Assembly (NCBI GenBank): GCA_016930515.1
Contig: JAFGGO010000078.1
Coordinates: 1 to 26,939, forward strand
Length of the DNA stretch: 26,939 nt
Direction of reading: 5' to 3'
Source: Promethearchaeota archaeon
GTDB lineage: Archaea; Asgardarchaeota; Lokiarchaeia; Sigyniarchaeales; SOKP01
The notes below the pieces were generated by a model. That model was not told the DNA's origin. It did no database searches and saw only the letters and a list, made by a program, of their open reading frames with translations. Numbering within the stretch: position 1 is the first letter of the stretch; each line of letters opens with the position of its first letter. Shown here piece after piece: positions 1-26,939 of the stretch. The position numbers and the translations under genes are program-made.

Positions 1-105
1 AAAAAAAGCCTTGAAATATATCGTCTAAAAATTTGAAAAAATTAATCTTAATATTAAAAAGTTAGAAAGACTTAAGTAAATAAAAAAAGGAACTTAAGAA
101 TAAAA

Positions 106-933
106 ATGATAGTTTTTGGATTTCTTTCTATATTTATAATCGGCTGTCTAAGCTTTGTTGGTGTATTCATGCTTTCCATGAAAGAGCGGACGCTTGATGG
201 AATTTTATTCGTTCTCGTGGCTTTTGCAACGGGTACAATTTTTGCTACAGCAATACTTGACCTCATACCAGAAGCGATCCATCACATCGAGGAGGGAGCG
301 ATAAACATTGATATTCTTGGCGTTTTTCTCGTAGTTCTTTTAGGTTATGTTATTTTTTTCGTTCTCGAAAGATTCGTTTACTGGTTTCATGGGCACGCTC
401 ACGGAAAGGATGAACAAATGGTTTGCTATAGTAATATCACGGAAGGAGGGAATCTCTCAGTTCAAAAAGGACACAACATCAAGACATTTGCCTTATTGAA
501 CCTAATGGGTGATGGCCTCCATAATTATCTTGACGGCATCGTCATTATGGTAGGATTTTTAAGCGGTGTTGAAAACGGTATCGTGATCACCCTCGCGGTC
601 TTGTTTCATGAATTGCCTCAAGAAATGGGCGATTTTGGTATTTTAGTTTACGGAGGATTTTCGAGGAAAAAAGCAATTTTTTATAACTTTACAAGCGCTA
701 TGATTGCATTACTTGGAGGCTTAACAGCCCTCTTGCTCACGGAATCCGTGGAAGCATTCAATGCTTTTATGCTAGCATTTTCGGGTGGCGGTTTCTTGTA
801 CATCGCAAGCACCGAGCTCATGCCTGAGTTGCTCAAGCACAAAAACTTGAAAAAATCGATATTGCAAGCCGTCATCTTTGTATTTGGAATTTTGATGATC
901 CTGAGTCTCATCTTGTTGCTACCGCACGAATAA
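106..933 (+). CDS. ZIP (ZupT/Zrt-Irt-like) family divalent metal transporter
   Basis: About 8 hydrophobic segments, His-rich loop (HGHAH), ZIP signatures 'GDGLHNYLDG' and 'HELPQEMGDFGIL', and 'GGFLYIASTELMPEL'. Confidence 0.93.
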   Translation: MIVFGFLSIFIIGCLSFVGVFMLSMKERTLDGILFVLVAFATGTIFATAILDLIPEAIHHIEEGAINIDILGVFLVVLLGYVIFFVLERFVYWFHGHAHGKDEQMVCYSNITEGGNLSVQKGHNIKTFALLNLMGDGLHNYLDGIVIMVGFLSGVENGIVITLAVLFHELPQEMGDFGILVYGGFSRKKAIFYNFTSAMIALLGGLTALLLTESVEAFNAFMLAFSGGGFLYIASTELMPELLKHKNLKKSILQAVIFVFGILMILSLILLLPHE

Positions 934-1014
934 TCAATTTGTCCTGCAATCTTTTTAAAACCTGTGTTAATTATATATGTATATACAAGTCGTTTTTGGA
1001 TCATGTACTATTTA

Positions 1015-1024
1015 AAAAGGTGAT
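1015..1024 (+). promoter_or_regulatory. Shine-Dalgarno site (AAGGTGAT) for the hidden selenoprotein gene starting at TTG 1027
   Basis: GGTGA at 1019-1023, just upstream of an in-frame TTG. An AT-rich TATA-like element (TTATATAT) lies at about 971-978. Confidence 0.6.
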
Positions 1025-1026
1025 TC

Positions 1027-1407
1027 TTGTTTAAAATATCATTTACCCAAAGCGCATTGGATTACATTTGCGAACAGCGTTCTCTCTCTCAAGAAGAATT
1101 ATCAGAATCTAATCTCGTCGTGGCGATCTTTGCCTATGATTCCTCTACGTGAACGACTTTTTTCTGCGGAAATGTTCTTGAACTCGTAGAAAAATACAAA
1201 GTATTGGAAGATTATCCCGAATTCATTCAGTGGTTCGACTCTGAAAGAAAAATGGATTTCGAAGTTTTTGTAGAAAAAGAAGTTCTTTACGAATATAAAA
1301 AGTCGGGAACAAACCTCTTATTAATTGACGCCGTCGTTAGCGAATCAAACGGAAAAAAATACGGAATGCTGTTCTTTAAAAATTCAAATCAGACAACCTA
1401 TGGCTAA
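1027..1407 (+). CDS. Putative selenoprotein A (126 aa, Sec42, U-x4-C motif), HesB/IscA-like N-terminus
   Basis: The frame runs from TTG 1027 through one in-frame TGA (1150-1152) into the 67-aa track ORF: MFKISFTQSALDYICEQRSLSQEELSESNLVVAIFAYDSST-U-TTFFCGNVLELVEKYKVLEDYPEFIQWFDSERKMDFEVFVEKEVLYEYKKSGTNLLLIDAVVSESNGKKYGMLFFKNSNQTTYG. It is homologous on both sides of the TGA to the gene at 3733-4086, and a SECIS follows the stop codon. Confidence 0.85.
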
Positions 1408-1445
1408 AATGAACTGGCCTTATAAACGCTAGAAGGTTAGCGATT
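1408..1445 (+). promoter_or_regulatory. Eukaryote-like (Asgard-type) SECIS element of selenoprotein A
   Basis: AAUGAA-CUGGCCUU-AUAAACGCUAG-AAGGUUAG-CGAUU. It has a UGAA/CGAU non-Watson-Crick quartet with tandem G.A/A.G, an 8-bp helix and an apical AA motif, and begins 1-2 nt after the TAA stop. Confidence 0.85.
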
Positions 1446-1546
1446 CGGGTGCTCCCCTTCCATGGGTTATTTCCTTGACCTAAAAAAAAATACATCATAA
1501 AAAAACGAAAAAAGTAATAATAATTTTCCCATATTCGAAGATTAAT

Positions 1547-3499
1547 TCATGTGGATAAGTTTCTCGTGTAATTTAATTTCCCGCCCGCTATAATAATTTC
1601 TTTTTCCCGCTCAGATAAGTCGTGAACCATCTCAATCTCAAGAGAACGAGTTTTGTTAGATACCACGATGGATTTTTTTTTGTCTTCTAAGGAATTTTTA
1701 ACATTTAAAATCTCAAGTTTGTCGTCCTGTTCTAGCTTATCGAAATCGCTCGGATTGACGAAAATCAAGGGCAGGATGCCGAAATTTATCAAGTTGTCCC
1801 GATGGATTCTGGCAAAAGATTTCGCTAATATCACTTTAACGCCTAAATACATCGGTGCCAAGGCTGCGTGTTCTCTGCTGGATCCTTGGCCGTAATTTTC
1901 TCCCCCTACGATTGTCCCTGTTGCGCCTGAGTTTTTTACTTCAAGAGCTCTCGAAGAAAAGGTGGGATCCACCTGTTCAAACGCGAATTCACTAATCTTG
2001 GGCAAGTTTGACCTGAACGGCAAAATTTTAGCTCCTGCTGGTATGATGTGGTCTGTAGTAATATTGTCTTCGACTTTTATGAGCACCTTGATTTTAGCAA
2101 GATCGCTTGGCAAAGAAGCTACATCGGGCAATAGGGCAATGTTTGGACCTCTTACAATCTCGATTGCGCTTCCATCGCTTGGAGGATCGACTATCAACGA
2201 ATCGTCGATGTTAATGATATCTGGAAGCTTAACCGAAGGATAATTTCCAAGTTTTCGGGGATCCGTCAACTTGCCAAAGATTGCCGCTGCGACAGCCGTT
2301 TCGGGGCTTGATAGATATATATTCGCTGATTTTGTTCCGCTCCTACCAAAAAAATTGCGATTAAATGTACGCACCGAAGTTCCATTAGTTTTAGGAGCAA
2401 ATCCCATTCCAAGGCAGGGACCACAAGCACATTCTAAAATTCGCGCTCCTGCGGAAATGATGCTCGTTAAAGCACCATGTTTTATAAGTTCGAGCAATAC
2501 CTGTCTTGAACCTGGGGATATCCCTAAAGTCGTGTTATCGTGGACCTTTCTGCCTTTAAGAAGCTCTGCAACTAGGAGCATGTCTTTCAAGGAACTGTTG
2601 GTACACGAACCGATTGCAACTTGATTTACCACGACATTTTCTACTTCGGACACGGGAGAAACATTACCCGGAGAGTGAGGCCTTGCCACGAGTGGAACTA
2701 CCTCTGAAAGTTCGATCTCGATAACCTTGTTAAAATCGGGTTCAGGACCCATCTTGAGCTCGATCCATTGGTCTTCTCTACCTTCCAACTTCAGAAACTC
2801 TCGCGTGACATCGTCTGAGGGAAAAATAGAGGTCGTGGCGCCCGTTTCTGCACCCATATTAGCTATCGTTGCTCTTTCTGGAACGCTTAAAGATTTAACA
2901 CCGTCTCCAAAATATTCAAGAATGTATCCTAATCCACCCTTCACGTCGATCCTGCGAAGGATTTCTAATATCACGTCTTTTGCGGAGACAAAATCTCCAA
3001 GAGTTCCATTGAGCTTTATCCCCATTATTTTTGGAACTTTCATGAAGAACGGCCCTCCACCCATTGCCACCGCAACATCTAATCCCCCAGCGCCAATAGC
3101 AATAGCTCCCATTCCACCAGCCGTGGGCGTGTGAGAATCGGACCCAATCAAGGTTTTTCCTGGACGGGCGAATCGTTCCAGAAATACTTGGTGGCAAATG
3201 CCGTTTCCAGGTCTCGAAAACTTGATTCCGTACTTCGCAGCCACGGAAGCAAGATAGGCGTGATCGTCGGCGTTCTTAAAATCCGCTTGAAGAGTGTTGT
3301 GATCGACGAAGGAAACCGATAATTCGGTCTTTACTTTACTCAATTTCATTGCCTCGAACTGAAGATAGGCCATTGTACCCGTGGCGTCTTGAGTAAGGGT
3401 GTGGTCAATCTTTATTCCTACTTCCTCGCCTAGCTCGAATTGTCCTTCAACCAAGTGCTCTTTTAAAATCTTTCGTGCAATTGACATGCTAAGTTGCAT
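1547..3499 (-). CDS. acn: Aconitate hydratase (single-chain, about 650 aa, archaeal/Aquifex-type aconitase)
   Basis: 'TQDATGTMAYLQF', 'DHN', 'GNGICHQ', 'GSDSHT', Fe-S ligands in 'GSCTN' and 'CACGPCLG', swivel domain 'TTDHI' and 'NYGQGSSREHAA'. Start is probably ATG 3499 or 3487; stop is TGA. Confidence 0.93.
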   Translation of the reverse strand: MQLSMSIARKILKEHLVEGQFELGEEVGIKIDHTLTQDATGTMAYLQFEAMKLSKVKTELSVSFVDHNTLQADFKNADDHAYLASVAAKYGIKFSRPGNGICHQVFLERFARPGKTLIGSDSHTPTAGGMGAIAIGAGGLDVAVAMGGGPFFMKVPKIMGIKLNGTLGDFVSAKDVILEILRRIDVKGGLGYILEYFGDGVKSLSVPERATIANMGAETGATTSIFPSDDVTREFLKLEGREDQWIELKMGPEPDFNKVIEIELSEVVPLVARPHSPGNVSPVSEVENVVVNQVAIGSCTNSSLKDMLLVAELLKGRKVHDNTTLGISPGSRQVLLELIKHGALTSIISAGARILECACGPCLGMGFAPKTNGTSVRTFNRNFFGRSGTKSANIYLSSPETAVAAAIFGKLTDPRKLGNYPSVKLPDIINIDDSLIVDPPSDGSAIEIVRGPNIALLPDVASLPSDLAKIKVLIKVEDNITTDHIIPAGAKILPFRSNLPKISEFAFEQVDPTFSSRALEVKNSGATGTIVGGENYGQGSSREHAALAPMYLGVKVILAKSFARIHRDNLINFGILPLIFVNPSDFDKLEQDDKLEILNVKNSLEDKKKSIVVSNKTRSLEIEMVHDLSEREKEIIIAGGKLNYTRNLST

Positions 3500-3677
3500 C
3501 AAATATTTTATCGTAAGTAATTAAACTAAATGCTCTATCGTTAAAATTTTTTCCTAGCGTTCAGTTAATATTGAAAAAAAGGAAAATTTGCATTATATTG
3601 TAAGAGTTTCGCTCTAACATGACAAAAACGAGAATTTACTAAAGAAGAAAAAAAAATTGAAAACCGTGGCGTTCGGA

Positions 3678-3715
3678 AATCACCATCCTTCCATCATTTA
3701 CAAGGGCGGGTCATT
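3678..3715 (-). promoter_or_regulatory. Eukaryote-like (Asgard-type) SECIS element of selenoprotein B
   Basis: Minus strand AAUGAC-CCGCCCUU-GUAAAUGAUGG-AAGGAUGG-UGAUU. Geometry is identical to 1408-1445 (quartet, 8-nt arms, 11-nt top with AAA); the AUGA begins 18 nt after the stop codon. Confidence 0.85.
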
Positions 3716-3732
3716 TTTTTTGTTGTATTGAT

Positions 3733-4086
3733 TTATGCTCCGATATTTACCACTAACGACGTTTGTGACTTGCCCCATCTCTTCCAAGTTTTTGCGTCAA
3801 TAACGACATCTGTTTCGTGTCCTCCGAATCGCCTTACGATGACGGTATCTACGAACACATCAACTCCCGTCTGTTGCAACTCTTTTCCGTCCTCCCACCG
3901 ATTAAATCGCTCGTGATTGACAACCTCGTCCCTGCGCACTAATTGGGCAATATCGTTACAGTAAATTCGGGATCAAGAGCGAGTCTCGTGCTGGTAGATG
4001 GCCAGAACCAAATCGTTTGTACCGTCTACTGCTTTTTTCTGCTCTTGAATGTAGTTCAAAGCTTCTTGAGTGAGCTTGATTTTCAT
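3733..4086 (-). CDS. Putative selenoprotein B (117 aa, Sec38, U-x4-C motif), paralog of 1027-1407
   Basis: ATG at 4086, one in-frame TGA at 3975-3973, continuing into the 68-aa track ORF: MKIKLTQEALNYIQEQKKAVDGTNDLVLAIYQHETRS-U-SRIYCNDIAQLVRRDEVVNHERFNRWEDGKELQQTGVDVFVDTVIVRRFGGHETDVVIDAKTWKRWGKSQTSLVVNIGA. GGTGA RBS upstream and SECIS downstream. Confidence 0.87.
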
Positions 4087-4091
4087 CCCGT

Positions 4092-4098
4092 ATCACCG
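4092..4098 (-). promoter_or_regulatory. Shine-Dalgarno site (CGGTGAT) for selenoprotein B
   Basis: GGTGA on the minus strand at 4097-4093, 6 nt before ATG 4086. Confidence 0.65.
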
Positions 4099-4276
4099 TT
4101 TTTTTTTGTTCCAAATTTGTTATTAATATTTCTTAACATGTATGAAAAGAAATAAGAATTAGTATTATATTATAAAAAATTTGATCGAATTATTGTTATA
4201 ATTTATTTTTTCGAATGAGAAGAGATCACATATTTCTCCTATTTTTTTACATGGATTTTTTCACAATCAAATCTTC

Positions 4277-4663
4277 TCAAGCTATCTTTTTTAGCGTGCA
4301 AGTAAACCTGGTATAATACAAGCCCTTGGGTAATTGCTGATTTCCCTGGAGGTACAAGAGCCAAGGGTGGACCTCGATCTCCAAGAATCTCTGAAATCTA
4401 GCAGGTATCTCCATATATTCGCGCAATTCGGTCTCCCATACATAATATATCTCAGAAATGCACATCAAGGCGATCTCTCTTGTCGTGATCTCTCCTTCGA
4501 GGTCGAAGAGGCAGTTCACAAACGATCGGAGTATGGTCTCTATGTATTTCTCGATTTTTTTCTTATTATTCGACAAAAAGATTTTAAACGCTTTTTCAAG
4601 CCGGCGCTTGGAAACATACGACTTCAAATACGAAATTAACATTTCTCGCTCGTTATTTATCAT
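4277..4663 (-). CDS. Hypothetical protein (128 aa), tandem paralog of 4868-5251
   Basis: Clean ORF in AT-rich flanks. Shares FVNCL and HxWxLYLQxNxxLPxG motifs with the neighbouring ORF. Confidence 0.75.
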   Translation of the reverse strand: MINNEREMLISYLKSYVSKRRLEKAFKIFLSNNKKKIEKYIETILRSFVNCLFDLEGEITTREIALMCISEIYYVWETELREYMEIPARFQRFLEIEVHPWLLYLQGNQQLPKGLYYTRFTCTLKKIA

Positions 4664-4867
4664 TTCACTCGTCCTATAAAGTTCTAAAGCTTGATATATA
4701 CATAAAATTTTAGACTTATATTTCTTTCTGCTTTAAAATGTAGTTTATAGAACTTTGACGATTTAACATCTTAGATTATCATCGAAATAAAATTAATTTT
4801 GGAAATAATATTTTTAGATCTATAAAATTTCTCAAAGCATTATTAGACTAAAATAAGTGATTATAAT

Positions 4868-5251
4868 TTATAATTTCTTATACTTACCTGCATACCTGTT
4901 ATATGTTGTCCCTGAAGGAAGCTTGTCGTTTTTTTGAAGGTACAAGAACCAGAGGTGAAATAAGGTTTCCAAGAGCGGTTTTAACTTGCTGGGTTTTTTT
5001 GCGTAACTCGATATTTCTGCCTCTCCTTGATCGTAATAGTCTGCCACTGTTGTAATCACCAAATCCTTGATATACACCTCGTCCGATAAGTTATTTAGAC
5101 AATTCACGAAAGTTTTCACCACGATATTCGTATGATTGACAAAGGTAAACCCGAAAGCGTTTTTTATGGACCTTCTCAAGGATCGCCTCGTTTTCAAATA
5201 CTCAAGTAATTCTTTTTCTAGCTTTTCCGTGTCTTTTTCGTTCAATTTCAA
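4868..5251 (-). CDS. Hypothetical protein (127 aa), tandem paralog of 4277-4663
   Basis: TTG start preceded by AAGG. Same length and motifs as the neighbour (FVNCL, HLWFLYLQKNDKLPSG). Confidence 0.75.
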   Translation of the reverse strand: MKLNEKDTEKLEKELLEYLKTRRSLRRSIKNAFGFTFVNHTNIVVKTFVNCLNNLSDEVYIKDLVITTVADYYDQGEAEISSYAKKPSKLKPLLETLFHLWFLYLQKNDKLPSGTTYNRYAGKYKKL

Positions 5252-5559
5252 GATGCCTTAGTTGCTCTATTTTGCTAATGAGTTTATAAATGGCGTGGTT
5301 TATTTAAGCTTTAAGATACGACGAAAAGTCCGCGAGTTGAATCATTTTAACACCACATTTTCAAGATGTTCGTGTTTTATGATAAGTGATTCTTCGACTT
5401 AATGTTACAAAAAATACAGAAGAGACCATCGGAAATGATATGTATTTATTAACGCAAAAGAAGAATATAATTATATTACATGCTGTATAAATTACTCAAT
5501 AATATAGCTATTTTTAAAAAAATAATTTATATATCAAAAAAAAAAGCTTTTTGATTAAT

Positions 5560-8500
5560 ATGAAAACGAATTTTTCAAGAAAAAAAAAAAAGATCACGCA
5601 ATTACTGGCGATACTATTCGTGCTGAGCGCCATTGTTGGTTTGCAACTATTTACCCCCATTAAAAACCCGTTAATCGATTCTAATCCCGTCGATCCGTTA
5701 ATTCCCACCGTCGATCTCGCTCCTTCTGCAATATCCAATGTTACTGGGTCGGGTTCAAATTATAACATCGTTGCGCATCAATCGTACTATAACAAATACT
5801 TTAATCGTTCTTTTTCAAACCTCGACGATTCGAACACTTTCGACGTGCCTTGTCCAACGGATACTAACTTCAACTCGAGCAGTAGTTATTTTAGTGTATC
5901 AAACATTAACGCGCCCAATCAGACAAGAATAATTGAACAAAACGATACTACAACTCATTATATGACATTTGATTATACAACAAGGAGAATTACTGCCGTT
6001 AGCTTTACAGTCGATAGCGAATGTTATTTAGTGAATTTTTCCATAAAATTATTTATTAACGATCCTAATGATTGTGATTTGGTTGCAAGAGTGACATCTT
6101 CGGATTGGAGCATTGCTAATAATAGAAACGAGCCTGATTTTCTTGATACTATTGGGACATGTACTACTTCTGGCGATATAATGTTTCGTCAATGTGATGG
6201 ATGGGTAAGTAATTTTTCGCTATTTTTTTCACCCATCTATCTCGATCCTTCAACTATGACGGCTAATAATACGTTTTATATAGAAATCAGAGATAGTGGC
6301 ACTACTAACCAATATCTTGAATGGTATGGAATTAAAGACATAGACGATGCCGAAGGAGATAATGAAAACGCTTATTATAGATCAGGAGCATCTTGGGCAC
6401 CAGTTGTCACTACTGGTGATCCTGTTGATTTAACTTTGATCGTGGATTTAGCCCCCTTGGATAATACACCTGCTCCCGAAGACATCAACATGGAAATCAA
6501 CGGAACGGCCATTATAGGTAGTGGAGGTAACGCAGGTTCGGCAACCTTGCCAGATGTATACGGGGAATCGGACGGTGATTTAACTTTTCAAGTGACTGCG
6601 GGATGGTGGAACGTGTCGTGCGTCGTGAGTCAAGTGCAAATCAATTACACGAAGACAAGCCTTATCGCAAACTCAAGCTTCTTCATCTCGGGAAGCGGGC
6701 TCACTGTAGAATGGAACGTTTCGATAAACGGAGGAATATCTGGTTTCGATGTTAATACTCCTTCGTCTCAATATGTCAACTTCACGATCCCCACTCATTG
6801 GGATAACGAAGAAATATGGAACGGAACCCATCTCATGACAGATACCTCTTGGGATGTAGGGGGCGGAACCACCATATTTACGGCGTGGGACGCAGGGGAT
6901 AGCCTTAATTGGTCGCTCTTAGCCACTTCTTCAAACCTTCTTCAGCAAATAAACACTTCTTACGGTGGTTCGAACCTCGACGAGTTTAATTACGGAAACG
7001 ACGTACAATTCACGGGAAACTTCTCGACTTCCATTAACAATGGAGATGTAAATCTGACGGTGTATCGACCCGACGGAACGAGTAATTTCAGCTTTATAGT
7101 CGATGCTTCTTCTTTCCCTGGATCTCAAATTAGCCTCTACTCTTGGGACTCCGCTCAGGGCGTTGACCTTCCTTACGGCGTGTATTTATCGCAAGCGTAT
7201 TGGAGCAACGGTACCGACGCGGCGTTCGAGGAAAAATCGTTCACGATTTCGGCACTCACCGAATTGGTGCTTACTTCGCACGGAGGCGTTGCCTCAGATC
7301 AGCGCTTCAAGGTAAACGATCCTTTCAACATTACTCTCGAGTATAACGACATTAGCAAGGGAATTGGCGTGAACACGACCAACGCCACCTATTCGCACGC
7401 CTTCGGAAGCGGGTATTTGAATCAAAATGGAACGGGAAAGTATTATTTGGAGCTCAATCCCTTGGATTTCGATTACGGTCCAAACGAGATTACCATCGAA
7501 TTTAACAAGACATTCCACGAACCTCGAAGCTTGACCTTCTGGCTTAATATCGTCAATACCACGAGAATCGAGAATCTTTCTAACACGATCTTTCTTGACG
7601 TCTACAACTTCGAGAACGTCTCGTGCTCGTTTTACTACAACGACACTGCAAACAACCTTCCCATTGATGGTGCGACCCTTACTTTCGTTAAGGACGACGA
7701 GGGATTCCTCAATTACACGAAAGACCACGCGAACGGTTCTTATACTATCACGATTAATGTTAACAACGTTACCGTGAGAGTCGCACCGTATTGGGTAAAC
7801 GTGACCGTTTCAAAGGACGGGTACGCGGTACAGAGAATTAACGTGTCCATGAGACTCATCGATATCCCAACTGCCCGTGTGAATTACGATCCCGAAGCTT
7901 TTACCGTGGTAAATTACGAAATGGTAAATTACACCTTCTTTTACAACGATACGAGAAACGACGAGGCGATTGCGAACGCCACGATCTTGATCGCAAAGGA
8001 TCACGAAAATTTTATAATTTCGATTGCCGACCACGATAACGGCAATTACTCGATTGAAATCCAAATCAACGAAGTTCCCGCTTCGGCTACACCCTGGCAG
8101 GTTGACATCACGATTTTGAAAAATGCTTACGAATCCCAACTAATTACCTTGGATTTCACCGTAAACCTGATAGACATTAATTGCTCGTTTGTGACCAATC
8201 AAACGAGATCGACGTACAAGCGATACGAAGGAACGCCCTATTCTGCTACTTTTTTCGTGAACTACACGGGGACCGAAATCGTTGCGGATCATTTAACCAC
8301 GTCGGATGTGCAAGTTTCGTACGACGGGGGTACCGGCTGGCCACAAGGAAATTTCACGCTCGCGCTAAAAGGTGGTTATTTCGAACTCAACTTGAGCATC
8401 GACAACGTCGTTTCGAGGAACTATTACTTGCTGGTGAACTTCTCCAAGGCAGGAATATACACGTCGACCACGGCTTATCTAAATTTCACGCTTCTGGGCA

Positions 8501-10272
8501 ACAACACCGCGATTTACGACGCCGATTTCACGCTGCGGGTGGGTTCCACGGTAAAATACCTGTTTAACGGTCGATACAACGCCACGGAAGACGACGCAAC
8601 CCTCCTGTTTTCGCTCAGGATCTACGACGTGGATAGAGGTGCCTATTTGACGGATTACTTGAGCGAAGATCCCGAAATTCACATGAGCGTTGTTTACAAC
8701 AATGGACAGGGTTCTCTTACCTCCCAAATATATTGGGGAAACCCTATCGAGGGAAACATCGAAATTGACGCCTTACCCGATGTTGGAAACTACACGATAA
8801 CCATCACCATCACGGCCACGAATTTCGAATCGATCAGCAAGACGTTTAGCATCGAAATCCTTCCAGGTGCGAGCGGTGGTGGTACTAATGGCATTCCACT
8901 AGAACTTATAATAGCGATTTTAATAATTGTTGGCTCCATAGTTGGATTAGTAGTTGCCGTCGTAGGCGTTCAAAAGGGCATCTTGGCGCCGAAAAAACGG
9001 GCAAGAATCAGAACGCTCGCTGAAGTCCAAAGCGTTTTCGACGACGCCGTGAACATCGAGCACGTCTTGGTACTCTACAAGGCTTCCGGGATGTGCGTTT
9101 ACTTCAAATCGCTCGGCTTGGAAAGCATCGATCCCGAGTTGATCAGTGGCTTTCTCTCTGCTGTCTCCTCGTTCGGACGAGAAATGGAGTCGCAACAAGC
9201 CTTAAACGAGATCAATTACGGCGACAAAAAAATCTTGCTTTCGGACGGAGAATTCATACGGGTTGCCTTGGTTCTTAGCAAGGAGCCTTCGGTGATCACG
9301 AGGCAGCACCTTACCGAGTTCATCGCCACGTTTGAGAGATCGTTCTCGAAGGTTCTTCCCGAATGGAGGGGAAACCTCAAGTCCTTCAATGGTGCCGGAA
9401 AGCTTGTTGACGATATACTTAACACGTCCATCATCTTGCCGCACGAGCTGGATCTTGACACCAAGGGCATCAAATCCATATCGAGGCCCATTTCAAGAGA
9501 CGTCATGAAAATCGCTCGAGGTCTCGTGAAGGAATCGGACCGCAAGTACTTCTTCATCGCCCAACTCCTTACGCTTTCGCAAAAGCAATTAAACGCCGAA
9601 AAAGCCAAGGTCTTTATGGGGATAAAGGAACTCCGGGATTTGAATGTGCTCAAGCCGATAGACATTACCGCTTTAGAATCCCAACCAATTTCGCAACAAG
9701 AAATGAACCTCATTAGCCAGAAAGTCTCCCAAATGCCGAATGTAGCTCCCGAAATGAAACAGAAGCTCGTCGAAGACATTGCTGCAATAAAGAATCCCGT
9801 GGAACGAGAAGCTTTTCTTACCAGTCTCGCCGACCACAAAGAGATCGTTTCGATGCCCGTCGGAGGGATCTCTCCCGTGAAACTCACGGACGCAAAGTCT
9901 GCCAAAAAGGAGGTTTCCAACTTGAGGAAAAAAGCCCGATCGTACAAGAGTAAGAAGGATTACAAGAATTCCTTGCTCGTCTTAAACAACGCTGCCACCA
10001 TTGCAACAAGTTGGGAGCTTCAAAAGGAATTCGAACTGGTGAAAGACGAGATGCGCGTTGCTCAAATGGAGGACCAAGAAGCGAAGATGAAATCGTACGA
10101 ACTGCAAGCGAAGAACGCAGAAAAGGCAGCAAAATACAAGGAAGCTGCCCAATTTTACGAAATGGCCTCAAAAGCTGCCTCGGACGCTTTCAAGCTTGGT
10201 AGAGACACGCTTACTACAACCATCAAGAGGCTTTCGAACAAGCAAAGAGAATGCGAAAAACAAGCTCAATAA
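5560..10272 (+). CDS. Large single-pass surface protein: signal anchor, Ig-like beta-sandwich ectodomain, TM, cytoplasmic longin-like domain, helical C-terminus
   Basis: Basic n-region plus hydrophobic stretch at the N-terminus. About 1050 aa of beta-rich, N-x-S/T-rich ectodomain. TM 'IPLELIIAILIIVGSIVGLVVAVVGV' at about 8893-8970. Longin-like 'IEHVLVLYKASGMCVYF...DPELISGFLSAVSSFGRE'. Lys/Ala-rich TPR/MIT-like tail. ATG 5560 preferred over TTG 5551. Confidence 0.82.
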   Translation: MKTNFSRKKKKITQLLAILFVLSAIVGLQLFTPIKNPLIDSNPVDPLIPTVDLAPSAISNVTGSGSNYNIVAHQSYYNKYFNRSFSNLDDSNTFDVPCPTDTNFNSSSSYFSVSNINAPNQTRIIEQNDTTTHYMTFDYTTRRITAVSFTVDSECYLVNFSIKLFINDPNDCDLVARVTSSDWSIANNRNEPDFLDTIGTCTTSGDIMFRQCDGWVSNFSLFFSPIYLDPSTMTANNTFYIEIRDSGTTNQYLEWYGIKDIDDAEGDNENAYYRSGASWAPVVTTGDPVDLTLIVDLAPLDNTPAPEDINMEINGTAIIGSGGNAGSATLPDVYGESDGDLTFQVTAGWWNVSCVVSQVQINYTKTSLIANSSFFISGSGLTVEWNVSINGGISGFDVNTPSSQYVNFTIPTHWDNEEIWNGTHLMTDTSWDVGGGTTIFTAWDAGDSLNWSLLATSSNLLQQINTSYGGSNLDEFNYGNDVQFTGNFSTSINNGDVNLTVYRPDGTSNFSFIVDASSFPGSQISLYSWDSAQGVDLPYGVYLSQAYWSNGTDAAFEEKSFTISALTELVLTSHGGVASDQRFKVNDPFNITLEYNDISKGIGVNTTNATYSHAFGSGYLNQNGTGKYYLELNPLDFDYGPNEITIEFNKTFHEPRSLTFWLNIVNTTRIENLSNTIFLDVYNFENVSCSFYYNDTANNLPIDGATLTFVKDDEGFLNYTKDHANGSYTITINVNNVTVRVAPYWVNVTVSKDGYAVQRINVSMRLIDIPTARVNYDPEAFTVVNYEMVNYTFFYNDTRNDEAIANATILIAKDHENFIISIADHDNGNYSIEIQINEVPASATPWQVDITILKNAYESQLITLDFTVNLIDINCSFVTNQTRSTYKRYEGTPYSATFFVNYTGTEIVADHLTTSDVQVSYDGGTGWPQGNFTLALKGGYFELNLSIDNVVSRNYYLLVNFSKAGIYTSTTAYLNFTLLGNNTAIYDADFTLRVGSTVKYLFNGRYNATEDDATLLFSLRIYDVDRGAYLTDYLSEDPEIHMSVVYNNGQGSLTSQIYWGNPIEGNIEIDALPDVGNYTITITITATNFESISKTFSIEILPGASGGGTNGIPLELIIAILIIVGSIVGLVVAVVGVQKGILAPKKRARIRTLAEVQSVFDDAVNIEHVLVLYKASGMCVYFKSLGLESIDPELISGFLSAVSSFGREMESQQALNEINYGDKKILLSDGEFIRVALVLSKEPSVITRQHLTEFIATFERSFSKVLPEWRGNLKSFNGAGKLVDDILNTSIILPHELDLDTKGIKSISRPISRDVMKIARGLVKESDRKYFFIAQLLTLSQKQLNAEKAKVFMGIKELRDLNVLKPIDITALESQPISQQEMNLISQKVSQMPNVAPEMKQKLVEDIAAIKNPVEREAFLTSLADHKEIVSMPVGGISPVKLTDAKSAKKEVSNLRKKARSYKSKKDYKNSLLVLNNAATIATSWELQKEFELVKDEMRVAQMEDQEAKMKSYELQAKNAEKAAKYKEAAQFYEMASKAASDAFKLGRDTLTTTIKRLSNKQRECEKQAQ
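7600..8180 (+). repeat. Tandem ~103-aa Ig-like domain repeat inside the large surface protein
   Basis: 'FYYNDTANNLPIDGATL...DHANGSYTITI...APYWVNVTVSKDGY...LIDI' versus 'FFYNDTRNDEAIANATI...DHDNGNYSIEI...TPWQVDITILKNAY...LIDI'. A more diverged copy precedes them ('EYNDISKGIGV...NGTGKYYLEL'). Confidence 0.75.
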
Positions 10273-10400
10273 ATCAGATTTTATTCAAATTTCTTTTTAT
10301 ATCTTTTTTTATGTCCTTGAATACTGATAGATACTAAATTAAAAGCTATAATAAATCGATTAAAAATCAAAAATAAAATTAGATGTTTTGTTCTCTTTTA

Positions 10401-13136
10401 TTACTCCAAGAGACCCAAATTTTCGAGCAATTCTTCGAGCTTCTGTTCGGACTCGATATCTTCGGGATCCGTGATCAATCGCTTTTGGAGGAAGATGATC
10501 TTGCCATAGGTGAGCTCTAATTCGTTAAAAAATTCCACCCACTTGTTAAAATCGCTCACGATATCTAACACGTGCAAGTCGTCCTTGAACGACTTGATTT
10601 CGCTTTTCTTGTTTTCTGCCAAGCCTTGATATCTCTTCATACTATAACCTTGATCCTTGAGGATCTTGCTATTCGTCTTCCTGATGACCGAATTAATTTG
10701 GGCTCGCCATTTCACGTAGCTCACGTTTATCTTATCGATTATTTCTTGAATGAGCTTGATTTCTTGGGGATAAATAATCTCCCTACGCTTGGTCAAAATC
10801 TTCTTCACCATGGTTAATTCCTTTTCGAATCTTTCGATGTAAGACTTTACCATTTTCTCGAAATCATGAACCACGGTGTTATAATCCGTGACAAATATGA
10901 CCTCGTCGCTCGAGAAAGTAAGCGAATCCTGTTCAAAAACTCCGATAAGTCGTTTCTGATTGATCAACTCGTCAAAGACTTCCTTCATTAAAGAAATTTC
11001 GTCCTCGGTAAGGTCCTTTCCGTAAAAAATGTCGTAAAAAGAAAACATCAAGCTATTTTCTAACATCATGTTTTTTATTCCTAATGCGGTGTAAAATCGC
11101 AATTCTCCGTCTTCCTTGTAAAAAACACCCTTTATTTTTCCATCGACTTGCAATTTTTTGATGAGCTCTTCAATAAGCTCGGAATTGGCGTCGAAATGAC
11201 CAAAAGTGATAAAATCGTTGGCTTTTGCTTTTTCGAGAATCGTGGAAGCGATGCCTTTCTTGGCGTCCTCTATTTTATCTGGGCTTAAATAAAGCAGGTC
11301 TCCCTTGACAAAATAATTCAATCCGAGATCCCGCACAAAGTCCAAAAATCCCTCCTGTTCCATCCCGAGCTTTCCCAGGTATTCGCTAATGCTGAGTTGC
11401 TCTTTTTGCTTGATTTCCTTTCCTATTAATTGAAGATTCTCGTCTATCTTGGTGAGTATGATGTTTTTATCGATGTTTAAAGTTTCTGCAAGCTCGTTGA
11501 TTTTCTTCCGTTTTTCTTCCTCTTCTTTAATGGTCCCTAAATCGTCAATCTTATCTTTTACGAACTTGGAGTAATAGAAGACTTCTTTGTTCTTATCCCA
11601 TATACCGGATCGAAGGTCTATGTGTTGTTCTAAAACGTCCATCAACAGGATCTTTACGATGTTTAATTTTTTAGAAACTTTCGTTAAGTCGAAAAAGCCA
11701 ATGATTCTTGAATTGTCAACTTCACTTTTTATCTTGGTCAATCCTATATTGGTAAGCCAGTTTGTTCCTTTATGCAAGTTAGTTAAATAATCTCTTGGCA
11801 AGTTCTTGATGAGTACGATGAATTGTTCGTCCTTGAGGCGCTCCCTAAAAGGTTTCAAATCTATAGAACTGTTTCGAGCAGCTTCTGAATTGATTTGATC
11901 GCGTATCTTTTTTAACCAAAAGAAAAATTGGTCGTTTTTACCCGCAAGATAAGTATGATTCAATTCTTCGGATAATTGAGCGATGGTTTGGAGAACCAAG
12001 GCTGGAGGAAGGAATTCGTAATTTTTCATAGATACCATTCCAGATTTTTGGAAATCCGCAACGAGAGAATTTTTTATGTGAGTTTCTGGATAGAAAAAAC
12101 CTAATTTGGAGTAATATCCTTTCACGTGATTCAAACGAACGAGCACATTCATCAATTTCTTCAAGATTGAAGGGGATTTACACACATCAAGGAAGACCTT
12201 GGAGATTTCTTCGCTTGTAATTTTTTTATCCCTTTCGAAAAAATGTAGTACCTTTTGTTTTTCGAGTTCAAAGAACACTACTTCTTTTGTTTTATTGCTT
12301 TTAGTGTATACATAAATTTCGTCTTCTTTTAATGCGTTTTCCTTTATTTGCTGCCAAAACTCCTTAGGGGATATGGTTTGGGTTTTTGCAATTTCTGAAA
12401 AATCGTGTCGCTTCATTATAAATAAATCTTCAAGATTTTTCGCTATCGCATCGTTTTCGCTATCCTGAGAAACTCGCTCTCTTAATGTTGGGAACACATT
12501 TCGTATGGTCTCTATTAATATTGGATGTATTTTTAAGAAGTTTTCGTCTTCATGTTCTATTACAAGTCTCTTTAGAATGCTCTTAAGCTCGTAATATTGC
12601 TTGAAACTAAAGTTCTCGCAAGAAGTAAGACATTTTAGAAGAGAATGAATATTTTCCTCGTTTTTCTCCATCATCAAGGCACTTATAAGAACATCCTTGT
12701 GCTGACAAGCGAAAGTTGGTTCTGCATCAATCAATTCCCCGATAAAATAATGTGCATTGTGCCTGATGTCTTCCGAATTATCAACTAGTAATGGAAGAAA
12801 TTCTGGGATGAGGTCTTGCTTATAGTTTGGATTAGCAAGCATTTTAAATCCAAGGATTAAAATGGAGTTCGTCTTTAACTTTTCGTTTTCGGATGTTAAA
12901 AATGACTTTACCTTGCTCAAGATGCTCTTCGAAAGGCTTTCGATGTCGTGCTCTGCAATTATGCTCAATAGGTAAGTGACTGGAATTGCTAACTCCCCCT
13001 CTTCTAACAGTGGTTCGACGGTATCGGTTAATACTTTTGAAATCTTAACCTTCTTCTCCTTTGCGTAAAATTTATTTAATTTTTCTATAACCTGCGCCAG
13101 AATCGCGTTGTCTTGAAAGTCTTCGATGTTGAACAT
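10401..13136 (-). CDS. 911-aa protein: N-terminal HEAT/ARM-like repeats followed by tandem winged-helix (PCI/UFL1-like) modules
   Basis: HEAT-like 'LTSENEKLKTNSILILG' and 'LLVDNSEDIRHNAHYFIGEL'. Repeated helix plus G-containing beta-hairpin ends: 'LNHVKGYYSKLGFFY', 'RSGIWDKNKEVFY', 'DGKIKGVFYKEDGELRFY', 'KRLIGVFEQDSLTF'. The ORF is certain; the fold call is inferred. Confidence 0.55.
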   Translation of the reverse strand: MFNIEDFQDNAILAQVIEKLNKFYAKEKKVKISKVLTDTVEPLLEEGELAIPVTYLLSIIAEHDIESLSKSILSKVKSFLTSENEKLKTNSILILGFKMLANPNYKQDLIPEFLPLLVDNSEDIRHNAHYFIGELIDAEPTFACQHKDVLISALMMEKNEENIHSLLKCLTSCENFSFKQYYELKSILKRLVIEHEDENFLKIHPILIETIRNVFPTLRERVSQDSENDAIAKNLEDLFIMKRHDFSEIAKTQTISPKEFWQQIKENALKEDEIYVYTKSNKTKEVVFFELEKQKVLHFFERDKKITSEEISKVFLDVCKSPSILKKLMNVLVRLNHVKGYYSKLGFFYPETHIKNSLVADFQKSGMVSMKNYEFLPPALVLQTIAQLSEELNHTYLAGKNDQFFFWLKKIRDQINSEAARNSSIDLKPFRERLKDEQFIVLIKNLPRDYLTNLHKGTNWLTNIGLTKIKSEVDNSRIIGFFDLTKVSKKLNIVKILLMDVLEQHIDLRSGIWDKNKEVFYYSKFVKDKIDDLGTIKEEEEKRKKINELAETLNIDKNIILTKIDENLQLIGKEIKQKEQLSISEYLGKLGMEQEGFLDFVRDLGLNYFVKGDLLYLSPDKIEDAKKGIASTILEKAKANDFITFGHFDANSELIEELIKKLQVDGKIKGVFYKEDGELRFYTALGIKNMMLENSLMFSFYDIFYGKDLTEDEISLMKEVFDELINQKRLIGVFEQDSLTFSSDEVIFVTDYNTVVHDFEKMVKSYIERFEKELTMVKKILTKRREIIYPQEIKLIQEIIDKINVSYVKWRAQINSVIRKTNSKILKDQGYSMKRYQGLAENKKSEIKSFKDDLHVLDIVSDFNKWVEFFNELELTYGKIIFLQKRLITDPEDIESEQKLEELLENLGLLE

Positions 13137-13368
13137 GATGTAGGAATGATAATTTTTAATGAAATAATAATTTAATCCTATGGATCAATGGCTAAAAGCT
13201 TATTCATGCGATCCCCGATTTATACGCGTCTGTCTAAATTAAAGCTTTCATGGTTCATATCATCGTATTTTTAACGCTTTAATAATTTAACTTCGGGTTG
13301 TACTGCGCTCTTTACTATAAAAATAAAAAATAAAATTAAAAAAAAGAAAATCATATATATTATCTGAG

Positions 13369-14037
13369 TTATACTTGATCGTCGATTTCCACTCGAACAT
13401 TAGAAAGGAGTTCGTCGATTTGTTCCTGTTTTTTATTAATGTTCAGAACAGTTGTTAAATGTATGACTTCTCCGTGACCAGGCATTAAAGTAATGGATCC
13501 TGCGCGTAAAATGAAGAACTCAAATACATCTGGAATTTCCTTCCTGATCCTTAAACTTTTGGTTGGAATTCTTTCGGCTGAAGCGAAAATACCTTTTTTA
13601 TGGTAAATTTCGTTTCTTTCCACTTTCCAATAGTTAAATTGGGCGCCAAGTACGACAAAAAACAAGATCAAGGTCAAGATAAGAGCCATGATTCCGTAAA
13701 ATCCTGAGGGCAATGCCAAATCTATTGAACTTATACCTAAACTTACTTCACCCACATTCGGTAATACTAAGAAAATTAGTATTAAAATCACCACCACGAT
13801 TATAAGGATAAGCACGAAAAATTTGGCACTCGAGAAATCAAAAGCGATGACGAATATATTTGCGAAAAAGAAGATGAACCATATGTATCCTAATAGTGAA
13901 ATCGAGCTTGAGGCGTCAAATGCTTCGATCAAGTATAATATCCACGAAGTGATCAATAGCGGCCAAAAGAATATGACTTTCGGATAAGATTTCAAAAGTA
14001 CTACTTCTACTGGTTTCTTTGGTTTGTTTTCAGACAT
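13369..14037 (-). CDS. 4-TM membrane protein with C-terminal bacterial PH-like (bPH_2) domain
   Basis: Four hydrophobic helices, then 'YWKVERNEIYHKKGIF...IPDVFEFFILRAGSITL', which is typical of bPH_2. Start is ATG 14040 or 14037 (GTG 14046 in the track). Confidence 0.65.
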   Translation of the reverse strand: MSENKPKKPVEVVLLKSYPKVIFFWPLLITSWILYLIEAFDASSSISLLGYIWFIFFFANIFVIAFDFSSAKFFVLILIIVVVILILIFLVLPNVGEVSLGISSIDLALPSGFYGIMALILTLILFFVVLGAQFNYWKVERNEIYHKKGIFASAERIPTKSLRIRKEIPDVFEFFILRAGSITLMPGHGEVIHLTTVLNINKKQEQIDELLSNVRVEIDDQV

Positions 14038-14165
14038 CATATTCACCTAATTTACAACAATATGGTTTATTATATTGTTATTAGAAATTAATATAGATAA
14101 CCTTCTTAAAAAGCTTTATCTATTCAGTTTTATATTTGGGAATATGTGTTTATTTTAATTCAATT

Positions 14166-16583
14166 TTACACCGTGGAAGTTAGTTTGTCCTTATAACTTT
14201 TAGTTATTATTTTTTTCTTGTTATGGTTGACTCTAAAATTTCTATTGTATTTTTTTATTTTTGAGCGAAGCGTCTTGAATTCGGGAGATGATGTCATTCC
14301 AAGTTCTCGATAGAATTTAATCGCTTTTTTATACTTTTCCAACGCATCTGTAATCCGTCCACTATCAATTAAAATAGTTCCCATATTACATAGAAAGGTT
14401 GCTTGACCCTTTTTATAATTGATGCGCTCGGAAATTTTAAGGGCTTGACCGCAATAAATTAACGCCCTGTTGAATTGTCCCCTCTTGTGAAAAATTAAAC
14501 TAATATTATTTAAACAGGTTGATTTCTCCTTGGAATCACCTAACTTATTTAAAATTTTAAGGGATGTTTTAAAACTTCTTAAAGCGTTGATAAGATCTCC
14601 TTTAACTCGAAGGACCTCCCCGATGTTGTTATGCTCAATTGCTTGCAACTTAAGGTTTCCTAACTGCTCGTACATTTCTTGGGCTTGTTTAAAATACTTA
14701 AAGGCTTTTTTGAACGAGTTTTTTGCAAAATAGATCCTGCCTATATTACTCAACTGGTTAGCAATTCCCTCTTTGTTATCAATTTTTTTGTTTATGTTTA
14801 ATGCATCATTAAGTGTTTTTAAGGCCAATTTATAATTACACCGATTGAAATAATAATGACTAGAATTATTTAACGCAACTGCAAGTTCTTTAAGATCGTT
14901 AATGTTTCTTGCATGCTTTTCAACTTGTGCTAATATCTCTAAAGCTTTTTCTATATGGCCTCTTTGGTAGGCTAACGCGGATAGGTTATTCAGAACGCTA
15001 CATTTAACCTTAATATCTCCTAGATTATCTGAAATTCTTAGTGCTTGTTTGAAATATTCATTAGCCTTTGAATAATTACCCTGTTCGAAATATAATATTC
15101 CCATGCAATTCAAGCTGTTTGCTTTTCCCTTTAAATCGCCTATTCGATTAACGATTTGAAATGATTTTTTGAAATAAGACTCCGCACTTTCGTAATCACC
15201 CTTTTTGAACATTAATTGACCAATATTCGTCATGTGTATTGCTTTATCTTCCAAATTAGGGAAAAATTGATCGTATGTTAAAGCTTGCTGATAATATTGA
15301 AGCGATTTATCGTAAATTCCTTTATCAAAAAATATTGATGCCATGTTGTTTAGATTGGTCGCAAGGCAGGTGAAATTCCCGATTTTTTTGTTAAGTTCGA
15401 AAGCAATTTTAAATTGTTCTAATGCGTTCTTATAGTCTCCTTTTAATTTATAAATCTCTCCTAAGACATTAATCGCCGTACTTTTCCACGAATTATCCTT
15501 CATATTTACAGCAATCTTCAACATCTTTTCAGCACATATTTTTGCTTCTTCGTATATGCCAAGCTGTAGATATAATTCTGTTGCAATCTTTTGCTTTAAT
15601 GCCTCGTTTGGTTTAACAATATTTTTTGCGATCCATTCGAATGGTACCTTGACTTTTTCCTGAACCGGATGTTTTGGTTGGTTGTCGAAAAAATAATTTA
15701 TCAAATCGGAAGTGTTTGCATCCAGGCGAAATAAATGCTTGACATTTGATTTTTTCCGAATATTTGATAAGATTCTCCATAATTTATCGGTTTGTAGCAT
15801 TTTTTCAAGAGAAACTTCGATCAGGCTAAAATTATCGCTTCTTTCGGTAGTGTGGTTTATCCAGACGATATTTTCAATATCTTTTAAATCGTATAATGCA
15901 GGAAGAATGTCAAAATCGTCGCTCCCTGAATATCCCATAATTATCAAGGAACGATTTTTAGAAATATTTACAAATAAGGGCTTTTTAAATGGTTCGACTT
16001 GAAAAGTATTTAAACCCTCCTTGTCAGTCCCAAAAGCGTGAATGGTTGCAATAAGGGAATCCTTGGTATTTTGTCCATTTATTAAATTCTGCGTAGAACC
16101 GTGGATTTTATACAATGTTTTCGTTCCTTTTTCGTACAGCTTGGCGGGATTAGAATGTTTTAAAAAGTCTTTTTTTGTTATCACGCATTTGATTTTGGAT
16201 TTATCCACTCCTAAATTTATCAAAGCTCGTTCGATGAGAGAATCAAAATTCGTGGTCATTATGAAATTTCCCTTTAATAGCATTTGTGCGTAAAAGTAAT
16301 GTTGTTTGTTTGGCGTTGTACTTTGGTCGTAATATTCGATGATTTTAAGCTCGTTGTCCATGTGATCCCTTATTATATCGATCAATTGTTCAAATCTAAT
16401 TTTTCTCTTATTAACAAGGTGATACAACTTCTGAAGCTCCTCTTTAGGACAAGCGTGTAGTAAAATTGCTTTCATCATTGATTTCGCCGTTGCGAGACAC
16501 GAAGGAGGATCTAAAGAAGAACCCGCTCCTACTAAAAAAGTTAAATTCTCATTTTCTAAAATATTTTTCAAATTTTCATCCAT
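14166..16583 (-). CDS. SIR2-like (SIR2_2) domain plus long TPR array
   Basis: Sirtuin-like motifs 'FLVGAGSS', 'TTNFDSLIE', 'KIHGS' and 'MGYSGSDDFDI'. About 10-11 TPRs at ~40-aa period (e.g. 'ATNLNNMASIFFDKGIYDKSLQYYQQAL'). ATG 16583 preferred over TTG 16598. Confidence 0.88.
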   Translation of the reverse strand: MDENLKNILENENLTFLVGAGSSLDPPSCLATAKSMMKAILLHACPKEELQKLYHLVNKRKIRFEQLIDIIRDHMDNELKIIEYYDQSTTPNKQHYFYAQMLLKGNFIMTTNFDSLIERALINLGVDKSKIKCVITKKDFLKHSNPAKLYEKGTKTLYKIHGSTQNLINGQNTKDSLIATIHAFGTDKEGLNTFQVEPFKKPLFVNISKNRSLIIMGYSGSDDFDILPALYDLKDIENIVWINHTTERSDNFSLIEVSLEKMLQTDKLWRILSNIRKKSNVKHLFRLDANTSDLINYFFDNQPKHPVQEKVKVPFEWIAKNIVKPNEALKQKIATELYLQLGIYEEAKICAEKMLKIAVNMKDNSWKSTAINVLGEIYKLKGDYKNALEQFKIAFELNKKIGNFTCLATNLNNMASIFFDKGIYDKSLQYYQQALTYDQFFPNLEDKAIHMTNIGQLMFKKGDYESAESYFKKSFQIVNRIGDLKGKANSLNCMGILYFEQGNYSKANEYFKQALRISDNLGDIKVKCSVLNNLSALAYQRGHIEKALEILAQVEKHARNINDLKELAVALNNSSHYYFNRCNYKLALKTLNDALNINKKIDNKEGIANQLSNIGRIYFAKNSFKKAFKYFKQAQEMYEQLGNLKLQAIEHNNIGEVLRVKGDLINALRSFKTSLKILNKLGDSKEKSTCLNNISLIFHKRGQFNRALIYCGQALKISERINYKKGQATFLCNMGTILIDSGRITDALEKYKKAIKFYRELGMTSSPEFKTLRSKIKKYNRNFRVNHNKKKIITKSYKDKLTSTV

Positions 16584-16837
16584 TTTTCGAATTATCAAGT
16601 GATATTATTTCTTACTTAAATGAGTTCAAAACGAGTTTTTAAAACAATATGGTAAACATTTGAAATATTAAACTATTTCCAAAAAATGCTTTATAGCAAC
16701 TAATTATGACTCAATTTTTCAATGACAATATTTACACAATCTTTTTTTCGTTTTGCATTATTAAATGTCAGGATTGAATCTATTTTTTTATTAAAAGTAA
16801 TGAGTAATTCTTTCAATTTTTATAGACTTAGAGATTT

Positions 16838-17590
16838 TTAAAAAAAAGACTCGTAATTCTTAATGATCGAATACGACAGCTTGATATCTCGATTTCCGTT
16901 CTTGCTCGGGTTCATATGGCCTGGGAGCAAGTAGGTTACGTCTAATTCGGTAAGGAATTTAATGGAATTCTGAAGTTGTTCGAAGGAACCTCCTGGGAAA
17001 TCAAACCTTCCAAAACTTCCTTGGGTGAATACCACATCTCCTGGGATCAGTATTTTATTACTTGAATCGTAGTAACATATCGAACCAAGCGAATGCCCTG
17101 GAGTGTAATGGATTTGAAAATCGAATCCTGGAAAAATTGTTATCTGTTTTTGTTCAGTAATATCGATTATTTCAAGAGGAACGAGCTTGATACCAAACAT
17201 GCTCGCTTTAATACCAAGAGTGTCAGGAAACATTTGTTTCTCGTCTGATGTTTTCAATATTTTGGTAGTTTCACCGTAAGCGAATATTTTAGGAGGATTA
17301 TTTTTTCTTAGCTCGAGTAATTTATATAATCCCAACACGTGATCCACATGCTCGTGCGTGATAAACACCTTCGAGATGTTTTCGGGATTAAAACCTAGAT
17401 CTTTCAGCCCCTCAAATAAACCATTTAAAGAAATACCATTACCAATGTCGAAAAGGGCGATTTCCTCCTTATTTTCGTCGATAATGCAATATATATTACA
17501 ATCAAGTTGCCCTTCAAACTCGGGAAAATAATACACATTGGAGAGTACTTCAATTCCTTTTTTTTTTCGAGAACCGCTTTGAAAAAACAT
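16838..17590 (-). CDS. MBL-fold metallo-hydrolase (glyoxalase II-like)
   Basis: THEHVDH (HxHxDH), TPGHS, GD and PGH metal-binding motifs, plus 'GRFDFPGGS'. Confidence 0.9.
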   Translation of the reverse strand: MFFQSGSRKKKGIEVLSNVYYFPEFEGQLDCNIYCIIDENKEEIALFDIGNGISLNGLFEGLKDLGFNPENISKVFITHEHVDHVLGLYKLLELRKNNPPKIFAYGETTKILKTSDEKQMFPDTLGIKASMFGIKLVPLEIIDITEQKQITIFPGFDFQIHYTPGHSLGSICYYDSSNKILIPGDVVFTQGSFGRFDFPGGSFEQLQNSIKFLTELDVTYLLPGHMNPSKNGNRDIKLSYSIIKNYESFF

Positions 17591-17794
17591 GATTTAAAAT
17601 CTCTTTTATAATATGAAACGAAAAAATGCTTCTGTTTTAATTTTATCGTTTTAAGCGCCAATGTCTCTTAATACTTGATCTTACTAAAAATCTTTAAAAT
17701 TATAACTGATTTTATTTGAAAATATTTATAAAAATCAATCTACTAAGATACATACATTTATCTACAAATATATCCAATTGCGTGTAAAATCCCA

Positions 17795-18175
17795 ATGATC
17801 GAAAAAGAATTAAACATCGAAAGTTTAAAATCAAAGATAAGCGTGGGTGCAAAAGCATGGCTTGTTTTTGACGGAAAGAGCGTGTTAGGTTCGGGATGGG
17901 CCAAACTTCTAGAGAATATTGATAAAAACAATGGAGGCTCCCTCACGAGTGCTTTAGACATAGCACCAAAAAAATATTCATATAAATACGCTTGGAACAT
18001 ATTGAAAAGAATAGAAGAAAGAACGGGAATCTCTCCCGTTGATACGGGAAAAGGTGGTCCTGGTGGTGGTGGTTGGATAAGGTTAAACGATTGGGGGAAA
18101 TACTTGCTCGAGACATTTAAAAAAATCGAACGAAAGCTTTCGAGCATAATTAAGGAGATTAATACGGAAGAATAA
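17795..18175 (+). CDS. Stand-alone ModE-type winged-helix transcriptional regulator (no TOBE/molybdate-binding domain)
   Basis: 'GGSLTSA...SYKYAWNILKRIEERTG...KGGPGGGGWIRLNDWGKYLLETF' matches the ModE N-terminal HTH pattern. Confidence 0.8.
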   Translation: MIEKELNIESLKSKISVGAKAWLVFDGKSVLGSGWAKLLENIDKNNGGSLTSALDIAPKKYSYKYAWNILKRIEERTGISPVDTGKGGPGGGGWIRLNDWGKYLLETFKKIERKLSSIIKEINTEE

Positions 18176-18266
18176 TTAAATAAAATATTTTTTAATAAAA
18201 GCAATGATTATTTTCCTTAAATAGCTCATAATTGATTAATTACTAATTAATATAATAGACTCGAAC

Positions 18267-18707
18267 ATGGTAATTGACACTCTTAAAAAATTTGGAGACA
18301 TTTTAATATCCGAGGTAATGATTCACGATCCCCTATACTTTACTACTCCTGAAGAAAAAATAAGCGCCACTGAACTTTTAATGCTAAGAAAAAAGATCGG
18401 AGGACTTCCAGTCGTAAACAACCCCAAAAACAAGCAACTCATTGGAATCATAACCCAAAGAGATATACGATTAGCACGTTTTGCCGTTTCCTTAGAAACT
18501 CCTAAAACTACGATTAGAGATTTGATGACGCCGGAACCTATCGTCATCAAGAAGGATAATACAATTAGGGACGCTTTGAATAATTTCTTCAAATATAATA
18601 TTGAAAGGTTGCCAGTAGTTACAGATCACGACAATGAATTAATTGGGTTAGTAATACAAAACGACATCCTACGTCGATTACACGCCGAACTCTCCAAACA
18701 GGTGTAA
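18267..18707 (+). CDS. CBS domain pair protein
   Basis: 'IGGLPVV...LIGIITQRDI' and 'IERLPVV...LIGLVIQNDIL'. Confidence 0.9.
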   Translation: MVIDTLKKFGDILISEVMIHDPLYFTTPEEKISATELLMLRKKIGGLPVVNNPKNKQLIGIITQRDIRLARFAVSLETPKTTIRDLMTPEPIVIKKDNTIRDALNNFFKYNIERLPVVTDHDNELIGLVIQNDILRRLHAELSKQV

Positions 18708-18896
18708 TTGCATTAAATTCCGTTTTTTAAAAGCATGAATGCTTTTTTTTGAATTTCACAAAACGATCTTGATCTTGGTATTAAATTCGATAAAAAAAGT
18801 AAAATAAAGTAAAAATTAAATTACAGATATCTTATTAATATTATATTGTCGTTTTTAACGCGATATGACTATCTATTATATCCAAAGGTCTAAGAA

Positions 18897-20438
18897 ATGT
18901 TAGCGATACCTAAACCTGGAACGCCGATTATCATTGATATGGGAAGTGCTTATGTTAAAATTGGATTTGCGGGCGAACCTGGACCGAGATTCATTTTTCC
19001 TTGCATTACAGGAACTGAAAAATATAAAGCCGTTATGGCAGATGTGTCAACGAGGAGTATATATGTAGGGGACGACGCAATGAAGATGCGGGGCGTTTTA
19101 AAAGTCAAGAGACCTATCGAAAGAACAACCATCATGAGTTGGGAAGACTTTTACGAGATCCTTAACCATATTTTTTATACATTACTCCGGATTGAAAATC
19201 TTTCAGCGTATCCCGTGTTTTATGTAGAACCATCTTTTATTCAAAGGGAAACTAAGGAATACATCGCTCGAGTGTTGTTTGAAACCCATAGAGTCCAAAG
19301 CTTGATAATGGTTCCCTCTCCAATTCTTTCGATATTTGCCGTTGGTCTTACCACGGGTTTAGTTGTCGAAAGTGGACACGGTGTTACGACCATCGTTCCA
19401 ATCGTGAACGGGAAAGTTTATCACCAAGCAATTCAAAAACTTAACCTCGCTGGAATGGATGTCATAGGAAATCTCAGGACATTGCTCATGAGAGAAGGAA
19501 TTAACATTCAATCTTCTGCTGTTGAAGAAATAATGAGAGAGATAGTAGAAAAAAATTGTTATTTCATTTTAAATCCTAACAATCCGCCTCAAGCAATGGA
19601 GAACTTCAATTACCCGATGCCTGACGGTACTTACCTCAATATTCCCCAACACATACTTTATCTAGCACCCGAAGTGCTTTTCCAACCAGCGCTCATTAAC
19701 GCAAACACGCAAAGCATTCCACAGGCAACGATATCGTCATTATATAGCATAAATAGCGCCTATTGGAGCGAATTATTATCTCATGTTGTCCTTTCGGGAG
19801 GAAATCTTTCTTATCCAGGTTTCGAAGAGCGTTTTAAGTCGGAACTTACTGCGCTTTTGCCCCAATTAGGGCCCATCCCTAAACCCGTTGCCTCTTCAAA
19901 ATCGAAAGAAGCTCCTTCTCTACAACCAATGCAACTTCAATCTGTAAGAAGCGAAACGAAAGATCAAGATACTTGCTCAAAATGCGGTACTCTTGTTAAT
20001 TTAACTGACGGAAAGGAATTTTGCCCTTCATGCGGAGCACCGATGAAAGTACCAGAAATATCGTTAGACTTGAATCTCAATCAAAAAAAACCGAAGAAAA
20101 CAGACGAAGGAAAATGTCCCCATTGCAAAAAGGAAATTAAAGATAAAACGTCTCTTTTTTGTCCTTATTGCGGTAAAAAATTATTAATGCCTCAAATGCC
20201 CGAAATAGCGGGTCAGATTCCTGAACAAGAACACGCTCCAGAATTTTCTGGATTTTTTGAGTCGTCTGATACAGAGAGCATGCTAAAATTTTTCATTCCT
20301 GACAATCTTCAATACGCAACATTCTATGGTGCTTCTATCTTGGGTAGCTTACCCTCTTTCTTGAGTTTGTTTATAACCCCCGAAAAATTTCAAACTAACC
20401 CTGAACTGTTATATACGGACATTAGTTCAATTTTTTAA
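18897..20438 (+). CDS. Actin-family (actin-related) protein with internal double zinc-ribbon insertion
   Basis: Phosphate-1 'IIIDMGSAYVKIGFAGE', 'YVGDDA', phosphate-2 'TTGLVVESGHGVT', adenosine motif 'VVLSGG...PGFEERF', C-terminal 'YGASILGSL'. Insertion carries CSKC/CPSC and CPHC/CPYC. Confidence 0.9.
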   Translation: MLAIPKPGTPIIIDMGSAYVKIGFAGEPGPRFIFPCITGTEKYKAVMADVSTRSIYVGDDAMKMRGVLKVKRPIERTTIMSWEDFYEILNHIFYTLLRIENLSAYPVFYVEPSFIQRETKEYIARVLFETHRVQSLIMVPSPILSIFAVGLTTGLVVESGHGVTTIVPIVNGKVYHQAIQKLNLAGMDVIGNLRTLLMREGINIQSSAVEEIMREIVEKNCYFILNPNNPPQAMENFNYPMPDGTYLNIPQHILYLAPEVLFQPALINANTQSIPQATISSLYSINSAYWSELLSHVVLSGGNLSYPGFEERFKSELTALLPQLGPIPKPVASSKSKEAPSLQPMQLQSVRSETKDQDTCSKCGTLVNLTDGKEFCPSCGAPMKVPEISLDLNLNQKKPKKTDEGKCPHCKKEIKDKTSLFCPYCGKKLLMPQMPEIAGQIPEQEHAPEFSGFFESSDTESMLKFFIPDNLQYATFYGASILGSLPSFLSLFITPEKFQTNPELLYTDISSIF

Positions 20439-20624
20439 AAAATTTCTTTTATTTTGCCCTTTAATCTCATATTATTTCTTTAATGTATTCATTTTTTTTC
20501 TAATTTACGATGTGAAGACTTTTCTTACTTATTCAAATGCTTTATCCCCAATAGATCGTTAATTTTTAATTCCAACAAAAATTCTTAAAACTAAATTTTT
20601 AGAATTCAAACTGAGGCAAACGAA

Positions 20625-21722
20625 TTGAAAAAAAAAAACTTGAGTCTATCCTTGATAGCTCTTTCGATAATCAGTTTTATGGTAATAACACCTTTAGCTT
20701 TAGCTGTAACAAGACAAACTCATATCATTAACTATGTGATGAGCACAAAAAATGCAAACGATCAAGGTTTTGGAAATAGTTTTGACGCCACATCAAACGC
20801 TTTAGAAGTCTTAAATCGCTTTAACGCGCTTGATAAGGTGGACTCGTCCGCAATGCTAGAATACTTGACGACAGAATTAGAACGCATGATCGATCAAAAC
20901 GACCTGAATATATACGATTTGTATTATATCTTGAGATCGATCGACTTGCTTAACTCTACGAACGAAGAAGTAAACACGGATATAGAAACTAAAATTGGCT
21001 ACTTCCTTGAAGGCCTCAGTCAAGTAGGGGGAGGTTTTTCTCCAGATAACGCAAGCGATATGTCGACGATGATCTCGACATATTACGCTATTGAGGTTAA
21101 AGCCATCATTGACAACGAATATGTTGTGGAGACACTCCACTTGGATTGGACAATTGCTCGCCTGTCTTCGAACGGTGGCTTTGCAGGATCAAATGTAACT
21201 TCGGAAACATCTTTAATTGACACATATTGCGCCATTTCAATCCTTAGCAACGCCGATGAAATGGATAGGATCGCAAGCCCAGAAGATGTGGTAAGTTATT
21301 TATCGTCATTTTATGCTGGAAGCGAATCGAGTAGCATAAATCAGGGCGGATACTTGCCTTATTCCAATGCTGATTACGCCTTGCTCAGTAGTACCTTTTA
21401 TTGCGTGAAGGCGTTAAAAATGCTAAGGGACGATGGAAACACGGTAAATTTACGCCCATCATCAACTATTAACTGGATAAAGTCTCGCCAAAACTTCCAA
21501 GATGGTGGCTTTACGGATTCGATCGATGGTGGTGATAAAGGTTCGACTCTTGCGGGTTCCAAATTTGCGGTCTATTCCCTAGCTATGCTCGGGGGTAATT
21601 TAAACGATAATCCTTGGATGGTTGAATTTGATTATGTTGTGTTAATCGTTCTTATCGTGATTATTGGTATCGTGGTAATTGCTGTATTTCTTCTATATAG
21701 AAGGCGAAAAAATTTAGTTTAA
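20625..21722 (+). CDS. Secreted, C-terminally anchored prenyltransferase/squalene-oxidase-repeat (alpha/alpha barrel) protein
   Basis: Signal peptide, repeated GGF/GGY plus 'TYYAI/TYCAI/TFYCV' motifs, 'SRQNFQDGGF', C-terminal TM followed by RRRK. Confidence 0.75.
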   Translation: MKKKNLSLSLIALSIISFMVITPLALAVTRQTHIINYVMSTKNANDQGFGNSFDATSNALEVLNRFNALDKVDSSAMLEYLTTELERMIDQNDLNIYDLYYILRSIDLLNSTNEEVNTDIETKIGYFLEGLSQVGGGFSPDNASDMSTMISTYYAIEVKAIIDNEYVVETLHLDWTIARLSSNGGFAGSNVTSETSLIDTYCAISILSNADEMDRIASPEDVVSYLSSFYAGSESSSINQGGYLPYSNADYALLSSTFYCVKALKMLRDDGNTVNLRPSSTINWIKSRQNFQDGGFTDSIDGGDKGSTLAGSKFAVYSLAMLGGNLNDNPWMVEFDYVVLIVLIVIIGIVVIAVFLLYRRRKNLV

Positions 21723-21786
21723 ATTCAATCCTTTTCGATGGTATTTCTTTTTTATATCTTATAATATATTAGTTATTAATCTTTAG

Positions 21787-22656
21787 GTGTTGGTCGTGTC
21801 GGAAAAAATTTTAGATGGAAAGAAACTTGCCGATCTTTTAAATGCTCAATTGAAAAAAAAAATTAACCAATCCTTCAATAAAACAAAAATTCAACCGATT
21901 CTAGCGACAATTTTAGTCGGACAAGACCCCGCATCTAAAGTCTATGTGAACATAAAACACAAGACTTGTGCAGATATAGGTATTAATTCCGTTATGGTTG
22001 ATCTCGACGAAACTATTTCTAAAAAACACTTATTACAAAAAATTGAAGAGATAAACAACGACGAAAAAATACACGGAATCCTGCTTCAATTACCCCTTCC
22101 TCAAAGTTTACGTGGAGACACTGAGGAGTTCTTAGAAAGAATCTCGTATGTAAAGGATGTCGATGGGTTTCATCCAATTAATAGAGGAAGGCTCTTTGAT
22201 TACCACGAGGAATTATCTGCATGCACGCCAAAAGGTATCGTTAAACTTTTGACACATTACAATATCGAACTTGCAGGAAAACATGTCGTAATTGTTAATC
22301 GATCGAACCTCGTTGGAAAACCACTAGTCTTCATGTTATTAAAGAGAAACGCAACGGTCACGGTTTGTCATTCCTACACGAGGACACTCGAAAATATAAC
22401 CCAACAAGCAGACATTCTCGTTGTAGGTGTTGGAAAGGCTAAATTTATAACTAAAGAAATGATCAAGGAGGGTGCAATTATTATTGATGTCGGTACAAAT
22501 CGTCTCGACGGAAAACTCTGTGGAGATGTCGATTTCAATAATGTGTTCGAAAAATGCGGCTTAATTACGCCCGTTCCTGGTGGAGTAGGTCCCTTAACGG
22601 TGAGTTTCTTGCTTCAAAACACCTATTACGCGTATAAAAATCAGCTTAATCTTTAA
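21787..22656 (+). CDS. folD: Bifunctional methylenetetrahydrofolate dehydrogenase/cyclohydrolase
   Basis: 'ILDGK', 'DPASKVYV', 'HGILLQLPLP', 'KDVDGFHP', 'CTPKG', 'RSNLVGKP', 'GDVDF', 'TPVPGGVGPLT'. Confidence 0.97.
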   Translation: MLVVSEKILDGKKLADLLNAQLKKKINQSFNKTKIQPILATILVGQDPASKVYVNIKHKTCADIGINSVMVDLDETISKKHLLQKIEEINNDEKIHGILLQLPLPQSLRGDTEEFLERISYVKDVDGFHPINRGRLFDYHEELSACTPKGIVKLLTHYNIELAGKHVVIVNRSNLVGKPLVFMLLKRNATVTVCHSYTRTLENITQQADILVVGVGKAKFITKEMIKEGAIIIDVGTNRLDGKLCGDVDFNNVFEKCGLITPVPGGVGPLTVSFLLQNTYYAYKNQLNL

Positions 22657-22770
22657 ATTGGGCTTTAAAAAAATCTTTAGATGGGAAGTTATATTTTTGA
22701 AGGTGGGTTAATTTATAGAATATGTTAATAATTTAAATTTTTTTAAGGATTTTTCTCGAGGTACGATATC

Positions 22771-23232
22771 GTGGCAATTTTAGAAGTTGGAATCAATCTT
22801 GGTCCCAGAAATTTAATCGAGCGAAAATATTATTCGTCTTCGGATAACGTGTTCGATCCCAACTTGCGGGCGGGATTTCTTTCTGCTTTAGAACACTTTA
22901 CCACAGAAGTATTTGGCGACGACATAAATATAGTTTCTCTAGCATCGTACAAACTAGTATGTTACTGTCACACGATAAGCAAGCCTGATTTAGGCGATAA
23001 AATAAAGGATAAAGTGCCCTTGCTCAGCTATGCAATTATCGAAAAAGAAACCGACGCTCAAATAGTAAAAACTCACCTTGAGAAAATCAACGCGTACTTT
23101 TTGAATAGGTTTTCATTTTACGACATTTTTAGCAAGAAGAATAAGTATTTCCAAAGCTTTTCCAAGCGAATCGATGAAATTCTTGGCGATCTACATTTAA
23201 AGACAGAGGATAGATTTCGAAGTATTTTTTAA
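22771..23232 (+). CDS. Small longin/roadblock-like domain protein
   Basis: beta-beta-alpha-beta-beta-beta-alpha-alpha pattern. 'DPNLRAGFLSALEHFTTEVFG' resembles the longin segment of the 1570-aa protein ('DPELISGFLSAVSSFGRE'). Confidence 0.65.
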   Translation: MAILEVGINLGPRNLIERKYYSSSDNVFDPNLRAGFLSALEHFTTEVFGDDINIVSLASYKLVCYCHTISKPDLGDKIKDKVPLLSYAIIEKETDAQIVKTHLEKINAYFLNRFSFYDIFSKKNKYFQSFSKRIDEILGDLHLKTEDRFRSIF

Positions 23233-23268
23233 CGATACCAAGTCGTTCTTATCCAAGAGTTGGTCTGC

Positions 23269-24459
23269 ATGTCGTCAAATATAGGTTCAGAAGCGCAAGC
23301 GGCGTATCAAAAATATCTTGACGCAGGCTCAAAAGAAGAGAAAATAAAGAGATTAGAAGAATTCCTTTCTCTTGTTCCCAAACACAAGGCTACGGAAAAA
23401 ATTGTCGCTCTCAACAAGTCTCGATTGGCGAAATTGCGTCGTGAGGTCGAGGAAAAAAAGCAAAAATCGAAGGCTTCAAAACCAGTAAGTCCCTTCTCGA
23501 TAAAAAAGGAAGGTATTCAAATCATCTTGTTGAGTGATTATCACGCCCCTGGCACGGGTAAGACCTCATTATTGCATTATCTTACTGGTGCGGCCAAGGA
23601 TAAAATAGGGAAGTTCACGGCGCTTCCCGAGATTGGAATATACAAATACAAAAATGTGCGTTTCCAAGTCGTTGACATGCCTTCTCTCATGGAAGATGCT
23701 TCGAAAGGAATAGGAAACGGAAAGGAAATTCTCGCTCAGGTGCGCGCGGCTGACTTGTTGTGTCTTCTCGTGGATTTATCGCGAAATTACAAGCCACAAA
23801 TCGAATTGTTGTTGAATGAGTTAGAAGAAGCCGAAATACGCTTGAATGTGGAGCCTCCTGCAATTACGATCGAAAAGACGGGCTCAAATCGTATACAAGT
23901 ATTTTATATAACTAAAGAATCGAAAGAAAACTTGAACATTCCCGAATTGACTGAAAAGATCATTGATTTAGTCCACGCAAACGGCATTAGAAATGGTGTC
24001 GTAAAGGTCTACGGAAAGATTTCGCTCGACGATGTTCTCGACGCTCTCACGCCGGCTGTCGTCTATAGCAAGGCGGTCCTTATATGTACAAAGGGGGATT
24101 TGCCTTACACCTCTGAAGAATTCGAAAAAATAAAGTCTGAGTATTCGAACCTGTTCCCTTGGATAATTGGTACGAGCGTGCACAAAAAGACCTTTCCTGA
24201 AGATTTTGGGGATAAGATATTGTCGTTCCTCAAGAAAATTAAAATTTTTACCAAAAACGCCGGTAAGGTTGCGGAAAAGCCGCTCATTCTTAACGAAGAT
24301 TCTACCGTAAAGGATGTTACCCTTAAGATCCACAAGACCTTTTTTGAGCTTTTCGACCACGCTATTGTAATCAGGGAGGGGGCTCGTCAAAAGCGAAAAA
24401 AAGTGGGTCTCGATTACGCCCTCAAAGATAGAGATATTGTCGAAATTCACACTCGATAA
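23269..24459 (+). CDS. DRG/OBG-family GTPase with C-terminal TGS domain (divergent motifs)
   Basis: DRG N-terminus 'VPKHKATEKIVALNKSRLAKLRRE', P-loop 'PGTGKTS', 'DMPS', 'GNGKEILAQVRAAD', 'TKGD', TGS 'TVKDVTLKIH...KVGLDYALKDRDIVEIH'. Start is ATG 23269 (TTG 23260 in the track). Confidence 0.88.
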   Translation: MSSNIGSEAQAAYQKYLDAGSKEEKIKRLEEFLSLVPKHKATEKIVALNKSRLAKLRREVEEKKQKSKASKPVSPFSIKKEGIQIILLSDYHAPGTGKTSLLHYLTGAAKDKIGKFTALPEIGIYKYKNVRFQVVDMPSLMEDASKGIGNGKEILAQVRAADLLCLLVDLSRNYKPQIELLLNELEEAEIRLNVEPPAITIEKTGSNRIQVFYITKESKENLNIPELTEKIIDLVHANGIRNGVVKVYGKISLDDVLDALTPAVVYSKAVLICTKGDLPYTSEEFEKIKSEYSNLFPWIIGTSVHKKTFPEDFGDKILSFLKKIKIFTKNAGKVAEKPLILNEDSTVKDVTLKIHKTFFELFDHAIVIREGARQKRKKVGLDYALKDRDIVEIHTR

Positions 24460-24508
24460 GTTCTTTATTATGTTAATTTTTTAAAGAAAAAACACATTTG
24501 ATAAAACA

Positions 24509-24679
24509 ATGAATGTCTTAATCATTATTCCCATATTCCAACACGAAGAAGACATGCCCCCCTTATTGTCAACGAGATTAGGCGTGCTTTTTAACGATTC
24601 CGATTTGGACTCTACCGTCGAGGAACTATACAAACTACTCCTTAAAAAGCTTGGAAGCAAGGGTGAAACCTCGATTTAG
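24509..24679 (+). pseudogene. 56-codon ORF resembling the C-terminal third of a TIR domain (probable remnant)
   Basis: MNVLIIIPIFQHEEDMPPLLSTRLGVLFNDSDLDSTVEELYKLLLKKLGSKGETSI. The 'IIPIF...PPLL..RLG..F...' pattern plus final helix is TIR betaD-alphaE-like. An in-frame TAA at 24482 excludes the N-terminal part. Confidence 0.5.
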
Positions 24680-24809
24680 TAATTCGGTTAATAAATTGAA
24701 TGTGTGCCATTAAAGGAGTAGAATCAGATTAAACAATATAAATGAAAGCATTTACAAATTTATCATTTTAAATCTATAAATAATAAATATCTACCAGGTT
24801 AAATCAGAA

Positions 24810-25265
24810 ATGACTGACAAACTTGAAAAAATTAATGAATTGATTCAAAAAATCGATGGGAGTGGTTCTGATTCTGAATGGGATGCTATTGAAGAATTGC
24901 GGAGAATATGTGGCGATCAATTACCGCAATACCTCCTTGATTATTTCCAGAGGTCATCACAGTGGAAGGTAAGAGTCACCTGTGTATATCACGCCATACG
25001 ATACGCAAGAAGGAATGAATTCGCAATTACTTTAGGAAAAGTTGCGATAAAAGACAAGTCAAAAATCGTTCGTTATCGCGGTTGCATGTTGCTCGCCTAT
25101 TCGCTACGCAAGGATGTAATACCCTTCCTTCGTCAAGCGTTAAAAGAAGTCCCATTAAACTCCCGCGAGGACGTGATAGCCACGATTGACGCAATTGAAA
25201 ACGAAAATCATCACTTCTTTGTTGACAGAAATCATTCAGGTAAAGTTACCCTTAACATTAACTAA
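24810..25265 (+). CDS. HEAT-repeat protein
   Basis: 'SSQWKVRVTCVYHA', 'IKDKSKIVRYRGCMLLAY', 'VIPFLRQAL...SREDVIATIDAI'. Confidence 0.75.
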   Translation: MTDKLEKINELIQKIDGSGSDSEWDAIEELRRICGDQLPQYLLDYFQRSSQWKVRVTCVYHAIRYARRNEFAITLGKVAIKDKSKIVRYRGCMLLAYSLRKDVIPFLRQALKEVPLNSREDVIATIDAIENENHHFFVDRNHSGKVTLNIN

Positions 25266-25547
25266 TATCTTCTGGTTCTAAGAAAAATTGCAAGAATTAA
25301 AGAAAAAACAGAAATAAATTCTAGAGAATTGAGGTTATAAGTATATTTTTTTTCTAGGTAAATAGATTGAAACAACTTGATTTTCAAATTCTCCCAACTT
25401 CTTTTTTCTTGTTTGTAAATGCCTAGATTGAGACTCTGAATCCGATGAATATAAAAATTAAATTCAATTTGGTTTTTTTAAGACTTTACTATAAGATTTT
25501 TATATTATCATTTGATATAAGAATAATAATCAAAGGTAGTAAAGATC

Positions 25548-26912
25548 ATGTTCTATGGGAATAAAAATAAAATATTTTTCTCAATTTATATTACAATTTT
25601 GATTTATTCTAGTTTTTATTACTCTTGTTTTGTTTTAAATCCTTCTAGAACACCTTTATTTAATGTTAATTCGAAGAATCTACACTTGAGCAATCAATTA
25701 AGCGGAACTATGAAAATAACGACTACTTGGGGCGGAAATGGTCACGATGAAGCGTTAAAGGTTTATACGGATTCGCTTGATAATATTTATGTCGTCGGAG
25801 CAACAGATAGTTGGGGTTCGGGGGGATTAGACATGTGCTTGATAAAATTTAATTCAACTGGTACAATGATATGGAACAGAACATGGGGAGGAAGTAAAGA
25901 CGATATTGGAAGCGGAATTGTTATGGATTCCTCTGGAAACATATACATTTCGGGAACTTCTGAGAGCTTCACCGAAGATACATGTGTTTACTTGATAAAG
26001 TATTCTCCCTCAGGTAATTTCCTTTGGAATGTTTCTTACGACATTAACGGTACTCAAGAAGCATGTGGATTGGCTATTGATAAGAATAACAACATCTATC
26101 TAACCGGTTATTATACAAACTTGATAACTTTCGAAGACCTAATCTTGTTAAAGTTTAATTCCGATGGAATTTTGCAATGGAATTCGACATGGGGAGGAAT
26201 AGGACCTGATATAGGTCGCGATCTCGTAATAGATAACTCATCTAACATTTATATTACGGGTGTTACCTGGGGTAATGGTATCAATCCAAACATTTGTCTT
26301 ATAAAATTTAATTCATCTGGAACTATATTATGGAACGAAACATGGGGAGGAAATTCCCCTGATGAGGGATTAGGAATCGATCTAGATACTTCAGGAAGTA
26401 TTTATGTGTCTGGATATACAAAGAGTTATTGTGAAGGCTCATCTGACATGTGTTTGATTAAATTTAGTAGTAATGGTTCAATTGAGTGGAATTCCACATC
26501 ACTTTTAGTTGACAGCGATTTCGGGAAGGGAATATTTGTTGATAATATAGGAAATAGCTATATTGTTGGATTTCTCGAATTTTATGAACCCGTTCATTCT
26601 TTTAATCTCTATATGTCTGCCTTCGATTCTAATGGAGCACTTTTTTTAAACATTTTTTGGGACAATGGTGCTACTGAAAGGGGTGTTGATATTACCTTTA
26701 ATACTGATGGAAACCCCATAATCATTGGAATTAGTAATAATTCTGGTTCATGTGATATAGTGATCCTGAGTTTTAACACGCAATTACTATGTCCACTGAC
26801 TCCCCCCGAAATCATTCTAACTGCCATAATTTTAGGGATTAGTGGAATGTTTGCATTTCCCTTGATTTTAATAATTTATCTAATAAAGAGAAAAAAAAAC
26901 TTTAAACAATAA
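25548..26912 (+). CDS. Membrane-anchored SBBP-type beta-propeller repeat protein
   Basis: About 7 repeats of ~52 aa ('TWGG..D.G..I..DSSGNIYI.G.T.S.....D..LIKFNSSG...WN'), an N-terminal hydrophobic segment, and a C-terminal TM followed by KRKK. Confidence 0.88.
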   Translation: MFYGNKNKIFFSIYITILIYSSFYYSCFVLNPSRTPLFNVNSKNLHLSNQLSGTMKITTTWGGNGHDEALKVYTDSLDNIYVVGATDSWGSGGLDMCLIKFNSTGTMIWNRTWGGSKDDIGSGIVMDSSGNIYISGTSESFTEDTCVYLIKYSPSGNFLWNVSYDINGTQEACGLAIDKNNNIYLTGYYTNLITFEDLILLKFNSDGILQWNSTWGGIGPDIGRDLVIDNSSNIYITGVTWGNGINPNICLIKFNSSGTILWNETWGGNSPDEGLGIDLDTSGSIYVSGYTKSYCEGSSDMCLIKFSSNGSIEWNSTSLLVDSDFGKGIFVDNIGNSYIVGFLEFYEPVHSFNLYMSAFDSNGALFLNIFWDNGATERGVDITFNTDGNPIIIGISNNSGSCDIVILSFNTQLLCPLTPPEIILTAIILGISGMFAFPLILIIYLIKRKKNFKQ

Positions 26913-26939
26913 ATATATAGATTTTAATCCTTTTTTTAA

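Follow-up and report, generated by a model that had tools for sequence, protein, structure and literature searches.

Organization of the locus

The analyzed window is a 26,939-nucleotide stretch (positions 1 to 26,939 of the forward strand of contig JAFGGO010000078.1, GenBank assembly GCA_016930515.1) from a Promethearchaeota archaeon of the class Lokiarchaeia. Notably, it carries two small paralogous genes that gene finders cut in half at an apparent stop codon. Paralog A (1027 to 1407, +) encodes a 126-aa protein with a TTG start codon, preceded at a distance of 3 nt by a Shine-Dalgarno-like GGTGA (1019 to 1023, +), and paralog B (3733 to 4086, -) encodes a 117-aa protein with an ATG start codon and an upstream GGTGA. 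The same GGTGA/GGTGG-N3-start layout is found in most homologs. Both frames are open from the start codon to a TAA, with exactly one in-frame TGA, which corresponds to residue 42 of paralog A (1150 to 1152, +) and residue 38 of paralog B (3973 to 3975, -). A Cys codon follows five residues later in both genes (Cys47 at 1165 to 1167, +, and Cys43 at 3958 to 3960, -), giving the motifs U-T-x-x-F-C-G-N in paralog A and R-S-U-S-x-x-Y-C in paralog B. Neither gene is present in the table 11 ORF list at ≥80 aa. The two proteins align over 114 residues at 26% identity (E value of 4e-15 for the pair), with U aligned on U and the +5 Cys on the +5 Cys. A single-chain aconitate hydratase gene (1547 to 3502, -), scoring above the cutoff of TIGR01342/NF005558, lies between the paralogs; it is co-oriented with and downstream of paralog B and convergent on paralog A. 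A ZIP metal transporter gene (106 to 933, +) lies upstream of paralog A, a position that it occupies only in this genome and one congener among the loci read. A scan for sigma-70 promoters and terminators, which is not suited to archaea, gave nothing above shuffled sequences, and two RNA runs of the same study did not cover the genes, which says nothing about expression.

Conservation of the in-frame TGA

The in-frame TGA is conserved far beyond this locus. Of the 161 genomes of the class, 53 have a match, almost all with one in-frame TGA, and of the 70 matches above 88 bits in related genomes, 67 have one in-frame TGA, while the other three have Cys at that column. Among 39 aligned homologs chosen by a hidden Markov model, 37 have U in one column, all 37 of which also have the +5 Cys, and the other two have Cys in that column. 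A metagenome pattern scan with paralog B yielded no confirmed relative. Coding constraint continues after the TGA, with dN/dS values of 0.23 before and 0.17 after it over 35 nonindependent pairs, which indicates purifying selection, and a single predicted domain spans it. A Logan contig of the probable source run covers positions 900 to 4237 with 0 differences, so the TGAs are not peculiar to this assembly, although that run is probably not independent.

Databases hold these genes as 40-aa and 80-aa halves or with Trp at the TGA column, which could be taken to mean that they are pseudogenes, split genes, or assembly errors or that TGA is read as Trp or Gly. This view is largely refuted by the presence of the TGA in the same column in dozens of genomes at 20 to 60% identity, by the selection after it, and by the covarying SECIS elements described below. 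In addition, TGA ends 471 of 2424 long ORFs in this genome and is thus a normal stop codon, and the natural substitutes at the column are Cys. The Trp residues in some database proteins are a gene caller artifact, as the one record that was checked translates only with TGA read as Trp.

SECIS elements and the selenocysteine machinery

Each gene is followed by its own eukaryote-like SECIS, located 1 nt after the stop codon of paralog A (1409 to 1444, +) and 18 nt after that of paralog B (3679 to 3714, -). The element of paralog A consists of AUGA, an 8-bp stem, a loop with AAA, and a closing GA. Across 46 copies, all 8 stem pairs covary, with 97.6% paired; none of 500 shuffles reached this value, and slid registers gave 45 to 59%. 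A strict SECIS pattern was found behind 28 of 39 A genes and 14 of 15 B genes but behind none of 5 Cys paralogs and behind 0.5% of 3022 long ORFs at a similar distance. A relaxed pattern without a pairing check also hit 2 of the 5 Cys paralogs, and only the strict scan is therefore used as a contrast. Each SECIS on its own folds no better than shuffled sequences (z values of -0.05 to -1.4), so the support comes from motif and covariation and not from folding energy. An Rfam search over positions 900 to 4300 gave no match to a SECIS family. The same architecture follows selD and two vhuD genes in this genome. The elements share the AUGA...GA core, the 8-bp upper stem, the A-rich loop, and the position just 3' of the stop codon with the Lokiarchaeota SECIS and the Asgard eSECIS-like type I (Mariotti 2016, PMC4989117; Huang 2024, PMC11227280), but they are followed by a small GC-rich hairpin rather than an obvious lower stem, and they are attached to a protein family outside the five (2016) or seven (2024) listed.

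The genome also carries the machinery for Sec. SecS and a SelD with its own TGA score above the cutoffs, whereas the PSTK-like (128 bits) and EFSec-like (236 bits) proteins score below the cutoffs of non-Asgard models. The tRNA-Sec is split over two contig ends and has an insertion, and because of this it was missed by RF01852 and ARAGORN; a relaxed ARAGORN search gave only noise. SelD is present in 47 of 50 TGA-carrying genomes tested, while the two well-assembled genomes with a Cys-only homolog lack it. Together, the open frames, the conserved TGA column with its Cys counterparts, the SECIS covariation, and the machinery indicate, with a probability of about 96%, that the single UGA of each gene is read as selenocysteine, although the incorporation of selenium is inferred and has no experimental proof.

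Predicted fold and relationship to known families

The predicted structure (pLDDT of 84) has IscA, SufA, and DsrR as its top structural matches, with a Foldseek E value of 1.8e-4 and a Z score of 8.1 over 97 residues for the IscA/HesB fold. Searches of PDB sequences with two profiles gave nothing significant. The Sec lies at the tip of the hairpin that carries Cys35 in IscA, and the Sec column aligns on Cys35 of Escherichia coli IscA, although this alignment is weak by sequence (E value of 0.0018 for the wider family and 0.13 for A/B). In contrast to the A-type Fe-S carriers IscA, SufA, and ErpA (PF01521), the two proteins lack the C-terminal CGCG, have Sec in place of Cys35 and an extra Cys at +5, and have no isc/suf context. 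The HesB-like selenoprotein (TIGR01911) of Methanococcales and anaerobic bacteria is likewise a small IscA/HesB-fold protein with one Sec at the hairpin tip and no settled function, but its motif is UxGP (PMC13188914) rather than U-x4-C, and it is not reported from Asgard archaea. Only 3 of 39 members matched its model, with a best E value of 0.0012, the 66-bit cutoff was not reached, and there was no match in this genome; the SECIS of A/B is also eukaryote-like. The CC/Se motif family (NF041239, PF28096) is the best-scoring family for the wider Asgard group, whose distant members score 13 to 37.5 bits against a cutoff of 40, the highest being a UCG member, and PF28096 is precomputed on two Cys paralogs of A/B. 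However, the best E value of A/B is 0.0056, in 7 of 39 members, the listed motif is CxxU, the family is not marked as archaeal in the table of a 2026 review, and A/B are 15 to 30 residues longer. DsrR of Allochromatium vinosum (Z score of 6.2) has an IscA-like fold without the full Cys set, but it is bacterial and dsr linked and is apparently not known as a selenoprotein.

The sequence-only reading had proposed Sec recoding, a SECIS behind each gene, and the HesB/IscA fold, and these points held up, as did an Asgard (Lokiarchaeia) host and the absence of the family from Asgard selenoproteome surveys. One refinement is that the family is not isolated. It appears to be a derived U-x4-C clade within a wider Asgard HesB-fold selenoprotein group with UCG, UUG, USG, UGG, and URG motifs, which grades toward the known CC/Se motif and HesB-like families, although the tree has few columns, and two database Trp residues were set to Cys for it. 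The wider family occurs in 94 of 400 Asgard genomes searched, and distant members of the UCG subtype sit in genomes whose lengths match two cultured Lokiarchaeia. Three published surveys do not list it, the U-x4-C motif does not appear in the 119-family table of the 2026 review, and literature searches, which could not reach most subscription papers, found no mention of this family in Asgard archaea. The Asgard selenoproteome is used to argue how the eukaryotic Sec system arose, and its published list has only seven families, found by homology to known ones (PMC11227280). The family described here brings many new SECIS copies with clear covariation, indicating that the list is incomplete, and a second unlisted multi-Sec family found in the same genome points the same way. 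In addition, the genes are about 120 codons long with one UGA and a compact SECIS, which makes them convenient reporters for how Asgard archaea recode UGA without SBP2.

Possible functions and genomic neighborhood

Any function of the two proteins is inferred. Because the IscA C-terminal cysteines are gone and a new Cys is fixed five residues after Sec in the same exposed loop, the pair most likely acts as a redox switch, although this reading is tentative and has somewhat less than even odds. In this model, Sec attacks an oxidized or persulfidated substrate, the +5 Cys resolves it as a selenenyl-sulfide, and a thioredoxin rereduces it, and the likely use is keeping thiol or Fe-S enzymes working, with aconitase as a candidate client. 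Of 56 A/B proteins, 44 have no Cys other than the +5 one, and in distant members the second thiol moves, being an adjacent Cys, an adjacent Sec, or a C-terminal Cys. A thioredoxin gene lies beside distant members in four genomes of two families, but none lies beside the A/B genes themselves. DsrR is a precedent for an IscA-like protein that binds neither iron nor Fe-S (Grimm 2010, cited in PMC11406059). However, the loop with U42 and C47 is the least certain part of the folded core (pLDDT of 64), the U-C distance could not be measured, and five residues apart in an extended strand would be too far. Moreover, there are single-Cys paralogs that cannot form an internal bond.

It is possible, though less likely, that the proteins are iron or Fe-S carriers or repair factors, in which a dimer (A2, B2, or AB) supplies Sec and Cys from each chain as four ligands, replacing the lost CGCG, and delivers Fe or a cluster to aconitase and other Fe-S enzymes. 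The fold and the Sec at the Cys35 ligand position are consistent with this, no canonical A-type carrier was found in this 94%-complete genome, and one distant member lies two genes from an IscS-like class V aminotransferase. The aconitase gene is adjacent to A/B in 10 of 42 genomes across four genera, but it is absent from the flanks in 32 of 42, and its orientation varies, which rules it out as a fixed partner. There are no isc/suf genes in the A/B neighborhood, DsrR shows that the fold can lose Fe binding, and the HesB-like selenoprotein of M. maripaludis has no clear function, its disruption not having impaired nitrogen fixation (PMC11097638). A more speculative and doubtful form of this reading is that Asgard archaea lacking a canonical A-type carrier use such selenoproteins as selenolate-ligated cluster carriers, with paralogs A and B specialized or heterodimeric and aconitase as a client; the wider group would be one of the most widespread archaeal selenoprotein families, missed by every survey that could be read.

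A role in relaying sulfur or selenium as a persulfide or perselenide carrier, or a regulatory role like that of DsrR, is very unlikely. DsrR is among the top structural matches, the single Sec is exposed, and the single-Cys paralogs fit a one-thiol carrier, but no sulfurtransferase, dsr, or Sec machinery genes lie next to A/B, and the invariant +5 Cys is left unexplained. A role as a soft-metal chaperone, buffer, or sensor tied to the neighboring transporters is also unlikely. The neighboring P-type ATPase is divergent, scoring best against Ca2+-type models, below the cutoff, and poorly against heavy-metal P1B models, and no shared operator was visible by eye in the intergenic DNA. Distant members have unrelated neighbors, so the link may be inherited gene order within one family. 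Nevertheless, this type II cation P-type ATPase is the stable neighbor of the A/B genes, being within the flank in 39 of 42 genomes and 11 genera, mostly head-to-head with paralog A, and in this genus the ZIP transporter is inserted between them.

Conservation of the in-frame TGA

When the TGA is read as Sec, the window region 1027-1407(+) encodes a 126-aa protein (paralog A, with U42 and C47), and the region 3733-4086(-) encodes a 117-aa protein (paralog B, with U38 and C43). Each reading frame contains one TGA and ends in TAA. The two proteins align over 114 residues with 26% identity (E value of 4e-15 for the pair), with the U and the +5 Cys in register. A single-chain aconitase gene lies between the two paralogs, and a ZIP transporter gene precedes paralog A. 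The host is an Asgard archaeon of the Lokiarchaeia, and the database homologues are labelled Promethearchaeota. Paralog B alone found matches in 53 of 161 genomes of the class, nearly all of which have one in-frame TGA. In an alignment of 39 homologues selected by HMM, 37 have U in one column, all with Cys five residues further on, while the other two have Cys in the U column and no +5 Cys. The profile found 70 matches above 88 bits, including 67 with a TGA and three Cys paralogs, which sit between A and B in tandem clusters. Among 35 pairs sharing 70 to 97% identity, which are not independent of one another, dN/dS is 0.23 before and 0.17 after the TGA. Protein databases hold the family as halves, ending at profile position 41 or starting at position 44, or with Trp at the TGA column. 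However, the Trp record that was examined translates only with TGA=W, and TGA ends 471 of 2424 long ORFs in this genome, so the code is not reassigned. In addition, Sec-free paralogs with a Cys-rich insertion at the hairpin tip, containing several CxxC-like motifs, were found (locus L081, 1800-2330(-), in genome G156, and P0033, P0045, and P0052), and they are possibly a metal-binding variant.

SECIS elements and Sec machinery

Both genes are followed by AUGA, an 8-bp stem, an 11-nt loop with AAA, and GA, located at 1409-1444(+) for paralog A and 3714-3679(-) for paralog B. A strict scan found this arrangement behind 28 of 39 A genes, 14 of 15 B genes, 0 of 5 Cys paralogs, and 0.5% of long ORFs at a similar distance. 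Across 46 copies, all eight stem pairs show two-sided changes, and 97.6% of cells pair. None of 500 shuffles reached this value, and slid registers gave 45 to 59%; although the sequences are related and the shuffle count is therefore not a probability, the collapse of the slid controls is large. The same architecture follows selD and two vhuD genes of this genome and fits the type I eSECIS-like model (PMC11227280). A small GC-rich hairpin (consensus CGGT...CCG) follows the SECIS in most copies, at 1445-1460(+) and 3660-3677(-) in the window, and may have a terminator or SECIS-associated role.

The genome contains SecS, SelD with its own TGA, and PSTK-like and EFSec-like genes, the latter two scoring below the cutoffs of models that were built on other lineages. 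tRNA-Sec escaped the initial search because it is split over the ends of two contigs, C27 (123585-123631) and C134 (32764-32662), which overlap by 31 nt across the UCA anticodon and carry the EFSec-like and SecS genes. It has a 29-nt insertion in the T-loop that looks like a bulge-helix-bulge intron, and removing this insertion restores the sequence of relatives. Of the 50 genomes with a TGA-bearing homologue, 47 have SelD, and the three exceptions are 63 to 76% complete. The two genomes whose only homologue lacks TGA, which are 93% and 96% complete, have no SelD match. Six genomes without the family do have SelD, which indicates that the family is dispensable in Sec users.

Predicted fold and related families

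The structural model of paralog A (pLDDT of 84) matches IscA, SufA, and DsrR above all else (Foldseek E value of 1.8e-4; Z scores of 8.1, 7.4, and 6.2), with the next unrelated fold having a Z score of 3.0. A broader profile reached 94 of 400 Asgard genomes. These distant members have UCG, UUG, USG, UGG, or URG motifs, some with a C-terminal Cys, and most have a similar SECIS by inspection. Two of them, at 2067-2381(-) of locus L110 (genome G013) and 1963-2292(-) of locus L126 (genome G015), contain two adjacent TGAs (U-U-G) where others have U-C-G. The distant members are homologous to A and B (hhalign, 99%), are predicted to fold like IscA, and place Sec on Cys35 of Escherichia coli IscA, an alignment that is weak for A and B themselves. 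In a phylogenetic tree with few columns, A, B, and their Cys paralogs fall on one side of a 99/95 branch, together with a few long-branched rows. No member passes the cutoff of TIGR01911, NF041239, or an IscA model, with NF041239 being the nearest. The order of the host contains a genome of 6,035,313 bp, the published length of "Ca. Lokiarchaeum ossiferum." G016, the genome identical in length to L. ossiferum, and G021, a genome of 4,324,194 bp (MK-D1 is given as 4.32 Mb), carry the UCG subtype rather than U-x4-C, although these identifications rest on length only.

A study by Mariotti et al. in 2016 (PMC4989117) lists five selenoprotein families in Lokiarchaeota and does not mention HesB. Huang et al. 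in 2024 (PMC11227280) list seven families in more than 400 Asgard genomes, which were searched only with known families; HesB is not among them, and the authors call for the finding of new families. A 2026 review counts 11 archaeal families; its HesB-like entry has UxGP, and its table has no U-x4-C motif. Paralogs A and B are almost certainly a real pair of selenoprotein genes of the known HesB-like/CC-Se kind, distinguished by the U-x4-C motif, the Asgard host, and the eukaryote-like SECIS, and they represent neither a new fold nor a new recoding system. Notably, a second unlisted selenoprotein family occurs outside the window on contig C43 of this genome (4408-4860(+) and 4979-5419(+); loci L103 and L127). 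These paralogs of ~150 aa have A-U-G-U-U or G-C-U-U motifs (2 to 3 in-frame TGAs), are each followed by a SECIS, and have no Pfam or NCBIfam match. Homologues are present in 130 of 161 class genomes, nearly all with 2 to 3 TGAs. Here they follow hgcA-like and ferredoxin genes, and in relatives they lie near genes that, by eye only, look like arsenic resistance genes.

Possible functions and gene neighborhoods

The C-terminal CGCG of IscA is missing, and most A and B proteins have no Cys besides the +5 one. U42 and C47 lie in the loop between two strands, which is the least certain part of the core model. A function as a Sec/Cys redox switch is ranked first, tentatively and by inference only (about 45%), since the second thiol moves between subfamilies, thioredoxin genes flank distant members in four genomes, and DsrR shows that this fold can lose iron binding. 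A less likely alternative is an Fe or Fe-S carrier using Sec and Cys from two chains, for which the fold fits, no canonical A-type carrier was found in the genome, and aconitase is adjacent in 10 of 42 genomes. The known HesB-like selenoprotein also has no clear function.

Among the loci compared (L058 in G032, L013 in G151, and L002/L087 in G033), the B-aconitase block is inverted in this genome and in G033 relative to the tandem A-B-aconitase order of G032, and the bracketing of aconitase by the two paralogs (1027-4086) is a product of that inversion. The stable neighbor is a type II P-type ATPase, which is present in 39 of 42 genomes and is mostly head-to-head with A. This allows a metal-handling role, which is considered unlikely, but the association may also be inherited gene order. 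In this genome, the ATPase is at the end of contig C71, with an 11-nt overlap to the start of the window. Two membrane-like ORFs without a Pfam or NCBIfam match (C71, 48696-47643(-); L062, 741-1445; L020, 171-719) travel with the ATPase-paralog A locus in about half of the genomes. Upstream of paralog B, two tandem paralogous ORFs of ~128 aa (4277-4663(-) and 4868-5251(-)) have no Pfam match. In addition, the ORF at 18897-20438(+) encodes a 513-aa actin-like protein that, as read from the ORF translation only, has two inserted CxxC zinc-ribbon-like segments near the C terminus.

Follow-up and report, generated by a model that had tools for sequence, protein, structure and literature searches.

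The closest described relative of the element analyzed here is the lokiSECIS, which Mariotti 2016 (PMC4989117) presents as a 9-bp stem flanked directly by AUGA on its 5' side and by GA on its 3' side and capped by an 11-nt loop that favors A at its first five positions. In the same description, the last position of the loop is an ultraconserved G that mostly follows an A. Huang 2024 (PMC11227280) generalized this element into the eSECIS-like type I of Asgard archaea and describes such structures behind 1224 Asgard selenoprotein genes. The model given there accepts a stem of 7 to 15 bp with at most two mismatches and a loop of 8 to 20 nt, and it includes a lower stem and an internal loop; that source also states that lokiarchaeial stop codons often abut or overlap the AUGA. 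As described in Huang 2024, the Asgard selenoproteome was built by homology to known families together with Sec/Cys pairs, and a 2026 review gives the same seven selenoprotein families for Asgard archaea.

Here we analyzed a hairpin of this kind in a 26,939-nt stretch of contig JAFGGO010000078.1 (Promethearchaeota archaeon, assembly GCA_016930515.1), the whole of which we call the window. Neither the type of SECIS nor its site relative to the stop codon is new, since both were described in the two papers cited above.

RESULTS

A lokiSECIS hairpin adjoins the stop of a UGA-interrupted gene

The hairpin lies immediately behind a gene interrupted by a single in-frame UGA, and the two are laid out as follows:

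1027 to 1407, + strand: selenoprotein gene, TTG start, 126 codons, UAA stop (translation with TGA as U; orthologs)
1150 to 1152, + strand: in-frame UGA (codon 42), very probably read as selenocysteine, 259 nt 5' of the AUGA; invariant in 34 aligned copies
1409 to 1412, + strand: AUGA, 5' half of a kink-turn-type core; aligns to the AUGA of covariance model R1 (see below)
1413 to 1421, + strand: helix II, 5' arm, 9 positions (covariation in orthologs)
1422 to 1432, + strand: apical loop of 11 nt with an A-rich 5' side and an AG end (ortholog conservation; signature of Mariotti 2016)
1433 to 1441, + strand: helix II, 3' arm (covariation in orthologs)
1442 to 1443, + strand: GA, 3' half of the core, then a conserved UU (ortholog conservation)

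Read from 1409 to 1443 on the + strand, the element thus consists of AUGA, a 9-nt arm, an A-rich 11-nt loop with an AG end, a second 9-nt arm, and GA. Positions 1414 to 1421 pair with 1433 to 1440 in eight pairs, two of which are G-U, and only 1 nt separates the UAA stop (1405 to 1407) from the AUGA. An earlier sequence-only reading had described the same letters, the same eight pairs including two G-U, the AUGA and GA core, and a start 1 to 2 nt past TAA, all of which hold. The window copy is slightly degenerate, since the first of the nine stem positions (A1413/C1441), paired in most orthologs, is an A/C mismatch and since the loop starts with AUAAA instead of AAAAA, leaving four A residues among its first five positions.

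The TTG start at position 1027 is preceded by GGTGA at 1019 to 1023. Both in the window and at orthologous loci, the TGA of this ribosome-binding site is often in frame and shortly precedes the ORF. At the point where the protein alignment starts, a canonical start codon is missing from several orthologs.

The gene belongs to a family in which the TGA is invariant

Outside the source assembly, the gene was found in 52 of the 134 other genomes of the same lokiarchaeial family, each match having exactly one in-frame TGA; beyond that family, a search among 400 genomes of the phylum gave one weak match only. The TGA occupies the same aligned codon in every one of the 34 aligned copies (orthologs and paralogs), and the only invariant columns of this alignment are U42, C47, and F66, the first two forming a U-x4-C motif. 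The invariant cysteine near the selenocysteine fits a selenenylsulfide redox or metal-binding site, as judged from the motif. A cysteine-containing ortholog, looked for as a control for the element, was detected neither among the 400 genomes of the phylum nor among 1.84 billion representative proteins. Database entries for the protein are either C-terminal fragments starting just past the TGA or full-length sequences with W at its position, this W being the TGA read under another genetic code.

The window contains a second member of the family with its own element:

3733 to 4086, - strand: paralogous selenoprotein gene, TGA at 3975 to 3973, same U-x4-C motif (alignment; genome comparison)
3680 to 3714, - strand: second lokiSECIS with 9/11/9 geometry, 18 nt past the UAA stop of the paralog (second-best R1 match in the window)

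The paralog lies upstream of an aconitase-family gene (1547 to 3502) on the same strand, and the two paralogs are tandem neighbors in several other genomes.

Searches of Pfam and NCBIfam with the protein gave no significant match, the best E values being 0.045 and 0.1, both for unrelated families, and the protein-family profile had no match among PDB sequences at an E value of 10 or below. The name "selenoprotein A" used in the sequence-only reading is that reader's label for the first of the two paralogs and does not denote GrdA; identity with GrdA, the selenoprotein A of glycine reductase, was rejected, no Pfam or NCBIfam family being significant.

The same element follows other selenoprotein genes of the genome

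The source assembly (4.0 Mb, 35% G+C, 94% complete) was searched with a strict pattern composed of (A/G)UGA, a 9-position stem with at least eight pairs, an 11-nt loop with at least four A residues among the first five positions and a final G, and GA or AA. The pattern occurred seven times in the 4.0-Mb genome, while 20 shuffled genomes gave a mean of 0.35 and a maximum of 2 occurrences, and all seven elements sit just past ORFs with an in-frame TGA. For the six elements other than the one at 1409 to 1443, the offset between stop codon and element is -4 to 87 nt; according to Pfam, their TGA-containing ORFs are SelD (AIRS domains), three FlpD/VhuD genes, HdrA, and one ORF without a family match.

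We built the covariance model R1 from those six elements alone, leaving out the element of the window, and ran it unfiltered on the two strands of the window. The best match was 1407 to 1445 (+), with 22.7 bits and an E value of 0.0012 for the window search, followed by 3678 to 3716 (-), with 21.6 bits and an E value of 0.0024; the next match reached only 11.9 bits. In a search of the whole genome, scores comparable to 22.7 bits have E values of about 0.13 to 0.15, so that the window score alone is only marginal genome-wide. The two top matches are convincing because both lie directly behind TGA-containing paralogs, not by score alone. The window element agrees with the lokiSECIS and type I descriptions in its core, in the size of stem and loop, in its loop bases, in its place behind a TGA-containing gene, and in its match to R1.

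Two further loci of the genome were recorded in this survey. At C43:4375-4896 (locus L058), an ORF that matches no Pfam family contains three in-frame TGAs, arranged as U-G-U-U, and its TGA stop doubles as the UGA of the AUGA in a perfect 9/11 lokiSECIS. At C67:38889-38930 (-), a further likely SECIS scores 23.3 bits with R1; its loop is longer, and both hairpin 2 and a clear helix I (see below) are present. No ORF of at least 50 codons ends just upstream, and the gene served may therefore be very short, VhuU being one possibility.

Structure and position of the hairpin are conserved across orthologs

Among 30 aligned ortholog elements, compensatory changes were seen at nine of the nine stem pairs, and 95.2% of the helix II cells were paired, compared to 48 to 59% when the partner column was slid. 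In the same alignment the TGA of the core is invariant and the A preceding it nearly so, the loop AAA and the terminal UAG vary little or not at all (the consensus loop starting with AAAAA), and helix II is followed by an invariant G, A, and first U and a nearly invariant second U. The sequence-only reading had extended helix II by A.G, U-A, and A-U pairs up to an AACGC loop; the orthologs do not bear this out, since just 6 of the 30 could form the U-A pair and no covariation was seen at the A-U pair.

We inspected 59 gene copies for the element, three of which end at contig borders without a readable 3' flank. In 53 of the 56 others the element was found automatically, its offset from the stop ranging from -4 to +42 nt with a median of 4 nt, and in the remaining three it is present with either a point variant in the core (AUAA, ACGA) or 45 inserted nt in the loop. 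The check that the earlier reading had called for, namely, whether the hairpin stands behind TGA-containing orthologs, thus came out in its favor. The distance from the UGA to the AUGA ranges from 227 to 288 nt in 52 copies, and the 259 nt of the window equal the median.

Some otherwise intact elements have an altered core tetranucleotide: AUGU at loci L019, L022, and L036, AUAA at L040, and ACGA in the L027 paralog. As AUGU is common to three species, these cases suggest that it is tolerated. At locus L049, 3' of 424 to 741, the SECIS has an apical loop enlarged by about 45 nt of inserted sequence but retains both of its arms as well as the A-rich 3' portion of the loop.

These data bear on two readings in which the hairpin would have no part in decoding. 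That it is a chance structure has in its favor the folding energy of 1390 to 1475, which is unexceptional (z = -0.96). The probability of this is nevertheless close to nil in view of the seven occurrences compared to 0.35 expected, the covariation at 9 of 9 pairs, and the presence of the element in every ortholog with a readable 3' flank. Alternatively, the hairpin could be a generic 3'-end structure, a terminator or an mRNA-stability element without a recoding role, as its location at the 3' end of the gene and the T-rich tracts past the structure in many orthologs might indicate. We consider this extremely unlikely: AUGA, GA, and an AAA...UAG loop would not stay invariant in a hairpin of that sort, nor would it match a model of the SECIS elements of SelD, VhuD, and HdrA or be confined to TGA-containing ORFs.

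Taken together, the element at 1409 to 1443 combines the geometry of a lokiSECIS with strong structural conservation, strict co-occurrence with a conserved in-frame TGA, and a match to the SECIS model of its own genome. It is, with high probability, a working lokiSECIS in the very short 3' UTR of the 126-codon gene, directing the UGA at 1150 to 1152 to be read as selenocysteine.

The source genome uses selenocysteine and also uses TGA as a stop

The assembly encodes SepSecS (377 bits) and a PSTK-like protein and contains TGA-containing SelD, VhuD, and HdrA genes, which indicates that the genome uses Sec. TGA is at the same time a normal stop here, as the aconitase gene at 1547 to 3502 ends in TGA, and several orthologs of the selenoprotein gene likewise terminate at a TGA stop.

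A tRNA-Sec was not found in the 94%-complete assembly by ARAGORN, run with and without introns, by Rfam RF01852, or by a custom scan for a 9-bp acceptor and UCA, which yielded no credible candidate. The matches to RF01852 were rejected as tRNA-Sec and correspond to tRNA-Ser(GCU), an intron-containing tRNA-Ser(CGA), tRNA-Leu, and other tRNAs. The Loki tRNA-Sec described in Mariotti 2016 (PMC4989117) has a T-loop intron, and the failure to find the gene may be explained by such an intron, which would mask it from the detectors used, or by the incompleteness of the assembly.

We also weighed whether read-through or recoding places an amino acid other than Sec at the UGA, the hairpin merely stimulating read-through, or whether the locus consists of two genes or a pseudogene. 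Gene callers do split the gene or give W for the TGA, and the missing tRNA-Sec points the same way. Against this, in 52 genomes the protein is conserved across this codon, which is TGA without exception; TGA serves as an ordinary stop both in the genome and in orthologs of the same gene; the Sec machinery is present together with known selenoprotein genes carrying the same element; and the invariant Cys of the U-x4-C motif suits a selenocysteine partner of the kind proposed above. Such a non-Sec reading is therefore very improbable, and decoding as selenocysteine remains by far the preferred interpretation.

The hairpin is probably part of a three-way junction

The unconstrained minimum free energy (MFE) structure of 1390 to 1475 is a three-way junction made up of a 9-bp helix I, the SECIS hairpin, and a small hairpin 2. 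The additional parts are the following:

1395 to 1403, + strand: helix I, 5' strand, inside the last codons of the ORF (free MFE folds; ortholog pairing)
1460 to 1468, + strand: helix I, 3' strand (free MFE folds; ortholog pairing)
1447 to 1456, + strand: hairpin 2, with a 3-bp stem (1447 to 1449 with 1454 to 1456) and a 4-nt loop, on the 3' side of the internal loop (ortholog covariation)

In orthologs, hairpin 2 usually has a CGG/CCG stem and a UUGYG-like loop. Its cells are paired in 93% of cases, compared to 35 to 49% in slid controls, and all four pairs examined across the 30 orthologs show compensatory changes. In line with this, the 32 nt past the GA have a mean folding energy of -5.0 kcal/mol in orthologs, compared to -2.1 kcal/mol for a control stretch 60 nt further on. 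For helix I, 77% of the cells are paired, compared to 33 to 57% when slid (30 orthologs), and one pair shows a compensatory change from U-A to C-G in six sequences. RNAalifold did not call helix I on the ortholog alignment, and we tested it explicitly by pair counts instead. Helix I is the helix with the weakest support, in part because its 5' strand encodes the conserved C terminus. The six elements of the R1 set adopt the same three-way-junction fold without constraints, and each is followed by a hairpin 2.

T-rich tracts lie 3' of helix I in many orthologs and also behind the elements of the known genes. Because these tracts follow the 3' strand of helix I, they suggest that transcripts end right past the junction.

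To the sequence-only reading, the element looked like a minimal SECIS, a single hairpin nearly devoid of helix I. The published description of the lokiSECIS accords with this in that it names only a 9-bp stem and a loop (Mariotti 2016, PMC4989117), and a fold of 1400 to 1500 alone shows no helix I. That fold excludes the 5' partner of helix I, and it is because this strand is cut off that the hairpin itself is not returned there either. A fold that takes in the last codons has as its free MFE structure the junction with its 9-bp helix I, and the six known-gene elements behave likewise; 1395 to 1403 pairs with 1460 to 1468 in orthologs as well, well above the slid controls, and a second, conserved hairpin with its four compensated pairs is enclosed. 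A single hairpin as the complete SECIS is thus rather unlikely. The functional unit is probably larger, namely, the three-way junction of helix I, the SECIS hairpin, and hairpin 2. The main texts of Mariotti 2016 (PMC4989117) and Huang 2024 (PMC11227280) mention neither a three-way junction nor an extra hairpin.

The protein is predicted to adopt an IscA/HesB-like fold

An AlphaFold2 model computed from the 34-sequence alignment had a pLDDT of 80.7. When it was compared to known structures with Foldseek and VIA-align, the top seven matches were all chains of the IscA/SufA/HesB fold, with Z scores from 8.2 to 4.8, after which the score dropped to 3.2. The best match, 1r94_A, had a Foldseek E value of 1.4e-4 and a Z score of 8.2, with an rmsd of 3.4 over 97 aligned residues. 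The protein is therefore predicted to have an IscA/HesB-like fold.

At the level of sequence, the link to IscA/SufA (PF01521) and to the HesB-like selenoproteins (TIGR01911) is not significant, whereas the predicted fold is alike. TIGR01911 had no match in the whole genome at an E value of 10 or below, and the best match of PF01521 (Fe-S_biosyn) in the genome was the paralog, with an E value of 0.108 and 14.5 bits, below the cutoff of 26.3 bits. IscA-type carriers have a pair of cysteines in their C-terminal part, while the present protein has no cysteine there and carries the U-x4-C motif instead.

DISCUSSION

The element described here is a genuine SECIS. The hairpin in itself will not surprise a specialist, because its type has been known since 2016 and 1224 Asgard genes with it were cataloged in 2024; its interest is moderate and comes from the family that it serves, which is unlisted, and from the three-way junction, which recurs throughout the genome.

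As to the family, its motif occurs in none of the selenoprotein sequence files of Huang 2024 (PMC11227280), and the gene family is missing from the published Asgard selenoproteome, as represented by these files and by the families listed in the 2026 review. The hairpin thus flags a conserved selenoprotein family that has Sec in every copy found, is represented by two paralogs in the window, and is restricted to one lokiarchaeial family. If this holds true, a Sec-only family without Cys relatives would escape selenoproteome surveys that are based on homology.

As to the mechanism, the AUGA and GA would pair to form a kink-turn, which could be recognized by a putative adaptor factor or by the archaeal Sec elongation factor. 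By analogy with the 3'-UTR SECIS elements of archaea and eukaryotes, Sec-tRNA(Sec) would thereby be delivered to the ribosome at the UGA at 1150 to 1152. Given the position of helix I and the AUGA at the stop codon, a ribosome that terminates there would have to unfold the element, while a ribosome at the UGA would leave it intact. We put forward, as a tentative proposal that may well need revision, that the working lokiarchaeial SECIS is a three-way junction in which hairpin 2 is the docking site of a putative archaeal SECIS-binding factor and the overlap of helix I with the stop lets the terminating ribosome reset the element, and that it marks a Sec-only family of IscA/HesB fold without Cys relatives. 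With every lokiSECIS of this genome appearing in the same three-way junction, the lokiarchaeial element would come closer to the eukaryotic order of helix I, internal loop, core, and helix II, and the junction offers a concrete target in the search for the archaeal SECIS-binding factor.

Comparison with known SECIS elements

Among archaeal elements, the SECIS of Methanococcales and Methanopyrus shares with the window element its 3' UTR site near the stop but is characterized by a GAA_A bulge and a G+C-rich upper stem, both of which are absent here; a search for the GAA_A bulge pattern in 1375 to 1560 gave 0 matches. The VhuD elements of Methanococcales and Methanopyrus also carry AUGA...GAC, as described in Mariotti 2016 (PMC4989117).

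The sequence-only reading had classed the element as a eukaryote-like SECIS, which is supported by the AUGA/GA core, the A-rich apical loop, and the location in the 3' UTR adjoining the stop codon, and had proposed scoring it with eukaryotic SECIS models, among others, which do not fit: cmscan gave no match to any Rfam SECIS family at an E value of 10 or below over 900 to 1700 (801 nt) or 1385 to 1480 (96 nt), with chance-level matches only. With form 1 of the eukaryotic SECIS (RF00031) the element has in common an AUGA_GA quartet able to form tandem sheared G.A pairs, unpaired A residues in the loop, the 3' UTR site, and the order of helix I, internal loop, core, and helix II. It differs from form 1 in the extra hairpin on the 3' side of its internal loop, and the eukaryotic stem is longer than the 9-position helix II of the lokiSECIS (Mariotti 2016, PMC4989117). 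The same paper reports that SBP2 was not found in Lokiarchaeota.

The lokiSECIS is the nearest counterpart, with the same AUGA, 9-position stem, 11-nt A-rich loop with an (A)G end, GA, and site directly past the stop. The window element departs from it by AUAAA in place of AAAAA in the loop, by the A/C mismatch at the first stem position, and by UU after the GA, where the elements behind VhuD and HdrA have C; and the gene that it serves belongs to none of the seven families listed for Asgard archaea.
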